This document shows positions 1-64,000 of a DNA stretch of 64,000 nt, one piece after another. Where the stretch lies: NCBI GenBank assembly GCA_044507735.1, contig JBIQJB010000001.1, positions 220,579-284,578 on the forward strand, in the 5' to 3' direction. A program made the translations under genes and the position numbers. The notes below the pieces were generated by a model. The model had not been told where the DNA came from and did not search any database. It saw only the letters and a list, made by a program, of their open reading frames with translations. The stretch's first letter is position 1; the number at the start of each line of letters is the position of its first letter. This DNA comes from Nitrosopumilales archaeon. Its GTDB lineage: Archaea; Thermoproteota; Nitrososphaeria; Nitrososphaerales; Nitrososphaeraceae.

Positions 1-1
1 T

Positions 2-1171
2 TCAAGAAAGGATCACATCGTCACTATCTTGTATGGCGAGCTTGCCAAGATGCTCGGCTACTCCGGAGAGGTCATACAGACAATAGACAAGGCCAAGGAA
101 GACGAGCGTGCGCTTGCGACCTCTTTCTTTAACCCTGGCAAGCAGAATGTCGTCCTTATGCTGGGTATTCAGGGAAGTGGCAAGACCACCGTTACCGCCA
201 AACTGGCAAGATGGCTCACAAAGCATGGCTACAGGGTGGGAGTAGTGGGAGCAGACACATGGCGTCCCGGCGCGCTGACACAGCTAAAGATGAACTGCAG
301 CAAGATCAACGTCGAGGTTTACGGGGAGGAGGATAACAAAGATGCGGTCGCTATTGCGAAAAACGGTCTCGAGCACTTCAAGGATCAAAAACTCGACGTT
401 GTAATAATTGATACTGCTGGGAGACACAAGGAGGAAGAAGGCCTGCTGCAGGAAATGAGCGACATGTACCGGGTCGCAACTCCTGATCTGGTGCTGCTTG
501 TCATCGACGGCACCATAGGTCAGGGCGCGTTCAAACAGGCCGAAGCATTCCACAAGGCGGCGCCTGTAGGGGGCATTGTGATCACAAAGCTGGACGGCAC
601 CGCCAAAGGAGGTGGCGCACTGGCTGCATCGGCTGCGACAGGCGCAAAGGTGATGTTCATCGGCACTGGAGAGCGTATTGACGATCTTGAACAGTTCTCG
701 CCAACGGGATTTGTTGGCAGATTGCTTGGTATGGGCGATATCAAAGCGCTTTTGGAGATGGCAAGAGGACTTGAGCTTCAGGCAGATGAAAACCAAGTGA
801 AGCGCTTGATGAGTGGCAAGATGACAATAGAGGACTTTTACTCCCAGATGGAGCAGGTGAGCAAGATGGGATTTAGGAATGTGATAGAAAACCTGCCGGG
901 GCTCTCAGGCATGGTCAAAGAAGATCAGCTTGATGCCATGCAGGTAAGAATGGAAAGATGGCGGTTTATCATACAATCTATGACAAAAGAGGAAAAGAAA
1001 GACCCCGATATCATCAACGAGTCGAGAAGAAAGCGCATAGCAAGAGGCTGTGGATTGCCAGAGAGCGAGATCAAGGCCATGATCAAACAATATAACGATT
1101 CTAAGACGATGATGAAGCAATCAAAGGGGAGACAGATGCAGGGGCTCTTGAGGAGATTTGGTCTTGGTTGA
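2..1171 (+). CDS. srp54: Signal recognition particle 54 kDa protein (5'-partial; frame is open from the window edge)
   Basis: GIQGSGKTT P-loop, DTWRPGA, DTAGR and TKLDGTAKGGG motifs; Met-rich M domain with SRRKRIARG. Confidence 0.97.
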   Translation, partial: SRKDHIVTILYGELAKMLGYSGEVIQTIDKAKEDERALATSFFNPGKQNVVLMLGIQGSGKTTVTAKLARWLTKHGYRVGVVGADTWRPGALTQLKMNCSKINVEVYGEEDNKDAVAIAKNGLEHFKDQKLDVVIIDTAGRHKEEEGLLQEMSDMYRVATPDLVLLVIDGTIGQGAFKQAEAFHKAAPVGGIVITKLDGTAKGGGALAASAATGAKVMFIGTGERIDDLEQFSPTGFVGRLLGMGDIKALLEMARGLELQADENQVKRLMSGKMTIEDFYSQMEQVSKMGFRNVIENLPGLSGMVKEDQLDAMQVRMERWRFIIQSMTKEEKKDPDIINESRRKRIARGCGLPESEIKAMIKQYNDSKTMMKQSKGRQMQGLLRRFGLG

Positions 1172-2258
1172 TGCCCGGACCATTTTATCGCTAAAGAAGC
1201 ATTACAAGCTCTGCAAGCAATGTTCTGAAAGACATGGCTTCGCGGGAGCACGATCCGAGGATCAATGCTACATATGCCGCGGCCTCATGGATGACATTGA
1301 CTCAATTGCAAAAAAGATACTCCGCGCTATGAAGGGGTATGAATTTGATACCTTCCTTATCGGTGCGACTTTGCCAACCCAGATATATGAGCGGGAGGAT
1401 GCTCTGAGGGCTCGCCTGAAAATACGCGGTGTGGAGAGTGCCAAGAACCAGCTAACACGCGAGCTTGGGATGCGGCTCAGCCGGCTTTTGAGAAAAAGAG
1501 TGGATTATTTGAAACCAGATGTTACGGTAAACTTGGCAATAGACAAGGAAAATAACATAGACATTGCAATCAAGTCAAGGCCTCTTGCAATTGCTGGCAA
1601 GTATGTCAAGACTGTGCGCGGCATCTCTCAAAAGCAAGACAGATGCCCAAGTTGCGAAGGCAGAGGTTGCGATTCCTGCAAGTATTCCGGGCTGTCTGGC
1701 TTTGACAGCATTGAAGGCGCAATTGCTGATGGGCTGATCGAAATGACCGGCGGCCAGACGCCGAAATTCTCTTGGATCGGAAGCGAAGATCAGGGCAGCT
1801 TGGTCCTCGGAAGCGGCAGGCCATTTTACGCCCGAGTATTCAACCCAAAGAAAAGGAATCTGAAAAAGAAACAGATTAGAAAAGCAGGAATCATGCGGGC
1901 CACGATCTCTGTCCTCAAAGAAGAGCCAAAGCTCCAGCCTCGCTTCAGGGTCAGGACAAGGATTCACGCAAGATGCGAAAGAGAAATAACAAAAGGGGAC
2001 ATCAAGAAGCTTGGTGCACTCGCTGGCGCAGAAGTGAACTTTGAGAACAAATTCAAGACGGCGACCAAAAAGATCTATTCAGCCCGCGCTCGCAAAATCG
2101 ACGACAAACAATTCATGCTTGCTATAGTAGCTGATGGAGGCCTGATGATAAAACAGTTTGTCGGAGGCGAAGAATACATGAAGCCAAACGTTTCGGAGAT
2201 CGTTGGCGCCAAGTGCGAATGCATCTCATTCGACGTTCTTGACGTTTCGCTTCAGTAA
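1158..2258 (+). CDS. pus10: tRNA pseudouridine synthase Pus10
   Basis: N-terminal CxxC...CxxC, THUMP-like region, GSED...LGSGRPF catalytic segment, ADGGLMIKQFVGG...PNVS C-terminus; overlaps the srp54 stop. Confidence 0.88.
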   Translation: MVLVDARTILSLKKHYKLCKQCSERHGFAGARSEDQCYICRGLMDDIDSIAKKILRAMKGYEFDTFLIGATLPTQIYEREDALRARLKIRGVESAKNQLTRELGMRLSRLLRKRVDYLKPDVTVNLAIDKENNIDIAIKSRPLAIAGKYVKTVRGISQKQDRCPSCEGRGCDSCKYSGLSGFDSIEGAIADGLIEMTGGQTPKFSWIGSEDQGSLVLGSGRPFYARVFNPKKRNLKKKQIRKAGIMRATISVLKEEPKLQPRFRVRTRIHARCEREITKGDIKKLGALAGAEVNFENKFKTATKKIYSARARKIDDKQFMLAIVADGGLMIKQFVGGEEYMKPNVSEIVGAKCECISFDVLDVSLQ

Positions 2259-2299
2259 CGTTTTTGTTTCAGAGGGGCAACATCTGTCAGCGGCAGCAG

Positions 2300-3022
2300 A
2301 TGAGCAATTTTGATCCGCTCTACAAGGTTCACGACGCATTCAAATCGGGCCAGATCCAAAAAAAGATCTACGACCTTGTAGTCGAAAGGTTCCCCCTCGT
2401 TCTGGAAGGCATAAAGAGGGTGGAAGAAGCATCCGGCTTGAAATATCCATATTATTATGTTGAGCCGAGTCTTGTGGTTTCAACATCGGCAGTTGAGTTT
2501 ACCCAGATGGGGATTTTGTTTGCAAGGACGATACCCGTCGTTGGTGATGATAACCTGCTGCGCGTGGTTGTCCAGATTACCGCTCCGCTCATCGCGCATG
2601 GTCTCAAGGGAACGATACATGCAATACTCGCTCACGAGTTCATGCACTATCTGGAGCTTGTGAGCAGGATAGTCAAGATGAAGGTAATATCAGATGAGGT
2701 ATCCGGCACACTTTTCGAAGGGACGTATGCAGATTCCTCCAGACTGCTTGACGAGCGCGCAGTGTTCAAGTCGGATCCTACTCTGATACGGCATATTACC
2801 GCCCGGTTCCCGGAGGGGTTCAGGGACATCAAGCTTGAGGACAAAGTGATCAAGATGTGGATGAATAAGGGTCTGCCTACAACAAAGGTTCCGATCGATG
2901 CAAACGTGATCAAGATCCCGATTGAGGCCATGGCAAGGCTGCAGGTAGAGCAGGTGGTGAAAGATAAGATTACCGAGTTTGAAAGCGTGAAACTGCGAAA
3001 GAAAAAGACAGGTTATGTCTAG
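2300..3022 (+). CDS. Conserved hypothetical protein with HExxH zincin motif
   Basis: ILAHEFMHYLE motif; ATG 2300 preferred over TTG 2264. Confidence 0.7.
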   Translation: MSNFDPLYKVHDAFKSGQIQKKIYDLVVERFPLVLEGIKRVEEASGLKYPYYYVEPSLVVSTSAVEFTQMGILFARTIPVVGDDNLLRVVVQITAPLIAHGLKGTIHAILAHEFMHYLELVSRIVKMKVISDEVSGTLFEGTYADSSRLLDERAVFKSDPTLIRHITARFPEGFRDIKLEDKVIKMWMNKGLPTTKVPIDANVIKIPIEAMARLQVEQVVKDKITEFESVKLRKKKTGYV

Positions 3023-4664
3023 TATTTCGCCTCAAGAACTTCAAGTCATCAGACAGTGCATCGGCAAAGTTGCAAAGAGACACATCGTTTCAGCCTTGTG
3101 CATTTACGGATCCCGTGTAGCAGGCTATGCCAGGCCTGACAGTGATATCGACATACTTGCTGTACTCGAAAATTATCCCTATATTGTCAAGTACGCCTAC
3201 TTTACCGAGGAAGGAACAAAGCTATCAGTCCTCGCAGTTGACAAGAAGGCCCTAGAACGCGATGCAAGGACCGGCTTTCTTGGAGAATTTGTTGTAGGCC
3301 GGTTGCTACACATTTACGAGCCTATTGTCAATGCAGAATTTCTTGCAGCGATCGAGCGGGTCTACAAGCGGCGAGTCATCCTCGAAGAGGTACAGGACAT
3401 TGTCAGTTCCGCTGGCGTTCTGAGCACCGAGATCAGCTTCCCCTTGGAATTTGTAGCCTTTTCCAAGATAAAGCGGAGGATGTCGCTTTATCCAAGTGCC
3501 GCGTACAGCTACCAAAAAACATACAGCAACAAGGATAACCCAGTGAACAACAAACGAAATCTGGAATTCGCACTTGATGGTTATCAAAAGGCATTATCTG
3601 ACATCATCGACGAAGACAACGGTCTGTTTCTGCCAAGGATGGATGGTCTCCTGCAGATTTCAGATAAACGCGTACTTGTGGAAGAGACCAGAACGCGTCT
3701 TAAGCTGACCCGGAGATTGCAGGAATTCAGCTCCTATTTTGTGCATACCTACGCAGGGAGGAAGATCATGCATCTTGCAATAGCAGAGGCAGAATCAAAG
3801 ATCAGGAGGCGCACCAAAGCCGTTAATCTTCCCAGATTCATGGCCTGTCCGAGAGGCGCGTACTGGCAACTTCCTGAAGGCAAGTTGGTGGTTGACAGCA
3901 GGGATTGGCTTGGAGATCTAGGATTTTCGGTTGTCGGAAAGAGGCGTCTTGGCAATTTTCAAAGCAGGACTGTTCTGCACGAATTGCAGGACGGGAGGAA
4001 GATTGTCGTCAAAGAGCTTGCTAGGACGAAGGCTGCCAAGTGGGCAGCACTGAGCATCTGGACATCGCCGGTAAAAAGGAGGTTCAGGGTGAATCCGCTT
4101 CTCAGGCTCGGCTTTGAGTACAAGGCCCTCCGGCACATCCGGAGTCTCGGCCTTCATACACCTATGATAGTAGCAATAGTTCTTGACAGGAAGCTCTTGG
4201 TCACGCAATTTATCGAAGGCATGACGCTGGCAGAAGTGGTGAAGGCATACCTTAGGGGAAAAGGAGAGGAAAAACATAGTTTGCTACTCTATCAGGCCGG
4301 TGAGCAGATTGGCAAAATCCACAGCTCAGGGGGAGCATTTGGCAATGTCAAGCCCAAGAATATTATTGCAAGTAGAGATAGTGGTGACCTCTATTTCACA
4401 GATGTTGAGCAGTTTGTCTTCCAGGATGGGGATCCCGCATGGGATATTGCGCAATTTGTCAGCTGGAGCCTAAAGGGCAATCCTGACGTGGAGAGGGCTG
4501 CTGAAGTGACAAGGGAATTTCTGCACGGCTATGTTAGCGCTACAGGTACTGTAAACATTGTCCGCCTTTACAAGAACCGGCGCTACATCGAGTCGTTTTA
4601 CCCGGTGCTAACACCCAACGTGGCACGGGCGATCAAAAAAGAGATCAAAGAAATTGCGAATTAG
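3015..4664 (+). CDS. Pol-beta-type nucleotidyltransferase fused to a Kdo/RIO-like (pseudo)kinase domain
   Basis: N-terminal YGSRVAG...DSDIDI; C-terminal IVVK, alphaC Glu (FEYKAL), FGNVKPKNII, FTDVEQ, WDIAQF. Confidence 0.8.
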   Translation: MSSISPQELQVIRQCIGKVAKRHIVSALCIYGSRVAGYARPDSDIDILAVLENYPYIVKYAYFTEEGTKLSVLAVDKKALERDARTGFLGEFVVGRLLHIYEPIVNAEFLAAIERVYKRRVILEEVQDIVSSAGVLSTEISFPLEFVAFSKIKRRMSLYPSAAYSYQKTYSNKDNPVNNKRNLEFALDGYQKALSDIIDEDNGLFLPRMDGLLQISDKRVLVEETRTRLKLTRRLQEFSSYFVHTYAGRKIMHLAIAEAESKIRRRTKAVNLPRFMACPRGAYWQLPEGKLVVDSRDWLGDLGFSVVGKRRLGNFQSRTVLHELQDGRKIVVKELARTKAAKWAALSIWTSPVKRRFRVNPLLRLGFEYKALRHIRSLGLHTPMIVAIVLDRKLLVTQFIEGMTLAEVVKAYLRGKGEEKHSLLLYQAGEQIGKIHSSGGAFGNVKPKNIIASRDSGDLYFTDVEQFVFQDGDPAWDIAQFVSWSLKGNPDVERAAEVTREFLHGYVSATGTVNIVRLYKNRRYIESFYPVLTPNVARAIKKEIKEIAN

Positions 4665-4678
4665 ATTTTTTTTCGTTT

Positions 4679-4888
4679 CTACTTTTTCCCTTTCTTGGCA
4701 GTATCTTTGTGAGTGAACTCGGTATACCCACACTTGCCACAGGTAAACCTGTCCTTGTGTTCGGCCATGAATGTGCCCTTTCCGCAGCGGGGGCAGTCAC
4801 GCCTAGTACGGGTAACCTTGTCTCCTGCAACCTTGTAGAACTTGTATACTGCAACCTCGCCTTTAGCCGGAGCTTTCTTGTCCGCCAT
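4679..4888 (-). CDS. rps27ae: 30S ribosomal protein S27ae
   Basis: CPRCG...[15 protein letters not shown] zinc ribbon. Confidence 0.96.
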
Positions 4889-4890
4889 TG

Positions 4891-5280
4891 CTACTTCTTG
4901 GCACCTCCGCCCTTGGATGCTGTTGCTTCCTGCTTGGCCTTAAGCTTAGCGGCCTTTTCTTCGTCAAGGATCTTCTTGCGTTCTTCTTTTGGCATTGTCC
5001 TTAGAATTCTATACCGTGGCAGCTGTTTTGCTGCTTCCTTTTCGTCGTCATAGACGTAAAAGAGCGCATGCACGTCGGTCATGCCAGTTTCACATACAAG
5101 ATTAACCGGGATAACTTGCTTTTTATCGACACTAAGCTGGCTCGCAATCTTTTCAGCGGCCTCGATTCTCTTGATCTTGCCGGCAGCTCCCTTGAACAGA
5201 GCCCTTACCTCCCGCCTGTTCAGAAGTGAGTTCTTGCGGTCTTCCAGCGTCACGATTTCCTGATTGGACAAATCAGACAA
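4891..5280 (-). CDS. rps24e: 30S ribosomal protein S24e
   Basis: NSLLNRREV motif; canonical S24e-S27ae gene order. Confidence 0.9.
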
Positions 5281-5826
5281 AATCGTTCCTGTAACTCATA
5301 TAAGTATTTGCTTATGCTATGCTGTTCCATGGTTTGCAATGACTCCCGAGTACTCTTCTTAGTAGTATTCAACTCAGACATGCCGCGAGTGGTATGTCAT
5401 GAGGTATACAGAAGAATTCAATTAGATCAGGTTCCATGAAGCCCTTCAGACTATGTGAAGAACCGTGTCGTTACTCTGCCATTTCTCCTCTTCCTGTGTG
5501 GGGCTGTTGCTGGTCTAGACAGCCGACGTCAAGGGCTTGTTCACTCAATCTCTCACAGGGTTGCTGATTGGCTTTCTTTCTTGAAACTGGGTTGTTGACC
5601 CCGGATGATATCTCACATTCATGCCCGCTTGCGCGTTGCGTGGCGACCGCATTGTTATTGACTTGGTGCACAGCGGCCTATGCGGCAGAGGTTGATGCTG
5701 GTGATCCTGGTGAGAGATTGCGAGAGGCTTGCGTGGGTGTGTGTGCTGATTGTTCCGCGCTGACTGATCCTCCATCCTCTATTACACGAAAATCAAATAT
5801 ACCCAACACATGAAGAGAGAAGTTGA

Positions 5827-6234
5827 ATGAAGCCATTCTTCCAAGAATTTTGCGACAAGGTGATCACGCTTGACCGGTCTGTCAGGTTTGCCGGCATTGC
5901 CGACGAGGACGGCAAGCTCGTGGCAACTGCCGAGAGGAAGGGGCTAAAACCGCTCCTGTCCGCGGAAGAGAGGGCTCAGTATGCCATCACTGCGGCCACC
6001 CGCCAATACACTAGACTCAGATGGGAATATCTGTTGGGCAAGATTAACTATGCAATGTCTCACTATGCCAAACTGATAAGGGCGACGATCCCGATAGCCG
6101 ACGAGAACAGCAGATTGTCGTATGTACTCCTGCTATCCTTCGATGTCGACGCGGAGAATGTCCACGAGGTAATCATGAAAAAGATAATCCCTCTTGTTCG
6201 CGAAAACACCAGCAGATTCCTGCACGACGGCTAG
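5827..6234 (+). CDS. DUF6659-like (roadblock/longin-like) thaumarchaeal protein
   Basis: CDKVITLDRSVRFAGI...GKLV...RKGLKPLL...GKINYAMSHYAKLIRATIP pattern; paralog at 34268-34657. Confidence 0.7.
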   Translation: MKPFFQEFCDKVITLDRSVRFAGIADEDGKLVATAERKGLKPLLSAEERAQYAITAATRQYTRLRWEYLLGKINYAMSHYAKLIRATIPIADENSRLSYVLLLSFDVDAENVHEVIMKKIIPLVRENTSRFLHDG

Positions 6235-6579
6235 GACCGCCTAGCCTTCTAACCGTCCTATTTTCCAGCCGCAGGCACGCTAGTCTGATCTTCTCGCCTA
6301 GATCGAGTCTCTATTGCCCGCCCCCGGAGTTTCGATGACAAGCACAGTTTGATTGCAATACCTGCACCGTAAAGTGGCAGAAGTTTGCAATTCCAACAGT
6401 CTCCGAAAATGTATTTGAATGTACCAAAATCAAAAGGGGTTATGACTGTGTCTTGGTCGTCTGAAGGCCGAAACCCCCAAAGGTGTACGGAAACTGTTCA
6501 GATCACTCCAACGACCTGTAGATCTCTCTCTTGTTAACCCTATTCCCGCAAGTTGCAGTACGATGACTTGTTACAATTG

Positions 6580-6756
6580 CTATGTGTCCGGACTTCCGTC
6601 TCCGTCCATGTCGTGGTCGACTTCATGCAGTTCCTTTTGCTCAATCTCGTCCTTGCTTTCGACCTCTTCAGGCCAGAGTTCTGTCTTGGGAGGTTTCTCA
6701 TCTTCCTTCTTGACTATTGCCTCCTTCGGTACTTCCGGAAATTTCTTGCTGCTCAT
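6580..6756 (-). CDS. Small acidic hydrophilic protein, 58 aa (not in ORF track)
   Basis: Manual translation MSSKKFPEVPKEAIVKKEDEKPPKTELWPEEVESKDEIEQKELHEVDHDMDGDGSPDT*; co-oriented 27 bp downstream of 6784-7080. Confidence 0.65.
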   Translation of the reverse strand: MSSKKFPEVPKEAIVKKEDEKPPKTELWPEEVESKDEIEQKELHEVDHDMDGDGSPDT

Positions 6757-6783
6757 GGTTGAAAAATAAAAAAGGGCGGTCTA

Positions 6784-7080
6784 CTACTTGTTTGTTCCAG
6801 CAGCGCCCTGCTCGTACTGATCGCCGGTCTCTCCAGCGCCTGCTGTCCCCTTAGCCATGCCTTTGCTTCTCGCGACTTCACGTGCCTCTTCCGGATTTCC
6901 GCCTTCCTGACCTTTCTCAACTATCTGTTCAGTCATTTCGCGTTTGACCGCCGTTGGCTCGTGTTCCTGTATCTTCGCAGGGGTCATGGGTTCCTTTTCA
7001 CGGTATTCTTTCGTTGGGTCTTCTCTCCTTCCCTTTTCTGTGCCGGCCGCGCCTTCTTCGTACTCTCTACTTTCTGACAT
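6784..7080 (-). CDS. Hydrophilin/LEA-like intrinsically disordered protein
   Basis: 98 aa, rich in E/G/K/T, almost no aromatics; YEEGAAGT and YEQGAAGT at the two ends. Confidence 0.7.
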   Translation of the reverse strand: MSESREYEEGAAGTEKGRREDPTKEYREKEPMTPAKIQEHEPTAVKREMTEQIVEKGQEGGNPEEAREVARSKGMAKGTAGAGETGDQYEQGAAGTNK

Positions 7081-7168
7081 GACTCCCGCGGCATCAAAGA
7101 CTATTTACTGATTTTGAAACAATGCAAAGGTATATTTTTCATAGCCGGCGAAGTTGGCATAGCAATAC

Positions 7169-8626
7169 ATGCCCTTTGAAAGCCTTGGAGAATACATCGA
7201 TGCACTTGAACAGGCAGGACAGCTCAAGAGGGTTAAGTCAAAAGTTAGCCCACATTTGGAAATAGCCGAGATCATGCGCCGACTGATGTATTCCGACGGC
7301 CCAGCGGTTCTGTTTGAGAATGTCGAGGGCAGCAGTGGCATGCACGTGCTTGGGAATGCATTTGGCAGCATGAAGAGACTTGAAATCGCGCTCGAAATGC
7401 AGGATTTCACCGAGATCGGGAGGCGCATCACGGAGCTGACAAAGATGAAGATGCCATCCGGCATGCTCAATAAGCTAAAGATGCTGCCCAAGCTGTCAGA
7501 GTTAAGCGAATATGGTCCCAAGTATGTTGACAGCGGGCCGGTCACCGAAGTTGTCGAGACTGACAAGGCATCGCTCAACTCAATGCCTGTCCTGAAGTCA
7601 TTTGCAGGCGACGCCGGAAGGTTCATCACTTTTGGGATGACTGTGACAAGACACCCTGAGACAGAGATCCGCAACCTTGGAGTCTATCGAATCCAGGTTG
7701 TTGATGACAAGCATGCCATAATGCACTGGCAGACGCACAAGCGAGGGGCCCAGCACTACAAGATGCTGAAAGAGCAGGGCAAAAAGATCGAAGTGGCAAT
7801 TGTGATCGGGGCAGATCCCGCGACTGTCTTTAGCGCGGTCGCGCCGGTTCCGGAAGGAATGGACAAGTACCTGTTTTCCGGCATTACCCGGAAAAAAGGT
7901 GTAAAGCTGGTAAAGTGCAGGACAGTAGACCTGGAAGTACCTGCAAACTCTGAAATCGTTCTGGAAGGCTACGTAGATCCAAACGACGTAAGGATGGAGG
8001 GCCCCTTTGGTGACCATACCGGGTATTACACACCAGCTGAGCCCTTTCCAACTTTTACACTGACAGGCATAATGAGGCGACAAAACCCGATCTACCTTAC
8101 AACGGTGGTCGGCAAGCCCGTCTTGGAAGATGCCTATATTGGTAAGGTGATCGAGCGGTCGTTCCTCCCGCTCATCCAGATGTTCCACCCTGAAGTGGTT
8201 GATTTCTCGATGCCTGCCGCAGGCTGGTTCCAGGGGCTTGCAATAATGTCGATAAAAAAACAGTACCCTGGGCAGGCGAAGAAGGTCATGATGGGTCTGT
8301 GGGGCATGGGGCAGCTGGCACTGACCAAGATGTTCATCGTAGTAGATCATGATGTCAATGTGCACGACATTAACGACGTTATCTGGGCAGTGACTACCCG
8401 TGCAGACCCAGCGCGTGACACTGTCATTATCAACAACACTCCAACAGATACACTCGACCCTGCCTCGCCACTTGTCAATCTCGGGTCAAAGCTTGGAATA
8501 GACGCTACTACCAAGACTAGAGAGGAAGGATATATGCGTGAAATCCAGCAGCTAGCCACTGTGGACGAAGAAACAAAAGCACTCGTTGACAGAAAATGGC
8601 GCGAGTACTTTAATGGTACTTTATGA
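7169..8626 (+). CDS. ubiD: UbiD-family prFMN decarboxylase (menaquinone biosynthesis)
   Basis: RNLGVYR, EGPFGDHTGYY, DTLDPAS, SKLGIDAT motifs; adjacent to mqn genes. Confidence 0.93.
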   Translation: MPFESLGEYIDALEQAGQLKRVKSKVSPHLEIAEIMRRLMYSDGPAVLFENVEGSSGMHVLGNAFGSMKRLEIALEMQDFTEIGRRITELTKMKMPSGMLNKLKMLPKLSELSEYGPKYVDSGPVTEVVETDKASLNSMPVLKSFAGDAGRFITFGMTVTRHPETEIRNLGVYRIQVVDDKHAIMHWQTHKRGAQHYKMLKEQGKKIEVAIVIGADPATVFSAVAPVPEGMDKYLFSGITRKKGVKLVKCRTVDLEVPANSEIVLEGYVDPNDVRMEGPFGDHTGYYTPAEPFPTFTLTGIMRRQNPIYLTTVVGKPVLEDAYIGKVIERSFLPLIQMFHPEVVDFSMPAAGWFQGLAIMSIKKQYPGQAKKVMMGLWGMGQLALTKMFIVVDHDVNVHDINDVIWAVTTRADPARDTVIINNTPTDTLDPASPLVNLGSKLGIDATTKTREEGYMREIQQLATVDEETKALVDRKWREYFNGTL

Positions 8627-9734
8627 TATTGTAGGAATTATCGCGCTCTGCAACCCTAAAGCCTGCCTGTTTTACGGCCGCAATTATCCTGTCTGATGTC
8701 AACTCTGTCGATCGGGCTCCAGTCGCGCTCACCACTTCTTCGCCAATGAGCGTGCCGCCAAAGTCGTCCGCGCCATAGTTGAGTGCAAGCTGCGCCATGC
8801 CTATGCCATTTGTCAGCCACGATGACTGGAGATGATCGATGAGGCCAAAGTACATTATTCTTGCAATTGCAATCATTTTCAACAATGATAATCCGCCTGC
8901 TGGATACTTGATCTTGCCCTCTGATTGAATCTGGGTCTTGTTTGGCTCAAAGCTCCATGGGATAAAGACAAGAAAGCCGCCAGTCTTTTCCTGCAACTGT
9001 GCTATCTTCATGATGTGTCTGGCCCTCTCTTCCTCTGTGTCCACAGTGCCATACATCATGGTGGCGACAGACTTGAAGCCCAGCTGGTGCGCCTCTTCCA
9101 TTATGCGGAGCCACTCGTGGCTCTTTATCTTGAGAGGGCTGATCTCCTGCTTCACCCGATCTTCCAGGATCTCGGCTCCGCCGCCAGCGAACGTGTCCAT
9201 GCCTGCATCCTTGAGCCTGGCGAGAACTTCTCTTGTGCTGCTGTGTTCGACTTTGGCAATCATGTCTACCTCAGAAGGCGACAGACCATTTATCCCGACG
9301 TCAGGGCACTTTTGCTTTATCGCTCTGAACGCGTCTTCGTAGTACTCCAGTTTCAAGTTTGGGTTATGGCCGCCCTGTATCAGAACCTGTGTTATGCCAA
9401 ACATCTCTCTTGACATAGCCACTCGTTTGACAATGTCTTCTATCGGCACAGTGTAAGACTCTTCGTGACCGGGCGGGCGGTAAAAGGCACAGAATTTGCA
9501 ATAGGTGACACAGACATTGGTGTAGTTGAGTATGATGTTGTTGATGAATGTGATGGTGTCGCCAAACAGTCGCTGCCTGAGGACATTTGCAACAAGGCCC
9601 ATTGAATGGACGTCGTCTGACTTCATCAACCTGATGCAGTCATTGAGGCCAGGCCGGCTGCCTGCAAGTACGCCTTCAAGAATGTCGCTGATATCTGACT
9701 TTTTGAGAAAATCTGTGAGCAGCCTGTTTTGCAA
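8610..9734 (-). CDS. mqnC: Cyclic dehypoxanthinyl futalosine synthase (radical SAM)
   Basis: NYTNVCVTYCKFCAF, QGGHNP, GGGAEI, LQSSWLTNG...GADDFGGT. Confidence 0.88.
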   Translation of the reverse strand: MQNRLLTDFLKKSDISDILEGVLAGSRPGLNDCIRLMKSDDVHSMGLVANVLRQRLFGDTITFINNIILNYTNVCVTYCKFCAFYRPPGHEESYTVPIEDIVKRVAMSREMFGITQVLIQGGHNPNLKLEYYEDAFRAIKQKCPDVGINGLSPSEVDMIAKVEHSSTREVLARLKDAGMDTFAGGGAEILEDRVKQEISPLKIKSHEWLRIMEEAHQLGFKSVATMMYGTVDTEEERARHIMKIAQLQEKTGGFLVFIPWSFEPNKTQIQSEGKIKYPAGGLSLLKMIAIARIMYFGLIDHLQSSWLTNGIGMAQLALNYGADDFGGTLIGEEVVSATGARSTELTSDRIIAAVKQAGFRVAERDNSYNIIKYH

Positions 9735-9818
9735 GTGTTAACGCGGTTGTGGGGTCGTCAATGGTATTTAATCGTTTTATGCCACAACCTTAAGATACAA
9801 GACTGCGATCAGCTGATT

Positions 9819-10187
9819 GTGGCTGCAGACAAGCTAACAGAACTCGCCAACCACAAGTACATGAACCTAGAGACTTACAGGAAGAATGGTCAGCCGGTCA
9901 GGACACCTGTGTGGTTCATGATCGATAACAATGTGATTTATGTCGTGACTACAGCTGACACCGGCAAGGTCAAGCGCTTGCGCAACAATCCTGCAGTGCG
10001 CATAATGCCAAGCGGCTTCAGGGGAGAACCCAAGGGCGAGTGGATGGAAGGAAGAGCCAGGTTTGCTGAGGGGGCTGAAGCAGAGCGGGCAATAGAGTTG
10101 CGCAAGAAAAGATATGGACTTCAGGCAAGGCTTGTTGGTCTCATCCGGGACGCGACCACTGTTATTGCTATACAGCTACTGGATTAA
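9819..10187 (+). CDS. PPOX-class F420-dependent oxidoreductase
   Basis: YMNLETYRKNGQPVRTPVWF...GKVKRLRNNPAV; GTG 9819 preferred as start. Confidence 0.85.
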   Translation: MAADKLTELANHKYMNLETYRKNGQPVRTPVWFMIDNNVIYVVTTADTGKVKRLRNNPAVRIMPSGFRGEPKGEWMEGRARFAEGAEAERAIELRKKRYGLQARLVGLIRDATTVIAIQLLD

Positions 10188-10213
10188 CAACAATTTATAA
10201 CCGACTCTGACCC

Positions 10214-11332
10214 ATGCAGCTGCAGTTGCAAAAGAGCGACACCATTACAGGCGGAACGGCGGCTTTGGAGAAGGCACTTGCAGGAGAGGAGCTTTCGTAC
10301 AGCGACGGAGTCCAATTGATGAACGAGGAAAACCTTTTCCTTCTTGGTGCCGCTGCAGACAAGATCAGGAACAGGGTCTGCGGCAACGTCGTCACATTCG
10401 TCGCGTCTTACTATCTGAACTATACCAACGTTTGCGCCGCCAGCTGCCCTCTTTGTGCATTCTACCGGAAGGGCAACGAAAACGATGCCTACACTTTGTC
10501 AACAGAGCAAATAGTCGCCAGATCAAAGATTGCGATTGAACAGATGGGTGCGACAGAACTTCACATAGTTGGAGGGTTCCATCCCAAACTTGGACTTGAC
10601 TATTATGAAAAAATGATGCGGGCAATAAAAGCCGAGTTCCCAAGAGTAATAATAAAGGCGTTCACTCCTGCAGAGATATTCTTCATCTCACGGGTGACAA
10701 AGAACTCGGTAAAGGAAGTACTCATGCGCCTCAAGGCTGCGGGACTGGACTCGTTGCCGGGAGGGGGAGCTGAAATCTTTCACCCCGATGTCCACAGAAA
10801 GATAGTGATTGGCAAGTGTTCAGGTGAAGAGTGGCTTGACACTGCGCGCCAAGCGCACGAGCTGGGCCTAAAGAGCAACTGCACGATGCTCTTTGGCCAC
10901 ATCGAAAGACCTGAACATATAGTCGACCATGTGCTGAAGCTAAGAGAGCTTCACAAGAAGACAAAGGGATTTACAACTTTTATCCCGCTGAAATTCAGCC
11001 TTGAAAACACCGAGCTTGAGCAAAAGGGGTTGGTCACTGCGGAAAGCCCATCATCCTATGACCTTCGTGTCATTGCAGTGTCTCGCCTGCTACTGGCAAA
11101 CGTGATGAACAACATCTCAGTCTACTGGGTGGCACTTGGCAAGAAGGTTGCTCAGGTGGCGCTCTCTTATGGCGGGAACGATATGGTGGGGACCGCGTTC
11201 TCCGAAGAGATATTCAAAGCCGCGGGAAAAGAGACCGGCACCTCAATTCAAGAGCTTGCAAGTTTGATCAAGGAGATCAAGCGGGAGCCAGCCCAGCGGG
11301 ACACATTCTTTAACATCATCAGAAGGTTCTAG
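10214..11332 (+). CDS. mqnE: Aminofutalosine synthase (radical SAM, CofH/MqnE family)
   Basis: NYTNVCAASCPLCAF, ELHIVGGFHP, PGGGAEIF, VYWVALG. Confidence 0.85.
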   Translation: MQLQLQKSDTITGGTAALEKALAGEELSYSDGVQLMNEENLFLLGAAADKIRNRVCGNVVTFVASYYLNYTNVCAASCPLCAFYRKGNENDAYTLSTEQIVARSKIAIEQMGATELHIVGGFHPKLGLDYYEKMMRAIKAEFPRVIIKAFTPAEIFFISRVTKNSVKEVLMRLKAAGLDSLPGGGAEIFHPDVHRKIVIGKCSGEEWLDTARQAHELGLKSNCTMLFGHIERPEHIVDHVLKLRELHKKTKGFTTFIPLKFSLENTELEQKGLVTAESPSSYDLRVIAVSRLLLANVMNNISVYWVALGKKVAQVALSYGGNDMVGTAFSEEIFKAAGKETGTSIQELASLIKEIKREPAQRDTFFNIIRRF

Positions 11333-11406
11333 ATGATGTATCCAACGCTTGTGAATTAACATAGTTCAGCAAGACGTTATTCATAATTCTACGATCAGGC
11401 AGGGAG

Positions 11407-12630
11407 GTGGAGGCAATGCAAAAAGTTGTAGGGATTCTCATCGCAATTTCCATACTGCTGGCCTCTGCGCTTGCGATTCAAGTAAGTCGCGATGGCGGGC
11501 TGGCAGTGGGCCAGACGGAAAATCCTGTGGCAAAGGCGGCTCCTGACACGTCTTCATCGCAGCAAAACCCCAGCACCACAGCTATCGTCAATTCCGGATC
11601 GGCAGTACTTGACACCGAAAGTTTGACTCTTAACCAAGTGTTCAAAAAGACCAACAACTCTGTGGTTCAGATAACGAGCAGCGTAAAGACAGTCGTCCCA
11701 AACATAATAATCAATGGCAATCCGCTAGAAAGCCAATCGACGCGTCTTGGTTCCGGGTTTGTTTACGATACCGAAGGTAGAATCATAACCAACAACCACG
11801 TCGTTGACGGCGCAAGAACTGTCGATGTCACGTTTGTAGATGGAAATACATACTCTGCCGAGGTTGTGGGAACCGACGCCTTTAGCGACATCGCAGTGCT
11901 GCAGATAACTGACGATTTTTCAGACGAGGTCCTGAGTCCTCTTCAGCTTGGCAACTCTTCGTTGTTGCAGGTCGGACAGCAGGTTATAGCAATTGGAAAT
12001 CCATTTGGCCTGAGCAATACCATGACCACAGGGATCGTAAGCCAAGTAGGGAGGCTGCTGCCAAACCCTGAGTTGGGATTCTCCATTCCAAGTGCAATAC
12101 AGACAGACGCTGCCATCAACCCTGGCAACTCCGGAGGGCCGTTGCTCGACGCTCAGGGTAATGTGATGGGTGTCAACACCGCAATCACGTCCAACACTGG
12201 CGATTTTTCCGGCATTGGCTTTGCAATCCCTTCGAATACTGTGGCGCGCATTGTGCCGCATCTCATAAGTGAGGGCAAGTACGACCACCCTTGGCTAGGC
12301 ATAACGGGCACAAACCTAACGCCGGATCTTGCAGAAAAGAAGGGGCTTCCGAGGGACTTTAAGGGCGTGGCCATCGCTTCAGTGGTTCCTGGGGGACCCG
12401 CGGAAAAGGCCGGCATTATAGGCGGTTCCGGGAATGACTTGCTTGCAGGTGATGTCGTAACCGCAATCAATGGGCATACAGTCAAAAGGATAGAGGACAT
12501 TATCTTTTACATAGAAGAGCAAACTTCGGTGGGAGACAAAGTTACGATCACGGTTCACAGGGACGGTCAATCCCAGGAGCTTTCTGCAACTCTGGAAGCA
12601 AGACCACCACCCATGGCACAGATAGGCTAG
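11407..12630 (+). CDS. htrA: HtrA/DegP-like trypsin serine protease with PDZ domain
   Basis: N-terminal TM/signal segment; TNNHV, SDIAVL and GNSGGPL catalytic triad; C-terminal PDZ. Confidence 0.93.
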   Translation: MEAMQKVVGILIAISILLASALAIQVSRDGGLAVGQTENPVAKAAPDTSSSQQNPSTTAIVNSGSAVLDTESLTLNQVFKKTNNSVVQITSSVKTVVPNIIINGNPLESQSTRLGSGFVYDTEGRIITNNHVVDGARTVDVTFVDGNTYSAEVVGTDAFSDIAVLQITDDFSDEVLSPLQLGNSSLLQVGQQVIAIGNPFGLSNTMTTGIVSQVGRLLPNPELGFSIPSAIQTDAAINPGNSGGPLLDAQGNVMGVNTAITSNTGDFSGIGFAIPSNTVARIVPHLISEGKYDHPWLGITGTNLTPDLAEKKGLPRDFKGVAIASVVPGGPAEKAGIIGGSGNDLLAGDVVTAINGHTVKRIEDIIFYIEEQTSVGDKVTITVHRDGQSQELSATLEARPPPMAQIG

Positions 12631-13457
12631 ACCACCTTTACTACCACATCTGTGTCGATTACTTTCCTTTCTTTGGCCATTTCAAACATCCTTTCTATTG
12701 CTATCTTGCCGTCATGACCCATGTCAACAGTCAGTTTGTTGACGTACATTTTCACAAATCTTGTGATTGTTTCCTTCGGCTGTCCTCGACCATATTGCAT
12801 TGCATAATCGACCGCAGCATCGATGTTGTCAAGACCATATTTCACCGATCTTGTAAAGAAATCGCTGAATTCCTCTATCTGCTCGGCACTCATTGTCCTG
12901 GCGCTTGCGACATTGATCCCAAGTGGTACCGGAAGGCCACTCATGTTCTCTGTCCACCAGCTGCCAAGGTCAAGCGCTGCAGAAAACCTGTTCCTGTCGT
13001 AGGTTATCTGTGCCTCGTGAATGACCAGCCCTGCATCGACCCTGCCTGCTGCCACTGCGTCAGGTATGGCGTCAAAGGACATCTCTTGTTCATTGAACTT
13101 GCCAATTGCCAGCAGTAGCAAGAGGTTTGCGGAGGTCATCTTGCCCGGTATCGCTATAGTGGCCTCTTGTAACTGCTCTGGCGTCATCTTGTTTTCCTTC
13201 TTTGTAATGACTATCGGGCCATAGTTGAGCCCAAAACTGCCACCGCTTTTCAAGATGACATAGTCCTGCAGATAGGCAAATGCATGAGCAGAAACTGCGG
13301 TGACGTCCAGCTCGTGCTTGAGCGCACGCCGGTTGAGAGTTTCGATGTCCTGTATGACGTGTTTTACTGCAAAGCTGGATCTTACCTTGCCAGACGCAAT
13401 TCCGTAGAACATGAACGCATCGTCCGCGTCCGGCGTATGCCCAAGCGTTATCTCCAT
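12627..13457 (-). CDS. mqnD: 1,4-dihydroxy-6-naphthoate synthase
   Basis: GHTPDADDAF, DIETLN, AGLVIHE, LPVPLG, MYVN motifs. Confidence 0.92.
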   Translation of the reverse strand: MEITLGHTPDADDAFMFYGIASGKVRSSFAVKHVIQDIETLNRRALKHELDVTAVSAHAFAYLQDYVILKSGGSFGLNYGPIVITKKENKMTPEQLQEATIAIPGKMTSANLLLLLAIGKFNEQEMSFDAIPDAVAAGRVDAGLVIHEAQITYDRNRFSAALDLGSWWTENMSGLPVPLGINVASARTMSAEQIEEFSDFFTRSVKYGLDNIDAAVDYAMQYGRGQPKETITRFVKMYVNKLTVDMGHDGKIAIERMFEMAKERKVIDTDVVVKVV

Positions 13458-13652
13458 GACTCATTTTCAACCGATTTTTGTACCTATTAAATCATCGTCT
13501 CGAAATTTGCGAAAACTCATTGTCGCAAAATCACCATTGCAGGGGAGAAACGTGCTCAATATAAGAGCTATGTGGTAGCACTCTATAAAATTTCGCAGGA
13601 TGGGGAACAAATGCTAAGAATTCTTTTATATTGGACACTCTACTCCGAATGT

Positions 13653-15902
13653 ATGGAGAGAAGATCCGACAGCAACCAGGATAAAGTTCTGCAACTCCAG
13701 TTTTTGGGAAGCACCGCACAAGATTCGCAGCCAAAGGTGGCCCTCTTTGCAGTAGATACGAAGGGTGGCATCACCACGATCAAAAAGCTACAATCTCTTG
13801 AAGGCAACAAGATCAGCCTTTCCGAATTGACCCGCAATGTGAAGGAAGGTGTCATCTATGGGTTTGGACCTGATATTGACGAGACCGAAGTAAGAAAAGA
13901 GATGTTGTTTACATTTAGGCCAAAAGAAAAGATCCGCGAGTGGACAGACACCGGTGTTATTGAAATCAACCCAAAGTGGCGCGACTGGATCCTGCCGATA
14001 GCGTGCGTCCACGGTGACGTTCACAGATGTCGCTTTATCTTTCCACCCATCATTACTCTTGCAGGAACGAAAACACTCGCCGCAAGTTCACCAGCGGCCC
14101 GCAGTTCTACTTTTAAAATTGCGCAGGGCGTCTCTGATCAACTCCATCCAATATACCCTGAGCTTTTTCCAATCTGCGCACCTGTGTGTAATGCCGTCGT
14201 TGAAGTTTACGAAAAAACGTGCTGCTGTTTAATCCGGCCTTTTGACATAGACGCTTTGCTTGACAGGCTAAGGGAATGGCTTGAAAGAATTCCGCCGATA
14301 CCTCCAATAGATCCGGAAGATCCGATCGGTCCGATACCCGGACCAGACCCTGCTCCATTTGGAAGAGAGGTTGCCAAGACTGCCAAATTGGCTCAGGCAA
14401 GCGCGATCAAGATTCCACTTGGCATCTTGCCACAGAGGCTTGTGGAAGATTACCAAACACTGTCCACATTGCCATATGAAAAGAGGCTTGAATACGTCAA
14501 TACCCGCGACTACCTCTATCCGATATTCTGCACATGCAGCTCCAGGAAAGTAGGCGAAACCCCGGTCAACGAAGACGGTGAATTCAGCCTCTGCTACTTC
14601 AAAGGACCGACAAGAAGCGGGTGCAGAACGACGTATTACTATAAGGTGAGGCAGTGGCAGGAGAACCAGTGGGTCTACATCTACGATGGCTCGACCACAA
14701 ATGAGTACTTCAAGGGGTCAGACACCGCTCATCTGCGCACATGGAAGGGGCTTGCGTGCCGGCCGGATGGAGGAATAAATCCCGGAGGAGACTTTGTAAT
14801 GCTGGAAAACATTGGCTCCACTCCGAGTTGGAGGCTTGACAGCCCGACACAGGATTCAGAGTTCGGCGTATCAAGTGCGAATCCTTCGGACGGCCTTACG
14901 AACATCGGCCAACCATGGGGCAAGACGCTTCATTTTAGGCTCAAGTTCAGCGAGGGGCTAAAGGCGCTCGGAGCAAAGTATTACAGGGTTAGCGTAGTCA
15001 AGGCCAACTCTAGCGGAGATCCCGAGTTGGGAGCGGTCCCGCAGCCTCTGACAAGCCCTGTTGCCTGGAGACGCTGGATCAATGCTGGCGGCCAGATCAA
15101 GACAGAGGCAGTTACGCTCGGTCCGCTAGTAGCGCCCAACGGAGCAGGCGCACTATATTTGATACCATACGAAGCTGACGCGCCACTTGGATGGCTCTGG
15201 TTCCAGTACCATCAGACATGGAATACCACCGCCTACGATAACGCCAAGCATCTTGTCATTGTAGAAATTTTTGACGCTAATGGCAACAGGCTCAAACCAA
15301 ATGGAGCGCCCGGAGGCGATATTGCCAAACCCTTCACATTCAGACGCTGGATCGACGAAGAAAACACCGTGGCCGTGAACTTTGCAGCGCTGACACACAT
15401 GTTCCACGTCGACAATATCAAGTGCTACGGCGACATCGTCGACTTTCGCAAGAACGGGGTTCCATCAACCGCCGAATGCCAGTTCATTACAGGGTGCGCA
15501 ACGGACAACTTTTCTGTCGGCATGTATGCATTCCATGTCAACGGCTTCATGAGTAGCTATCACCTCTGGTATCACAGAGGACTCAATGGTCCGAATGTGA
15601 CTCTTGAGACAGGCACCACAAATGCACCTGCCGGCATACCTCCAATTCCAAGCCCGCTCAACTCTGCAAATGCGAAGCAGTCCAATTCAAGCACATTTGA
15701 TGAAATGCTTGGACCCCACGACAAATGCTCATTCAGCGTAGAGCTCAGAGTATATCCAAAGCACACGGATGGCTTTGGGACGATCTGGGAGTACGGCGCT
15801 TCTGACACGGCTGCAGTTGCTTTGGAAAAGGTTCTCTGCATCAGCAGTCAAGCTCTCGCGATACCTGTTCGGGAGTTGTCAAAGCCGGCACCATTGCCAT
15901 AA
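13653..15902 (+). CDS. Large Cys- and Pro-rich hypothetical protein (about 749 aa)
   Basis: Long uninterrupted ORF; PPIPPIDPEDPIGPIPGPDPAPF segment; about 17 Cys; followed by a T-rich terminator. Confidence 0.85.
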   Translation: MERRSDSNQDKVLQLQFLGSTAQDSQPKVALFAVDTKGGITTIKKLQSLEGNKISLSELTRNVKEGVIYGFGPDIDETEVRKEMLFTFRPKEKIREWTDTGVIEINPKWRDWILPIACVHGDVHRCRFIFPPIITLAGTKTLAASSPAARSSTFKIAQGVSDQLHPIYPELFPICAPVCNAVVEVYEKTCCCLIRPFDIDALLDRLREWLERIPPIPPIDPEDPIGPIPGPDPAPFGREVAKTAKLAQASAIKIPLGILPQRLVEDYQTLSTLPYEKRLEYVNTRDYLYPIFCTCSSRKVGETPVNEDGEFSLCYFKGPTRSGCRTTYYYKVRQWQENQWVYIYDGSTTNEYFKGSDTAHLRTWKGLACRPDGGINPGGDFVMLENIGSTPSWRLDSPTQDSEFGVSSANPSDGLTNIGQPWGKTLHFRLKFSEGLKALGAKYYRVSVVKANSSGDPELGAVPQPLTSPVAWRRWINAGGQIKTEAVTLGPLVAPNGAGALYLIPYEADAPLGWLWFQYHQTWNTTAYDNAKHLVIVEIFDANGNRLKPNGAPGGDIAKPFTFRRWIDEENTVAVNFAALTHMFHVDNIKCYGDIVDFRKNGVPSTAECQFITGCATDNFSVGMYAFHVNGFMSSYHLWYHRGLNGPNVTLETGTTNAPAGIPPIPSPLNSANAKQSNSSTFDEMLGPHDKCSFSVELRVYPKHTDGFGTIWEYGASDTAAVALEKVLCISSQALAIPVRELSKPAPLP

Positions 15903-15991
15903 CAACAGACAAAACCTTCTCTTTTTTCTTTGATCAAAAAAAGAACCGAACATTTAATAGTCCTGCGAAAAACTTTTTTCGATTGTAGCAT

Positions 15992-18193
15992 ATGCCGAAG
16001 TTCAAGTCAACCCAAGACATATTGAGAATAATTGGTAACAAGGATCAAATTCGAAACTTTGGTGTCATTGCCCATGTAGACCACGGCAAGACGACCATGA
16101 GTGATAGCCTCCTCGCCGCGTCGGGCATCATTTCCCCGTCGGTCGCAGGTCAGGCGCTAGCCCTCGATTCCATGAAGTTGGAGCAGAACCGACAGATGAC
16201 AATCAGAGGGGCAAACGTCACGCTATTCTACGAAACGGACGGCAAGGAATACGTCATCAACATGATCGATACACCCGGCCACATTGACTTTACCGGCAGG
16301 GTGACCCGTGCGCTGCGCGCAATTGACGGAGTGGTCGTGGTGTCAGACTCTGTAGAGGGCATCATGACCCAGACAGAAACCGTCACCAGACAGGCACTTG
16401 AAGAGCGCGTGAGGCCTGTGCTTTACATCAACAAGATAGACAGACTCGTCAAGGAGCTAAAGCTGGGTCCAGAAGAGATGCAGAAGTGGCTTATGAACAT
16501 CATCAACCACTTTAACCAGCTCGTCGATATTTATGCCGAACCAGAACTCAAGGACAAGTGGAAGGTCAGCATTCAGGGCAACAGCGTTGCCTTTGGCTCT
16601 GCCAAGGATCGCTGGGGCTTTAATTTCAAAATGGCACAAAAGACAAAGATCAACTTTAAGGATGTTTATGATGCTTATACAAAGAATGACCCTGAGCTCA
16701 TAAAGTCGCTCTCGCAGAGATCGCCTCTATCAGACGCGGTGCTTGGCATGGTGGTGGAACATCACCCGCCGCCCCACGTTGCCCAGAAATACAGGATCCC
16801 AAAAATCTGGCCGGGCGACCTCAACTCTGAAACTGGCAGGGCGCTGCTGGCATGCGACGAAAAGGGCCCTGCACTAATGATGGTGACCACCATCAACGTT
16901 GACCCTCAGGCTGGAAGGGTTGCGACAGGTAGGCTCTACTCTGGCACCATAAAGGACGGTGACGAAGTCTACCTTGTCGACGCAAAGAGGACAGGAAGGG
17001 TACAATCTGTAAACATCTACATGGGTAACACCAGAGAAATAGTGAGCGTTCTGCCCGCAGGTAACATCCCTGCACTGCTAGGGCTTGACTATGCAGTCGC
17101 AGGCGAGACCATATCGACTGTCAAGGGCGTACAGCCTTTCGAATCGATCAAGTACGTGTCCGAGCCTGTGGTCACTATTGCAGTCGAGCCAAAGCACCCC
17201 AAGGACCTACCCAAGCTAGTGGAGGCGCTGCGCAGAATCACCGTGGAAGACCCCAACCTGATAGTCAAGATCAACGAGGAGACCGGCGAGACTCTGATGG
17301 CAGGCATGGGTGTACTTCACCTGGAGATCGCAACTTCGCTCCTGCAGGAAGCAGGCCTTGACATTGTCACTACACAACCACTCATCAACTACCGCGAAAC
17401 CATTCGCTCAAAGGCCGGGCCCATAATGAGCAAGTCGCCTAACAAGCACAACAAGATATTCCTCCGCGTCGAGCCCCTGCCAGACGACATCCTTGACATG
17501 ATAAGGACCGGCAAGATTAAGGAGGACATGGACAAGAAAGAGATGGCGAAGCTCTTGAGGGACAAAGGATGGAGCGCAGACGAAGCAAGGAGCGTTGCTG
17601 CAATAGATGTAAGCGGTAACATGCTGGTAGATGAGACCAAGGGTGTCCAGTTCCTTCAGGAATCGATGGATTCTATCCGGTCAGGCTTTGACGACGTGAT
17701 CAAGAATGGCCCGATAGCACATGAAGCAGTCAGAGGTGTCAAGTTTGTGCTACACCACTTTGTGCCTCACGAAGACCCTGCACACAGAGGTCTTGCTCAA
17801 CTTATGCCTGCTACGAGGAGAGCCATGTTGGGCTCGATGCTCATCGCGGACCCTGTGCTCCTTGAGCCGATACTTGGCATTGAGATCAAGTGCCCGCAGG
17901 ACCTAATCGGCGCGGTGTCAACTGTACTTTCGGGCAAGCGTGGCAAGCTGCTCAACGTAGAGCAAAAGGGGATCATTGCAATCATGCAGGGCGAAGTGCC
18001 CGCTTCAGAAACGTTCGACCTTTCTGAAAAGATGAGAGGGGCCACGGCAGGCAAGGCGATGTGGAACACCTACTTCAAGGCCTGGCAGCCAGTTCCAAAC
18101 TCGATATTCCGCACACTGGTTGCAGATGTGAGGAAGAGAAAGGGACTCAACCCTGAGCCGCCATCGCCAGACGAGTTCATAGACAAGGAATAA
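15992..18193 (+). CDS. fusA: Translation elongation factor aEF-2
   Basis: AHVDHGKTT, DTPGH, NKID; diphthamide His in HEDPAHRG. Confidence 0.98.
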   Translation: MPKFKSTQDILRIIGNKDQIRNFGVIAHVDHGKTTMSDSLLAASGIISPSVAGQALALDSMKLEQNRQMTIRGANVTLFYETDGKEYVINMIDTPGHIDFTGRVTRALRAIDGVVVVSDSVEGIMTQTETVTRQALEERVRPVLYINKIDRLVKELKLGPEEMQKWLMNIINHFNQLVDIYAEPELKDKWKVSIQGNSVAFGSAKDRWGFNFKMAQKTKINFKDVYDAYTKNDPELIKSLSQRSPLSDAVLGMVVEHHPPPHVAQKYRIPKIWPGDLNSETGRALLACDEKGPALMMVTTINVDPQAGRVATGRLYSGTIKDGDEVYLVDAKRTGRVQSVNIYMGNTREIVSVLPAGNIPALLGLDYAVAGETISTVKGVQPFESIKYVSEPVVTIAVEPKHPKDLPKLVEALRRITVEDPNLIVKINEETGETLMAGMGVLHLEIATSLLQEAGLDIVTTQPLINYRETIRSKAGPIMSKSPNKHNKIFLRVEPLPDDILDMIRTGKIKEDMDKKEMAKLLRDKGWSADEARSVAAIDVSGNMLVDETKGVQFLQESMDSIRSGFDDVIKNGPIAHEAVRGVKFVLHHFVPHEDPAHRGLAQLMPATRRAMLGSMLIADPVLLEPILGIEIKCPQDLIGAVSTVLSGKRGKLLNVEQKGIIAIMQGEVPASETFDLSEKMRGATAGKAMWNTYFKAWQPVPNSIFRTLVADVRKRKGLNPEPPSPDEFIDKE

Positions 18194-18379
18194 GAGCACT
18201 CTCCCCCTCCTCCCCCTCCGCTCATTTTTGTGCCGCTTTTTCAGGCCATGACTAGATAATGTCGTACGTTATGATTTGTTGGAAATAGCTCATGAGCAAA
18301 TGACTATGCCATCACCATGACGTTCGTCATGACGCTCAAGGGACACAAGAACCACTATATCGTCAAGCTGCTGAGAGGT
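18170..18379 (+). repeat. Copy 1 of an imperfect direct repeat of about 205 bp (aEF-2 3' end + left flank + cas1 5' end); copy 2 at 19024-19227
   Basis: ATAAGAGCA at 18190/19044; GCTCATTTTTGTG at 18220/19073; 49 bp identical at 18321-18369 vs 19169-19217. Confidence 0.92.
18329..18379 (+). pseudogene. cas1: Casposase-type cas1 relic 1 (first 17 codons only)
   Basis: MTLKGHKNHYIVKLLRG, identical to the N-terminus of relic 2; truncated just before the cupin stop codon. Confidence 0.78.
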
Positions 18380-18391
18380 ATCGTTGTTCCA

Positions 18392-18958
18392 TCACGCGTG
18401 TTCGAGCAGCTCGGTTCGATACTTCGGAGCAAGTGCCATGGCCTTCGCTTTGAACTCTGCTTGTGCTGCTTCATCAAGCATAGGTGGAGGCGTTGTGCGG
18501 GTTGCGACCGGTACACCAGCCTCCATGAAGAAATCCTCCTGACCGGGCGGTGAACATATGCAAAGCATTCTCACGGGCTGAGAGGAGGAGTTGTGAAACT
18601 GGTGCGGCGCGTTTGCTGGGATATTGATCGTCTCACCCGCCCGCACGGCACGTTTCGTGCCGCGAAAGGTAGCCTCAAGTTCGCCCTCAAGCATGATGAA
18701 AGTTTCTTCGAAGTCGTGACGGTGTGGAGGTGGTCCGCCACCCGGGGGTATATGCATGTCGATCAGGCAAAAGCGGCCTGACGTGTCTTTACCTGTGAGA
18801 AGGATGGTGTACGTATCTCCAACCACTCCAATGTGAGGAAGTTTCTGATTGGTGTTTGGCTGGGCAATGGCGAGATCGCGTTTAAGATTATCGGATGGTA
18901 AGATTGCTGAAGCTGGCGGCTCCGGCATATTTGTTTTTTTGGACATTCTGCGCTTCAA
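18392..18958 (-). CDS. Cupin domain protein (quercetin dioxygenase-like)
   Basis: PPPHRHDFEETFIMLEGE...IPANAPHQFHN cupin metal motifs. Confidence 0.9.
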   Translation of the reverse strand: MKRRMSKKTNMPEPPASAILPSDNLKRDLAIAQPNTNQKLPHIGVVGDTYTILLTGKDTSGRFCLIDMHIPPGGGPPPHRHDFEETFIMLEGELEATFRGTKRAVRAGETINIPANAPHQFHNSSSQPVRMLCICSPPGQEDFFMEAGVPVATRTTPPPMLDEAAQAEFKAKAMALAPKYRTELLEHA

Positions 18959-19023
18959 TAGACAAATGGCACCTCCAACTAATCAAATTATCGAAACATG
19001 ATTCTCTATCAAAATTGTAGGTT

Positions 19024-19227
19024 GTGGATTTAATTGACTATTGATAAGAGCAGTTTCCTTCACCCTACCCCGGCTCATTTTTGTGTCGCCTTTTAGGTTC
19101 GGCTATATCATGTTGTATGTTATAATTTGTTGGAGATAGCTTATCAATAGATGGCATAGCCATCATATCGTTCGTCATGACGCTCAAGGGACACAAGAAC
19201 CACTATATCGTCAAGCTATTGAGAGGA
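19024..19227 (+). repeat. Copy 2 of the aEF-2-end/cas1-start direct repeat
   Basis: GTGGATTTAATTGACTATTGATAAGAGCA matches the aEF-2 end GACGAGTTCATAGACAAGGAATAAGAGCA at 20/29 ungapped; homology continues into cas1. Confidence 0.9.
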
Positions 19228-19535
19228 TATGGAGCATCAAAAAGCCCGAATAATAACAAGGTTGTTTCGAAAGGAGCTAGGGATGAATTCACAGGCCCGC
19301 AAGAGATTGAAGAATGGTTTGTGACACAAATTCCGTATGAACGGATTGAAATAGCCGACAAGGTGTACGTGTCGACTGATGTTATACAACTGCTAGTTGA
19401 TCATAACATAATGTGATTTTATTGGATTTGCTTAGTAAGCCTTTTGTCAACATGAACAATATCGTGGCTAGTCTTACTTGCACAAACTATGAGGGATTGA
19501 TCTAATGTGCCATCAGTGAATTAGTAGAGAAGACG
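19177..19535 (+). pseudogene. cas1: Casposase-type cas1 relic 2 (N-terminal about 115 codons, frameshifted)
   Basis: MTLKGHKNHYIVKLLRGYG...EFTGPQEIEEWFVTQIPYERIEIADKVYVSTDVIQLLVDHNI, then after a frameshift VILLD...NMNNIVASLTCTNY; colinear with relic 3. Confidence 0.8.
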
Positions 19536-19599
19536 GCAGTTCGTCAGTTTCATGTACAGCGTCCTAACCTGTCTGCTCTCTGCCTCGCCGCTCAGACCG

Positions 19600-20094
19600 C
19601 TACATCCGGGAAGCAGTAGAAGGCTCTGCTGGCGCCGCCTTGCCAAAGTAGGCCTTGACATGTGGCCTGTACATGTAATAGAGGATTACTGCGCTGATGA
19701 TGATGATGCTTACAATAGCTCCTACATTTCCAGTCACCAGCGAGACCGAATTCAAAACTATACTGACAACTGCCAGCACAACAGTCAAGGCCCAAGCCCA
19801 GGACTTGCCCGTTAAAAGGCCGTATGCGACAATGGATGAGAAGACGCCTAGACCGAGAAGCATTGCTCCAACTGCTATCGCTGCGCTGCCAATGGCGTTG
19901 GTGGGGATCTCGGAAATATCTACACCTGGCAGCGTGTCTTGCGTCTGCTGCGATGATGTCGGACCTGCAAGCGTTGACATCACCGGTCCTAGTGCGATCA
20001 TGCCTAGCCCTCCGATTACCATGAAGCTACCGCCAATTATGTTGAGAATTGCAATAATGGTCACGCCGGTCGGGCGTGCGCAAGCTATAGTCAC
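19600..20094 (-). CDS. Four-TM membrane protein (thaumarchaeal RPTGVTIIA family)
   Basis: RPTGVTIIAILNIIGG...YGLLTGKSWAW...YYMYRPHVKAYF. Confidence 0.8.
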   Translation of the reverse strand: MTIACARPTGVTIIAILNIIGGSFMVIGGLGMIALGPVMSTLAGPTSSQQTQDTLPGVDISEIPTNAIGSAAIAVGAMLLGLGVFSSIVAYGLLTGKSWAWALTVVLAVVSIVLNSVSLVTGNVGAIVSIIIISAVILYYMYRPHVKAYFGKAAPAEPSTASRM

Positions 20095-20379
20095 ATGCTG
20101 TGAATGGGAGCATCGGATTTAAAGGCACTGGTCATGGCGATTATTGCATCAGCATTTTCGGAGCCCTCTCCGCTGACATGAGGATCCACATCCTCACTTA
20201 CGATGACGAGTACATCATTTTTTCCTTGGAGGATACCTAAATATCACCATACGGTCTACCTTGGTGTGCGGATTTTGTTGATTGTCTGTAACCAACATTC
20301 TTTGAATTCTGGGAAGAACAGAACCGATAGTAACGCAAGAAATCCCAGACGAGATAGCAACACTACGTACGTATTGTGT

Positions 20380-20795
20380 CTACTTCCATTCATATCCAAT
20401 GGCTTTGACTTGCTGTGTCGCAGGATCAAAATCAGACTCTAGAGTCAAGATCGTTCAGCCAAGAATATTTCTGCGAATTTGTGTAGCCTGAGATCATCAC
20501 CAATCCTCTTATTTTTCCGCCCTCCACCGTCCTGCCCTTTTCGTGGGCCCACCACAAGAATGTGTCTCCGTCGGAAAATGTTACAAATCCATTGTAGCTT
20601 GCATCGACGACTCCGTGGGGATATTGGGTCATTGTACCAAAACTCATGCTCTTTCCACTTGGAAATTTGCCTATCCCTCTTCCAATCATCAACATAGCTC
20701 AATTCTATTGTTATTCCTTCTACGGGATGCACCTTAGTTATCCTGAACGCTACTGCATTGCCAGTCCCTTCAAAGATTTTCTGGCCTAAAGCCAT
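20380..20795 (-). pseudogene. Frameshifted paralog of 23762-24181
   Basis: MALGQKIFEGTG...KVHPVEG / TMTQYPHGVVDASYNG...SWLN / ILTLESDFDPATQQVKAIGYEWK*; frameshifts near 20680 and 20450. Confidence 0.88.
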
Positions 20796-21092
20796 AGAAA
20801 AATGCAAATTTGCAAATTCATAAGGACTATGTTATTGGGTCTTGGTAACTTGGTGGGGGAGATCAATGTCAATTTCCTTCGCACGATCCTGCTTATCTCA
20901 TGTCAAGTTACTGCCGTCTTCTTTTGCAATATTTAGTACTCTCCACTCGTTGGAATGTTTTTGCCGGTTTTTGTGAAGTTGGATCAGTGAAATGTTCCAT
21001 TTTGAGTTGTTGTCTGTGTTTATCGATAGGAACTATAAGCAGAAGGGCGCATCCACTAATCATAAATCCGACAAAGCTAACTATTCGATAGT

Positions 21093-22592
21093 ATGGAAGA
21101 GCTGCCTCAAAGAGCTTTAATCCTTCAAGGAGGCGGCGCCTTAGGTGCCTATGAGGCAGGTGCTTTCAAGGCGCTATATGAGAAACTGATCAAAGAAGAC
21201 AGAGAGAGCAAGAACGCCGAAAGGCCTCTTTTTGACATCGTCGCGGGTTCGTCGATTGGAGCTGTAAACGCCTGCTTTCTAGTAAGTTACGTTCTCAATA
21301 ACAAACAATCCAATCCTGAGAAGAGCATTGCGGATTGTTGGAAAGATTCCGATCAGGCTCTGGTGAACTTTTGGATCGGTCTTGCCAATCACACCTTACT
21401 AGATAATGCACCAATCCGGTTTGTATGGGATTGGATTTGGAATTCAGCTAAAGCCTACCGAGATGGATGGGTTCAGTACTGGAAAAACCTTGTCGAGATC
21501 TTTCCGGGGAGCATCAGCTTCAGAAAAGAATGGCCTTTCAGGGAGTGGTATTATTCATGGCCTGACAAGTGGGGACCGCTGGCAACAGGTGAAGGAGCAA
21601 GGCGGTATTATTCATACTGGAATTCTTCTTTTACAGGTATCGAGGGGATTTTGACCGGGGGCATTCCTCAACCGGATTACAAATTTCTAAATGGGTTTGC
21701 TCCAGGCTTCTATCGCTTTGACAACACTCCCTTAATCAACACCTTAAAAAGGATGTGGTATCTAAATGGCCAGCCGATATCAACAAAGAAAGGGGAACCT
21801 AGGCTATTGTTGGTTAGCGTCGACGTGCAAGATTGCAGCTCTGCTGCGACCTTCGACAGCTACGAAAAGAAGAGAGACGGCAGTACTATAAGACATCATT
21901 TTACCGAATATGGATCGGAAAATGAGGAGCCAAAAGTAATAGAGTACGAGGGTGTCGCTACAGATCATTTGCTTGCAAGCATGTCTACAAATCAGAGATA
22001 TGAATTTCCTTCCATGCGTACTGCCGACGGAAGGCAGACACGTTACTTTTGGGACGGCGCGTACCTTAGCAATACACCATTGAGGGAAGTTATTCAACAC
22101 CATCGGGACTTTTGGCTAAAAACAGAAGGCGAGAAGAAAGTGCCAGATCTGGAAGTCTATATCATCAACCTATATCCCGCAACTGAAGCAACGGTGCCCC
22201 AAGATGCCGATTCCATCCAAGACCGGGAGATTGATATAAAGTTCCACGATAGAACAAAGTATGACTTGAAGGTTGCTGGCATGGTAACTGACTACATAGA
22301 TCTCGTGGAAAAGCTGAAGGAGCTCGCAGAATCAAAGGGATTGTCAGAACAAGTCAAGAGTATCCTTGATGGAGAAGTGGGGAAGAGCGTCAAGCGAAGC
22401 GGAGATAAGAGAAGGTATCGAAGTCTGATCGAAGGCAGGTTTGCAATCCCGAGAACTGTTCACGTCGAAAGACAGGATGATTCAAATGCAATTTATGGCA
22501 AGGCATTTGACTTTTCAGAGCATACCGTTAAGAACTTGATCGACCTAGGCTACCAAGACGGACTCAAAGCCTATGATAAGAGTGCAGAATGA
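21093..22592 (+). CDS. Patatin-like phospholipase/esterase
   Basis: LQGGGALGAYEAG, GSSIG nucleophile elbow, FWDGAY, DFS...G...G C-terminus. Confidence 0.92.
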   Translation: MEELPQRALILQGGGALGAYEAGAFKALYEKLIKEDRESKNAERPLFDIVAGSSIGAVNACFLVSYVLNNKQSNPEKSIADCWKDSDQALVNFWIGLANHTLLDNAPIRFVWDWIWNSAKAYRDGWVQYWKNLVEIFPGSISFRKEWPFREWYYSWPDKWGPLATGEGARRYYSYWNSSFTGIEGILTGGIPQPDYKFLNGFAPGFYRFDNTPLINTLKRMWYLNGQPISTKKGEPRLLLVSVDVQDCSSAATFDSYEKKRDGSTIRHHFTEYGSENEEPKVIEYEGVATDHLLASMSTNQRYEFPSMRTADGRQTRYFWDGAYLSNTPLREVIQHHRDFWLKTEGEKKVPDLEVYIINLYPATEATVPQDADSIQDREIDIKFHDRTKYDLKVAGMVTDYIDLVEKLKELAESKGLSEQVKSILDGEVGKSVKRSGDKRRYRSLIEGRFAIPRTVHVERQDDSNAIYGKAFDFSEHTVKNLIDLGYQDGLKAYDKSAE

Positions 22593-22698
22593 CTGTGCAA
22601 AATCACTATTACTCGCTTGTCTCCTTAACGATCCTTTCTTGATGAGATATACTGTCACTACCTGAATAGTTATTTTATGATTCTCAATCAATTTGAAA

Positions 22699-23591
22699 GG
22701 AATCGAGTACTATGTTTCCTTGTCTCGTCCGTGCATATTCATCCTTTCTGATCACGCGAACAAATGTCGCTTCTTCTGCAGAAGACTTGTAAACAGCAAA
22801 TTTGACTAACCCTCCGAGAGGATTAATCTGATCATAAACTAGTGTTTGGAATGAATTATGCGTCTTGTGGGCAAGGCCTTAGTGTGATTCAGGCCCAAGG
22901 TCATTAGCGAACTTCGTAATTTTCGCAGCTAGCATGCCCCTAATTCAGCAGATCATCAACGGCATCCGACACATATCGATTGTTCATTATGTCACCTCTA
23001 CCACAACGCGAGTAGTAGATATGTCTTGTTGAAAATAATTTGACATAAGTTCTAAAATAGACATATCCAACTCGTGCTTCTACGGTGAGAAATTCGCACA
23101 TGTTAGTCGAGGTATTGACTTTTGCAAGATTCTGGCTCAATCCTGTAATGACATCGCTCAAATTATACCTGTCAAGACTCTTCAGAAAGGTAGTCTGGAT
23201 CTGAAGCTTGGCGGCCATTAACTTTCTTTTGCAAATAAGGACCCTTTTCTTTCAAAGAGCATCATACTGTCCGTTGTGTGACTAGTTTCAGTTGGATTTG
23301 ACATTATTCTGAGCAGCTTGGAACCAAATTGCCAAATGAATCTGACAAGATTACATTGATGTCATCATTTGTGAGTAGCGTTATTGCATCAGTTGAAACA
23401 TAAGCCTTGCCGGCAATTGTAATCTGTTCAGAAGGAATGTGCACTATGAACCATTTTTCCATTTCAGCCTGCCCTTGTAAACCTGGTGATGTTGTCTTTC
23501 AGGCATGTTCAGTTTGCTATGAGGCCAATGGAAAAGTCGTAGCCATGCACCAACTCACATTGCAGTTTGTTCAATTGCCCATCAGCGTCAA
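22699..23591 (-). pseudogene. cas1: Casposase-type cas1 relic 3 (nearly full length; several stops and frameshifts)
   Basis: Piecewise translation: MTLMGQ...GYDFSIGL...FTGQAEMEKWFIVHIPSEQITIAGKAYVSTDAITLLTNDDINVILSDSFGNL...AKLQIQTTFLKS...TVEARVGYVYFRTYVKLF...SDAVDDLLN*G...ITKFANDLG...GLAHKTHNSFQTLVYDQINP...FAVYK...IRKDEYARTRQGNIVLDS. Confidence 0.88.
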
Positions 23592-23761
23592 CGCATCATG
23601 TGCAGCATGTAATTGCTGCGGCTCTACTCCAGTTCGCCCTATTTTTTGTGCTCAGACTGAGGGAATCAATCTTTGGAAGAGGGAATAAGAAAACAAATCA
23701 AACGCTTTGTGCCCAAAAATCCGCGTTGGACACAAGGCGACTAATCAGAGTGGAATTGCAT

Positions 23762-24181
23762 TTACTTCCATTCATATCCTGTGGACTTGATTTGCCGTGT
23801 TGCAGGGTCAAACTCTGTCTCTAGGACAATGACAAGGTTGTTCAACCAAGAATATTTCTGCGAATTTGTGTAGCCTGAGATCATCACCAATCCTCTTATT
23901 TTTCCGCCCTCCACCGTCCTGCCCTTTTCGTGGGCCCACCACAAGAATGTGTCTCCGTCGGAAAATGTTACAAATCCATTGTAGCTTGCATCGACGACTC
24001 CGTGGGGGTATTGGGTCATTGTACCAGAACCCGTGCTCCTAGCATTTGGAAACTTGCTCAATCCCCTCAGCTCCTCGACAAAGCTCAGTTCCATTGTCGT
24101 TCCTTCCACAGGGTGGACCTTCGTTATCTTGAAACTTACTACGCTGCCAGTCCCTTCAAAGACTTTTTCGTCAAAGACCAT
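23762..24181 (-). CDS. Hypothetical beta-rich protein, 139 aa (intact paralog)
   Basis: Open frame homologous to pseudogene 20380-20795; start set by alignment to the paralog. Confidence 0.8.
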   Translation of the reverse strand: MVFDEKVFEGTGSVVSFKITKVHPVEGTTMELSFVEELRGLSKFPNARSTGSGTMTQYPHGVVDASYNGFVTFSDGDTFLWWAHEKGRTVEGGKIRGLVMISGYTNSQKYSWLNNLVIVLETEFDPATRQIKSTGYEWK

Positions 24182-24653
24182 GACAAAGTGCAGAGTTTGC
24201 AGTTCATAAAGATTGCTTTCCGAGTTCTGGATTTTCTGACGGGACATCTAGGTCGCTAGCAACCGGCTAACCACGCACTATTGATTGGTGCCCAAGTTGT
24301 GATTCAAGAGTACCGTTGGCGTTTGGAGTTTGATTAAGATCGGGCCGAATCACATCGGTGACATCATTCGCTCTCATGCAGGAATCGATCTGAATCTTGC
24401 ATAGTATGAAGTTGAATCACGCACGAGACAGGTGGCGGTTTACTCAAAAGACGTACAAGAACCAACAGTAAATGGACTTGGTATCGGAACAAACAAAGTG
24501 CAGGTATTGAATGAAGGCGATTCGACAAAGATGAAGCCTCTTGAATGGATGGAAAAGAATTAATCGCGCGAAGTCCATGATATACTGAGAGTGCAGGGCC
24601 TTAACTGGATGGCGAGTGGAAAGGGTAGCTGCTGGATAATCATGACAGTTGCA

Positions 24654-25436
24654 TCAAAGTATGGCGGCAGCCTTTAGGAACATGATGACAGCTACAAAGA
24701 TCAACACAACGCCAATGAGCAGCTTCAGAGCGTTGGCACTAAATCTGGTTGTATATTTCGCGCCGATATACCCACCTATCATAGCTGTCGAACCCATCAG
24801 GCCAAGCACCAAAAAATCTACATTTCCATTTAGCAAATGACCTGCCAAGCCCGCCGCACCCATGATCGAAGATGCTGCTAGGTTTGTCCCAATAGCTACC
24901 TTTGGCTCCATCTTTAGCACCCCGATCATTGCCGGCATCCTTATGCTACCAAGTACTAATCCGACCATGCCGCCAAGAAAACCAACACCAAAGCCAATTG
25001 AGGATTCAACACCTAGATTTGGTTTACTCGCGGCCTTCTGTTCGCCCTTTCCTTTTTGAGAGCTAGTGATTAGCGAGTATGCTTCATAGGAAACAATCAA
25101 ACCAATGATGACAAAGAGAAAAGTTACTGGCACATGCTGTGTCAGCATAGAACCAAGAAAAGCACCCGCTGCACCTGTAGCAGCCATTATTGCAAAGATT
25201 CTGAGGTGCACGTTATTCTGTCGGAAGTGTCTGATTGCTGCGGTCATGGCTCCCAGAGTGCTAATGCCCATGTTCGTTCCAGCAACCATAGCTACCGTAG
25301 CTCCTGCGCCTCCAGTCGTTGTGAGAATCAGTGGAAATCTAAGCACTCCGAGAACCAGGCCTAAAAGACCTCCTACAAATCCAATGGCTAACCCAAGTGA
25401 GCCAAGCATGATAATCGTGAATAGGTCAATTGGCAT
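24654..25436 (-). CDS. Sulfite exporter TauE/SafE family protein
   Basis: About 8 TM; duplicated GFVGGLLGLVLG / GFLGGMVGLVLG and A(I)GTN motifs. Confidence 0.9.
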   Translation of the reverse strand: MPIDLFTIIMLGSLGLAIGFVGGLLGLVLGVLRFPLILTTTGGAGATVAMVAGTNMGISTLGAMTAAIRHFRQNNVHLRIFAIMAATGAAGAFLGSMLTQHVPVTFLFVIIGLIVSYEAYSLITSSQKGKGEQKAASKPNLGVESSIGFGVGFLGGMVGLVLGSIRMPAMIGVLKMEPKVAIGTNLAASSIMGAAGLAGHLLNGNVDFLVLGLMGSTAMIGGYIGAKYTTRFSANALKLLIGVVLIFVAVIMFLKAAAIL

Positions 25437-25601
25437 TTTGTTCTATCAGGATATTATCGGAAGCAATAGAGCCTATAAAAGCAGATATTCACACCACGCG
25501 CAACGAAATGATCTCCGCGCGGGATGGAACGGTCAATCAAATTGCTTCCACGACACGAGTTTGCAACTGCGCTAAAATTCATGCTGGATAAAATGAGAAG
25601 A

Positions 25602-25967
25602 CTATCCCTTGCTTTTCGACCACTTTATCATCCAGTCGATCAGCGACATGACAGATTCAACGAGCTCTTGTCCTTTTGGAGTCAGACGATATTCGACACG
25701 TGGTGGGATTTCGTTATATGCCTGCCTGCTCAGGATGCCGCTCTTTTCTAGTTCCTTGAGCCTAGAAGCCAGAGTCTTGCTGCTAATCCCTTTCAATGCC
25801 CGCCGAAACTGTTTGTACCTGACAGGTCTTGTGGTGCAGCAGAGAGGTATCAGAATTTCAAGTGTTCCCCTTTTGGTGATAATTTTGCGCAGCTTGGCTG
25901 TCTCTGCCATCAAGGAATCAACATCGTATCCGCAGCCTTCGATCATTGGGAGCTTCTTGGTTTCCAT
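25602..25967 (-). CDS. HxlR/HypR (MarR/DUF24) family transcriptional regulator with Cys residues
   Basis: GISSKTLASRLKELE...YNEIPPRVEYRLTPKGQEL; Cys in EGCG and PLCCT. Confidence 0.92.
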   Translation of the reverse strand: METKKLPMIEGCGYDVDSLMAETAKLRKIITKRGTLEILIPLCCTTRPVRYKQFRRALKGISSKTLASRLKELEKSGILSRQAYNEIPPRVEYRLTPKGQELVESVMSLIDWMIKWSKSKG

Positions 25968-25975
25968 GGTGAAAC
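25960..25975. promoter_or_regulatory. Putative HxlR operator 1 (GTTTC-N6-GAAAC)
   Basis: Perfect inverted repeat spanning the HxlR start codon; related box at 26009-26025. Confidence 0.55.
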
Positions 25976-26000
25976 TAACGATAGCAGAGTATCCTTGACA

Positions 26001-26035
26001 AGTTAAATAGTTTCCCAAGTAAACCTAAGCGGTGA
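26001..26035 (+). promoter_or_regulatory. TATA (TTAAATA), operator-like box 2 (AGTTTCCCAAGTAAACC) and SD (GGTGA) of the poly-Cys peptide
   Basis: TTAAATA 26003-26009, box 26009-26025, GGTGA 26031-26035, ATG 26040. Confidence 0.6.
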
Positions 26036-26039
26036 TAAA

Positions 26040-26126
26040 ATGGCAAAGAATAACCAACCAAAAGAAGCGGTAAAGGAATGCTGCCCAGATGGTTCGTGCA
26101 AAGGTTGTTGCTGCTGTTGCTGTTAG
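26040..26126 (+). CDS. 28-aa poly-cysteine peptide MAKNNQPKEAVKECCPDGSCKGCCCCCC (not in ORF track)
   Basis: SD GGTGA 4 nt upstream; 9 Cys using mixed TGT/TGC codons; followed by T-tract CTCTTTTTT. Confidence 0.78.
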   Translation: MAKNNQPKEAVKECCPDGSCKGCCCCCC

Positions 26127-26297
26127 GCGGTGGTGAACAACCCCTCTTTTTTCCAAAAAACCACGCGATCGGCAACAGCCGCAAATGTGCCGTAGCAAAA
26201 ACAACCAACTTGCAGCACCCGATACTAAACACCGAGTACGCAGCGGAACTCCAAACCCTAATACTTATATTAAGTTTATAAAACACCGTTATATTGT

Positions 26298-27071
26298 ATG
26301 GCATTTCTAGAAGTAAAGGATCTGCGCGTCAGCATCGACGGCAAGGAGATCCTCTCTGGACTCAATTTGAGCGTTGAAAAGGGTGAGGTCCACGCGATCA
26401 TGGGACCAAACGGTTCTGGCAAGAGCACTCTTGCAAATGCTATCCTTGGTCACCCCAAGTACAACGTCGAGTCTGGCGATATACTCGTAAATGGAGAGAG
26501 CATCCTCGACCTGTCTACCGATCTTCGAGCAAGGAAGGGTCTTTTCCTCGGATTCCAGTACCCTATAGAAATCCCTGGCGTTGGCTATAGCCACTTTTTG
26601 AGGAATGCTTACAACACTCTCGGCAAGGAAGACAAGAACCGCGAAGTGTTCCTCACTGTACGCGAGTTCCACGAGTACGTCAAAAAGAATCTTGACGCGG
26701 TAGGGCTTGACAAGTCGTTCTTGAGTCGATACCTGAACGAAGGGTTCTCCGGCGGGGAGAAGAAGCGCTCAGAAGTAATGCAGATGCTTGTCTTGAAGCC
26801 AAATATTGCGATACTCGACGAACCGGATTCAGGGCTTGACATTGATGCCGTCAAGGCGGTGGCTGAAGCAATAAACAAGCTGATAGATACTGGTGCTGGT
26901 GTGATCGTGATTACACACTATGCTAGGATCCTGCGTTACTTGACAAAACTCGATCGCGTCCACGTGGTTGCAAAGGGAAAAGTAATCCGATCGGGTGGCA
27001 AGGAGCTTTCAGAAGAGCTGGAAACAAAGGGCTATGGCTGGCTTGGGATAGAAGAAGGCAAGCCGGAATAA
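26298..27071 (+). CDS. sufC: Fe-S cluster assembly ATPase SufC
   Basis: GPNGSGKST, FQYPIEIPGV, NEGFSGGEKKR, LDEPDSGLDID, ITHY. Confidence 0.95.
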   Translation: MAFLEVKDLRVSIDGKEILSGLNLSVEKGEVHAIMGPNGSGKSTLANAILGHPKYNVESGDILVNGESILDLSTDLRARKGLFLGFQYPIEIPGVGYSHFLRNAYNTLGKEDKNREVFLTVREFHEYVKKNLDAVGLDKSFLSRYLNEGFSGGEKKRSEVMQMLVLKPNIAILDEPDSGLDIDAVKAVAEAINKLIDTGAGVIVITHYARILRYLTKLDRVHVVAKGKVIRSGGKELSEELETKGYGWLGIEEGKPE

Positions 27072-27453
27072 TAGTGAGACTGTAATTCACAGCTCTTCAC
27101 TCCTCTTTTCTCTTTCGAATATTTCCGAAATTCGGACGATGATCATCAACATAGACTCACGTGATATTGTCCAAAAACGCGACTTCTGCCTGCAGAGCGT
27201 AATCCTGGTTCTCAGTGATATTTGTCCGGGCAGCAGGTGCTGCAACCATAATGGGATACTCCGACTCGATGATTGATCTTTCAATTTCTCATCTACAAAC
27301 CATGTATTCCTGCTTAGACAACGGCAATGACAACAGGCATTATTCGGAGTTGCTATTGCAAGAATAGCTGTATATCAATTGTCTTGCAAGTGGCTGCACG
27401 CGTGAACGAATATACAATTGTTTTAAATATGGTTTGGAGGCAATTTACAGCAA

Positions 27454-28158
27454 ATGTCCGAAACACCCTCTTCTGCTGCTACTACTACTCCCACTGCAAC
27501 TACTTTCTTGAACTTTTCATTCTTCAAGGTGGATCCAAAGTGGCGCTGGCTCAACGAGATCGGCAAGGATGAAGCGGCCAAAGAGTTTGCAAACCTGGTC
27601 GAAGTGGCGAACACTAAGATGAAAGTGCGAACATATTCGACTCTGGGTCTGCGTGAAGATTCTGACTTTATGATCTGGATGATATCTGATTCGGTCGAAA
27701 AGATGCAAGTCATGACTTCCAAGATCTATTCGACAGTGCTTGGAAAATACATCACACCGTCGTATGTCTTTTTGTCTGCAGCAAGACCATCAATCTATTC
27801 TTCGAGGGTTACGCCCGGCTTTATGACCGACGAGCAGCCTATGAAATACTGCATCGTCTACCCTTTCGTAAAGTCACGCGAGTGGTACTTGTTGCCATTT
27901 GAAGAGCGGAAGAAAATGATGGAAGAGCACATCATGGTGGGTCGAAAATTTCCGCAGGTGAGGCTCAATACCACATACTCTTTTGGTCTTGACGATCAGG
28001 ATTTCATGCTGGCATTTGAGACTCCCGATTTGATGGCATTCCTGGAGCTGATAATGCAGTTGCGGGAAACAAAGGTGAGCAAGTACGTTGTCCGAGATAC
28101 TCCTATGATTGTCTGCGTTTATAAGGGAGTCGAGGACATCATCAAAAGTCTGGGATAA
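27454..28158 (+). CDS. Chlorite dismutase/coproheme decarboxylase (ChdC/HemQ) family protein
   Basis: VYPFVKSREWYLL...MEEHIMVG...VRLNTTYSFGLDDQDF. Confidence 0.88.
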   Translation: MSETPSSAATTTPTATTFLNFSFFKVDPKWRWLNEIGKDEAAKEFANLVEVANTKMKVRTYSTLGLREDSDFMIWMISDSVEKMQVMTSKIYSTVLGKYITPSYVFLSAARPSIYSSRVTPGFMTDEQPMKYCIVYPFVKSREWYLLPFEERKKMMEEHIMVGRKFPQVRLNTTYSFGLDDQDFMLAFETPDLMAFLELIMQLRETKVSKYVVRDTPMIVCVYKGVEDIIKSLG

Positions 28159-28712
28159 TGCAGGCGCTAAAAGAATGGGCCGTTGTCTGCAGGGCTCTTG
28201 AAGATGGTCGACAGGTCGTGCTTTTGCGCAAGGGCGGCATACTGGAATACAAGCAGGGCTTTGAAGTGAAACACGACCGGTTCTTGCTGTTTCCCACATT
28301 TGAACACCAGTCTAAGGATCATCTGCAGCCAGATTATGCGAATAAATTGGACGACGTGTTGAAAGAGCAGCCAGCCCCCGGCAGCAACAAGATAACTGCA
28401 TACGCTGAAGCAGTTGAGGTCAAGGAGTTGACCGACCGCACTGCCGTGCACTCGCTTGCAAAATACCACATATGGAACGAAAGCTATGTTAATGCGAGGA
28501 TTGATTACAACCCCAAGAAGCCAATGAGCGTGATATTACTCCGCGTTTTCAAATTGGACAGTCCCATAATGGTCGACAGCAAGCCTGAGTGGGTCGGCTG
28601 CAAATCATGGATACCGCTTGATCTAGAGGCAGAAGGTAGGCCCGCGTTGAGTGATTCTCAGTTTGACAAAATCGCGGCAGAAGTCAGGGAGGTGCTATCT
28701 GTAGCAGCATGA
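28158..28712 (+). CDS. DUF1802 family protein
   Basis: ALKEWAVVCRALEDGRQVVLLRKGGI...FPTFEHQ...GCKSWI. Confidence 0.88.
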   Translation: MQALKEWAVVCRALEDGRQVVLLRKGGILEYKQGFEVKHDRFLLFPTFEHQSKDHLQPDYANKLDDVLKEQPAPGSNKITAYAEAVEVKELTDRTAVHSLAKYHIWNESYVNARIDYNPKKPMSVILLRVFKLDSPIMVDSKPEWVGCKSWIPLDLEAEGRPALSDSQFDKIAAEVREVLSVAA

Positions 28713-29695
28713 AATATCGAAGACTTGGCAAGAGCGGAATAAAAGTAAGCGAGATAGGATTTGGAACATGGACTATTGGCCTCGACTGGTGGGGCAAAAA
28801 GATCGATGACGACGAAGCGATAAGAATGCTTAAGCGCGCATACGACCTTGGAATCAACTTCTTTGAGACTGCAGACATGTATGGTAAGGGCAAGAGTGAG
28901 CGACTGATGGCTCAGGCCTTCAAGGACATGCGCGGCGAAGTAATCTATTCAACAAAATGGGGTTATGACATGTACAATGCTGAGCAGGTTGGGCACAACG
29001 AGCTCCCACAAAAACACGACCCTGAATTCCTTCATTTTGCGCTTTCAAAAAGCCTCGAGAGGCTAGAAACTGACTATGTGGATGTATACAGTCTGCACAA
29101 CCCCAAGATGGATGCGATAAAGAATGACGCACTTTTCCAGGCGCTTGATGACCTGGTGAAAAAGGGGACGGTCAAGAGCCACGGTGCTGCGCTTGGGCCC
29201 GCTATTGGGTGGAAAGACGAAGGACTTGAGGCGATAAGGAACCGCAACATCACTTGTCTCCAGACGGTCTACAACATATTGGAACAGGATCCAGGTCGCG
29301 ACTTTATCCGCGAAGCCGAACGCTACGATGTTGGAATCATGGTACGCGTGCCCGACGCATCAGGGTTGCTCACGGGAAAAGTCACGGCCAATACAAAATT
29401 TGACAAGAACGATCACCGCAGCTTCCGAAAGCAAGAGTTCATCCTCGAAGCAGTGCAAAAGATAGAGAACATGAAACCTGTTGCAAACAGCAAGGGGTGG
29501 AATATCACCGAACTTGCGATCAAGTTCATCTTGTCGCAAAAGCAGATTTCCGTGGTGCTGCCGACAGTGACAAGCATGGAAGAGCTAGAGATGTTTGCAT
29601 CGCTTTCCGATGGTAACTACCTTACTCCGTCAGAGGCTGCCCAGGTCGAACAAATGTACGAAAAGAACTTCTACGTCCAGCCAATCGCCAAATGA
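28709..29695 (+). CDS. Aldo/keto reductase
   Basis: YRRLGKSGIKVSEIGFG, FFETADMYG, SLERLETDYVDVYSLH. Confidence 0.93.
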   Translation: MKYRRLGKSGIKVSEIGFGTWTIGLDWWGKKIDDDEAIRMLKRAYDLGINFFETADMYGKGKSERLMAQAFKDMRGEVIYSTKWGYDMYNAEQVGHNELPQKHDPEFLHFALSKSLERLETDYVDVYSLHNPKMDAIKNDALFQALDDLVKKGTVKSHGAALGPAIGWKDEGLEAIRNRNITCLQTVYNILEQDPGRDFIREAERYDVGIMVRVPDASGLLTGKVTANTKFDKNDHRSFRKQEFILEAVQKIENMKPVANSKGWNITELAIKFILSQKQISVVLPTVTSMEELEMFASLSDGNYLTPSEAAQVEQMYEKNFYVQPIAK

Positions 29696-30237
29696 GTGCC
29701 ACAACGGAGCTCTTGCAGGATCACGTCTTCATCCGACGGCTGCAGACGGTCATTGAAAAATGCTACACTCTGCTATATGAAGGCAAGGAGGTGCCATTTG
29801 GCGACCTCGTCAAGATATCTGACATGATTGAGCAGTTTGTGGACAACCTCCACCATGGTAAGGAAGAAAAAAGCTACTTTCCGGAAACAGAGGGCAGGGA
29901 TCATTATTCAGAAGAGATCCGAAAGTTTGTGATAGAACACGAATTCGGCCGGAGGATCGCCAAGAGGGTGAGGATGCATCTGGAGGAACTTTTGCAGGGT
30001 AGGGACGCAAGGGAGCCTCTGGCGCGTTTCCTGAAAACTTATTCTGTCTTTATTTTGGATCATACTTCAAAAGAGGACAGGTTCTTTAACGACATTAAGG
30101 AAAGAAGATTGCTCTCTGACAAGGAAGAGGAGGATCTAAAAAGGGCTTTTGAACTCATGAGACGCGACTGCATGCGCAAGAGCGGCGACATGGAGAAAAT
30201 GCTGCAGCAGCTGGAAAGCGCCGAGTGGGCGCGCTAG
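29692..30237 (+). CDS. Hemerythrin-like (HHE) protein
   Basis: DH...HHGKEE...EHE...HTSKED ligand pattern. Confidence 0.88.
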   Translation: MSATTELLQDHVFIRRLQTVIEKCYTLLYEGKEVPFGDLVKISDMIEQFVDNLHHGKEEKSYFPETEGRDHYSEEIRKFVIEHEFGRRIAKRVRMHLEELLQGRDAREPLARFLKTYSVFILDHTSKEDRFFNDIKERRLLSDKEEEDLKRAFELMRRDCMRKSGDMEKMLQQLESAEWAR

Positions 30238-31229
30238 ACAAAATATTTCACGCGCTCTTTCTTGAACTCGCGGGAGCTGAAAAGTATCTGGTAGTCCTTT
30301 ATGCCGATCGCTTCAGACATCTCGGCGGCCATTTTTTCTGCGGCCTCGAGCGTCCTTGCATGCACCATGCTGAATAGGTTGAACCTCCAGTCCGGGTAGA
30401 TCGGCCTCCTGTAGCAGTGGCTTACTTGCGGAAAAGCGGCCAGCTTGAACCCAACTTCGTCAATCTTGTCTTCTGGCACATGCCACACGACCATCCCGTT
30501 GGCGACAAAGCCAGCGTCACGGTGGCGCAGTATTGCAGCAAACCGCCTCATGATTCCGTTCTTCTCGTATTCTTTCGCCCTGGCAAGCAGCTCGCCTGTT
30601 GTTATTCCCAAGTTGTCGGCAAGTTCCTTGAATGGCTCTGGTACCACTGCAAGATCCTTTTGGAGTTCGCGGATGAATTCCTTGTCTCGCTCGGTAATCT
30701 GCACTTTTTCTGGATTGAGCTCCTTCACTTCTTCAGTCGGCTTGGGTTTCTCTGGATCGCTGTTTACCATATCGAGCCTGACGCCTATCTTGTAGAGCTT
30801 TAAGGTGGGGAGCACTCTGTACTTTATTACGCCGTCGAGAGCCGCCATTCTGTCAAGATCGACTTTCATGTCGGTGCCGGGCGGGACCGCAAGCGTGAAC
30901 CACATGTTGTATTCGTGGTTGCGTTCATAGTTATGGCTGACGCCCGGATGCTCGTTCACCTTTTCTGCAACGTATTCAAGTTTGTCCGGCTTTACTGAAA
31001 ATGCTACCAGCGCGCTCTTGTAGCCGAGTCTACGTGTGTCAAAGATCGCGTTTATCTGTCTGATAAGCCCGATATTTTTCAACGAAGATATTCTGCGCAT
31101 GACTTCTTGTTCGGAGATTCCATACCTTTGTGCAATCTCCAGATAAGGCCTGTCTACGAGAGGAAAAACCCATTGGATCTCGTTTAGCAGCTTCTTGTCA
31201 ACCTCATCAAGCCGCTCGTTCACTTGCAT
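30234..31229 (-). CDS. Fused siroheme decarboxylase AhbA-AhbB (NirDL-like, AsnC fold)
   Basis: Tandem domains with FPLVDRPY...VSHNYERNHEYNMWFT and VSHCYRRP...FNLFSMVH...FKK. Confidence 0.88.
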   Translation of the reverse strand: MQVNERLDEVDKKLLNEIQWVFPLVDRPYLEIAQRYGISEQEVMRRISSLKNIGLIRQINAIFDTRRLGYKSALVAFSVKPDKLEYVAEKVNEHPGVSHNYERNHEYNMWFTLAVPPGTDMKVDLDRMAALDGVIKYRVLPTLKLYKIGVRLDMVNSDPEKPKPTEEVKELNPEKVQITERDKEFIRELQKDLAVVPEPFKELADNLGITTGELLARAKEYEKNGIMRRFAAILRHRDAGFVANGMVVWHVPEDKIDEVGFKLAAFPQVSHCYRRPIYPDWRFNLFSMVHARTLEAAEKMAAEMSEAIGIKDYQILFSSREFKKERVKYFV

Positions 31230-31287
31230 TTGGCAAAGTCAAAATTGTTTCCCATCTATTAAAAACCTACCTCTTTCACTATGTATC

Positions 31288-31380
31288 ATGGTAGATGCAG
31301 GCGACGCCCTCTGGATCACCTCTGTCATTGCACTGTCCATAGGAGCTACCTTTCTGATGCTGTATCTCCTCAGGCGGTGA
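31288..31380 (+). CDS. 30-aa single-TM peptide
   Basis: MVDAGDALWITSVIALSIGATFLMLYLLRR; TATTAAA about 27 bp upstream (leaderless spacing). Confidence 0.55.
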   Translation: MVDAGDALWITSVIALSIGATFLMLYLLRR

Positions 31381-31606
31381 TCTAGCCTGCCGCCGCCCCT
31401 CCCTCCCCTAAACGTGCTCTCTTGGTTATAAGGATGGAAACCAAGCGTGTATTTGCCTGTAGGGCTTGTAGCCATCAAGGCGCCTGCTCCCCCAGCGCGC
31501 TCTACAGGCAAACCCCGATTTCAAGAATTTACACTCTTTCAGATCAGGGGGGTGCATATGGTTTATTTGTCAATTCCGCGAATATTGTACGTGGAGGAGA
31601 AGAAAC

Positions 31607-31813
31607 ATGGTTGACAGGGCAAGACTGGCAGCTACAAGATGGATTCCCTACAGCTCGGCAGGCGCCGCAGTATCACTTGTCGCCGGGTTTCTGCTGGGCC
31701 TTCCGCCGATACAGGTAATCGTATCGACTGCACTGACCGCGACTCTGATCTTTAGCGGACTGTTCTTCCAGTCGTACGGAAGAGAAGAGAAAGGCCAAGA
31801 GGTCCGGCAATAG
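31607..31813 (+). CDS. Small two-TM membrane protein
   Basis: Two hydrophobic segments; SD-like GGAGG upstream; T-tract downstream. Confidence 0.6.
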   Translation: MVDRARLAATRWIPYSSAGAAVSLVAGFLLGLPPIQVIVSTALTATLIFSGLFFQSYGREEKGQEVRQ

Positions 31814-31908
31814 GATAATTCCCTTCTCACTTTTTTCGTCATTTGGGTAACAAGGTTACTGTTAATTTTTAAGTCGGGAGCGCGAAGTAAAGGGTACTAG
31901 AGAAGTCT

Positions 31909-32151
31909 ATGAGGCTATTTGGGTGGAAGCCGAAAGGCAAGATGTACAGTCTGAAATGCAACCAATGCGGCAAGGGCTTCTTGTCAAGCTACGCCCTTGA
32001 AGCACCAATATGTGGCACATGTCTTCAAAAAGCCAAGTCATTAGACTCTACCATAGAACACGAAAAGCATTGCATAAAGTGTGGTTCTGCAGGAGTGATC
32101 TATGGTAAGGAATACTGCTACTCTTGCTACTTTAATTTCGGCAAAAAGTAG
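31909..32151 (+). CDS. Small double zinc-ribbon protein
   Basis: Four CxxC pairs (CNQC, CGTC, CIKC, CYSC) in 80 aa. Confidence 0.7.
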   Translation: MRLFGWKPKGKMYSLKCNQCGKGFLSSYALEAPICGTCLQKAKSLDSTIEHEKHCIKCGSAGVIYGKEYCYSCYFNFGKK

Positions 32152-32222
32152 GACGTCAATACGCCTCCATTGTGTGGAGGCGCCAGCAGAAGAAAGAAAA
32201 TGTATGGATGCCCGTTGGTGTT

Positions 32223-32720
32223 TCACGCGGCGGATTCTCTTGCCATCATGCCCTTCCATGCCTGGAAGATCGGCTCATATTTTTTCGCCGGTTCGATCAC
32301 ACCTAACTGCATCATGAACCTGAGATCATCTCGAAATGCCTTATGCTCTACAATCTTGCTATCGGTGGTCAACCTATAGATGTGTGCTGCCATGTAGGAG
32401 AAACTATTGCCAGTGGGTTCTATCCCAAAGAAGTTTCCTACATGCTTGCCGGTTACCCGGAGGATCATGATTACCTTGTCGCCAGACGCAATGGTTTCCT
32501 GCTCCTCGTAGTGCAGGTCCGCAAATGCGTTCCGAAGCTTTGTAATGGTGTCTCTCACCTCGTCCGCCCCGCGCAGCTTGCCTCGCTCAGGGCTTGCCTG
32601 TGACTCGTGGTTAAAATATTGCGAGTCAACCAGTTCGTCAATCTTGGTAACATCGCCGGTGTTAAATGCTTCGATCACTTTCCTTACTGTTCTTATGTTT
32701 TCTTCTATGTTACCTGACAT
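32223..32720 (-). CDS. SnoaL-like ester cyclase (NTF2 fold)
   Basis: ENIRTVRKVIEAFNTGD...AFADLH...GKHVGNFFGIEPTGN...KIVEH. Confidence 0.9.
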   Translation of the reverse strand: MSGNIEENIRTVRKVIEAFNTGDVTKIDELVDSQYFNHESQASPERGKLRGADEVRDTITKLRNAFADLHYEEQETIASGDKVIMILRVTGKHVGNFFGIEPTGNSFSYMAAHIYRLTTDSKIVEHKAFRDDLRFMMQLGVIEPAKKYEPIFQAWKGMMARESAA

Positions 32721-32800
32721 GCGCGACTAGTCACCAAACTTATTCTTAAGAAATTTGGAAGAAAATTCAGATTTTCCAAAATAGAGAAAGGGAAAGGGGA

Positions 32801-33082
32801 TTAATCCTGTGGGAGAGGATCATTCCTGCTAATCTTGTATGCAAACACGTCGTTGAACGTCAGCCCGAGGATCACGTTGCGGCCCGACGCGATTATCTTC
32901 TCTTTTGGTACTGCAAACCTGTAATCGTAGTGGCCGTCAACAATTATCTTGGTCTTCGTCTCCTTTATTACATGTCCCACATGGTCTTCGTCCTGCGTCC
33001 TAACTCCTTTGTTAAAAAGCGAAGTTGGGTACCTGCCCTCGTATGTGGCTAAATCAACCCTTGTATCTGGTATTGCCATCAA
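32801..33082 (-). CDS. Hypothetical protein (PRC-barrel-like)
   Basis: KGVRTQDEDHVGHVIKE...FAVPKEKI...YKISRNDPLP. Confidence 0.65.
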   Translation of the reverse strand: MMAIPDTRVDLATYEGRYPTSLFNKGVRTQDEDHVGHVIKETKTKIIVDGHYDYRFAVPKEKIIASGRNVILGLTFNDVFAYKISRNDPLPQD

Positions 33083-33387
33083 TTTCTGTAATGGCAGGAT
33101 GCAAGATTAACTGTGCTTGGAACAAGGCTGTATTGAACAGTAGTGCAACCAAGAAATCATCCTAGTGACTGCCCAGTCTAACGCGGTTATGATTATTCAA
33201 AAATGTTCTTGATAAGCACTAATGACTAGAGGGACGTAGAATTTTTCATGTGACAGCCAGACCAGGGAGCCAGCTCCTCAGTCGGTATGGCTGTCGCAAG
33301 GCGAGATGCTTCACAACAACAAGACATTTCCAGGGGCTGGTTCCAGCACGATATAACTCTTTAATGGGATAAGGTAGATGTTCGAAT

Positions 33388-33519
33388 ATGCCTTCAAGCG
33401 AGCTTTTGAGGTGCACGGTTTGTGGACAGGATTTCCCAACAATCGATTCACTAATGGAGCACCAGCTGGCAGAAGAGGAAGAAGTTGAGCTCCGCCACAA
33501 AGGATTCGCCGATGGCTAG
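33388..33519 (+). CDS. 43-aa C2H2-like zinc-finger protein (not in ORF track)
   Basis: MPSSELLRCTVCGQDFPTIDSLMEHQLAEEEEVELRHKGFADG; C-x2-C-x3-F-x5-L-x2-H spacing; TTTAAT upstream. Confidence 0.65.
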   Translation: MPSSELLRCTVCGQDFPTIDSLMEHQLAEEEEVELRHKGFADG

Positions 33520-34267
33520 ATGATGGTATGTCCACAGCGCCTGCGACGTTCACAAAATCGGAGCACGTTTAGCTAGGGATCTTAAGAATCTTCAAGACTG
33601 CCTAGCCATTATCATGACGTGTATCTACGAGAATCCCTATGGGATCTTGCAGAATTTATGGCGGAGAGATGCGAAAGATCGCAATCTGTTCTGCTTGTGA
33701 GGGAAATGTCCAATGGAAGTGCATTTCATGCAGCAAAGAGACTGACAGATCGGTCCATATTCATGAGCGCAAAATAGTCGCCTCAAGAACGATTGACAAC
33801 GAAAAAACCTGAGCACAAGTCCATGGACTTCAACCGTGCGGTGGGGTAGAGAGGCAGCTGCAACAACCACATCAGCAGGCATTTTGGGTACACTACTACT
33901 TATGCTACGTTGGCAACGGTAGCGGAAAATGGCTCCTCTCCTCCTGTGAATGTCGTGAGCAGCATAACAAAAAGGGCAGATCAGCGGAGGAGCAGCAGTA
34001 ACAGTAGCAGGCATTGGCTATGACTCCAATGCTTAGGTGGGAGTGTGTACCATCGATGGCATTAGGAACCTTGAACGCTTTGGGGTTGAGAGGATGTCAG
34101 ATCATCACAGGCGAGCCTCTCCAAACGGAGTCGCCTGCTACTTCTTCCAGTTCTTCTTCAGATGGAGCGGCAATGTAGGTTATTATGTTATTTATAATCA
34201 AGAAGAATCAGAGGGAACTTGCGTGGTGCCATGCTTTTATCTGGCCGTTTGATACAATACCTTTACG

Positions 34268-34657
34268 ATATCTCGTGAGACCAGAGGCGAACGTTATGTT
34301 GATCTTCCCGGGCTGGTCCTTGCAGTAAACAGGTCCATACGGTACTGTGCAGTTGTGAACAAGCTGGGCTATATAATCGCCCAAAAGTACCGCAGGGGTC
34401 TCCAGCCGCTAATGACTGCAGAAGAAACTCGCAAGAACGCGCTGCATGCAATAATCCGACATTCGACCCGGTTATCGTGGGAAAGCAAGTTTGGTAAGTC
34501 GTTGTACTCGATCACTCGATACGAGAATGTCATAAGGGCTACAATACCACTGATCGAAAATCATCTACTGCTGGTGTCACTTGATCCAAAAGTTGGCAAT
34601 GTGGATGGACTGATGATGCAAGGCGTATTACCTGCAATCAGAGGTTATCAAACTTGA
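34268..34657 (+). CDS. DUF6659-like protein; homology extends upstream of GTG 34355, possible ATA start
   Basis: In-frame LVLAVNRSIRYCAVVNKLG aligns with KVITLDRSVRFAGIADEDG of the 5827 paralog. Confidence 0.6.
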   Translation: MSRETRGERYVDLPGLVLAVNRSIRYCAVVNKLGYIIAQKYRRGLQPLMTAEETRKNALHAIIRHSTRLSWESKFGKSLYSITRYENVIRATIPLIENHLLLVSLDPKVGNVDGLMMQGVLPAIRGYQT

Positions 34658-34829
34658 CATTTGTTCAAATTCTCTATTGATTCCCATAGTGAGAGATGGA
34701 TGATGATGATGCAATTGTTTTTTTCTTGGATTGAGAATACAAATTGCAAAACCGAAAAGTGATCCTTTTCTCTTCTATACTCTGATTGCTACTCAATGCA
34801 TAACTAGCATTCTTGCGAATTTCTCAGTT

Positions 34830-35420
34830 ATGCGAGAGGAACAAAAAATCCTCAACCATTTCATCGACACTGAAGATGAAAATGGCCATACAAACATTCT
34901 CCATGAATTGCAGACGGTAACAGAACAAAAAGTGGAGGAACTAGACTACGAGCAACAGATAGACCGGTGGAACAGGTACCAGCAGCTTCTGGACAAAATA
35001 GAAAAGAAGTGTGATACAAATACTGGGGTCAGACTTGCCAGAAACGTCTGGCACAACTTCAAACTCTTTACTGCTACATCTTCTGCGGTACTTGCTGTTG
35101 TGGGGATTACAGGATTGATGGCATTATTGGGGGCATATACGTTGGATAATGCCTATTATGCGGCCGGAGGCCTCTTTGCTCTGGGTGTTGCAGCATGGCA
35201 GGCGTTCATCAGGCTTCACCATCCATCTGCAATCCACTTCAAGTGTTCTCCTGTCTTGCATATCGACGAATTTGCCTACATCCGACACGCGATAAAGTCA
35301 ATCCCGCCAATTGAGAATGACCCTGTGGTGAGGCTGCCTGTGCTTGAAATGTCTGTGTCGAGGGCATGGCTGGCGCAACACGGGATGTTGAAACTCATGC
35401 AAAACCTTGTTGACATATAA
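34830..35420 (+). CDS. Hypothetical two-TM membrane protein
   Basis: Coiled/hydrophilic N-terminus, two TM helices; ATG 34830. Confidence 0.6.
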   Translation: MREEQKILNHFIDTEDENGHTNILHELQTVTEQKVEELDYEQQIDRWNRYQQLLDKIEKKCDTNTGVRLARNVWHNFKLFTATSSAVLAVVGITGLMALLGAYTLDNAYYAAGGLFALGVAAWQAFIRLHHPSAIHFKCSPVLHIDEFAYIRHAIKSIPPIENDPVVRLPVLEMSVSRAWLAQHGMLKLMQNLVDI

Positions 35421-35685
35421 AACTCAATGAGTTAGTAGTGGACATAAAATAACAAGACTCACGACTATGTCGCGTCATGGAAACAAGACCAAAAATGAGA
35501 AAAGAATGGCCAATGTGTGAGAATAGCTTGTGCTTGTCACTGCACTCCTGTTTCGCTTATACTCTCCGTTTTTGACTATGATTGGTAATCCCTTGTAAGC
35601 GTCTGGCACGCGAATGAACCTGCACGTAGCTAGCAACTCGCAAGTGTTGCGGAATCCCTGCCCGTAGCCAACAACCTGACCGGCG

Positions 35686-35943
35686 TTATTTCAGATGGCG
35701 ACCTTGGCGCAGTTTCTCATATTTGCTGCGAATCCGATCCTTTGCCTTGCGAGTTGCGTCCGCGTCAATCTCTATTTTCTTGACAATACCATTTTCCACG
35801 TGTAGCTCGAGTCGCATACCCGGCTTTGCACCATCTACTAGTTCCAGCGGAACATCAAATCGCTGGAAGTCAGTGTCTGAGTATATGATGGCATGTTCTC
35901 CTTCAATGCGATCATAGCTAGCTTTGATTACTCTTTTTTCCAT
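35686..35943 (-). CDS. DUF3006 family protein
   Basis: DRIEGEHAII...VPLELVDGAKPG...IDADATRKAKDRIRSKYEKL; typical partner of ComEC-like MBL genes. Confidence 0.8.
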   Translation of the reverse strand: MEKRVIKASYDRIEGEHAIIYSDTDFQRFDVPLELVDGAKPGMRLELHVENGIVKKIEIDADATRKAKDRIRSKYEKLRQGRHLK

Positions 35944-37403
35944 CGGCTACTTATCCTAGTATAACCCACAAGTGAAATTAATGCTATTGTCGCAATCAAT
36001 GCCACGGCCGCTTGGAATTCGGGCACCACCACTGTCCTTCCGGTTCTCTCGGTGAAAATTGAATAACCATCGCTTCCATCCGTGGTCAGCGTTATTGTGC
36101 CGTCAATATCTGTTCTGAAAATGTGCTCAGCTCCTGCAGCAGCTATCCTCTCCAGCGCTGCTTGATGGGGATGACCGTAGCTATTGTTTGCTCCCGCTGA
36201 TATGACAGCAACCTCTGGCGAGACGGCCTGTAGAAAAGGGTCGGTGCTTGAATATCGACTGCCGTGGTGACCCACCTTTAGGACATCAGCGTCAAGGGAA
36301 GCCTTTCGTTCCCTGACCAGACGTTCCTCAACATATTGTTCCATATCTCCTGTGAACAAAGCCGTGAAATTTCCATATGTCAACTTCATGACCACGGAAT
36401 TGTTGTTCAACTTATCCTCTATTCCTTCTGGCAAAGGAAATACTGGGTTGAAAAAATCCAACCTCGCTGAGGGATCGATATTGATCGAGCCGCCGTCCCT
36501 TGCAGTCTCAAGTGGAATTTGCTTTGCCTCGATAGCGTCCAAAAAGTCTTCAAATGTTCGCGTTGTGTGAATCTGTCCGGAATCCACGACATATCCTATT
36601 TCTATATCGCTATTGATGATATCGATCAGTCCGCCTATGTGATCCGCATGTGGATGAGTGGCTACTATCAAATCCAAGCGATTCAAACCGTGATCCCTTA
36701 TGGTGGAAAGCACCTTACCGGAGCTGTCGCGCTCGCCACCGTCAATTAGCATCGTCTTTGAATTAGAGAAAATAATCAAAATAGAGTCTCCCTGACCAAC
36801 GTCGATGAAAGTTATTGTAAGGGTGCCGTTTGGAGCGTAACGTGAATAGTTGGCGCCGGGTGAAGGCTCCTGTTGGGACATCGGATTGGGAAGAGGGATC
36901 GAAGAACCGCCTTCAGAGTCATTGACAGTAGTTCCAACATTGGCATAACCTAGGGTTTCGCTGGAGAAGACCCAGGTATTGTCTGCTCCGTCGGGTGACC
37001 GCTGCCAAGTGGCGTTATCATTGTCCTTATCCGAAAACGGGCCTGCCGAATCTATGAGCTCACCAGAATCATTTCTTAATTCTATTATTTCACCGTCGTT
37101 ATCCAGCCACTGAGAACCGCTGCCGACCAATAGATAGCCCCCGGGTGGAATGATTGTTCCCGAACCTATGGTAACTCTAACACCATTACCTTTCGTAGAG
37201 CTTATGATCCAACCGCCAACATCGATCGCGCTGGTTGAAGGATTGAAGAGCTCAACCACTTCCGCTCCGGCATCTGGACCTTTGGGATTTGATTCGATTT
37301 CATTGATTACAATGGTGGAGGCAGTTGCTATTGCCTGGTTGGAAGCAAACAACGACGAGGAAAGGATAACTGCAACCAAGATAAAGAGGAATTTTCTACT
37401 CAA
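35928..37403 (-). CDS. Secreted lamin-tail-domain + ComEC/Rec2-like metallo-beta-lactamase nuclease with PEF(G)-CTERM anchor
   Basis: Signal peptide; IVINEIESNP...VELFNP (LTD); DVGQGDS, THPHADHIGG, LFTGD, KVGHHGS, YGHPH; VPEF-TM-basic tail. Confidence 0.9.
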   Translation of the reverse strand: MSRKFLFILVAVILSSSLFASNQAIATASTIVINEIESNPKGPDAGAEVVELFNPSTSAIDVGGWIISSTKGNGVRVTIGSGTIIPPGGYLLVGSGSQWLDNDGEIIELRNDSGELIDSAGPFSDKDNDNATWQRSPDGADNTWVFSSETLGYANVGTTVNDSEGGSSIPLPNPMSQQEPSPGANYSRYAPNGTLTITFIDVGQGDSILIIFSNSKTMLIDGGERDSSGKVLSTIRDHGLNRLDLIVATHPHADHIGGLIDIINSDIEIGYVVDSGQIHTTRTFEDFLDAIEAKQIPLETARDGGSINIDPSARLDFFNPVFPLPEGIEDKLNNNSVVMKLTYGNFTALFTGDMEQYVEERLVRERKASLDADVLKVGHHGSRYSSTDPFLQAVSPEVAVISAGANNSYGHPHQAALERIAAAGAEHIFRTDIDGTITLTTDGSDGYSIFTERTGRTVVVPEFQAAVALIATIALISLVGYTRISSRWKKE

Positions 37404-37657
37404 CCATGATTACGAGGACTGACATCGATATAGATATTGTGCAGGCATAGGCACTGGCCGGGGCTTTCTTTCACAATTTGGAATTTCTACCGTTGACCAG
37501 TGCTCCGGCTACGCTGCTCCAATGGATGCGAGTAGTTCCGCAAATGCCGTTGGCTCCGGCACTGCCGCACGGTGGAGTCGCTTCTAACTCTGACAGGGAA
37601 TCACATTACTGATCTCTCTACTGAGATGCGTTACATTCGAACAAATTTTAAGAAAGA

Positions 37658-37769
37658 TGGCGCGGGGAGTGGGAATTTCGCGCTGCCGAATAACAGCGTT
37701 TCGAACCCACGAGTCCTTGCGGACATGGGATTAGCAATCCCACGCCCTACCAGGCTAGGCGACCCCCGC
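37658..37769 (-). tRNA. tRNA-Ser(GCT) with a 25-nt non-canonical intron at 59/60 (intron 37675-37699); CCA encoded
   Basis: Acceptor GCGGGGG/TCCCCGC-G-CCA; anticodon arm TGGGA-TTGCTAA-TCCCA; long variable arm; strict BHB GTGGG-TTCG-AAA...CGAA-ATT-CCCAC. Confidence 0.95.
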
Positions 37770-37802
37770 CCGCAAATTTCATTCAGGTTGTGCCAATTTA
37801 TA

Positions 37803-38342
37803 CTATCCGCAGCGATATGGTCCGAGGCTCTCCAACTTTGCGGCAGAATAGGTCATGCACTCCGTGTATGGGCTACCAGTTGCGCTGATACAACCCTCTT
37901 TTGCAGCTGGACCTGTAGGCCGGTATGTCACCGCTGATATTTTTACTGATGTGGCAACTGCTGTTGATAGTAGCCTTGTGACTGATAGTTCAAAAGTGGA
38001 CTTTGTCCGAGCTTTTCCCCCTGCTCTCATCCCGAGCTCCTCGTGTCTTGTATATCTGAGGAACACGTTGAGGCTTGCGACGATAACCACTACACAGATC
38101 AATACCAGCGGCATTCCGATGATTGCGATGCATCTCCAAGCATCTGTGAACAAACCAGTGTCCAGAATGTGATCTGCCAATTCAAGGTAACCGGGCAAAG
38201 GCTTGGTAAGCCAGTCTTCCCTGCCACCAGCTTGACAGATGATGGATTTGACTGATGCTGCTGTTGGGACGTACTCTGTCTTGCTTGACAAGATATCAAA
38301 GCGAATAGTGAGAATTCTTGATACTCTCGATATTGATGACAT
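37803..38342 (-). CDS. Doubtful or decayed membrane protein ORF
   Basis: 179-aa ORF with one TM; no recognisable family. Confidence 0.3.
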   Translation of the reverse strand: MSSISRVSRILTIRFDILSSKTEYVPTAASVKSIICQAGGREDWLTKPLPGYLELADHILDTGLFTDAWRCIAIIGMPLVLICVVVIVASLNVFLRYTRHEELGMRAGGKARTKSTFELSVTRLLSTAVATSVKISAVTYRPTGPAAKEGCISATGSPYTECMTYSAAKLESLGPYRCG

Positions 38343-38557
38343 ATGCGAGATATGATTTCAAAATAAACCACGGCAAATTAGAGCCGATGTCCCACCCCAT
38401 CATGTAAAGGGAGGAATTTGCTAAATTCCAAACCAAGAAAAATCTGTTGAGAACAACATCTTGTATGCGTAATGCCAAGCCTGCATTTTTTTGTAGAACT
38501 GGATTCACTTCCAATCTGTACAATTTGCTATATCTATTGGTGTGCCCGGTTTTCTCG

Positions 38558-38701
38558 ATGACAGATATAAAAGAAGGCATGGAAGACGCAGGAGATAAGA
38601 TAAAGGCCGGAGCCAAGGCAATGGGCGAAAAGATGAAGGATACCGGCAAAGACGTAGAATCAGAGTACAACAAAGAGAAATTGAAAGAAAAGCTGGACTA
38701 G
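38558..38701 (+). CDS. 47-aa LEA-like helical hydrophilin
   Basis: MTDIKEGMEDAGDKIKAGAKAMGEKMKDTGKDVESEYNKEKLKEKLD; TATATC upstream; T-tract downstream. Confidence 0.7.
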   Translation: MTDIKEGMEDAGDKIKAGAKAMGEKMKDTGKDVESEYNKEKLKEKLD

Positions 38702-38745
38702 ATATTGTCTAGTCCTGCTCAATTTTTTACTGATCCTGCCAACCC

Positions 38746-39135
38746 TTATTTTAGACGGTTGAACCCGCCCGTGTAAATGCTTGATCCCTTGGTGATTAGG
38801 CCAAAAAATTCGTTCCCAATCGGCTCAAGGCTCTTGTCCTGCATCATTTTGGCAAATGTTTCATCACGGTGCTTGCGGTCCCTGTAATACTGCAGCTCCA
38901 TCCATGCCTCTTCGTCTTCAGTGGCAGAGAGGCTCCTGTCAATTGTCACCATCGGCATGCCTCCGATGTCCTGGATGCCTTCGAACTGGTAATACTCTAT
39001 GCCTACTCCGTTCTTCTCAAACCATGGGATGAACTGCTTCAGATTATTTACAATCAACTCATGGTTCATTTTTGGCACCCTGTAGAAAAAGGCTTCAAGG
39101 TGACTTCTGTTCTTGGCAGATTCGCTGCTGTTCAT
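38746..39135 (-). CDS. DUF1428 family protein
   Basis: FFYRVPK...YRDRKHRDE...MMQD...GGF; ATG 39135 fits TATA spacing. Confidence 0.78.
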   Translation of the reverse strand: MNSSESAKNRSHLEAFFYRVPKMNHELIVNNLKQFIPWFEKNGVGIEYYQFEGIQDIGGMPMVTIDRSLSATEDEEAWMELQYYRDRKHRDETFAKMMQDKSLEPIGNEFFGLITKGSSIYTGGFNRLK

Positions 39136-39170
39136 GTCCACACTTGTAGTGGAGAAAATAAAAGGCGTTA

Positions 39171-39184
39171 CTCCCCAAGGGGAG
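39171..39184. promoter_or_regulatory. Palindrome CTCCCCAAGGGGAG upstream of the DUF1428 TATA
   Basis: Identical copy at 40193-40206 with the same spacing to TATA and near-identical spacing to ATG. Confidence 0.75.
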
Positions 39185-39240
39185 GTTGTTTTTTTCAGGC
39201 CATTTAAGACTGATACAGCTTCTGTAGGAGTGAAACACAA

Positions 39241-39702
39241 CTAGCCATTGTATGCCCGTTGGAGTGCATCAATGTCTACTTTCTTCATCTTCAGATATGC
39301 TTCTGTAACTCGCGCTACCTTGCCTTTATCTTCGTCCTTCAGCATCTTTGCCAGAATGGTTGGGACAATCTGCCACGACAAGCCGTACTTGTCCTTCAAC
39401 CAACCACACTGTTCAGCCTTTGGGTCAGATGAGAGCTTTTCCCAGTAATAGTCGATCTCTTGTTGCGTCTCACAGTGCACCACAAATGATATCGCTTCTG
39501 TGAACTTGAAGTACGGACCGGCCGAGATGAGGGTAAAATCCTGGCCCAACAGCTCAATGTTGACTATCTGGGTTGTCCCAGAAGGAGTGTTTTCAATCGT
39601 CGCCTTGTTCTTGATCCTTGAACCCTTAAAGATAGTTGTATAGAATTTTGCAGCCTCTTCCGCCTCTTTGTCAAACCAGAGAAATGGAGTAATTTTCTGC
39701 AT
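39241..39702 (-). CDS. VOC/PhnB-like (3-dmu-9 3-methyltransferase domain) protein
   Basis: MQKITPFLWFDKEAEEAAKFY...CETQQEIDYYWEKL...CGWLKDKYGLSWQIVP. Confidence 0.93.
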   Translation of the reverse strand: MQKITPFLWFDKEAEEAAKFYTTIFKGSRIKNKATIENTPSGTTQIVNIELLGQDFTLISAGPYFKFTEAISFVVHCETQQEIDYYWEKLSSDPKAEQCGWLKDKYGLSWQIVPTILAKMLKDEDKGKVARVTEAYLKMKKVDIDALQRAYNG

Positions 39703-39708
39703 GCCCTA

Positions 39709-40158
39709 TCACTCATTGTTCCTAATCTCGTCAGGCACTGCATCCATATTCGTGTGGAAAATCTCCCAGATATGCCCGTCAACATCTTGGGAAGCGCGGC
39801 TGTACATCCAACCATAGTCTTGAGCCTTTCTGTACTCCGAACCGCCGGCTGCTACTGCTATCGTCCCTCCACTCATCTCGTCCACTTCCTGGCGGCTACG
39901 TACAGTCAGTGCGATAAGTTCTTTGGCGCTACTCTTGACATCACAGATTTCTTTGTCGGGAACAAATTCCCTGAAGAATTTTTCAACCAGCAACATCGCG
40001 CAAATGTTTTCATCTGTTAGAGGACACGCAGCGTTTTCGTCGGTAAAGGCTGGATCGAACGAGAAGCCGAGCTTGCCAAAAAAGTTCATCGTCCTCATCA
40101 AGTCATTGATCGGCAGGTTGACGAATATCTGATTTGTGTCACTTGCTTGTGCGTTCAT
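39709..40158 (-). CDS. VOC/glyoxalase family protein
   Basis: QIFVNLPINDL...FTDENAAC...DYGWMYSRASQDVDGHIWEI. Confidence 0.85.
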   Translation of the reverse strand: MNAQASDTNQIFVNLPINDLMRTMNFFGKLGFSFDPAFTDENAACPLTDENICAMLLVEKFFREFVPDKEICDVKSSAKELIALTVRSRQEVDEMSGGTIAVAAGGSEYRKAQDYGWMYSRASQDVDGHIWEIFHTNMDAVPDEIRNNE

Positions 40159-40192
40159 GCCTGAACTATTGCAGATAACATAAAAGGGATTA

Positions 40193-40206
40193 CTCCCCAA
40201 GGGGAG
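40193..40206. promoter_or_regulatory. Palindrome CTCCCCAAGGGGAG upstream of the VOC TATA
   Basis: Second identical copy, within the shared 18-mer TTACTCCCCAAGGGGAGG. Confidence 0.75.
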
Positions 40207-40238
40207 GCTTATTAATTACAGATAGCAACTATTGATGC

Positions 40239-40535
40239 TTGCCAAAGCCGAAGCGAAACAAGATGGAGATATACAATGACATCCTGACTGCAATCAAGGC
40301 GGAATTGACAAACGGCGAGGTCAAGCCTACGAGGGTCCAGACGATGAGCAATCTCGCCTATGACAAGCTCATAAGATATCTGAATGAGCTGGAGAGCAAG
40401 AGGATGATCGTGCAGAATCCGCTTCAACTGACCGAGAGGGGTTACGACTTTTTGCGAGATTACGATCGCATCCGGGATTTCGTGGCAGCGATGGGTGTAA
40501 AGTATCTTGGCGTGGATAGTGGGAGGGAGCTCTAG
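40239..40535 (+). CDS. Winged helix-turn-helix (HTH_45-type) regulator
   Basis: KRNKMEIYNDIL...PTRVQTMSNLAYDKLIRYLNEL...LTERGYDFL. Confidence 0.88.
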   Translation: MPKPKRNKMEIYNDILTAIKAELTNGEVKPTRVQTMSNLAYDKLIRYLNELESKRMIVQNPLQLTERGYDFLRDYDRIRDFVAAMGVKYLGVDSGREL

Positions 40536-41140
40536 TGAGCATTGATGATGAATATCGACCTGTAAAGTTCCTCGACAGACTCGAAGGCAACAACCACATT
40601 GTTCTCCTATACGACGATGAAAAATATGCTGACATGATAATAGCCCGCTATTTCCTGAACGGGTTGGAAAAGGGCGAATCCTGTATCTTTTTCACGGCTG
40701 ATGATCCAGAGGCAGTTGAAGGGAGGTTAGCCGCGCAAGGCATCGAAGTCGAGTTGTACAAGAAGAAAAACTCGCTACGCATTTTTTGCATAGAGAGGTC
40801 TGACGAGAACAAGCATGACTTCCTTGCAACTCTCAAGCGCATAAGGGCCGAGGCCACCAAGGGTATGAAGCCACCTTACAGGTTCGCCGGCAGGACAATA
40901 ATCGATACGACTACGGTAGAAGGAATGAACCTTGGGATGGATTTGGAAAGGGTGGGTCACGAGCATTTCAGCGAATTTGACAATTCACAATTGTGCTTCT
41001 ATGATATATCAGGCATAGAACCCACACAGAGGGACAAGTGGATCAGCCAGCTCTTGAAGAACCATCACCACGTCGTGTATGCATCAAGCCCTGACAAGGC
41101 CGTCGCGTTTGAAACCGATCTACTGGTAGAAGACAGCTGA
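40535..41140 (+). CDS. MEDS sensory domain protein
   Basis: HIVLLYDD...YFLNGLEKGESCIF...E...QLCFYDI...LLKNHHHVV. Confidence 0.82.
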   Translation: MSIDDEYRPVKFLDRLEGNNHIVLLYDDEKYADMIIARYFLNGLEKGESCIFFTADDPEAVEGRLAAQGIEVELYKKKNSLRIFCIERSDENKHDFLATLKRIRAEATKGMKPPYRFAGRTIIDTTTVEGMNLGMDLERVGHEHFSEFDNSQLCFYDISGIEPTQRDKWISQLLKNHHHVVYASSPDKAVAFETDLLVEDS

Positions 41141-41153
41141 TGGTCTTGTACCA

Positions 41154-41369
41154 TCATTCACTCAGCTTGCTTACCACAAACGCGGAGCCAAAGACTGCGG
41201 CGCTTCCAACCAGCAAAAAGACGCCGATGACTGCCCAGTTGACGCTTGGTAACTGTAAGAGCTGAAATACTATGCCAGAATCTAGGAGGAAGTGCAGGCC
41301 AAATGCCATCAAGAATGTTCCCACTACTATCAGGGCGATGACCTTGAACATGTTTCTTCTTAACTCCAA
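41154..41369 (-). CDS. Small two-TM membrane protein
   Basis: Two hydrophobic helices in 71 aa. Confidence 0.6.
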   Translation of the reverse strand: MELRRNMFKVIALIVVGTFLMAFGLHFLLDSGIVFQLLQLPSVNWAVIGVFLLVGSAAVFGSAFVVSKLSE

Positions 41370-41547
41370 AAAGCGATAAGAACTGCCAAGCTTGAAAAAT
41401 TTGATATTTCGATCCAGAATGGAATTTTGCTCTAGTACTTAAGATTGGAACAATTGTGATGTATATTGACCATGCATACATGAAAGCGTGTCCATCTACA
41501 TTGCAAAATTTTCAGACTTTCTAAAAGGATTATATAATCTGCACACA

Positions 41548-42003
41548 TTGTTAAATCTCTCTTTGAACCTTAAGGAAGCAAACGAGGTATTTCGGCGGGC
41601 CATAATCAAGGCATACTTTGAGCCAGAGCTACTCAAGATGGACTACCGCAGGTCAAGCGTAAAGCACCCAAACATCTCTGAAGGCGGCCTAACGGTCGAA
41701 GATGTCTTGCATCTGTATTTTGACGTCTCTACCGGCAACGACTACCCTGACGGCGACGAATGGTTCAGCGTCGAATATCTACTTCCGTACAGCGTCAAGC
41801 TGCCGGACGGCTTGAAAGGCCCTGACTATTTCACAACTCTATCGATATCCGAAGGCAAACACTACTGGAGGCATCGCGAGCTCATAAGATTCAAGTACGG
41901 CAAGTCGAAAAAGCTGACCGAGTCGCTGGAGTTCATCGACAAGAAGTATAAGGAGCTAAGCAAGTCGATACACGACTCGCCGGTCATCAACCAGCTGAAA
42001 TAG
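41548..42003 (+). CDS. Conserved hypothetical protein
   Basis: Typical codon usage; start uncertain (41488-41548). Confidence 0.72.
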   Translation: MLNLSLNLKEANEVFRRAIIKAYFEPELLKMDYRRSSVKHPNISEGGLTVEDVLHLYFDVSTGNDYPDGDEWFSVEYLLPYSVKLPDGLKGPDYFTTLSISEGKHYWRHRELIRFKYGKSKKLTESLEFIDKKYKELSKSIHDSPVINQLK

Positions 42004-42025
42004 CAATACTTGTAGTCCGGATTTT

Positions 42026-42568
42026 TTACTTTGTTTTCTTCCACTCGCCGTCCCTGAAGGCATAACTGATGACATCGCTCTTTGCCACGGCGGGTGTCCA
42101 TCTGTAGGCATCTTCGTCGTAAGAGTACCATATCTCTTCTATGCCTGGCGGAATTGCCATCAGCTGAATTGGAACAATGTCGACCATGTACTCTATTTTC
42201 TCAATGCCCATTTCAAACGATCTGTCTCTCTTTGACAACAACGGGAACACGACATCAGCATCCACCTCATTGCCAAAACCCGCGAACCTCACAACCGCCT
42301 TCAGCCCTTTTCTGCCGCGCCTGGACTTGGCGTCCTTTATCACACCTTTGATCTTGAGCCAGCTCTCCATTGTGAACTCTTGAAAAAACAATTCACCATA
42401 GTGCAGCGGAAATCCAATTTCGATCATGCTGGCATACTGTGGATCGTCGGGCTGAAGCTGTTTCTCCTCCACTTCGAAGGAGCGTCTCAAAGTGTCATAG
42501 ATGACTTCCATCTCCCAAGGCGATATGCCATAATGATGGAAAGTGGCAGTCGCAGCCGCTTGTGACAC
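42026..42568 (-). CDS. Conserved hypothetical protein
   Basis: 180-aa ORF with ISPWEMEVIY...W..IKGVIK..K.RRG pattern. Confidence 0.78.
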   Translation of the reverse strand: MSQAAATATFHHYGISPWEMEVIYDTLRRSFEVEEKQLQPDDPQYASMIEIGFPLHYGELFFQEFTMESWLKIKGVIKDAKSRRGRKGLKAVVRFAGFGNEVDADVVFPLLSKRDRSFEMGIEKIEYMVDIVPIQLMAIPPGIEEIWYSYDEDAYRWTPAVAKSDVISYAFRDGEWKKTK

Positions 42569-42603
42569 GGCGTGAAATTATAGAAAAAGAAATAATAGTC
42601 TTG

Positions 42604-43155
42604 CTAGAAGACGCCCACGAATTTTGTCAAATAGACCAGAGACAGAGTCACTACTACTCCTGCCATGTGCTTCCATGGTATTGGCGGTAACCTCGGCGCG
42701 TTCAGCGTTATCTGGTGGTTGTCGATCACACTTGCGATGTATTGCTTTAGCTTGGCATGCCAGATCTGATACTCAATCTTGTGCTTTTTGAGAATCGACT
42801 CTATTTCGTAAATGACTGGAGCCCTGACTGAGCGGATGTGTTGTATGTACCTGCGCGAAATCTCTACTTCTGCATGGATAGCTATTAGTCCTTGCTGCAT
42901 TTCGAGGAGGCGCACGTGCATCTCCCATGGCTTTGCAAGCTTTTTAGCGAATCCATGCCCAATCTGGGTTGGCTTGCGGTTTTCCATGCTGACACGCTGA
43001 AATCCTTCTGACATCAGGGCAGAGATGATTTCATCCTTCTTTGTCCTGACCATGAGACACAAATGGTCCAGCTCAATCTCTTCTTTGCGGATAAGATCCT
43101 GTATTCCTTTTACAAAGTTGATTGTCCGCGGATAGCTCGTAAGGAATTCGGACAT
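42604..43155 (-). CDS. Conserved hypothetical protein with C-terminal TM
   Basis: KPWEMHVR...IHAEVEISRRYIQH; ATG 43155 fits TATA spacing. Confidence 0.78.
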   Translation of the reverse strand: MSEFLTSYPRTINFVKGIQDLIRKEEIELDHLCLMVRTKKDEIISALMSEGFQRVSMENRKPTQIGHGFAKKLAKPWEMHVRLLEMQQGLIAIHAEVEISRRYIQHIRSVRAPVIYEIESILKKHKIEYQIWHAKLKQYIASVIDNHQITLNAPRLPPIPWKHMAGVVVTLSLVYLTKFVGVF

Positions 43156-43215
43156 TTTATGGTGTAGGACTTGTTCACTGAAAGGGCATATTAAAACTCT
43201 ATGCATCAGTAATCT

Positions 43216-43995
43216 CTAACAGTTCTCTCTGACACGGCGGACTCCCCTCAAGTAGATGTCCTGGTTAGGCTCTACCGCCATGTCTCTCCATGAGAACTTC
43301 CTCTCGGACCACGCGACTTTCGCTCCTCTCACGATGGAGACGGGAGTTGCCTCGTCACTCTCGCCCATTACTGCCACACCCATAGTAGCAAGCCCGTCGG
43401 CAATTGCCTTGAACGTGTATTTCAGGACGTTGCCAAAAAGGTCCCTCTTCCCGCGCAGGTCCTCGACTGGTTCGAACCCTGCACAGGCTATCGCAATGCC
43501 TGTGGTACCGATACGGGTCGGCATTATCCTGCTGTCTGCGATAACGATCCCGACTTTGACACCGATCTCTTTCTTGAATCTCTGTCTCAGCTCTTCGGCT
43601 GTGCCGAATGGATCGCGTGGATAGAGGATAGCATACCCCTTTGGCACATTGGATCTGTCGATGCCTGCATTTGGTGCAATCGTGCCGTCCTTTATCGCGA
43701 GCAAGAAGCCAGGCACTCCTTTGATAACATAATCTGATTCTCGTAACACAAGTTCCGCCATCTTTTGGTCTATGTGACACTTAGCCGCCAATGCACGGGC
43801 TTTCTTGCTCGCTCTTATCCTAGCGAGATTTACCACTGCGCCTTCGCTCATTGACACAAACTTGCTTGAAATCACCACAATATCATTGTCCTTGTAGTCG
43901 AAATCCTTCATGCTTTCAAAAAGGTCAAATCTGCCTTTCTTGACTCCAATCTGCACAGGGACGATCTCGATCAAGCAGAATGACGTAATTCGCAC
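43216..43995 (-). CDS. cofE: Coenzyme F420-0:L-glutamate ligase
   Basis: VVISSKFVSMSEG, NAGIDRSN, IADS...R.G, D.RG..DLFG..L, MGESDEATP. Confidence 0.92.
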   Translation of the reverse strand: MRITSFCLIEIVPVQIGVKKGRFDLFESMKDFDYKDNDIVVISSKFVSMSEGAVVNLARIRASKKARALAAKCHIDQKMAELVLRESDYVIKGVPGFLLAIKDGTIAPNAGIDRSNVPKGYAILYPRDPFGTAEELRQRFKKEIGVKVGIVIADSRIMPTRIGTTGIAIACAGFEPVEDLRGKRDLFGNVLKYTFKAIADGLATMGVAVMGESDEATPVSIVRGAKVAWSERKFSWRDMAVEPNQDIYLRGVRRVRENC

Positions 43996-44064
43996 TCACT
44001 TTTGTGCCTTCTGCAAAGGTTTTAATCCGTCATTCTGGAATTTTCTCACAATACGTGAATTGCT

Positions 44065-45348
44065 TTGGCAGGAATGACAATCACCGAAAAGATACTCGCA
44101 CGTGCGGCGGACAAGCAAAGGGTGTCTCCCGGCGATGTCGTGTTTGCAAAGGTCGACAAGGTCATGATGCATGACGTCTCCGGACCCGGAGTTATCAAGG
44201 TATTCAGCGAGTGGGAGAAAAAGGGCAAAAAACTAGAGCGCATCTGGAATCCAGATAAGGTTTGGGTCACAGAAGATCACTTTGTCCCAGCTGCTGACAG
44301 GGTATCTGCAGAGAACATCATCACGCTATCCAACTTTACGAGGAAATATGGGATCAACAAGCACTTCAAGTACGGCCTTGGCCAGTACGGGATCTGTCAT
44401 ACTCTCTCTCATGAAGAGGCGATGGTGCTTCCCGGGGAGGTCTATGTAGGGGGAGACTCGCACACAAACACTACAGGAGCGATGGGCGCCTTTGCGGCAG
44501 GGCTTGGTCACACTGATATTGCATATGTCCTTATGAACGGTCAGATCTGGTTCAAGGTTCCGGAGACGATGCTCTTCAAAATCGAAGGAAACAAGCCTGA
44601 TCACATCATGGCAAAGGACATCATATTGAAAATAATTGGCGATATAGGAACTGACGGCGCCAACTACAAGACGATGCAGTTTGGTGGCAGCGTGGTCAAG
44701 AAACTGGCGATGGAAGAACGCCTCACTCTCACAAACATGACCACTGAAGCAGGCGCCAAGAATGGAATAATCGAACCTGACGAAACCACATTTGCCTACC
44801 TTAGTGAAAGGACTGATGCGAAATACTCGCCAGTAAACGGCGATCCAGACGCACACTATTCTGAAGTTTTCACTTATGAAATCGAGAAACTCGAACCCAC
44901 GGTGGCCAAGCCGTTTTCACCCGGAAACATCTCTGCGGCAAGGGAGCTGCAGGGTACTGAACTTGACAAGGCGTATATCGGTTCATGTACAGGTGCAAAG
45001 CTCGAAGACTTGCGCGAGGCAGCCAAGATACTGAAGGGAAAGAAGGTAAAGATCAGGACTGAGGTACTCCCTGCAGCGCAGTCAATCTACATGAAGGCAA
45101 TGAAGGAAGGACTAATATCGATATTCATGGAAGCAGGCGCAATTGTAGGACCGCCTACATGCGGCGCATGCTGTGGGGCGCACATGGGTGTACTGGGCAA
45201 GGGTGAGATATGCATCAGTACTACTAACAGGAACTTTCCGGGGAGGATGGGTCATGTGGAATCACAAACATATCTCGCGTCGCCGATAGTAGTTGCAGCA
45301 TCTGCAATCACGGGCAAGATAACTGATCCGAGGGATGTGTCAAATTGA
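44065..45348 (+). CDS. leuC: 3-isopropylmalate dehydratase/homoaconitase large subunit
   Basis: GICH, DSHT, IGSCTG, PTCGACCG, STTNRNFPGRMG. Confidence 0.93.
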   Translation: MAGMTITEKILARAADKQRVSPGDVVFAKVDKVMMHDVSGPGVIKVFSEWEKKGKKLERIWNPDKVWVTEDHFVPAADRVSAENIITLSNFTRKYGINKHFKYGLGQYGICHTLSHEEAMVLPGEVYVGGDSHTNTTGAMGAFAAGLGHTDIAYVLMNGQIWFKVPETMLFKIEGNKPDHIMAKDIILKIIGDIGTDGANYKTMQFGGSVVKKLAMEERLTLTNMTTEAGAKNGIIEPDETTFAYLSERTDAKYSPVNGDPDAHYSEVFTYEIEKLEPTVAKPFSPGNISAARELQGTELDKAYIGSCTGAKLEDLREAAKILKGKKVKIRTEVLPAAQSIYMKAMKEGLISIFMEAGAIVGPPTCGACCGAHMGVLGKGEICISTTNRNFPGRMGHVESQTYLASPIVVAASAITGKITDPRDVSN

Positions 45349-45842
45349 ACCAGAAGACATTGAGAGGTAAGGTTCACAAATACGAGCGCGACAACATCGA
45401 CACAGATGTCATAATTCCCGGTCCATACCTGAAAATTCACGATCACAAAGAGCTTGCTAAACACGCAATGGAGGGCATCGATCCTAAATTCCCAGAGAAA
45501 GTGTCACAGGGAGACTTTCTTGTGACGGGCAACAACTTTGGCTGCGGTTCTAGCAGGGAGCACGCACCGATTGCGCTTTCGCAGACGGGTATCAAAGCGA
45601 TTTTGTCACCATCGTTCGCAAGGATCTTCTACAGGAATGCAGTTGACGGTGGATATTTGCTGCCGATAGAAATCGACGAGGCAACAGTCAAAAAAATCTC
45701 TGACAAGGACGAATTGGAAATAGATCTTACACAGAACAGGATAACCAACGTCACAAAGAATGAGCAGTACTCCATGAAGCCATTCCCTGAACTGATCGCA
45801 AGAATTGTCGAGGCTGGCGGGCTAATGAACTACAAGCCGTGA
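45345..45842 (+). CDS. leuD: 3-isopropylmalate dehydratase small subunit
   Basis: NIDTDVIIP, NFGCGSSREHA, SFARIFYRN. Confidence 0.93.
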   Translation: MNQKTLRGKVHKYERDNIDTDVIIPGPYLKIHDHKELAKHAMEGIDPKFPEKVSQGDFLVTGNNFGCGSSREHAPIALSQTGIKAILSPSFARIFYRNAVDGGYLLPIEIDEATVKKISDKDELEIDLTQNRITNVTKNEQYSMKPFPELIARIVEAGGLMNYKP

Positions 45843-46195
45843 TCTCATCCTTTTCCCCGCTTTTTCCTTCTTTCTCATATCCTGCATCTCCTATGAAAAG
45901 CCGGATAGATTGAGAACAACCTGTGCGCTGACCTGGTCTCTACCTACTCGTTTTTCATTGTCGTACTCTTGATATTACTTAGGCGCATTCCCGTGGGACT
46001 TGCTGCGTATTTCGCGCAGGCGTGAACTAGAAGAGTCTTCTTGCCTCTCTGGGCCCATCCATGACAGGACAGCGAAACTCTTGCAACTGCGGCCGCTTCT
46101 TCCTATTCTTGTAGTGGGCATGAGGGAGACCCGGAGACGTCGCGCATGGATCTACATTCTACATGATATATAGCGAGCGCGTCAATAATTGTGTC

Positions 46196-46414
46196 ATGGC
46201 ACGCAAGGGGCGACTGGAAGAGATTTTCAGCAGGGCGCTGTATGCCGATGACCCCAAACTCTATTCTGTATGCTATCGTGACTTTGAAAGCATCGTAGAA
46301 GTCTCATTGCCAGATTTTGTCGAACTTTCGGAGAACTTTGAACTCATTCCCCAGAATCGGATCGTGCTTGTCAAAAGGGGGGACGAGGTACTGTACCGCA
46401 AACATGGCCACTAG
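46196..46414 (+). CDS. DUF504-like small protein
   Basis: VCYRD...IPQNRI..VKRGDEVLYRK. Confidence 0.75.
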   Translation: MARKGRLEEIFSRALYADDPKLYSVCYRDFESIVEVSLPDFVELSENFELIPQNRIVLVKRGDEVLYRKHGH

Positions 46415-47031
46415 TATTGTGACTCCGCAACCCAGCCTTCTGGCAGCATGATGGTATCTCTGGGATTGCCTGTGGCAGTGGCATAGCGCCAGACATTTTT
46501 GCTGATGTCGTTATCGTCGTCGCCAACGGTCACGCTTGCCTTTATCTTTGCAAGCGCCTCAATCTCATTCTGAATGCCGTCTGTAGCAACCTTTGTCGTT
46601 GCAAATTTCTTGCAGAACTGGCAGTGGTCATCGAGTGTGGCCGGCTTGGAGTCACCTATCACAGGATACGCTCTGCATGCGAGCGGTCTTTCTGAATAGA
46701 TCCTGCAGCTATAGCCGCCATGGGGAGATTTCGTATTGCTCTCGACATCTAGGAAAGGACAAAGGTCGCCATCTTCATTCTTGCCCATCATCTGGTATGC
46801 AATCACCTTCTCCGGGAATTCCCTGCCGATTGCAATCCTTGGCAATATCTTTACCTTGATCTGCATCTTTTTCGCAAGACTTTCGATCATCTCCTTTTCT
46901 TCGGGCAACAAGAGCACTCCTATCTTGCCGTATTCTGTAGACGGGTAATGTTGCCTGTATATGCAGCAGTCAGAACAGCCTTGGACGCAGCTGAATTTCT
47001 TCACGACTTGTTTTCTTGTATGCACTGCCAC
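46411..47031 (-). CDS. YkgJ-family CxxCxxCC cysteine-cluster protein
   Basis: FSCVQGCSDCC...CPFL...CRIYSERPLACRAYP; start uncertain. Confidence 0.88.
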   Translation of the reverse strand: MAVHTRKQVVKKFSCVQGCSDCCIYRQHYPSTEYGKIGVLLLPEEKEMIESLAKKMQIKVKILPRIAIGREFPEKVIAYQMMGKNEDGDLCPFLDVESNTKSPHGGYSCRIYSERPLACRAYPVIGDSKPATLDDHCQFCKKFATTKVATDGIQNEIEALAKIKASVTVGDDDNDISKNVWRYATATGNPRDTIMLPEGWVAESQY

Positions 47032-47477
47032 TCTATACTGCCTGGTTCGAGCTCCTCGTATTTAAGAAATGAAATATCGTATATCGACTTTGACTTTTTC
47101 AGTACTTCCAAGTCGTATTTGCTTCCGTCATTCTTCTTTGTGTTCTTCTTGTAGATCCCAAATCGCAGAATCGCCTTTTTTTCCAAGCCCGCCTTGAACC
47201 TCTCATAATTCTCGGACACCGGCACCTTCTTGACGAATCCCGTGTTATCCTTGCTATAGTCAGATCCGCCGTAGAGAATGAACCAATAGCTGCCGTCTTG
47301 TTCTACAAACCGAAGCTTTATCTTGTCGTCAGGCCACCACTCAATCGTCCTTTTCCACAACCTGAACGCAGCTATCTTATCGTCAAAGAGTGGAAAGACA
47401 TTCATGTAGACATCGTGGTATCGGTAGCCCACACCCAAAAAATCCTTGAACCAATTGGGCGGCTTGTTCAACGACAC
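47001..47477 (-). CDS. Conserved hypothetical protein
   Basis: 158-aa aromatic-rich ORF overlapping the YkgJ gene start. Confidence 0.72.
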   Translation of the reverse strand: MSLNKPPNWFKDFLGVGYRYHDVYMNVFPLFDDKIAAFRLWKRTIEWWPDDKIKLRFVEQDGSYWFILYGGSDYSKDNTGFVKKVPVSENYERFKAGLEKKAILRFGIYKKNTKKNDGSKYDLEVLKKSKSIYDISFLKYEELEPGSIEWQCIQENKS

Positions 47478-47588
47478 ATCATCGGCATCGTCGGCACCAT
47501 AATAAAAGTGAAGATGGAAAAGGAGAAAGACGAATCATCTAGCTGATAATTCAACATCGCCTAATAATACGGACAGCGCCTTTGTTCC

Positions 47589-48365
47589 ATGGAAACCAAA
47601 AAGTTCCTAGTCAAGGTGCCACTGATGCTGATGTCTGTGGCGCTCGCTGCTACCCTTTCGATAGCAGGAGCCGCTTTTGCACAAGTATCGCCCCCTGTTG
47701 ACCCTGCTGCCATTGCCGCAGTACCTGATACAAACAATACCATCTTTGTAATCGGGACCGCTACACAAAAAGTCCAACCTGACACCGTAACGGTTGTCTT
47801 TGCGGTTGAGACGGTGGAAGAGACCGCCGCAGGTGCTCTGGAATCAAATTCCCGATCAATGGGTTCGATTCTTGCGGCTCTACGGGACGCAGGCGTCGTA
47901 GAAAACGAAACCAGCACCGCCTACTTTAGCATCGGTCCAAACTACAACTATACCGAGTCTGGCAGGAATGAGCTAACGGGATACACCGTCACAAATGCAA
48001 TCATGGTCAAGAGTCATGACCTAGAAATGGCAGCTAACTGGATCGACGTAGCGATCAGTGCTGGCGCCAACAGGGTCGACAGCCTGTCTTTCTCCCTGTC
48101 GGAGAAACGGCTCGATGAAATCAAGGCAGACCTTGTACAAGATGCCATAGACAACGCTCGAAATAAGGCGGAGGCATTGGCTCAAGCACTCGATGTACGA
48201 GTTACCGGGGTCAAGGCAGCAACGTTATACGACTTCGACGCACCGGTGATGCCATTTCCACTGACGATCGCTACAGCCACAGCAGAAGATGCCTTGAGGA
48301 CGCCCATACTACCCGGCGAGCAGACGGTGACTACCACAGTAGGAGTAGTTTATGGTATGGAGTAG
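47589..48365 (+). CDS. SIMPL (DUF541) domain protein
   Basis: Signal peptide; VIGTATQKVQPD...GYTVTN...AGANRV...AIDNARNKAEALA...PGEQTV. Confidence 0.9.
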   Translation: METKKFLVKVPLMLMSVALAATLSIAGAAFAQVSPPVDPAAIAAVPDTNNTIFVIGTATQKVQPDTVTVVFAVETVEETAAGALESNSRSMGSILAALRDAGVVENETSTAYFSIGPNYNYTESGRNELTGYTVTNAIMVKSHDLEMAANWIDVAISAGANRVDSLSFSLSEKRLDEIKADLVQDAIDNARNKAEALAQALDVRVTGVKAATLYDFDAPVMPFPLTIATATAEDALRTPILPGEQTVTTTVGVVYGME

Positions 48366-48452
48366 TAAATCTACTCCAATCCTCTGTATTTTCTGTCTAT
48401 ATAGTTAGAGACGTAATACTTAATACAGACTGCATGCCTGCTTATTGTTGAG

Positions 48453-48737
48453 ATGGGCGACGTATACCGCAATAGCGTCAAGATAGTAGGTGACGTACTG
48501 CGGATAGCTGATGAATCGGGGAGAACCGGAGTCAACCTGACGTCGCTTCTGAGGAAGGCCAACCTGTCATACAGCAGGCTGGCAAATGTAGCAACAAAGC
48601 TGCTAGAAGCAGGGCTAATAGACGAGCAAGTGCAAGAAGGGCAGCGTATCTATATCATTACATCAAGAGGGAGGGACTACCTCCGCAGATACCAGCAATT
48701 TGCAGAGGTAGCTGATTCGTTCGGCCTAAAGCTCTAG
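48453..48737 (+). CDS. Winged helix-turn-helix (HTH_45-type) regulator
   Basis: YRNSVKIVGDVL...LLRKANLSYSRL...YIITSRGRDYL. Confidence 0.88.
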   Translation: MGDVYRNSVKIVGDVLRIADESGRTGVNLTSLLRKANLSYSRLANVATKLLEAGLIDEQVQEGQRIYIITSRGRDYLRRYQQFAEVADSFGLKL

Positions 48738-48750
48738 TCGACATCTGTGA

Positions 48751-48921
48751 TTATTCAAGCTTCTCTACTGCTTCAATGTGGCATTCGTGACCTCTGTGAT
48801 CCTTGTCAAGCTCGCGAGCTTCTTCGCTTGTAATTGGGAATTTGTCCTCGCTCACACCGGGCTTTTCGAGAAGAACCTTGCCACAGGTGTCGCATACAAG
48901 CTGCATCAATATTTCGCCCAT
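48751..48921 (-). CDS. 56-aa putative Zn-binding protein (not in ORF track)
   Basis: MGEILMQLVCDTCGKVLLEKPGVSEDKFPITSEEARELDKDHRGHECHIEAVEKLE; CxxC...HxxHxC; TATAAAT about 27 bp upstream on minus. Confidence 0.72.
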   Translation of the reverse strand: MGEILMQLVCDTCGKVLLEKPGVSEDKFPITSEEARELDKDHRGHECHIEAVEKLE

Positions 48922-48971
48922 TTTTCTATGAATCTATGACAATGATATTTATAGGCTATTCTGTTTGGGCC

Positions 48972-49280
48972 TCATTTGTCAAGGTCAACAGGTATGCGCT
49001 TGAAGATGCTGCCCAGTATCCCCCTCTTGTTCTTTTCCTTTTCTTCTACGCTCTTGTAGCATTCCGGGCAAAGGGCACGCAAGTTGACCGGTCGGTTGTC
49101 CTTTTGAGAGCCGTTGATGTGTTCAAAGTGGGGCTGAACGCTTGGAGTGAATTTCACGCTACATTTCTGACAGCGGCCGCGTGCGCGCTCAAGTACCGTC
49201 TGCTTTATCGCAAGCGTGAGGTGCTCATACTTTTTCTTGTCATAGGTTGGGCCACCACTGGGAGGACCGAAAAACGACAC
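48972..49280 (-). CDS. HNH-endonuclease-like zinc-finger protein
   Basis: VLERARGRCQKC...HFEHING...DNRPVNLRALCPEC. Confidence 0.8.
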   Translation of the reverse strand: MSFFGPPSGGPTYDKKKYEHLTLAIKQTVLERARGRCQKCSVKFTPSVQPHFEHINGSQKDNRPVNLRALCPECYKSVEEKEKNKRGILGSIFKRIPVDLDK

Positions 49281-49321
49281 GTACAGAATTGTGGTGAGCT
49301 CAAACTTATTTCTTGCTATTT

Positions 49322-49825
49322 TCAGAGGATCTTGGCACTTCTTGCAACCGCATAGACATGATCCTTGAGGTCCCGCTCGTAAAGCGAGTTCATCTTTTCA
49401 ATTAGCGTCTGGCGCGCCTGCGCCCTTGCGTCGGGGTCCTCCGCAGACAGAGCTGCGGCAAAAATCTCGGGGAAATTCTCCTTTATCCAACCATCAAGCA
49501 CCAGGTATCTGTTTTCGTTTATCCAAATAACGCGTGAAGTGGCTTGGTCAACTTCATCGCTGAACCTGTCTGCCTCTATTCTGTCAATAAGCAGGAAGAT
49601 GCAGTTATTCGGATCTGGGTTGTTCAGGGCCTCCATTGGCCTGCCGGCAGCCCTGCCAGCCCGAATCCGCTCTATCAGGCCTTGCGGCCGGACTTGGGTC
49701 CCTGCCACGTGCACCTTGCTACCATTCACCGACTGGATGCGGCCTATGATAATCTTATTAAAATCGCCATCTTTTTGTGAGACAAAAACATACTCGCCCG
49801 GCTTGATTCCTCCCCTATTAAACAT
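49322..49825 (-). CDS. Conserved hypothetical protein
   Basis: 167-aa ORF starting MFNRGG; TATA upstream. Confidence 0.75.
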   Translation of the reverse strand: MFNRGGIKPGEYVFVSQKDGDFNKIIIGRIQSVNGSKVHVAGTQVRPQGLIERIRAGRAAGRPMEALNNPDPNNCIFLLIDRIEADRFSDEVDQATSRVIWINENRYLVLDGWIKENFPEIFAAALSAEDPDARAQARQTLIEKMNSLYERDLKDHVYAVARSAKIL

Positions 49826-50008
49826 CACAGAGATGCCCGCTTGCAAATTATTTAATGTTACCTCGCGCGCATCTTTGCATGCATAGTTGGTTACAGTATC
49901 ATAAGTTTTTCAGGATTCGCCGCATTGCGGGCTAAGGAATTGTTTTTTGAACATGGAATTCGCTAGAATTACATTTATTAACATAAGGGCCTGCTACGTT
50001 AGACGGAT

Positions 50009-50479
50009 ATGCACAAGTTCGACGAGCTTGACATGCGGATACTGTCCGAGCTTACAAGGGATGCCAGCATTTCTGTGCCTAGGCTGAGCAAGAAGCTCAA
50101 TGTTAATTCTTCTGTTCTTTACAGCAGGATAAAGCGCCTGACAAAGCGCAACCTTGTCAAACGGTTCACGGTTATCGTAAATGAAAACATGCTGGGCATT
50201 AATGTCAAGGCTACCGTCGGAATCAACCGCGACCCTAAGCTAAAGGAGCCGATACACGCGGAACTAATGAAGATTCCAGAGGTCCGTTCCCTTTCAGAAG
50301 TCACCGGCAGGTTCGACATGATAGTAACTGTGCATGCCCACACGTTGGAAGAGCTCCATAATGTTGTAATTGAGCGTATAGGCAAGATAGAGGGAATTCA
50401 GAACACAGAGACTTTCGTCGAGATGCAGAGGACTGAGAAGGAGCCACTGTACACAGTCCAAACGTCGCTTTCAAGGTAA
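50009..50479 (+). CDS. Lrp/AsnC family transcriptional regulator
   Basis: FDELDMRILSEL..DA HTH; EVTGRFD; IEGIQNTETFV. Confidence 0.93.
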   Translation: MHKFDELDMRILSELTRDASISVPRLSKKLNVNSSVLYSRIKRLTKRNLVKRFTVIVNENMLGINVKATVGINRDPKLKEPIHAELMKIPEVRSLSEVTGRFDMIVTVHAHTLEELHNVVIERIGKIEGIQNTETFVEMQRTEKEPLYTVQTSLSR

Positions 50480-50525
50480 AAGCGACAGATGTTTTATATA
50501 GCGTAGGCTCTCCTCCAACCCTGAA

Positions 50526-50717
50526 TTGTCCATCGTCGAGCGCAAGATTACAGAGATGATCCAGACCCTCAGGCTGGCTAAAAAGACCAGCAGGGAAGAC
50601 TATTCACAGCACCTGCGTTTGGTGGTTCTGGGCATGCTCACAGTAGGCGGCGTGGCGTTTGTTATCAAGCTGATAGCCGAGTTTGTGACATTTAGCACTA
50701 GCGGCAGGTTCGGCTAG
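50526..50717 (+). CDS. secE: Protein translocase subunit SecE/Sec61-gamma
   Basis: LRLAKK.SREDY...VLGMLTVGGVAFVIKL. Confidence 0.85.
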   Translation: MSIVERKITEMIQTLRLAKKTSREDYSQHLRLVVLGMLTVGGVAFVIKLIAEFVTFSTSGRFG

Positions 50718-50760
50718 CCAGTCAATAGGGTTAAAATACCTTCTAGTTCAACCGGAATCC

Positions 50761-51105
50761 ATGGAAAGCAAGACAGACAATAGCGTCACCCACGTAACGA
50801 CAAAGACGTGGGATGCCGAAGTGCTCAAATCCGATCTGCCCGTATTTGTAGACTTTTGGGCAGAATGGTGCGGTCCATGTAGGATGGTGGGCCCGGCAGT
50901 GGAGCAGATCGGCAAAATCCTGGCAGGAAAGGTAAAGGTGGCCAAACTGAATGTTGACGAAAACCAAGAAATCGCTATGAAATATGGAGTTCAGTCAATC
51001 CCGTCGCTTATCCTGTTCAAGGGAGGCAAGGAAGTGGCAAGGACTATAGGCGCCGCGCCTAAAGAGGCCTACCTAAAGTTCATCGAGAAGTCGCTCAATG
51101 CCTAA
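50761..51105 (+). CDS. trxA: Thioredoxin
   Basis: VDFWAEWCGPC, SIP cis-Pro loop. Confidence 0.96.
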   Translation: MESKTDNSVTHVTTKTWDAEVLKSDLPVFVDFWAEWCGPCRMVGPAVEQIGKILAGKVKVAKLNVDENQEIAMKYGVQSIPSLILFKGGKEVARTIGAAPKEAYLKFIEKSLNA

Positions 51106-51174
51106 CTAACTCCTCTTTCTTTTAGATCAGTGACGAAAGCATTAATATCGTATTTTAAGACAAGATAGCAGCAA

Positions 51175-53886
51175 TTGGGCAAGAAAGAACTGGCCGCGCT
51201 ATTTTCATCCAACCCTGACAGGTATTACAAGGTCTCACTCTTTGACAAATTGGGCTTTGCTCGCCGCAAATGCGGCAAGTGCGAAAAATTCTTCTGGACT
51301 CTTGACAGCGGCCGAGAGTTCTGCCCCGATCATGAGAACTATAGTTTCATAGGCAAACCGCCTACGGACAAAAGGCTCGATTATGTCAGCGCGTGGAAAG
51401 AGGTAGACAAGTTCTTTCGCGCAAATGATCATACTATAGTAAGACGCTATCCTGTCGTATGCAGGTGGCGTGAGGACCTCTACTTTACGATAGCGTCGAT
51501 TGTAGACTTTCAGAGGGTGGTGGGCAACCAGGTAATCTTTGAACTGCCCGCAAACCCGCTCGTTGTGCCCCAGATGTGTCTCAGGTTCAACGACATTGAA
51601 AGGGTCGGGCTCTCTGGCAGGCACTATACCGGGTTTTGCATGATCGGCCAAACATGCAATGCCGATGCACCCGGAGGATACTGGAAGGATCGGTGCATCG
51701 AATTGGACTATGGCCTACTGACAACTGGGCTTGGAATAAAGCCAGAGGAAATAACATTTGTAGAAGACGTTTGGATGGGTGCGGGCGCGTTCGGCTACTC
51801 TCTTGAGTACTTTGTCCGCGGCCTGGAGCTTGGCAACGCTGTCTTTACAGAGTTTGAAGGAAACGAGAATGACTACCGTGTTATGCCAAACAAGATAATA
51901 GACATGGGAGCCGGCCTCGAGCGCTTCTCGTGGATAACCATGGGCACCCCCACCAGCTATGACTGCTGCTTCGGGCCGGTCGTCAACAGGCTGAGAGAAC
52001 TCACAAGCACGGACAGCAACAGCGACATCTTGTCAAGATATTTTGGAGCAGTTTCTTCAAAACTGGATAACACGACGAGTATCAAAGAATTGAAATCGCT
52101 TATCGCAAACGAAATGAAGATAGAAGAAGAAGAACTAGCAAGACTGGTCGCACCACATGAAGCGATTTATACTGTGACGGATCACGTTCGTACCCTGATA
52201 TTTGCAATTTCTGATGGCGCTCTTCCATCAAATGTTGGAGGCGGCTACAACCTTCGCGTAATCCTGCGGCGGGCACTTTCCATACTTGAAAGGATGGGGT
52301 GGAAGAACGTCAGGTTGGAAGATGTCGCCGACATGCACATCGATTACCTAAAGGAGATGTATCCTGAACTTGAAGAACATAGGGAAGACGTGCGGACGAT
52401 TCTAAGGCTTGAATCTGGTAGATATACAAGCTCACGGGAGCGAATGAACCTTGTTGCGACCTCGCTCAAGAGCAGCAAGAAGGGCGAACTCTCTGTCGAC
52501 GATCTCATTAGGCTATACGAGTCAGATGGCATAACTCCTGACTTTCTTGTAGAGCAAGGGGTGATACAAGGCGTTCCCTCGACGTTTTACACAAAACTGG
52601 CGGACCTGCACACCACTCTGGCAGCAGGGCAGGCCCCAAAGCCGATACGCGGCCTCGAAGGGCTCCCCCCTACAAGACTTCTCTATTATGAAGACGAAAC
52701 GATGAGGGAGTTTGACGCAAAAGTGCTCAAAGTAGTTGATGGCAAGTATGTAGTTCTGGACCAGACTGCTTTCTACCCAAGGGGTGGAGGACAGGAGCCA
52801 GATACTGGAGAAATTGCCGGTGCCAAGGTAGTAGAGGTCACAAAGCAGGCCGATGTAGTCATACACAAGATAGAGGGCAAACTTACAGAAGGGCAGAACG
52901 TTCACGCCTCGCTGAATGCGCGCAGACGCGATCTCATTACGAAACACCACACCGCAACTCATGTCCTCAACTCTGCGTCCCGGAATACACTTGGCTCCTG
53001 GGTCTGGCAAAACTCGGCTTTCAAGGAAGAAGGCTACGGCAGACTGGATATCACCCACCATTCCGCCCTTGGCAGGGATGAAGTCCAAAGAATAGAACAT
53101 GCCGCAAACCGCGTCATCAGAGAAAACCGCCCAGTATTGATCAAGACATACGACCGCGGAGAAGCCGAACAGGAATTCACGTTCAGAATATACCAGGGCG
53201 GCGTAGTGCCTACCAGCAACGTCAGGATAGTCAACATCAAGGGGTGGGATATTGAGGCGTGTGGGGGCACACATGTGAAAAGCACCGGAGAAATCGGCCT
53301 TGTCAAGATCATCAAGTCTGAGAGAATTCAAGACGGAGTTGTAAGGCTGGAATTTGTAGCTGGTGAAGCTGCTATCAACTATATGCAGCACCTTGACAAC
53401 CAGCTCGCATCCATTGCACAGGCACTGGGGTCGAGCAGAGAGAAAGTAGTCGAGTCGTTTAACCGGTCAATGGAAGAAGCTGAAGCAGCAAAGAAGAAGG
53501 CTCGTACGATGCTGCGTGTTGTAGCCGGCCCAATAGCAAAGAGCATCTCGGAAGAGGCCAAGAAGATGGGCTCTGGAATCCACTTTTACAGCACATATGA
53601 CGAGGAACTAGATGAAGATTACCACATTGCAATTGGAGAAAAGGCAATAGAGCTAGACAAGGATCTGATTTATGTTGCGCTAGTGCCAAAGGGCCAGGGC
53701 ATAAGAGTAATAGTGTTTGCCGGCGAGGCAGCACGCAAAAAGGTCAAGGCAGGCACGATTGCAAAGCAAGTATCTGTCAAACTAGGTGGCTCTGGCGGGG
53801 GAGACGATCGCTTTGGGCAGGGCGGCGGAAAATCAAAGGATAAGATAAAGGAAGCGTTGCTTCTAGCGGAAGAGGCTGCAAAATAA
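51175..53886 (+). CDS. alaS: Alanine--tRNA ligase (archaeal type)
   Basis: FTIASIVDFQ, GLELGNAVF, HHTATH editing motif, EACGGTH, C-Ala GGSGGG. Confidence 0.97.
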   Translation: MGKKELAALFSSNPDRYYKVSLFDKLGFARRKCGKCEKFFWTLDSGREFCPDHENYSFIGKPPTDKRLDYVSAWKEVDKFFRANDHTIVRRYPVVCRWREDLYFTIASIVDFQRVVGNQVIFELPANPLVVPQMCLRFNDIERVGLSGRHYTGFCMIGQTCNADAPGGYWKDRCIELDYGLLTTGLGIKPEEITFVEDVWMGAGAFGYSLEYFVRGLELGNAVFTEFEGNENDYRVMPNKIIDMGAGLERFSWITMGTPTSYDCCFGPVVNRLRELTSTDSNSDILSRYFGAVSSKLDNTTSIKELKSLIANEMKIEEEELARLVAPHEAIYTVTDHVRTLIFAISDGALPSNVGGGYNLRVILRRALSILERMGWKNVRLEDVADMHIDYLKEMYPELEEHREDVRTILRLESGRYTSSRERMNLVATSLKSSKKGELSVDDLIRLYESDGITPDFLVEQGVIQGVPSTFYTKLADLHTTLAAGQAPKPIRGLEGLPPTRLLYYEDETMREFDAKVLKVVDGKYVVLDQTAFYPRGGGQEPDTGEIAGAKVVEVTKQADVVIHKIEGKLTEGQNVHASLNARRRDLITKHHTATHVLNSASRNTLGSWVWQNSAFKEEGYGRLDITHHSALGRDEVQRIEHAANRVIRENRPVLIKTYDRGEAEQEFTFRIYQGGVVPTSNVRIVNIKGWDIEACGGTHVKSTGEIGLVKIIKSERIQDGVVRLEFVAGEAAINYMQHLDNQLASIAQALGSSREKVVESFNRSMEEAEAAKKKARTMLRVVAGPIAKSISEEAKKMGSGIHFYSTYDEELDEDYHIAIGEKAIELDKDLIYVALVPKGQGIRVIVFAGEAARKKVKAGTIAKQVSVKLGGSGGGDDRFGQGGGKSKDKIKEALLLAEEAAK

Positions 53887-53888
53887 TC

Positions 53889-56774
53889 TTGAGTGAGCGC
53901 ATAGACTGGAACTCAATTGAAAGCAAGTGGATAAAGAGGTGGGAAGAGCAGGGTCTCTTTGAAGCCAATCCTGATAACCGGAAAAAGTATTTCGTGACTG
54001 TCGCCTATCCTTATCCGAACTCTCCTCAGCACATAGGGCATGGGAGAACCTACACTCTTGCTGACGCCCACGCCCGATACATGAGGATGAAGGGCTACAA
54101 CGTTCTGTTTCCGATGGCCTTCCACTATACCGGTACTCCGATCCTAGGGATGTCCCGCAGAGTGGCTGCTGGCGACACGGATCTGATGGAAACTTTTCAC
54201 AAGATATACAAGCTAACTGACGACGTAATCTCTACCTTTGTCGAACCAGTCAAGATTGCAAGCTACTTCCACAACGAAATCAAAATGGGTATGAAAGAGA
54301 TGGGCTACTCTATAGACTGGCGGCGTGAATTTACAACAATCGATAAGATGTATTCCAAGTTCATCTCTTGGCAATTCCGCACCCTGAGGAAAAAGGGCCT
54401 GATAGTGCAGGGCTCGCACCCTGTTGGATGGTGTCCTCGAGACCAGAATCCTGTTAGCCAACACGATACGATAGGAGACGTCGAGCCAGATTTCAATGAA
54501 TACACCGTGATAAAGTTCAGGTCGGGGGACAACATACTCCCGGCGGCTACCCTCAGACCAGAGACACTTTTTGGAGTCACCAACATGTGGGTCAACCCTG
54601 ATATCGAGTATGTGCAGGCCCAAGTGGACAATGAAAAATGGATAGTCAGCAAAGAAGCGGCAAGGAAACTAGAATTTCTCAATCATAAGGTGGAGATCCT
54701 GAAGACTGTCAAGGGAATCGAAATAATCGGACAGAGCGCCATAAATCCGATAAATAATTCCAGTGTCCCTGTCTACCCTGCTTGGTTTGTTGAAGCCGAC
54801 AGCGGAACCGGCGTTGTAATGTCTGTTCCTGCTCATGCACCATATGACTACCAAGCACTGGGAGACCTGAAAAATGACACGAAGATCCAACAGGAGTTTG
54901 GCATTTCAGTCGATGTAAGTCCAATCGTCATAATCGAATCAGAAGGCTACTCTGGAGTACCCGCCGCACAGGCAATAGAGCAAGTGGGCGCAACCAGCCA
55001 GAATGATGCAAAGCTCGAAAAGGCAACAAGCCTTCTCTATTCTCATGAATTCTACAAGGGCAAGATGACAGGCAACACAGGCAAGTTTGCAGGCATGACG
55101 GTCGCCGTAGCAAAGAATGAGGTCAAGCAAGACCTGATCCGTTCGGGCGTTGCGGATACGATGTACGAGCTTGTGAACAAACCTGTCAGGTGCAGATGTG
55201 GGGCGGAATGTGTGGTGAAATTGCTGAGCGATCAGTGGTTCCTGGACTATGGCAACAAGGAATGGAAGAACCTTGCCCACGAGTGCGCAACCAAGATGGA
55301 TATTGTACCGCAGGACATTCGACAGGAATTCGATTATGTCATTGACTGGCTGAAAGAACGTGCCTGTGCAAGAAAGTCTGGTCTTGGAACAAAACTGCCC
55401 TGGGATCCTGAGTGGATAATTGAGAGTTTATCTGATTCGGTCATTTACATGGCATATTACATTATTGCAAAGTACGTCAACAGCAAGGTCATAAGCGACG
55501 AAGGAATAACCGATGCCTTCTTTGACTATGTCTTGCTTGGAGTTGGAAGTGCCGATCAAGTTGCAAAGGAATGCAATGTGCCAGCTTCTACCGTTGAGGA
55601 TATGAGAAAGGAGTTCAGCTACTTCTACCCCGTTGACTCACGCCACTCTGGCCGTGATCTAGTGCCAAACCACCTCACATTTTTCATCTTTGATCATGTT
55701 GCGATATTTGACAGGGAGAACTGGCCACGACAAATAGTAGTCAATGGTTCTGTGCTTATGGAGGGAAAAAAGATGAGCAAGTCTCTGGGGAACATAATCC
55801 CTCTGCGCGCTGCGATAAAGGAACACGGTGCAGACAACATCCGACTTGCAATGCTAGTATCTGCAGAACTCTTGCAGGACGCAGACTTTTCTTTTGACAC
55901 GGTACGGGGCATACGATCCAAACTGTCTGGCATCTTTGAAATGGCCGATCGGTGCAAAAAGTTGGAGGTGCCAGGCACCGAAATTGAAGACAGATGGCTT
56001 GCAAGCAGGCTTCAGCGCGCTATTGCAGCAACTGCAGAGTCGATGGACAAGCTGAGAGTTAGGGAGGCAATACACAATATCCTGTATTCGATGGAGCAAG
56101 ACCTCCAGTGGTATCTCAAGAGAACTGCGGCCAAAGGCCGCGAAAACATCAACGGCAACCTTGCCGAATTTCTCGACGTCCGGGTAAGGATGCTTGCCCC
56201 ATTTGCACCATTCACTGCAGAAGAAGTATGGGAACGAATGGGGAACAATCAGCCTCTGACTGTCGCAGGATGGCCTGTAATAAATGAAGACAAGATAGAT
56301 CTGGTAGCCGAAGAGTCCGAATTTCTGGTATCCAACCTTCTTGCGGATCTGCAAAACATTGTCAAGGTGACCAAGATAGAGCCAAACAAGATAGCAATCT
56401 ATACATCTGCCAGCTGGAAGGCCAAGGTCTACAGGACCGTTCTTGCAAGCATCTTGGAAGGCAAGACGAACTTTGGCGAGATAATGAAGCAGCTGATCGC
56501 CAACCCAGAAACCAGCAGGGCGAAAACCGATCCAAAGATGGTTCAGAAAATGATGGAAGATATTCTGTCGACTCCTGTTGAAGCAAGAAGCAGGAGACTG
56601 AAACTACAGGAATTCGACGAAATCGCCGCTATAAACGATGCCGCATCACTACTCTCGATGGATATTAACAAGGCGCAGATATCGGTCTATTCAGAAGATG
56701 ACCCGGCGAAATACGACCCAAAATCAAAGAGCAAGTCTGCAAGGCCATTCAAGCCAGCAATCTACATGGAATAG
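53889..56774 (+). CDS. leuS: Leucine--tRNA ligase
   Basis: AYPYPNSPQHIGH, TLRPET, GTGVVMSVPAHAPYD, IESLSDS, KMSKS. Confidence 0.97.
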   Translation: MSERIDWNSIESKWIKRWEEQGLFEANPDNRKKYFVTVAYPYPNSPQHIGHGRTYTLADAHARYMRMKGYNVLFPMAFHYTGTPILGMSRRVAAGDTDLMETFHKIYKLTDDVISTFVEPVKIASYFHNEIKMGMKEMGYSIDWRREFTTIDKMYSKFISWQFRTLRKKGLIVQGSHPVGWCPRDQNPVSQHDTIGDVEPDFNEYTVIKFRSGDNILPAATLRPETLFGVTNMWVNPDIEYVQAQVDNEKWIVSKEAARKLEFLNHKVEILKTVKGIEIIGQSAINPINNSSVPVYPAWFVEADSGTGVVMSVPAHAPYDYQALGDLKNDTKIQQEFGISVDVSPIVIIESEGYSGVPAAQAIEQVGATSQNDAKLEKATSLLYSHEFYKGKMTGNTGKFAGMTVAVAKNEVKQDLIRSGVADTMYELVNKPVRCRCGAECVVKLLSDQWFLDYGNKEWKNLAHECATKMDIVPQDIRQEFDYVIDWLKERACARKSGLGTKLPWDPEWIIESLSDSVIYMAYYIIAKYVNSKVISDEGITDAFFDYVLLGVGSADQVAKECNVPASTVEDMRKEFSYFYPVDSRHSGRDLVPNHLTFFIFDHVAIFDRENWPRQIVVNGSVLMEGKKMSKSLGNIIPLRAAIKEHGADNIRLAMLVSAELLQDADFSFDTVRGIRSKLSGIFEMADRCKKLEVPGTEIEDRWLASRLQRAIAATAESMDKLRVREAIHNILYSMEQDLQWYLKRTAAKGRENINGNLAEFLDVRVRMLAPFAPFTAEEVWERMGNNQPLTVAGWPVINEDKIDLVAEESEFLVSNLLADLQNIVKVTKIEPNKIAIYTSASWKAKVYRTVLASILEGKTNFGEIMKQLIANPETSRAKTDPKMVQKMMEDILSTPVEARSRRLKLQEFDEIAAINDAASLLSMDINKAQISVYSEDDPAKYDPKSKSKSARPFKPAIYME

Positions 56775-56814
56775 TACTCTATAATTAGTAACTCATGACA
56801 AATGTGTTACATTA

Positions 56815-57012
56815 TCAGCCGCGGACACTTCTCTTCGCAGTGATCGAGGCAGCCATATACAGAACAAACCCGCAGGCCACCATCACTACTCCAAAAATTG
56901 CAACCGCTTCTCTGCCGCCGTACTGTCCAAATGCGGCGAGCAGCGCACCAAGTATCAACAGGCCGATGCCAATGCGAGCATAACCTGACATCTGCATCTT
57001 CTTTTTTGACAT
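56815..57012 (-). CDS. Small two-TM membrane protein
   Basis: Basic termini flanking two hydrophobic helices. Confidence 0.65.
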   Translation of the reverse strand: MSKKKMQMSGYARIGIGLLILGALLAAFGQYGGREAVAIFGVVMVACGFVLYMAASITAKRSVRG

Positions 57013-57088
57013 CGGTAGGAAAGCTAGGCAGAACCTCTAGATAATGTTATGTTTTTATTGCATGCAATTGCAGGACAGTTAGATAAAG

Positions 57089-58114
57089 ATGAAGATAGCG
57101 GTCGTCGGGATAGGGGTCGCCGGCGCGTACCTCATGAACAGGCTGAGTGATGACCGCGACAACCAAGTGGTGGGCTTTGAGCGCATGCCACACGACCAGC
57201 ATGACGCCGTGTGTGCTTGGGCTACATGCGAAAACGTGATGGCTGGGCTGGCGAAAAACTGCGGCCTGAATTTTGATAATTACGTCCTTCATGATGGCAA
57301 GCACATGAAAGTTGACCTTGGAGACAAGAATTCTAGCATTGACATCAGGCTCAAAGGCATGGTGAGCTATGATAAACTACGACTCATACAAGACATGATA
57401 AAAGGAACAGAGATCAAGTACGGAAGGGCTCCAAGAAAGGAAGAGTTGGAACCCGATTTTGACATCATTATCGATGCCACCGGCTTTCATCGCAATTACC
57501 TCCCAAGAGTCGCAAACGAGCTTTGGATACCCTGTGTACAATACAAGGTAAAGTATGCGCCGGGTAAAGAGCCCTTTGACGACTTTTACCTCCGTTCGTT
57601 CCCCTCAATGTCTGGATATTTCTGGTATTTTCCACTTGGCAACGGTTATGCTCATATAGGAGCCGGAGACTTTATGAAGGACCACAACCGCTTCGTCGAC
57701 GAGTTCTTGAGGAGATATGACTGCGATGTGATAAAAAAAGTCGGAAGACCTGTGAGGCTCACTCCGCCAGCCAACTGCGAACCCTTTACAGACGGTAAAA
57801 AGACCGTGGGTGTAGGTGAATCGATAGGCACTGTCTATCCTTTGCTTGGCGAGGGCATCATCCCATCAACTTGGTGCGCAGAACTCTTTGTGAAAAACAT
57901 GCATGATCTTCGAGCTTACAGGCAGGAGGTCCTTGAAAGGTTCAAGATCTATGCGAATGTCTTCAAGTTCATACAGCTGAAAATATCCGGCAAGTTTAAT
58001 ATGTTAAGACATGGCATGGACATGCTAAAGATCTATAGACACATGAAAAGCGAGGAGGAGCGCTATGGCATGGAGGTCAGGATGGCAGACATGCTCAAGG
58101 TCAGCAAAGTGTAG
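57089..58114 (+). CDS. FAD-dependent oxidoreductase, geranylgeranyl reductase-like
   Basis: VVGIGVAG Rossmann fold, DATG, GYFWYFP, GESIG.VYPLLGEGI. Confidence 0.85.
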   Translation: MKIAVVGIGVAGAYLMNRLSDDRDNQVVGFERMPHDQHDAVCAWATCENVMAGLAKNCGLNFDNYVLHDGKHMKVDLGDKNSSIDIRLKGMVSYDKLRLIQDMIKGTEIKYGRAPRKEELEPDFDIIIDATGFHRNYLPRVANELWIPCVQYKVKYAPGKEPFDDFYLRSFPSMSGYFWYFPLGNGYAHIGAGDFMKDHNRFVDEFLRRYDCDVIKKVGRPVRLTPPANCEPFTDGKKTVGVGESIGTVYPLLGEGIIPSTWCAELFVKNMHDLRAYRQEVLERFKIYANVFKFIQLKISGKFNMLRHGMDMLKIYRHMKSEEERYGMEVRMADMLKVSKV

Positions 58115-58283
58115 TTTCTCCTCGTTCTCCTTTCAGGCTTCTCTGGCCAAAGCACGGGATCATTCACGCTGGCAAAAGCCTTGTTCTGAAAAGATTGGTT
58201 GATGCACTTGCGAGTTATTCAACACACTTACCCGAGATCTAAAGCTTTAAAAATCGAACAGGAGCAGTGTGAGGTTGATAGAT

Positions 58284-58757
58284 ATGAGTTCCGCCAGCGA
58301 TCCGTCCAGGCAGCAGGAATTGGCTGCAATGGAGCAGAGGATCAACGAGATGGTCCAGCAATCGAGGCTCCTTGAAGCATACATGAATGACGTTATGACA
58401 CGCCAAGTTACAGTTACAAGGTTGATGGAGGAAGCCCGGCTGGCTTCAACCACGATCCAGAACATTAGCTCTGAGTCAGAGGTCGAATCGCTCATGCCAA
58501 TGGGGATCGGGGTGTATGTCAAGACGGTCGTGCCTCCGATAAAGAAGCTTCTCGTCAACCTCGGAGCAGGTGTCGCGGTCGAAAAGAGCAGAGAAGATGC
58601 CCTCAATTATGTTGAAGCAAGAATTAAGGAATATGAAGTTGCTGCTAGGCAGCTCGAGATGCAGAGGCAAGAGCTAGCAATGCGTATGGAACAGCTCCAG
58701 TCTCAGATCAACCAAATGATACGTGCCGCCCAACAACAACAACAGCAGCAAGGCTAG
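58284..58757 (+). CDS. pfdA: Prefoldin subunit alpha
   Basis: Coiled coils flanking LMPMGIGVYVK...LVNLGAGVAVEK; adjacent to ftsY. Confidence 0.92.
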   Translation: MSSASDPSRQQELAAMEQRINEMVQQSRLLEAYMNDVMTRQVTVTRLMEEARLASTTIQNISSESEVESLMPMGIGVYVKTVVPPIKKLLVNLGAGVAVEKSREDALNYVEARIKEYEVAARQLEMQRQELAMRMEQLQSQINQMIRAAQQQQQQQG

Positions 58758-58772
58758 CCTGGCTGAAATACC

Positions 58773-60290
58773 ATGTTTGACAAGCTGAAAAAGGCCTTTT
58801 CCAGTGCAGCAAAAAGCATCGGTCAGAAAGAGCTCACAGAAAAAGTTCTGGATGATGCGCTACTTGACCTACAAATTGCGCTCTTGGAAAGTGATGTGGC
58901 ACAGGAAGTTGTAGAGGAGCTCTCGACAAACCTAAAGAAGGAACTGCTCGGTCTGAAACTGGACAAGAACCAGGATGCAACGCAAATAGTCCAGTCAAAA
59001 CTGCAAGCCGCAGTCGCAGAGATTTTTGCTCGTGCTGGCAAGCTCGATCTGATTGAGAGGATAAAGGCGAAGAAAGAGAGCAAGGCCGGGCCCTTTATCA
59101 TCGTGTTTCTCGGCATCAATGGCACTGGCAAGACAACGACCGTTGCCAAGGTTGCAAACCTCCTGCGCAAGGCCGGGTTCTCTGTCGTTGTGGCCGCGGG
59201 CGATACGCACAGAGCCGGGGCCATAGAACAGCTAGAGCAGCACACCACCCGACTGTCTCTGAAAATAGTCAAGCAGCGTTATGGAGCCGACCCGTCATCT
59301 GTGGGTCGTGATGCGTACGAACACGCAAAAAAGAACTACATTGACGTGGTCTTGATGGACACGGCCGGAAGGATGCAGACGTCCAAGAACCTGATGGACG
59401 AGATGGGCAAGATCGTAAGGGTGGTCAAGCCGGATCTCAAGCTATTCGTTGGCGATTCTCTTGCCGGCAACGACACCATAAATCAGGCGAGAGAGTTTTT
59501 CCAGTATACAAATTTTGATGGGGCAATACTGACAAAAATAGACGCAGACGCAAAGGGCGGAGCTGCGATGTCGATTGCACACATTACATCAAAACCGATA
59601 ATTTTTGTAGGTGTCGGGCAGGGTTATGATGACATCATCCCATTTGATCCTGACAAATTCATCGAATCCATGTTCGGAAGCGTGGGTGAGGTAAGTGTCG
59701 AGAGCCTGATGTCTCTCCCTCGGCCAGAACCAATCGAAAAAGCGTCTCAGGATAAAGACTTACCAAGAGTCGAAGAGGAGAGGGAGGAAGAAAAACCTGC
59801 TGCTCCTTCGCCAAAACCTGTGGAGCAGCCACGCCCCGCCATTGTGGCTCCGAGTGTGCCAGAGACAAAGCCCTTTGAAGAAAAAGAAAGTTCCACTCAT
59901 GTGCCGGTCGTGCAGGAGGAACCAAAACCTGCAACCACGAAAGAGCACATTCCTCAGCCTCCTTCACAGCAACAAGAACCAGTGGAACCCTCACCGGCCA
60001 AAGTTGAAGAACCAAAGGAAAAGAAGGGAAGGTTCGGAGGGCTCTTTGGCAGGAAAAAGAGTGATGAGGAACGCAAGAGGGAGGAAGCAGAAAAACGCAG
60101 GCGTGAAGAAGAAGAGCGTGTCAGGGAAGAGGAGGAAAGGTCTAGGCTGGAGGAAGAAGAGCGCCAACGGAGGGAGAAAGAAGAGGAAGAGAAAAAGAAG
60201 AAGAAGAGCAAAGAAGATAAAGAGACGGATGAACAGGAAGACAAGGTAATATATCTAACAGATGAAGACATTGAAGACCTCCTTAAGTAA
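58773..60290 (+). CDS. ftsY: SRP receptor FtsY with long C-terminal extension
   Basis: LLESDV, GINGTGKTT, DTHRAGA, DTAGR, TKIDADAKGG, GVGQGYDD. Confidence 0.96.
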   Translation: MFDKLKKAFSSAAKSIGQKELTEKVLDDALLDLQIALLESDVAQEVVEELSTNLKKELLGLKLDKNQDATQIVQSKLQAAVAEIFARAGKLDLIERIKAKKESKAGPFIIVFLGINGTGKTTTVAKVANLLRKAGFSVVVAAGDTHRAGAIEQLEQHTTRLSLKIVKQRYGADPSSVGRDAYEHAKKNYIDVVLMDTAGRMQTSKNLMDEMGKIVRVVKPDLKLFVGDSLAGNDTINQAREFFQYTNFDGAILTKIDADAKGGAAMSIAHITSKPIIFVGVGQGYDDIIPFDPDKFIESMFGSVGEVSVESLMSLPRPEPIEKASQDKDLPRVEEEREEEKPAAPSPKPVEQPRPAIVAPSVPETKPFEEKESSTHVPVVQEEPKPATTKEHIPQPPSQQQEPVEPSPAKVEEPKEKKGRFGGLFGRKKSDEERKREEAEKRRREEEERVREEEERSRLEEEERQRREKEEEEKKKKKSKEDKETDEQEDKVIYLTDEDIEDLLK

Positions 60291-61218
60291 AAAAGACATT
60301 CTCAGTATTGCGGATCTGAGTGCTCACGAAATCAGCGTGATTCTGTCTCTGGCCGGCAAGCTCAAGCGCGAGCAAGAGAGCGGCAAGGCGCGACCACTCC
60401 TGCGTGGGAAAACACTTGGCATGATATTCCAAAAGCCGTCTACGCGTACCCGGGTCAGTTTTGAAGTTGGCATGTACCAGCTTGGCGGCGAGGCTGTTTA
60501 CCTAAGTGCAAGCGACATCCAGCTTTCTCGTGGGGAGACGATAGAAGACACTGCCAAGACGCTTTCGCTGTACCTGGACTGCATGATGGCGCGTGTCTAT
60601 GATCACAAGGATGTCCAGACGCTCGCCAACTATGCTTCCATTCCTGTGATAAACGGCCTTTCGGATGCTTTCCACCCTTGCCAGATTCTGGCTGACCTTA
60701 TGACCATCCAAGAGCATAAGAAAAAGCTGAAAGGACTGAGCCTCGCATGGCTGGGCGATGGCAACAATGTGTGTAATGACCTCTTGCTTGGCTGTGCCAA
60801 GACGGGGATCAGCATGACAGTAGCGTGCCCAAAGGGATACGAACCACTTGAAGAAGTAGTCAAGCTAGCAAAAGAAGAAGGCAAGAGAAGCGGGGCAGAT
60901 ATTGCGATAACTCAAGATCCAGCCGCTGCAGCGAAAGACGTTGATATTGTGGTTACAGACACGTTCATATCCATAGGAAGGGAAGGCGAGCGCGCCACGA
61001 GGGAATCTGCGTTTCTCCCAAAATATCGTGTCAACTCTGAAATCATGAAGCTGGCAAAAAAAGATGCAATTTTCATGCACTGCCTCCCGGCAAAGCGCGG
61101 CTTGGAAGTAACGGCTGACGTTATAGACAGTGATTCCTCAGTGGTATGGATGGAGGCTGAAAACAGGTTGCATGCACAGAAGGCGCTACTCTGTCTTCTC
61201 ATGAAGGCTTTAGGCTAG
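60262..61218 (+). CDS. argF: Ornithine carbamoyltransferase
   Basis: FQKPSTRT, HPCQILAD, GDGNNV, FMHCLP, EAENR. Confidence 0.96.
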   Translation: MKTLKTSLSKKDILSIADLSAHEISVILSLAGKLKREQESGKARPLLRGKTLGMIFQKPSTRTRVSFEVGMYQLGGEAVYLSASDIQLSRGETIEDTAKTLSLYLDCMMARVYDHKDVQTLANYASIPVINGLSDAFHPCQILADLMTIQEHKKKLKGLSLAWLGDGNNVCNDLLLGCAKTGISMTVACPKGYEPLEEVVKLAKEEGKRSGADIAITQDPAAAAKDVDIVVTDTFISIGREGERATRESAFLPKYRVNSEIMKLAKKDAIFMHCLPAKRGLEVTADVIDSDSSVVWMEAENRLHAQKALLCLLMKALG

Positions 61219-61892
61219 TCCTCGCCCTTTTTTGCACGGGACTTTCTTCGCTTGGTGTACCATACTCCAATGCCCGCCACAATAGCTGCGATGCAAATTA
61301 TGCTGACAATCGTGAAAGCCGTAGAAGCCTGCTCAGAAAAGCCACTCCAAGCCTCGCCAAGGTAATATCCTGCAAGAGTTAGCATAACTGACCACGCAAA
61401 CGAGCCAGCAAAAGTATAAGCGACAAATTTTGCAAGGTTCATCTTCCCAATGCCTGCGGGGATCGAGATTATTTCACGAATGCCTGGAACCATTCTCCCG
61501 GTGAATATGGCAATTGGGCCGTACTTGGCAAACCATGCTTCTGCCTTTTCAATTTCGTGCTCGCTCACCCTTACGTGCCTTCCAAACCGTACTATCGCGG
61601 CACGGCCGACTTTCATCGAGATAAAATAGATGAATATCGCGCCGACTGTCGAGCCGAGTGCGCCAGTGGCGGCCATACCAATCGCATTCTCGAGTCCAAG
61701 TCCTCTGCTCTGGGCTGTAAATCCTACAAGCGGAAAGACCACTTCGCTTGGGATCGGGGGAAAGATTACCTCAAGGAGCGCTGCCGCAAAGACCGCAGGA
61801 TATCCGTACTCGGCTATCAGGCCGGTTATTGCGTCGATTACTCCGCCAACGATCCCTGCCGACGCCAATACAATGATAATGGCAGCGCGCAT
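61215..61892 (-). CDS. DedA family membrane protein
   Basis: LEVIFPPIPSEVV...GRMVPGIREIISIPAG. Confidence 0.92.
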   Translation of the reverse strand: MRAAIIIVLASAGIVGGVIDAITGLIAEYGYPAVFAAALLEVIFPPIPSEVVFPLVGFTAQSRGLGLENAIGMAATGALGSTVGAIFIYFISMKVGRAAIVRFGRHVRVSEHEIEKAEAWFAKYGPIAIFTGRMVPGIREIISIPAGIGKMNLAKFVAYTFAGSFAWSVMLTLAGYYLGEAWSGFSEQASTAFTIVSIICIAAIVAGIGVWYTKRRKSRAKKGED

Positions 61893-61999
61893 TGCTGCTT
61901 CCTATGGATGCGGGAATATAATATGTACGTCACACACCCCCTCCCTCCCCCTAAGGTGCTGGTCTTGTTATAAGCATCTCTACTGCCTATTGTGCTGTT

Positions 62000-62209
62000 T
62001 TGACCTGCAAGAACATTTGCGTTAGGCTAGTTCCGGGTGGCGGCAGGATACAAAATCCTTACCATCAGGGGCTGAGATATTGTCGCAGGTGCGAAGTGTA
62101 CTTGAAAAGCACCAGCAGCCACTGCCCGTGTTGCGGGCTGCACCTCAGGTTCAAACCTGTGGATCCTCTTTCCAAAGAAAAGCTACGGATCTTCCTCAAG
62201 GGCGGCTGA
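62000..62209 (+). CDS. Small zinc-ribbon protein
   Basis: CKNIC...Y..G.RYCRRCE...CPCCG..LR. Confidence 0.7.
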   Translation: MTCKNICVRLVPGGGRIQNPYHQGLRYCRRCEVYLKSTSSHCPCCGLHLRFKPVDPLSKEKLRIFLKGG

Positions 62210-62211
62210 AT

Positions 62212-63342
62212 TTGCGGAGAGCTCCTTTCATCAATCTTCCCTTACACTCAGGACACGCGCCGGCATATCTTGTGCGCAGGATGATCAAGCTATCACGCGC
62301 AATGTCGAAAGTTATAATTGATGAGTACGGGCAGGCCGAATTGCTGCGACGTCTCTCTGACCCTTTGTGGTTCCAAGCATTTGGCTGCGTCCTGGGCTTT
62401 GACTGGCATTCCTCGGGTGTAACGACCGTGGTAGCCGGCGTGTTGAAGCAGGCACTAAAGGCTGATGTCCATGGTGTTTCCATTGCTGGCGGCAAGGGCA
62501 AAAAGTCAACTTCTGCAAAAACAGACATTCCTCTTATGGCACAAAACCTCGGCCTTTCCAGCGCAAAGACAGACTCGATCATCTATGCTAGCAAGATGGC
62601 AGCCAAGGTAGACAACGCTGCCGTGCAAGATGGATATTCTCTTTACCACCATGTTGTGCTGTTTGATGAACACGGCGACTGGGCCGTTGTGCAGCAGGGA
62701 ATGAACGCAGAAAATAGGATGGCGCGGCGTTACCACTGGCTTTCAGAGAGTGTTCGGAATTTTGTTGTTGAGCCACATGCGGGCATTATCAGCGATAGCA
62801 AGAATGCGAGAACACTTGATATGACTTCAGAAACATCGAAGGAAAACCAGAAGGTGTGCATTGATCTGGTCCGCGGTGATACCAACAACCTGAAATCATC
62901 AGTTTACAGACTGGCTGCGAAAGAGACGCTTGATCAGTGGGTTGGCAGTGGCGCTTGCACAACCATTGACACATCTGGATATGAGATGCCAAGGAGGCTT
63001 GACTGGGATCTATTCAGGCGGATCTATGACATCCAGCCAAGAAACTATGAAGAGCTGCTTGCTATTCCGGGAGTCGGCGGCTCAACGGTAAGGGCGCTCT
63101 CGCTGATCGCCGAGCTGATATACGGATCGAAGGCTTCCTGGGACGACCCAGTCAAATACAGCTTTGCCCACGGTGGCAAGGATGGTGTTCCCTATCCTGT
63201 GGCTAGGAAGGTCTATGATGAATCGATCCGGTACCTCTACGGCGCGATCGAAGGAGCGGAAATAGAAAGGGAAGAGCGAACAGCTGCGCTGAAAAAGCTT
63301 GCCCTGTTTTCAGAAAAGATGTTTCCAGTGAAACTAAAATAG
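62212..63342 (+). CDS. DUF763 domain protein
   Basis: LPLHSGHAP, DPLWFQAFGCVLGFDWHSSG.TT, AKVDN, WAVVQQGM, HhH PGVG, FAHGGKDG.PYPV. Confidence 0.92.
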   Translation: MRRAPFINLPLHSGHAPAYLVRRMIKLSRAMSKVIIDEYGQAELLRRLSDPLWFQAFGCVLGFDWHSSGVTTVVAGVLKQALKADVHGVSIAGGKGKKSTSAKTDIPLMAQNLGLSSAKTDSIIYASKMAAKVDNAAVQDGYSLYHHVVLFDEHGDWAVVQQGMNAENRMARRYHWLSESVRNFVVEPHAGIISDSKNARTLDMTSETSKENQKVCIDLVRGDTNNLKSSVYRLAAKETLDQWVGSGACTTIDTSGYEMPRRLDWDLFRRIYDIQPRNYEELLAIPGVGGSTVRALSLIAELIYGSKASWDDPVKYSFAHGGKDGVPYPVARKVYDESIRYLYGAIEGAEIEREERTAALKKLALFSEKMFPVKLK

Positions 63343-63363
63343 CGCCATGCTGAAGCTGTGCTC

Positions 63364-63672
63364 ATGGCAAAGGTCCTAGTTGGCAAGACTTCCGACATAG
63401 GAGCAGGTAAGGTGACTCACGTCACTGCCGGTGGCAAGGAGATACTGGTTGCAAATGTGGGAGGTCAGTATTATGCCACCAGCAACATTTGCAACCATGC
63501 TGGTGCGGAGCTACACGAAGGCGAGCTGAATGGCAAAGAGCTGAAATGTCCGTGGCATGGTGCCAAATGGGACGTCACAACAGGCAACATGATTTGGTTC
63601 CCGCAAAAGCTGAAAGATCTTGGAACATACAAGGTAACCGTCGAGAACGAGACCGTATATGTCGAAGTCTGA
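63364..63672 (+). CDS. Rieske (2Fe-2S) ferredoxin
   Basis: CNH...CPWH ligands. Confidence 0.92.
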   Translation: MAKVLVGKTSDIGAGKVTHVTAGGKEILVANVGGQYYATSNICNHAGAELHEGELNGKELKCPWHGAKWDVTTGNMIWFPQKLKDLGTYKVTVENETVYVEV

Positions 63673-64000
63673 TTTATGCAGTTATCCGCGTGTTTGGACT
63701 GCCTGAACGGTAGGCTCGGCAACTCGGGGAAAAATACAGACCAGCCATGACAATAGTCATTGCGAAAAGTTGCGTGGCTCTATAGGTGGCTCGCTCGCGT
63801 GGAGACAGCTCTGTGGTGAGCTTGATTGAAGAGAGCAGATCCTGCGACAATTGGGCGCAGGAATGCCGATTCTATGATCACAATCATTGTCTCTTATTGT
63901 TTTCACTTTTTCAGTTTTCGGCTTATAGATTTCACCTTATCCTGCAGCGTCTGGGTCTTATCGCGCCGGTCGTCTATTCTTACCGTAGTTATAACACGTT

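What the first reader, a model, noticed from the sequence alone, without database searches (positions are those of the whole stretch)
18170..24600. Stack of casposon relics at the aEF-2 3' end: three hidden casposase cas1 copies plus cargo
Seen: 135 bp after the aEF-2 stop, a 17-codon MTLKGHKNHYIVKLLRG stub; a longer frameshifted copy at 19177-19535; and a nearly full-length decayed copy on minus at 22699-23591. The third copy retains Cas1 hallmarks (VEAR Glu, LLN*G for LLNYG, GLAH His, LVYD) but has IE>IN in the DxxEP motif. No CRISPR array, cas2 or PolB is visible. Established: family-1 casposons of Thaumarchaeota encode a Cas1 integrase and insert at the 3' end of aEF-2. Inference: repeated casposon integration and erosion left cargo (cupin, membrane protein, patatin, paralog pair), so the locus may act as a Cas1-driven gene-capture hotspot.
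Basis: partly seen in the sequence, partly recalled or inferred. Interest (0 to 1): 0.82.

Follow-up and report, generated by a model that had tools for sequence, protein, structure and literature searches.

The report
Dead casposon relics beside aEF-2
Three broken copies of a casposon integrase gene sit just after the elongation factor 2 gene of a soil ammonia-oxidising archaeon, which is the known landing site of these transposons, so this is an old transposon graveyard and not a new system.

Summary
A 17-codon casposase stub starts 135 nt after the aEF-2 stop (18329-18379). A frameshifted N-terminal copy lies at 19177-~19502. A decayed, near full-length inverted copy lies at 22699-23591, with 7 stops, 2 frameshifts and DLIEP changed to DQINP.

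All three belong to the family-1 casposase clade, not to CRISPR-type Cas1. Copies 1 and 2 each keep the whole casposon left end: aEF-2-tail target copy, TIR, leader and cas1 5' end. They lie in direct order, as tandem re-use of one target predicts.

The genome holds no intact casposase, PolB, Cas2 or right TIR, so nothing here can move. Copies 1 and 2 are old. They are shared colinearly with metagenome contigs L115/L116 and diverge faster (69-74% identity) than the neighbouring genes (89-94%).

The gene-capture reading is not shown. The cupin looks bacterial. Patatin sits in another context in G193. The membrane and 161-aa genes belong to multi-copy accessory families. None of the four occurs in 19 loci with a full-length casposase.

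aEF-2 targeting, tandem arrays, inactivated copies and solo-TIR remnants are all published. This is a new member of a known kind, of modest interest.

The parts
15992..18193 (+). aEF-2 gene. Its last ~20 nt (about 18173-18193) are the casposase target.
   Evidence: Pfam domains. 88-99.7% aa identity to aEF-2 of relatives. Target role inferred from the TSDs of the G101 and G107 elements and from PMC4046053 and PMC6563490.
18194..18238 (+). Left terminal inverted repeat of relic 1 (CACTCTCCCCC...TTTGTGCCGCTT), directly after the stop codon.
   Evidence: Aligns with the left arm of the 44-nt, 100% complementary TIR of the intact G101 element. nhmmer left-end profile E 4e-50; this copy is in the model.
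18239..18328 (+). Leader of relic 1, between the TIR and the casposase start.
   Evidence: Conserved block ACTAG.TAAT..CGTACGTTATGATTTGTTGGAAA shared with G003, G101, G144, G188 and L092.
18329..18379 (+). Casposase stub, copy 1: 17 codons, truncated.
   Evidence: The same truncation junction is present in L115.
18392..18958 (-). Cupin gene (188 aa), intact and bacterial-like, lodged between the two left ends.
   Evidence: Cupin_2 E 4.5e-20. 93.8% nt identity to L115. Not found in 5 close relatives. The 6 organism names among the best 120 homologues are all bacterial. GC 53.8%.
19027..19047 (+). Decayed copy of the aEF-2 tail: a target-site duplication between relic 1 and relic 2.
   Evidence: Direct repeat 18173-18204 / 19027-19058 at 72%. 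The likeness starts where the 17-20 nt TSDs of G101 and G107 start.
19048..19176 (+). Left TIR and leader of relic 2.
   Evidence: Direct repeats D8 (85%) and D5 (76%) with relic 1. nhmmer E 1.4e-43; this copy is in the model.
19177..19502 (+). Casposase copy 2: residues 1 to ~113, one frameshift near 19410, then truncated.
   Evidence: 71.6% identity to P0034 over 109 columns. GC 39.7%. 74.4% nt identity to L115.
19600..20094 (-). Membrane protein (164 aa, DUF2127/DUF7144-like), intact.
   Evidence: Member of a multi-copy family: 51 of 72 genus genomes, 4 copies in this genome.
20383..20826 (-). Pseudogene copy (R1) of the 161-aa gene. It is the positional orthologue of the intact gene in L115.
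   Evidence: Direct repeats D1, D2 and D4 with 23755-24212. Stops inside. Colinear with L115.
21093..22592 (+). Patatin-like phospholipase gene (499 aa), intact.
   Evidence: Patatin E 6e-16. The homology block with G193:C20 is only 21050-22639.
22699..23591 (-). Casposase copy 3: residues 1-300, 7 stops, 2 frameshifts, acidic E of DxxEP replaced by N, C-terminal ~55 residues lost.
   Evidence: 51.5% identity to P0034 over 293 columns. GC 41.4%.
23592..23752 (-). Possible leader and decayed TIR of copy 3 (CACTCT ... ATTTTTGGGC). Weak.
   Evidence: Seen by eye. Not detected by the left-end profile. It ends 2 nt from where the R1/R2 likeness stops.
23762..24247 (-). Intact 161-aa gene (R2) with no Pfam family.
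   Evidence: The family is in 34 of 72 genus genomes, often multi-copy and with pseudogenes.
24248..26231 (.). Rest of the variable island (TauE-like exporter 24654-25436, HxlR regulator 25602-26018). Conserved synteny resumes at 26232 (SufC).

Best explanation
The 8 kb between the aEF-2 stop (18193) and the Suf operon (26232) is a variable island built on dead family-1 casposons.

A casposase is a Cas1-family integrase. It inserts its element at the last ~20 nt of aEF-2 and duplicates that target. A second element using the same target pushes the earlier one downstream, with one target copy left between them.

The window shows that pattern.
- Left end 1 (TIR, leader, 17 codons) abuts aEF-2.
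- A decayed target copy at 19027-19047 follows, then left end 2 with ~113 codons of casposase.
- A third casposase pseudogene lies 4.5 kb out in inverted orientation. It is the most decayed and the furthest from aEF-2.
- Deletions removed the polymerase, the other core genes and all right ends.

Nothing here can move, and the genome has no helper element. Relics 1 and 2 drift neutrally and are older than the split from the L115/L116 lineage. The intact genes between them are ordinary accessory genes of mixed origin that came to lie in this recombination-prone spot. They are not shown to be casposon cargo.

Shown: homology, clade, left-end anatomy, decay, sharing with relatives, absence of partners.
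Inferred: two or three separate integrations, their order, and loss by deletion.
For: 1. Only casposase-type Cas1 ORFs of relatives hit the region. The ORFs of the 11 CRISPR-type Cas1 loci sent in the same call give nothing at E 1e-3.
2. In the tree, copies 2 and 3 sit inside the casposase clade, SH-aLRT 99 against 6 CRISPR-type Cas1. The best solved relative of the intact homologue is 6opm_A, E 3.7e-34. I recall this entry as the Methanosarcina mazei casposase; the file labels it Cas1.
3. Direct repeats run from 18173-18378 to 19027-19226. They cover the aEF-2 tail, TIR, leader and cas1 5' end and align with the left ends of intact elements.
4. The G101 element has a 44-nt perfect TIR and a 20-nt TSD made of the aEF-2 tail. 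G107 has 187-nt TIRs and a 20-nt TSD.
5. The likeness to the aEF-2 tail upstream of copy 2 begins where those TSDs begin.
6. G193 and G188 have intact casposases where the window has stub 1. The G193 and G188 DNA aligns without a break from aEF-2 up to 18379-18394.
7. Identity to L115 is 92.5% for aEF-2, 93.8% for cupin and 89.4% for the membrane gene. It is 71.3% and 68.9% for the two left ends and 74.4% for copy 2.
8. Decay rises with distance from aEF-2. Copy 2 is 71.6% identical to P0034 and copy 3 is 51.5%.
9. The genome has no other Cas1, no PolB, no Cas2 and no further left end in either orientation.
10. aEF-2 targeting, tandem arrays, inactivated copies and solo-TIRs are published: PMC4046053, PMC4779613 and PMC6563490 (passages read).
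Against: - No right TIR is found. For relic 1 it should abut the target copy at 19027, yet the 68 nt there show no likeness to a TIR and are 91% conserved with L115, probably as the cupin promoter. The tandem model therefore needs a deletion or replacement ending almost exactly at that border.
- Stub 1 and copy 2 are 92% alike over 66 nt. That is more than two independently decaying relics of this age should be, so gene conversion has to be assumed.
- Copy 3's terminus is not statistically detectable.
- Copy 3 is absent from L115, so its age relative to the split is not fixed.
- Copies 2 and 3 group with the same intact protein P0034 (SH-aLRT 88), so they could descend from one element rather than two.
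Confidence: 0.68

Rival explanations
1. The copy 1 / copy 2 repeat was made by homologous recombination, not by a second casposase-mediated insertion. Either a circular DNA carrying a left-end copy plus the cupin integrated Campbell-style, or an unequal crossover occurred. The same may hold for the 450-nt repeat R1/R2 around patatin and copy 3.
For: Both inserts are flanked by long direct repeats and by no right TIR: about 205 nt around the cupin and about 450 nt around patatin plus copy 3. The cupin is a tight single-gene block of bacterial type. Patatin also travels as a single-gene block.
Against: The repeat begins just where a casposase TSD would begin, which is a coincidence under this model. 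Tandem casposon arrays with one shared TSD are documented (PMC4779613, PMC6563490). No donor circle or second cupin locus was found.
Confidence: 0.18
2. Stub 1 and copy 3 are the two ends of one element with long TIRs that include the casposase 5' end, as in G107. Copy 2 is then a separate or nested piece.
For: In G107 a stub next to aEF-2 is the 187-nt TIR partner of an inverted, frameshifted casposase 5.2 kb away, with 20-nt TSDs. Copy 3 is inverted in the same way.
Against: No inverted repeat joins 18194-18379 to 23540-23760. L115/L116 have stub 1 and copy 2 but no copy 3. G193 and G188 have a forward intact casposase in the place of stub 1.
Confidence: 0.07
3. One reading: the cupin, membrane protein, patatin and the paralogue pair are cargo left by the casposons, and the site works as a Cas1-driven gene-capture hotspot.
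For: By position the genes lie where the bodies of the elements once were. Family-1 casposons carry element-specific genes (PMC6563490, passage read). A membrane-protein homologue lies 1.5 kb from a casposase stub in G191 and near a relic in G139:C131. The island is missing at this place in G014, and its GC is 45.7% against 48.5% for the genome.
Against: 0 of 19 loci with a full-length casposase hold any of the four genes; several of those flanks are cut by contig ends. Patatin in G193 lies on a contig where the casposase search listed no match. The membrane-161-aa pair in G144:C59 likewise has no listed casposase match. No TIR pair encloses any of the genes.
Confidence: 0.12
4. The fragments are remains of a lost CRISPR adaptation module.
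For: Pfam names the match Cas_Cas1, and sources label the intact homologues 'CRISPR-associated'.
Against: Clade split with SH-aLRT 99. No hit from CRISPR-type Cas1 of relatives. No Cas2 in the genome. No tandem array in the window. TIR and aEF-2-tail context.
Confidence: 0.01

Closest known systems
Family-1 (thaumarchaeal) casposons at the ef-2 gene, including the tandem pair NitNF5-C1/C2 (PMC6563490; PMC4046053)
   Same: Cas1-family integrase of the same clade. Target in the 3'-distal part of aEF-2. TIR directly after the target. Repeated use of the same target giving elements in tandem.
   Different: Here nothing is intact. There is no protein-primed PolB, no conserved core genes and no right TIRs. 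Only 17, ~113 and ~300 codons of the integrase remain. The host belongs to the Nitrososphaera-like genus, not to Nitrosopumilus.
Published Nitrososphaera casposon NitEve-C1 (PMC6563490); named casposase P0010
   Same: The closest named relative of the intact homologues: P0010 is 75% identical to the G003 casposase. An element with the published gene content (Cas1, HEPN, PolB) is in G101, and its TIR is homologous to the window's left TIRs.
   Different: That element is complete and is described as intergenic. Copy 2 is 58.7% identical to its casposase and copy 3 is 40.3%.
Solo-TIRs and inactivated tandem casposons of Methanosarcina (PMC4779613), compared there with Tn7 islands
   Same: Remnants of casposons persist at the ancestral site across strains. 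One member of a tandem pair is inactivated. Elements often break assemblies.
   Different: Those are family-2 elements in tRNA-Leu or intergenic sites. Here the relics keep pieces of the integrase gene and are interleaved with intact host-type genes.

Membership tests
Family-1 casposon | Cas1-family integrase that groups with casposases, not with CRISPR-associated Cas1 | tested here: met
   Tree of 36 rows. Copies 2 and 3 lie inside the casposase clade, SH-aLRT 99 against 6 CRISPR-type Cas1. Only casposase-type ORFs hit the region. Copy 3 has a long branch (1.26), so its exact place inside the clade is unsure.
Family-1 casposon | [quoted passage not shown] | tested here: not met
   No PF03175 match above cut-off in the genome. 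No tblastn or tblastx hit of the G101 PolB in the window. These are relics, not elements.
Family-1 casposon | Terminal inverted repeats at both ends | tested here: inconclusive
   Left TIRs of relics 1 and 2 are homologous to the perfect TIR of G101. No right-hand inverted copy is found anywhere in the genome. The TIR of copy 3 is only suggested by eye.
Family-1 casposon | Target-site duplication flanking the element | tested here: inconclusive
   One decayed copy of the aEF-2 tail at 19027-19047, matching 17 of 24 positions. No further copy within 3 mismatches.
Family-1 casposon | Integration at the 3'-distal end of aEF-2 | tested here: met
   Left end 1 starts at the base after the stop codon. 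The same holds in G003, G193, G188, L092 and L099.
Active Cas1/casposase enzyme | Intact reading frame with the metal-binding Glu, His and acidic DxxE(P) residues. The catalytic roles are recalled from Cas1 literature, not tested. | tested here: not met
   Copy 3 keeps E (TVEAR) and H (GLAH) but has N for E in DxxEP, with 7 stops and 2 frameshifts. Copies 1 and 2 lack the catalytic half.
CRISPR-Cas adaptation module | Cas1 together with Cas2 next to a repeat array | tested here: not met
   No Cas2 in the genome. No tandem array in the window and no repeat family in 17800-25200.

The most novel reading that the evidence does not exclude
Casposon relics stay useful long after the integrase is gone. 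The leftover target copies and TIRs next to aEF-2 act as landing pads and recombination substrates, so foreign single genes accumulate there. The bacterial-type cupin, lodged exactly between left end 1 and the old target copy, would be one such gene. Elements could also be seeded elsewhere, since the G101 and G146 casposons lie far from aEF-2 yet are flanked by aEF-2-tail-like repeats. A population variant that departs from the window right after the old target copy (loose end at 19047 in run X9) would then be turnover still going on.
Probability: 0.12. Interest if true: 0.6.

Novelty: new member of a known kind. Interest (0 to 1): 0.3.

Why it matters
It adds a clear, datable example of casposon decay in the soil ammonia oxidisers. 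Left-end remnants at aEF-2 turn out to be common in this genus: 11 of 21 flanks examined. This mirrors the solo-TIRs known from Methanosarcina. It warns annotators that 'CRISPR-associated Cas1' fragments in a genome without CRISPR are transposon relics. It does not open a new mechanism. The only lead beyond the known is whether relic target copies keep attracting DNA.

Tried and rejected
- Right ends: exact and mismatch searches for the TIR core and for the aEF-2 tail, and nhmmer profiles of the left end over the whole genome on both strands, found nothing beyond the two known left ends. One marginal TIR-only hit (E 0.041) lies outside the window and was not followed.
- Core genes: tblastx of the G101, G003 and G107 elements against the window found only casposase likeness.
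- P0034 contig: the metagenome scan for the intact nearest relative did not return it; the best hit was 77%. The cargo of that lineage stays unknown.
- Rfam: no RNA family in 15000-28000. No tRNA in the window.
- Earlier findings of the scan: none for this genome.
- RNA: one compost RNA-library run has contigs on 18232-18383 and 18471-18795. These are contigs of a metagenome library in which DNA may be present, so this is no proof of transcription. The parts without cover say nothing.
- Idea that the TIR T-tracts serve as the aEF-2 terminator: not testable here.
- No structure or complex was predicted. Sequence evidence sufficed.
- Supplementary tables of the three papers (TSD and TIR lists) were not available and may list relics or TSD lengths that bear on the comparison.


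Full report
**What is there**

The window is G000:C17:220579-284578 of a 2.33-Mb genome that is 97% complete. aEF-2 occupies 15992-18193. Downstream lie, in order:
- a 17-codon casposase stub (18329-18379, +);
- a cupin gene (18392-18958, -);
- a longer casposase fragment (19177-~19502, +);
- a DUF2127-like membrane protein (19600-20094, -);
- a pseudogene copy of a 161-aa gene (20383-20826, -);
- a patatin gene (21093-22592, +);
- a decayed casposase (22699-23591, -);
- the intact 161-aa gene (23762-24247, -);
- a TauE-like exporter and an HxlR regulator;
- SufC from 26298.

**Check of the observation**

All three Cas1-like pieces are real.
- Pfam Cas_Cas1, searched in six frames over the whole genome, finds only this locus: 26.9 bits, E 2e-6, on window 22979-23281, with a weaker neighbouring piece.
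- I sent the ORFs of 21 Cas1 loci of relatives to tblastn. Only three casposase-type proteins (L017, L018, L019) hit the region. The ORFs of the 11 CRISPR-type Cas1 loci in that set gave nothing at E 1e-3.
- Copy 2 matches residues 1-85 at 64-71% (E 9e-31) and goes on in a second frame to about residue 113. Copy 3 matches residues 1-300 in three frames, summed E 3e-48.
- Copy 3 has 7 stops and 2 frameshifts.
- The stub is homologous too. The DNA of G193:C98 and G188:C25 aligns without a break from aEF-2 up to 18379-18394, and there an intact casposase continues.
- Contigs of runs from three other studies bridge the junctions stub-cupin, cupin-copy 2, patatin-copy 3 and copy 3-161-aa gene, so the arrangement is not an assembly artefact.

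**Which Cas1**

A tree of 36 rows puts copies 2 and 3 inside the casposase clade, separated from six CRISPR-type Cas1 of the same archaeal family with SH-aLRT 99. It was a quick search, and copy 3 sits on a long branch. Their nearest intact relative is the metagenome protein P0034: 71.6% over 109 columns for copy 2 and 51.5% over 293 columns for copy 3. The other casposases score 55-66% and 36-41%. The best solved relative of the intact homologue is 6opm_A (E 3.7e-34), which I recall as the Methanosarcina mazei casposase. The clade is large, with 1029 proteins at E 1e-10. The organism names that sources give include Nitrososphaera, Nitrosopumilaceae and Nitrosarchaeum.

**Anatomy of the ends**

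The stretch 18173-18378 is repeated in direct order at 19027-19226. The repeat covers the last ~21 nt of aEF-2 (72%), a TIR (85%), a leader (76%) and the first 17 codons (92%).

These parts align with the left ends of intact elements in G003, G101, G144, G188, G193 and L092. In G101 the same TIR is a perfect 44-nt inverted repeat at both ends of an 11.3-kb element holding casposase, a HEPN protein, a NACHT-pentapeptide protein and PolB. That element is flanked by a 20-nt direct repeat that is an aEF-2-tail look-alike. In G107 a 5.6-kb element next to aEF-2 has 187-nt TIRs, which include the first ~33 codons of the casposase, and a 20-nt target duplication.

The window therefore holds two complete left ends in tandem, with one decayed target copy between them. 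No right end exists in the window or the genome. No PolB, no Cas2 and no other Cas1 exist in the genome either.

**Age**

Two near-identical metagenome contigs, L115 and L116 (aEF-2 99.7% aa), are colinear with the window from upstream of aEF-2 through stub 1, cupin, copy 2, the membrane gene and the 161-aa gene, at 86% nt overall. The stub-cupin junction is the same in both.

Identity by segment:

| Segment | nt identity to L115 |
|---|---|
| aEF-2 | 92.5% |
| cupin | 93.8% |
| membrane gene | 89.4% |
| left end 1 | 71.3% |
| left end 2 | 68.9% |
| copy 2 | 74.4% |

The relics therefore drift without constraint and predate the split, while the genes between them are kept by selection. Copy 3, patatin, the second 161-aa copy, TauE and HxlR are not in L115. 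L115 has other genes there, among them a DDE transposase.

GC is 39.7% for copy 2 and 41.4% for copy 3, against 48.5% for the genome. That is at or below about the 5th percentile of 1-kb windows, which lies at 42.9%.

**The genes in between**

- Cupin: not found in five close relatives (G193, G014, G148, G135, G191). Of its best 120 homologues, the six that carry an organism name are all bacterial (Dormibacteraeota, Acidobacteria, Elarobacter) at 76-85% identity. Its GC is 53.8%.
- Patatin: the family occurs in 33 of 72 genus genomes. The nearest copy (G193:C20, 84% aa) shares only 21050-22639 with the window and lies in a different context.
- Membrane protein: 51 of 72 genus genomes, with 4 copies in this genome. 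The 161-aa protein: 34 of 72. Both are patchy, multi-copy families. The two are also neighbours in G144:C59, a contig where the casposase search listed no match.
- A membrane-protein homologue does lie 1.5 kb from a casposase stub in G191 and near a relic in G139:C131.
- None of the four genes occurs in 19 loci with a full-length casposase. Several of those flanks are cut by contig ends.

These tallies include the unpublished genomes G127, G140, G143, G180 and G181. No single claim rests on them.

**The locus among relatives**

None of the window's downstream genes follows aEF-2 in 22 relatives. Against the closest complete genome, G014 (aEF-2 96% aa), synteny resumes only at 26232, which lies 127 kb from aEF-2 in G014. 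The genes that follow aEF-2 in G014 lie on another contig (C49) of this genome. The aEF-2 3' end is therefore a breakpoint.

Eleven of 21 relatives' aEF-2 flanks match the casposon left-end profile at E 0.01 or better, mostly from the first bases after the stop codon. One of the eleven is in the model. In the casposase search, 27 of 71 genus genomes had a match at E 1e-5. These include weaker matches to CRISPR-type Cas1 and many short N- or C-terminal casposase stubs.

**Explanation**

The best reading (0.68) is repeated casposase-mediated integration at the aEF-2 tail, followed by erosion, with the oldest copy furthest out.

For it:
- the repeat starts where the target duplications of intact elements start;
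- intact casposases stand at the place of stub 1 in G193 and G188;
- decay rises with distance from aEF-2;
- tandem arrays have been published.

Against it:
- the right TIR of relic 1 is missing just where it should abut the old target copy;
- stub 1 and copy 2 are 92% alike over 66 nt, which needs gene conversion;
- copies 2 and 3 share one nearest relative.

Rivals:
- duplication by homologous recombination (0.18);
- one G107-like element with long TIRs (0.07);
- true cargo or gene capture (0.12);
- CRISPR remnants (0.01).

**What is known**

- PMC4046053 (passages read): the three complete thaumarchaeal casposons target the 3'-distal region of aEF-2. Tandem islands with inactivated copies and deteriorating remnants exist.
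- PMC4779613 (passages read): tandem casposons sharing one TSD, one copy inactivated. Solo-TIRs in 43 M. mazei strains that lack a casposon at that site.
- PMC6563490 (passages read): ef-2 is the commonest target. NitNF5-C1 and NitNF5-C2 lie in tandem in one ef-2 gene. NitEve-C1 carries a HEPN nuclease and is called intergenic.

The finding is thus a further, decayed instance of a described phenomenon in another genus. I found no paper describing these relics in Nitrososphaera (searches; supplements not seen).

**Verdict**

Novelty: new member of a known kind. Interest: 0.3.

Noticed in passing
L023:4791-4810 and 16140-16159 (G101); upstream of the casposase in L084 (G146a): Complete casposons that lie 440 kb (G101) and about 157 kb (G146) from aEF-2 are still flanked by sequences copying the aEF-2 tail. 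In G101 this is 18 of 20 nt of the TSD, and the likeness runs 7 nt further upstream. The literature calls such a site 'intergenic'. It may be a displaced old target copy.
   Followed up: partly
L024:4623-4809 and 10017-10203 (G107): A 5.6-kb element next to aEF-2 has 187-nt TIRs (91%) that include the first ~33 codons of the casposase. A 'stub' beside aEF-2 can therefore be a TIR arm rather than a separate relic. The element's casposase is frameshifted.
   Followed up: yes
window 18313-18378 vs 19161-19226: Stub 1 and the start of copy 2 are 92% alike. The orthologous stub in L115 is only 86% alike, and the start of L115's copy 2 is far more changed. This suggests gene conversion between the two relics in this lineage.
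   Followed up: partly
window 23752-23755 and 20373: The likeness between the two 161-aa gene copies (R1, R2) stops 2 nt from the putative terminus (CACTCT) of copy 3. Patatin plus copy 3 are thus flanked by a ~450-nt direct repeat.
   Followed up: partly
window 18193 and 19047 (run X9): One contig follows aEF-2 to its stop codon and then continues with a hairpin plus T-run unlike the window, possibly an empty site. Another follows the window up to the old target copy and then continues with a different, TIR-like sequence. These are population variants at both target copies.
   Followed up: no
aEF-2 3' flanks of relatives (L028-L047): Eleven of 21 flanks match the casposon left-end profile right after the stop codon. 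L034, L035 and L037 show decayed stubs by eye. Several aEF-2 contigs end within a few hundred bases of the stop codon.
   Followed up: partly
L113:6043-7234: A metagenome contig has two casposase N-terminal fragments head to head directly after aEF-2: residues 4-93 reversed, then 1-228 forward.
   Followed up: no
L090 (G191), 570 nt between the leader and the casposase start: A 190-aa ORF is inserted between a truncated start (ATGACG) and a second casposase start. A homologue of the window's membrane protein follows about 1.5 kb beyond the casposase stub, an architecture like the window's.
   Followed up: partly
window 13572-15902: A 776-aa ORF directly upstream of aEF-2 has no Pfam family. 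It is conserved in L115/L116 at 88% aa.
   Followed up: no
G000 contigs C22, C40, C18, C46, C3: A ~1-kb sequence downstream of aEF-2 in G014 (L028 query 13677-14735) has five copies at 73-76% in this genome. It is probably an insertion sequence or a multi-copy gene.
   Followed up: no
window 18232-18383 and 18471-18795: Contigs of one compost RNA-library run match the leader-stub region and the cupin without differences. This is only a hint of transcription.
   Followed up: no

Follow-up and report, generated by a model that had tools for sequence, protein, structure and literature searches.

The 64,000-nt stretch of DNA from a Nitrosopumilales archaeon analyzed here (the window) carries a very short cysteine-rich open reading frame, and this locus raises the question of whether so small a frame is a gene and what its product would do. 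The ORF, which is without existing annotation, runs on the forward strand from an ATG at 26040 to a TAG at 26124-26126 and encodes MAKNNQPKEAVKECCPDGSCKGCCCCCC, a peptide of 28 aa with 9 Cys (32%). The cysteines are arranged as CC, CxxxxC and a C-terminal run of six (C6), the tail codons read TGT TGC TGC TGT TGC TGT, and Phe, Trp, Tyr and His are absent. A Shine-Dalgarno-like GGTGA (26031-26035, + strand) lies 4 nt before the ATG. An earlier note on this DNA had described the frame (26040-26126, 28 aa, nine Cys, a CCCCCC end, mixed TGT/TGC codons) together with a TTAAATA (26003-26009), the GGTGA and a downstream T-tract (26147-26152), all divergent from an HxlR regulator with GCG and CC cysteines. 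Re-translation bore out the ORF, the three signals were found as claimed, and the divergent regulator was confirmed. Taken singly, an ORF of this kind is within chance: the six-frame translation of its own genome contains 13 runs of at least six Cys and 5 stop-terminated tails of four or more. Comparison across genomes exceeds what chance would give.

Seventeen related genomes carry a Cys-rich ORF of 17-38 aa, with 7-12 Cys, at the same position behind a 29-nt operator. The family splits into type A, present in 10 genomes (the window genome and nine others), to which the gene at 26040..26126 is assigned by its ORF, its translation and its homologs, and type B, present in seven. The type A pattern is CCPDGxCK followed by a poly-Cys tail, and across genomes the peptides share either CCPDGxCK-Cn or CCxDxCCKSEPCxCGCC; one to three aromatic residues occur in those of G059, G207, G005, G007 and G086. 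Of 169 operator sites, 16 have a Cys-rich mini-ORF that begins no more than 75 nt away by an automatic filter, and one more narrowly fails it; off-operator, the filter picked out 10 ORFs from both strands of some 0.93 Mb of fetched DNA, and none of these shares the architecture. The pN/pS of the peptide genes is about 0.05-0.2, with synonymous change near saturation: the window genome and G017 differ by pS 0.40 and pN 0.045 (sd 6, nd 3), and type B pairs by pN 0.06-0.17 versus pS 0.57-0.98. Conservation extends to the non-Cys residues P-D-G, K and S-E-P. These patterns identify the micropeptide as a real gene under purifying selection. No further Cys-tail peptides were found beside HxlR in 80 loci from named genome records, mostly of distant bacterial HxlRs.

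Translation signals vary with the position of the start codon. Peptide genes starting 15-22 nt past the operator mostly carry GGTGA or GAGGTGA (only GTGA in G207), while those starting at +8 (G001, G005, G014, G007, G071) have no SD-like element and look leaderless, like arsM. A near-identical strain has Arg in place of the last Cys, and in G003 the ancestral start codon is lost (ATG to ACG), suggesting that parts of the peptide are dispensable. In a profile search, 1.84 billion cluster representatives yielded a single unnamed family member; six other members were absent from a 15-billion-protein collection by exact-sequence look-up, the ESM Atlas gave no usable match for a 34-aa member, and no paper on this peptide family was found in the literature.

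A hairpin followed by a T6 tract (26103..26152, + strand) is the likely transcript end of the micropeptide gene. The hairpin (26103-26142) is formed from the poly-Cys codons and downstream sequence, with TTTTTT at 26147-26152; because the RNA fold of 26031-26160 is unexceptional, being no better than shuffles (z -0.59), only the T-tract is counted as firm. A tract of at least five T lies 11-21 nt past the stop in 7 stand-alone peptide genes, and the poly-Cys codons pair into a hairpin ahead of the T-tract in G000, G017, G066 and G014, with a different partner sequence in G066. Rfam gave no match within 25800-26400 at E <= 1. Over 24600-27100, contigs of RNA run X19, and of X20, which is only presumed to be an RNA run, cover sufC in part (those of X20 also part of TauE) and leave the ORF uncovered.

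The promoter/operator TTGACAAGTTAAATAGTTTCCCAAGTAAA (25995..26023, 29 nt, + strand) is near-invariant across relatives. Its TATA-like TTAAATA (26003-26009) lies inside an inverted repeat with the consensus AACT-TAAAT-AGTT, the first half-site in the window genome being AAGT instead of AACT, and the element occurs as a single copy in its own genome. Among 72 genus genomes, 55 have it unchanged or nearly so (0 matches for a reversed control pattern), as do 108 of the 401 class genomes. Consensus and per-position conservation were computed from 168 sites; for the f13 operator sites, 30 of those listed in the class-genome scan were examined. An HxlR gene is adjacent at 120 of 169 sites, and the element would act as the operator of this regulator.

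The HxlR/DUF24-family regulator of the window (25602..25967, - strand, 121 aa) contains a winged-helix HxlR domain (PF01638, E 5.9e-23; 81 bits, cut-off 20.8) and shares 60-97% identity with the operator-linked HxlRs of relatives. Its Cys12, in an N-terminal extension, and its Cys43 and Cys44, just ahead of the HTH, recur in 95, 97 and 97, respectively, of the 97 distinct sequences compared. This level of conservation marks it as the ortholog of the regulator divergent from arsM operons throughout the order, and the HxlR with its three near-invariant cysteines and its operator as the conserved pair. Its PDB relatives are YodB, HxlR and YybR; YodB and YybR are thiol-based electrophile or oxidant sensors. 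The sensing cysteine of YodB, which we take to be Cys6 in helix alpha-1 near the N-terminus, is of a type neither covered nor matched in the PDB alignments of the window HxlR. To our knowledge, the HxlR-family sensors described so far respond to electrophiles or oxidants, not arsenite, and no published precedent for an arsenite-sensing HxlR was found in the literature.

The genes behind the operator in relatives point to arsenic. At the 169 distinct sites, the operator is followed by a full arsM in 109 cases, a partial arsM in 14 and a Cys mini-ORF in 16 (+1). ArsM relatives score 275.7, 284 and 273.8 bits against NCBIfam NF008823 (cut-off 263), and in most loci long enough to tell arsM is followed by genes for an arsC-like LMWPc protein and a MIP channel, the makeup of a classical arsenic operon. 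The ArsC-like proteins fall below the NCBIfam arsenate-reductase cut-offs (95.9 vs 215 bits), so the name ArsC rests on best match and context. Across the 169 sites, no copper, zinc or mercury gene and, elsewhere than here, no suf or sulfur gene was found behind the operator. This gene content identifies the regulon of the 29-nt operator as arsenic-related, co-regulation being suggested by the common motif.

The type A peptide belongs to this regulon by genomic position. Its operator is common with arsM, and its gene lies directly ahead of arsC-MIP (aquaporin) in five type A genomes (G003, G001, G005, G007, G207); it stands alone behind the operator in five of the ten, including the window genome. 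A search for ArsM (E <= 1e-30) in the nine other type A genomes gave a match in G014 and none in the remaining eight. The window genome, 97% complete, yielded no arsM above cut-off (best 70.6 bits), and Acr3, ArsB, arsC-LMWPc and MIP were not found in it; with no recognizable route of arsenite export, sequestration alone would have to suffice. The type A peptide, on this evidence, occupies the genomic slot of arsM. Type B peptide genes all stand alone, away from HxlR and beside Zn-ribbon and ABC-2 transporter genes without known role, with a degenerate left half-site in the operator; ArsM was found in the type B genome G087.

The best explanation is that the peptide is an As(III)-inducible, metallothionein-like thiol peptide in an HxlR-controlled arsenic regulon, to which we give slightly better than even chances. 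The peptide gene is under the switch of arsenic-detoxification genes in related ammonia-oxidizing archaea, and its product is therefore probably a small arsenic- or metal-binding sponge, outside any sulfur or Fe-S module. The divergently encoded three-Cys HxlR would bind the 29-nt promoter/operator, whose only downstream target in its own genome appears to be the micropeptide gene, the HxlR gene flanking the same intergenic region. Because the pair controls arsM-arsC-aquaporin in most relatives, the most likely role for HxlR is that of a repressor that occupies the TATA box and responds to As(III). As(III) coordinates three thiolates; here these would come from Cys12, Cys43 and Cys44, HxlR would leave the DNA, and arsenite exposure would then lead to synthesis of the peptide. 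The peptide cysteines would in turn bind As(III), at three Cys each up to three As per peptide, and inside the cell the product could buffer or soak up As(III) or hand it over as a chaperone, in the manner of a minimal metallothionein. In this lineage it occupies the genomic position of the arsenite methyltransferase, and it may derive from the Cys-rich N-terminus of ArsM. Each arsenite is described as binding three cysteines (PMC3877260), and another account covers ArsR repressors, the chaperone ArsD, As(III) passage through aquaglyceroporins and the Cys pair at the N-terminus of ArsM (PMC6138428).

The immediate neighbors suggest a different context, which was rejected. The earlier note had united a TauE/TSUP-family permease (24654..25436, - strand; PF01925, E 1.8e-39), HxlR, the peptide and sufC (26298..27071, + strand; TIGR01978, 319.9 bits vs cut-off 212.8) into a single sulfur/metal module. 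The TauE gene starts 165 nt past the HxlR stop, and tblastn found no TauE beside HxlR in the fetched loci of relatives. A separate TATA-like element precedes the ATG of sufC by about 26 nt, sufC loci in relatives have neither operator nor peptide, and the gene downstream of the peptide is different in each of the three closest genomes. Because TauE and SufC adjoin the peptide and HxlR only in this genome, the four-gene module is not real, and the two are listed as neighbors only. Cys-rich peptides can carry persulfides or clusters, and the genes are adjacent in the window; even so, a redox-controlled store of persulfide, sulfur or Fe-S, coupled to the TauE exporter and SufC, is the least probable of the readings considered, given that no relative examined keeps either adjacency and that suf and sulfur genes are absent behind the operator at the other sites. 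Of the functions guessed at in the earlier note, the metallothionein-like binding role survives as the best reading, and the persulfide, Fe-S or sulfur store gives way to a context of arsM, arsC and aquaporin. Also very improbable is an ORF without function, left over from the decay of an arsM 5' end or arisen by chance, and open only through its position at a strong promoter. Such decay does recur behind the operator, leaving N-terminal remnants of 20-59 aa (L012, L047, L077, L078, L063, L072, L118, L120), poly-Cys runs are not rare in six-frame translation, and G003 has lost the ancestral ATG; but most arsM remnants are dissimilar to each other and show no Cys enrichment past the ArsM motif. 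The peptides, by contrast, share their two patterns at low pN/pS with near-saturated synonymous change, most genes starting 15-22 nt past the operator have SD-like elements, and type B genes have relocated to separate loci together with their promoter.

A more serious competitor, though still unlikely, is a general soft-metal metallothionein for Cu(I), Zn, Cd or Hg, or a thiol/electrophile buffer, with HxlR sensing thiol-reactive stress and the arsenic genes forming one branch of its response. The 28-aa peptide falls within the metallothionein description (small, 15-35% Cys in CC/CxC/CxxC, without aromatics), although it matches no curated metallothionein profile (0 Pfam families at E <= 0.01; 0 in NCBIfam). 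The presence of YodB and YybR among the solved relatives of HxlR and the type B neighborhood of Zn-ribbon and ABC-2 transporter genes rather than ars genes also fit a soft-metal or thiol role. Against this, nearly all remaining operator targets are arsM-arsC-MIP, none of the 169 sites leads to a copper, zinc or mercury gene, and in five genomes the type A peptide stands where arsM would be, in an arsC-MIP operon that is intact in other respects. Quite improbable is a cis-acting poly-Cys leader, in which ribosomes stalling at the Cys codons when cysteine or charged tRNA-Cys is scarce, as might happen under arsenite stress, would change how often transcripts end at the hairpin/T-tract and thereby adjust the genes downstream; we know of no established attenuation of this kind in archaea. 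Consecutive Cys codons are present, they enter a hairpin before the T-tract in four genomes, and some ORFs are leaderless-type and come first ahead of arsC-MIP. There is also a precedent in the mycobacterial polycysteine leaderless short ORFs, described as cysteine-responsive attenuators acting in cis on cysteine-metabolism operons (bioRxiv 10.1101/834739) and, as characterized there, likewise short, unannotated, often first on the transcript and partly leaderless. Unlike those, the ORFs here have arsenic genes or none downstream, a selected peptide sequence and many monocistronic copies: the ORF heads arsC-MIP in five of ten type A genomes, whereas in the window, among others, it is a lone gene followed by a T-tract. 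Half of the type A and all type B genes stand alone, with no conserved gene downstream. The three closest genomes offer three different downstream genes, sufC has its own promoter-like element, the fold is no better than shuffles, and a pure codon sensor has no need of purifying selection on the non-Cys P-D-G, K and S-E-P. Several points sit less easily with the arsenic reading: the type B context without HxlR and with a degenerate operator half-site, the ArsC score below cut-off, the response of known HxlR-family sensors to electrophiles and oxidants, the missing arsenite export route in the window genome, the loss of the last Cys in one strain and of the ancestral start in G003, and a weak match to the ArsM N-terminus.

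Comparison with known systems helps to place the arsenic reading. In the smtB-smtA divergon of Synechococcus, an ArsR/SmtB repressor is paired with a bacterial metallothionein, ligand derepresses and the product sequesters. The present locus is similar in having a putative repressor gene head-to-head with the gene of a small Cys-rich product across one common operator-promoter region, and presumably in this logic; it differs in that the regulator is of the HxlR/DUF24 family and the peptide, at half the length, matches no metallothionein in Pfam, ends in poly-Cys and has ars partners. As with ArsD and ArsR sites, an ars-operon product offers vicinal cysteines putatively for As(III), and the regulator, too, probably senses through S3 coordination by three Cys. 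ArsD itself, at about 120 aa, acts together with ArsA. The product here is unlike it at 17-38 aa, and no efflux pump was found in the window genome; where ArsD has a thioredoxin-like fold, Cys12/13/18 and an ArsA partner, the window peptide has 28 aa and no family match. ArsD and ArsA are described as always associated (PMC6138428).

If the arsenic reading is correct, a gene-encoded thiol peptide joins the arsenic-resistance toolkit; no paper on a metallothionein-like protein in these archaea was found in the literature. An HxlR-type regulator, not ArsR, would then likely be the arsenic switch of globally important nitrifiers, with a bearing on the response of soil nitrification to arsenic. 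The case would also illustrate that functional genes of about 30 codons escape gene callers, and it would supply a compact natural As(III)-binding tag and, in the 29-bp operator and its regulator, parts for a biosensor.

The origin of the peptide may lie in ArsM itself. Like the ArsM/AS3MT N-terminus, it has the same promoter, in some members the same +8 start, and a K/E-rich start followed by CC-x2-3-C(C); unlike ArsM/AS3MT, it has no methyltransferase domain, its poly-Cys tail has no ArsM counterpart, and the peptide profile matches the ArsM N-terminus only weakly (hhalign, 13 columns, probability 23.8%). G453 carries 49-aa ArsM-N-terminus-like ORFs ending in CC, and the peptide is possibly descended from the Cys-rich N-terminus of ArsM. 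The fullest version of the proposal, that soil ammonia-oxidizing archaea have a new class of arsenic sensor (a three-Cys HxlR on a TATA-overlapping palindrome) and have in several lineages replaced arsenite methylation by a poly-Cys micropeptide from a truncated ArsM N-terminus, is tentative and would more probably fail than hold. If it does hold, the peptide would be the first As(III) sponge of metallothionein-like kind in archaea and clearly a new micro-gene born from the 5' end of an enzyme. In the HxlR tree (126 columns, FastTree), which is poorly resolved and does not give the number of arsM-to-peptide replacements, the peptide-linked regulators are interspersed among arsM-linked ones, with 6 changes by parsimony and at least 2 forced by well-supported branches.

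The 28-residue open reading frame (ORF) runs from 26040 (ATG) to 26126 (TAG) on the forward strand and encodes MAKNNQPKEAVKECCPDGSCKGCCCCCC, with nine cysteines and a poly-Cys tail in which TGT and TGC codons are mixed. This agrees exactly with the earlier note, as do a TATA-like TTAAATA (26003-26009), a Shine-Dalgarno-like GGTGA (26031-26035) and a downstream T6 tract (26147-26152). The neighbours proposed there were also confirmed: a divergent HxlR-family regulator gene (25602-25967), a TauE-family permease gene (24654-25436) and sufC (26298-27071). The six-frame translation of the 2.33-Mb genome contains 13 runs of at least six cysteines, so a lone ORF with such a run could be chance, and the case for a gene was therefore built on comparison with relatives. 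The ORF is not covered by contigs of RNA run X19 and possible RNA run X20. In a near-identical strain (DNA run X9), a T>C change at 26121 converts the last Cys codon to Arg; the final cysteine is therefore dispensable or variable, and tail length among relatives is four to six cysteines.

The stretch that separates the ORF from the HxlR start codon contains an invariant 29-nt putative promoter/operator (25995-26023, TTGACAAGTTAAATAGTTTCCCAAGTAAA), identified by searching intergenic DNA of relatives and reading the matches. Within it, the TATA-like box forms the centre of an inverted repeat with the consensus AACT-TAAAT-AGTT. Scanned with up to three mismatches, the pattern was present in 55 of 72 genus genomes, mostly in one or two copies and once in the window's own genome; the reversed control gave no match. 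Across the class it occurred in 108 of 401 sampled genomes, nearly all from two families, f1 (65/77) and f13 (41/224), the f13 sites being read in a subset of 30 fetched loci. These tallies take in unpublished genomes (G022, G053, G054, G009, G079, G217, G391, G352 and G426), on which the peptide claims do not draw. Among 169 distinct sites, a full arsM-like gene follows the operator at 109, a partial one (contig end or truncated) at 14, a Cys-rich mini-ORF passing an automatic filter at 16 (locus L075 falls narrowly below it), and something else or nothing at 30. In the rest of the fetched DNA (~0.93 Mb), the same filter picked out 10 Cys-rich mini-ORFs unrelated to these. The peptide survey covers operator-linked genes; operator-less peptide genes would escape it.

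The arsM-like proteins score 275.7, 284 and 273.8 bits against the NCBIfam arsenite methyltransferase model (cut-off 263). Downstream of their genes lie a low-molecular-weight-phosphatase-type gene (arsC-like, LMWPc), whose top NCBIfam matches are arsenate reductases at scores under the cut-offs, and then a MIP (aquaporin) channel gene; aquaglyceroporins are described as bidirectional As(III) channels (PMC6138428). The arsM-arsC-MIP set is a classical reduce-and-release arsenic operon with methylation. From the survey of operator sites and operons, HxlR, operator and arsM-arsC-MIP together are the order's dominant architecture, and probably its ancestral one. Loci of relatives (L021-L120 and L121-L190, regulator and operator corresponding to 25602-26023) present an order-wide divergon with a three-Cys HxlR, a TATA-overlapping palindromic operator and arsM-arsC(LMWPc)-MIP. 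This looks like an HxlR-type arsenic switch instead of ArsR in ammonia-oxidising archaea; a literature search found no paper linking HxlR with arsenite methyltransferase.

Operator-linked HxlRs share 60-97% identity with the window's HxlR, whereas the next paralog in its own genome is 38% identical. Among 97 distinct sequences, Cys12 is kept in 95 and Cys43 and Cys44 each in 97. In the simplest model, HxlR would repress from the TATA-overlapping motif by barring TBP access, and the bridging of three thiolates by As(III) would free it from the DNA. Arsenite is described as binding three cysteines (PMC3877260).

The search of relatives for short Cys-tail ORFs, suggested in the earlier note, yielded homologous ORFs at the operator with Cys cores under selection. 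Type A peptides combine a CCPDGxCK core with a poly-Cys tail (G000, the window's genome; relatives G017, G066, G003, G001, G005, G014, G059 and G007; and G207 from a sister genus). Type B peptides read CCxDxCCKSEPCxCGCC (G006, G046, G078 with an altered C-terminus, G082, G086, G087 and G071). The peptides are clearly homologous to one another. The G000 and G017 genes differ by six synonymous and three non-synonymous changes (pS 0.40, pN 0.045); over the 12 codons of the type A core, pN is 0-0.12 and pS mostly 0.6-1.3 (0.15 in the closest pair), and type B pairs give pN 0.06-0.17 and pS 0.57-0.98. Pairwise pN/pS thus reveals Cys cores retained despite many synonymous changes. One class of genes starts 8 nt from the motif, the same spacing as arsM and consistent with leaderless mRNA; the other starts 15-22 nt past it, mostly with GGTGA or GAGGTGA upstream. 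A T5-7 tract lies 11-21 nt downstream of most stand-alone peptide genes. The peptide gene is very probably real.

Neither Pfam nor NCBIfam matches the peptide. A profile of 16 peptides retrieved one protein at E <= 0.001 from 1,835,955,588 representative proteins, the 34-aa G207 peptide itself, which carries no name there, and exact-sequence look-up of six other family members in a 15-billion-protein collection found none. Literature searches found no paper joining 'polycysteine' with 'arsenite', and for archaeal metallothioneins gave general reviews only.

The type A peptide occupies the arsM position; in five genomes arsC-MIP follows it directly, and in the other five it stands alone. A search at E <= 1e-30 found no ArsM in eight of the nine other type A genomes (completeness 66-99%); it did detect ArsM in the ninth, G014, and in G087, the type B genome that served as a control. 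In the window's genome (97% complete), arsM above the cut-off, Acr3, ArsB, arsC-LMWPc and MIP were not found; some assemblies being incomplete, all such absences mean 'not found'. Type B peptides are encoded away from HxlR, at loci of their own; their genomes retain HxlR beside arsM (a decayed arsM in G071). At loci L051, L075, L083 and L089 the type B peptide is flanked by a divergent protein of 233-244 aa with a zinc ribbon at its end and by an ABC-2 permease encoded in the same direction, whose ABC ATPase partner is convergent; in G046 a radical SAM gene replaces the zinc-ribbon protein gene.

Behind the operator, arsM is often decayed, with N-terminal remnants of 20-59 aa. Remnants or an internal deletion were seen at L012, L047, L077, L078, L063, L072, L065, L118 and L120, with arsC-MIP intact in most. 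G453 carries two paralogous 49-aa ORFs behind the operator (L183:636-782 (+) and L185:648-794 (-)), clearly stand-alone ArsM N-termini with a stop directly after GGGCC, and these might represent an intermediate stage on the way from ArsM to the Cys peptides. Peptides and ArsM alike start with a K/E-rich stretch and contain the motif CC-x2-3-C(C); profile-profile comparison gave a weak match (probability 23.8%, 13 columns). Descent of the peptide from the 5' end of arsM is plausible. In the HxlR tree, peptide-linked regulators are scattered amid arsM-linked ones (six changes by parsimony, at least two forced by supported branches); either recombination between the conserved flanking sequences spread the cassette, or arsM was lost, or acquired anew, on several occasions.

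We favour, at somewhat better than an even chance, a metallothionein-like thiol peptide that As(III) would induce as part of an HxlR-controlled arsenic regulon; it would buffer As(III) or hand it over, its nine Cys taking up at most three As. A general soft-metal or thiol buffer, a possibility we rate well below even, would fit both the type B context and the usual sensor chemistry of HxlR proteins. The nearest published analogue in anatomy is the mycobacterial polycysteine leaderless ORF, described as a cysteine-responsive attenuator (bioRxiv 10.1101/834739). A poly-Cys leader or attenuator is improbable here: a Cys-codon hairpin precedes the T-tract in four genomes, one of them (G066) using a different partner sequence, but no downstream target is conserved and non-Cys residues are under selection. 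The hairpin, formed by the poly-Cys codons and downstream sequence, spans 26103-26152 together with the T-tract (counterparts in L090, L049 and L018). It may represent an intrinsic-terminator-like element, or it may simply arise from the (TGY)n repeat.

That the ORF is an inert arsM remnant is very improbable, and a sulfur or Fe-S store has scarcely any credence. The earlier note had placed the peptide in a TauE-HxlR-peptide-SufC sulfur/metal module. A sulfur/Fe-S module is not supported, because TauE was not found next to HxlR in any other fetched locus, relatives carry sufC at loci that lack the operator, a separate TATA-like element lies ~26 nt upstream of the window's sufC ATG, and the gene downstream of the peptide differs in each of G000, G017 and G066. 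Neither sufB nor sufD adjoins the window's sufC; after it come a gene of the chlorite-dismutase family and one for a DUF1802 protein (26298-28712). Left of TauE, a short gene (24378-24647 (+)) has a paralog, 66% identical over 90 aa, in the 115-aa gene after the G017 peptide; further copies lie on contigs C10 and C18, which suggests a rearrangement local to this locus.
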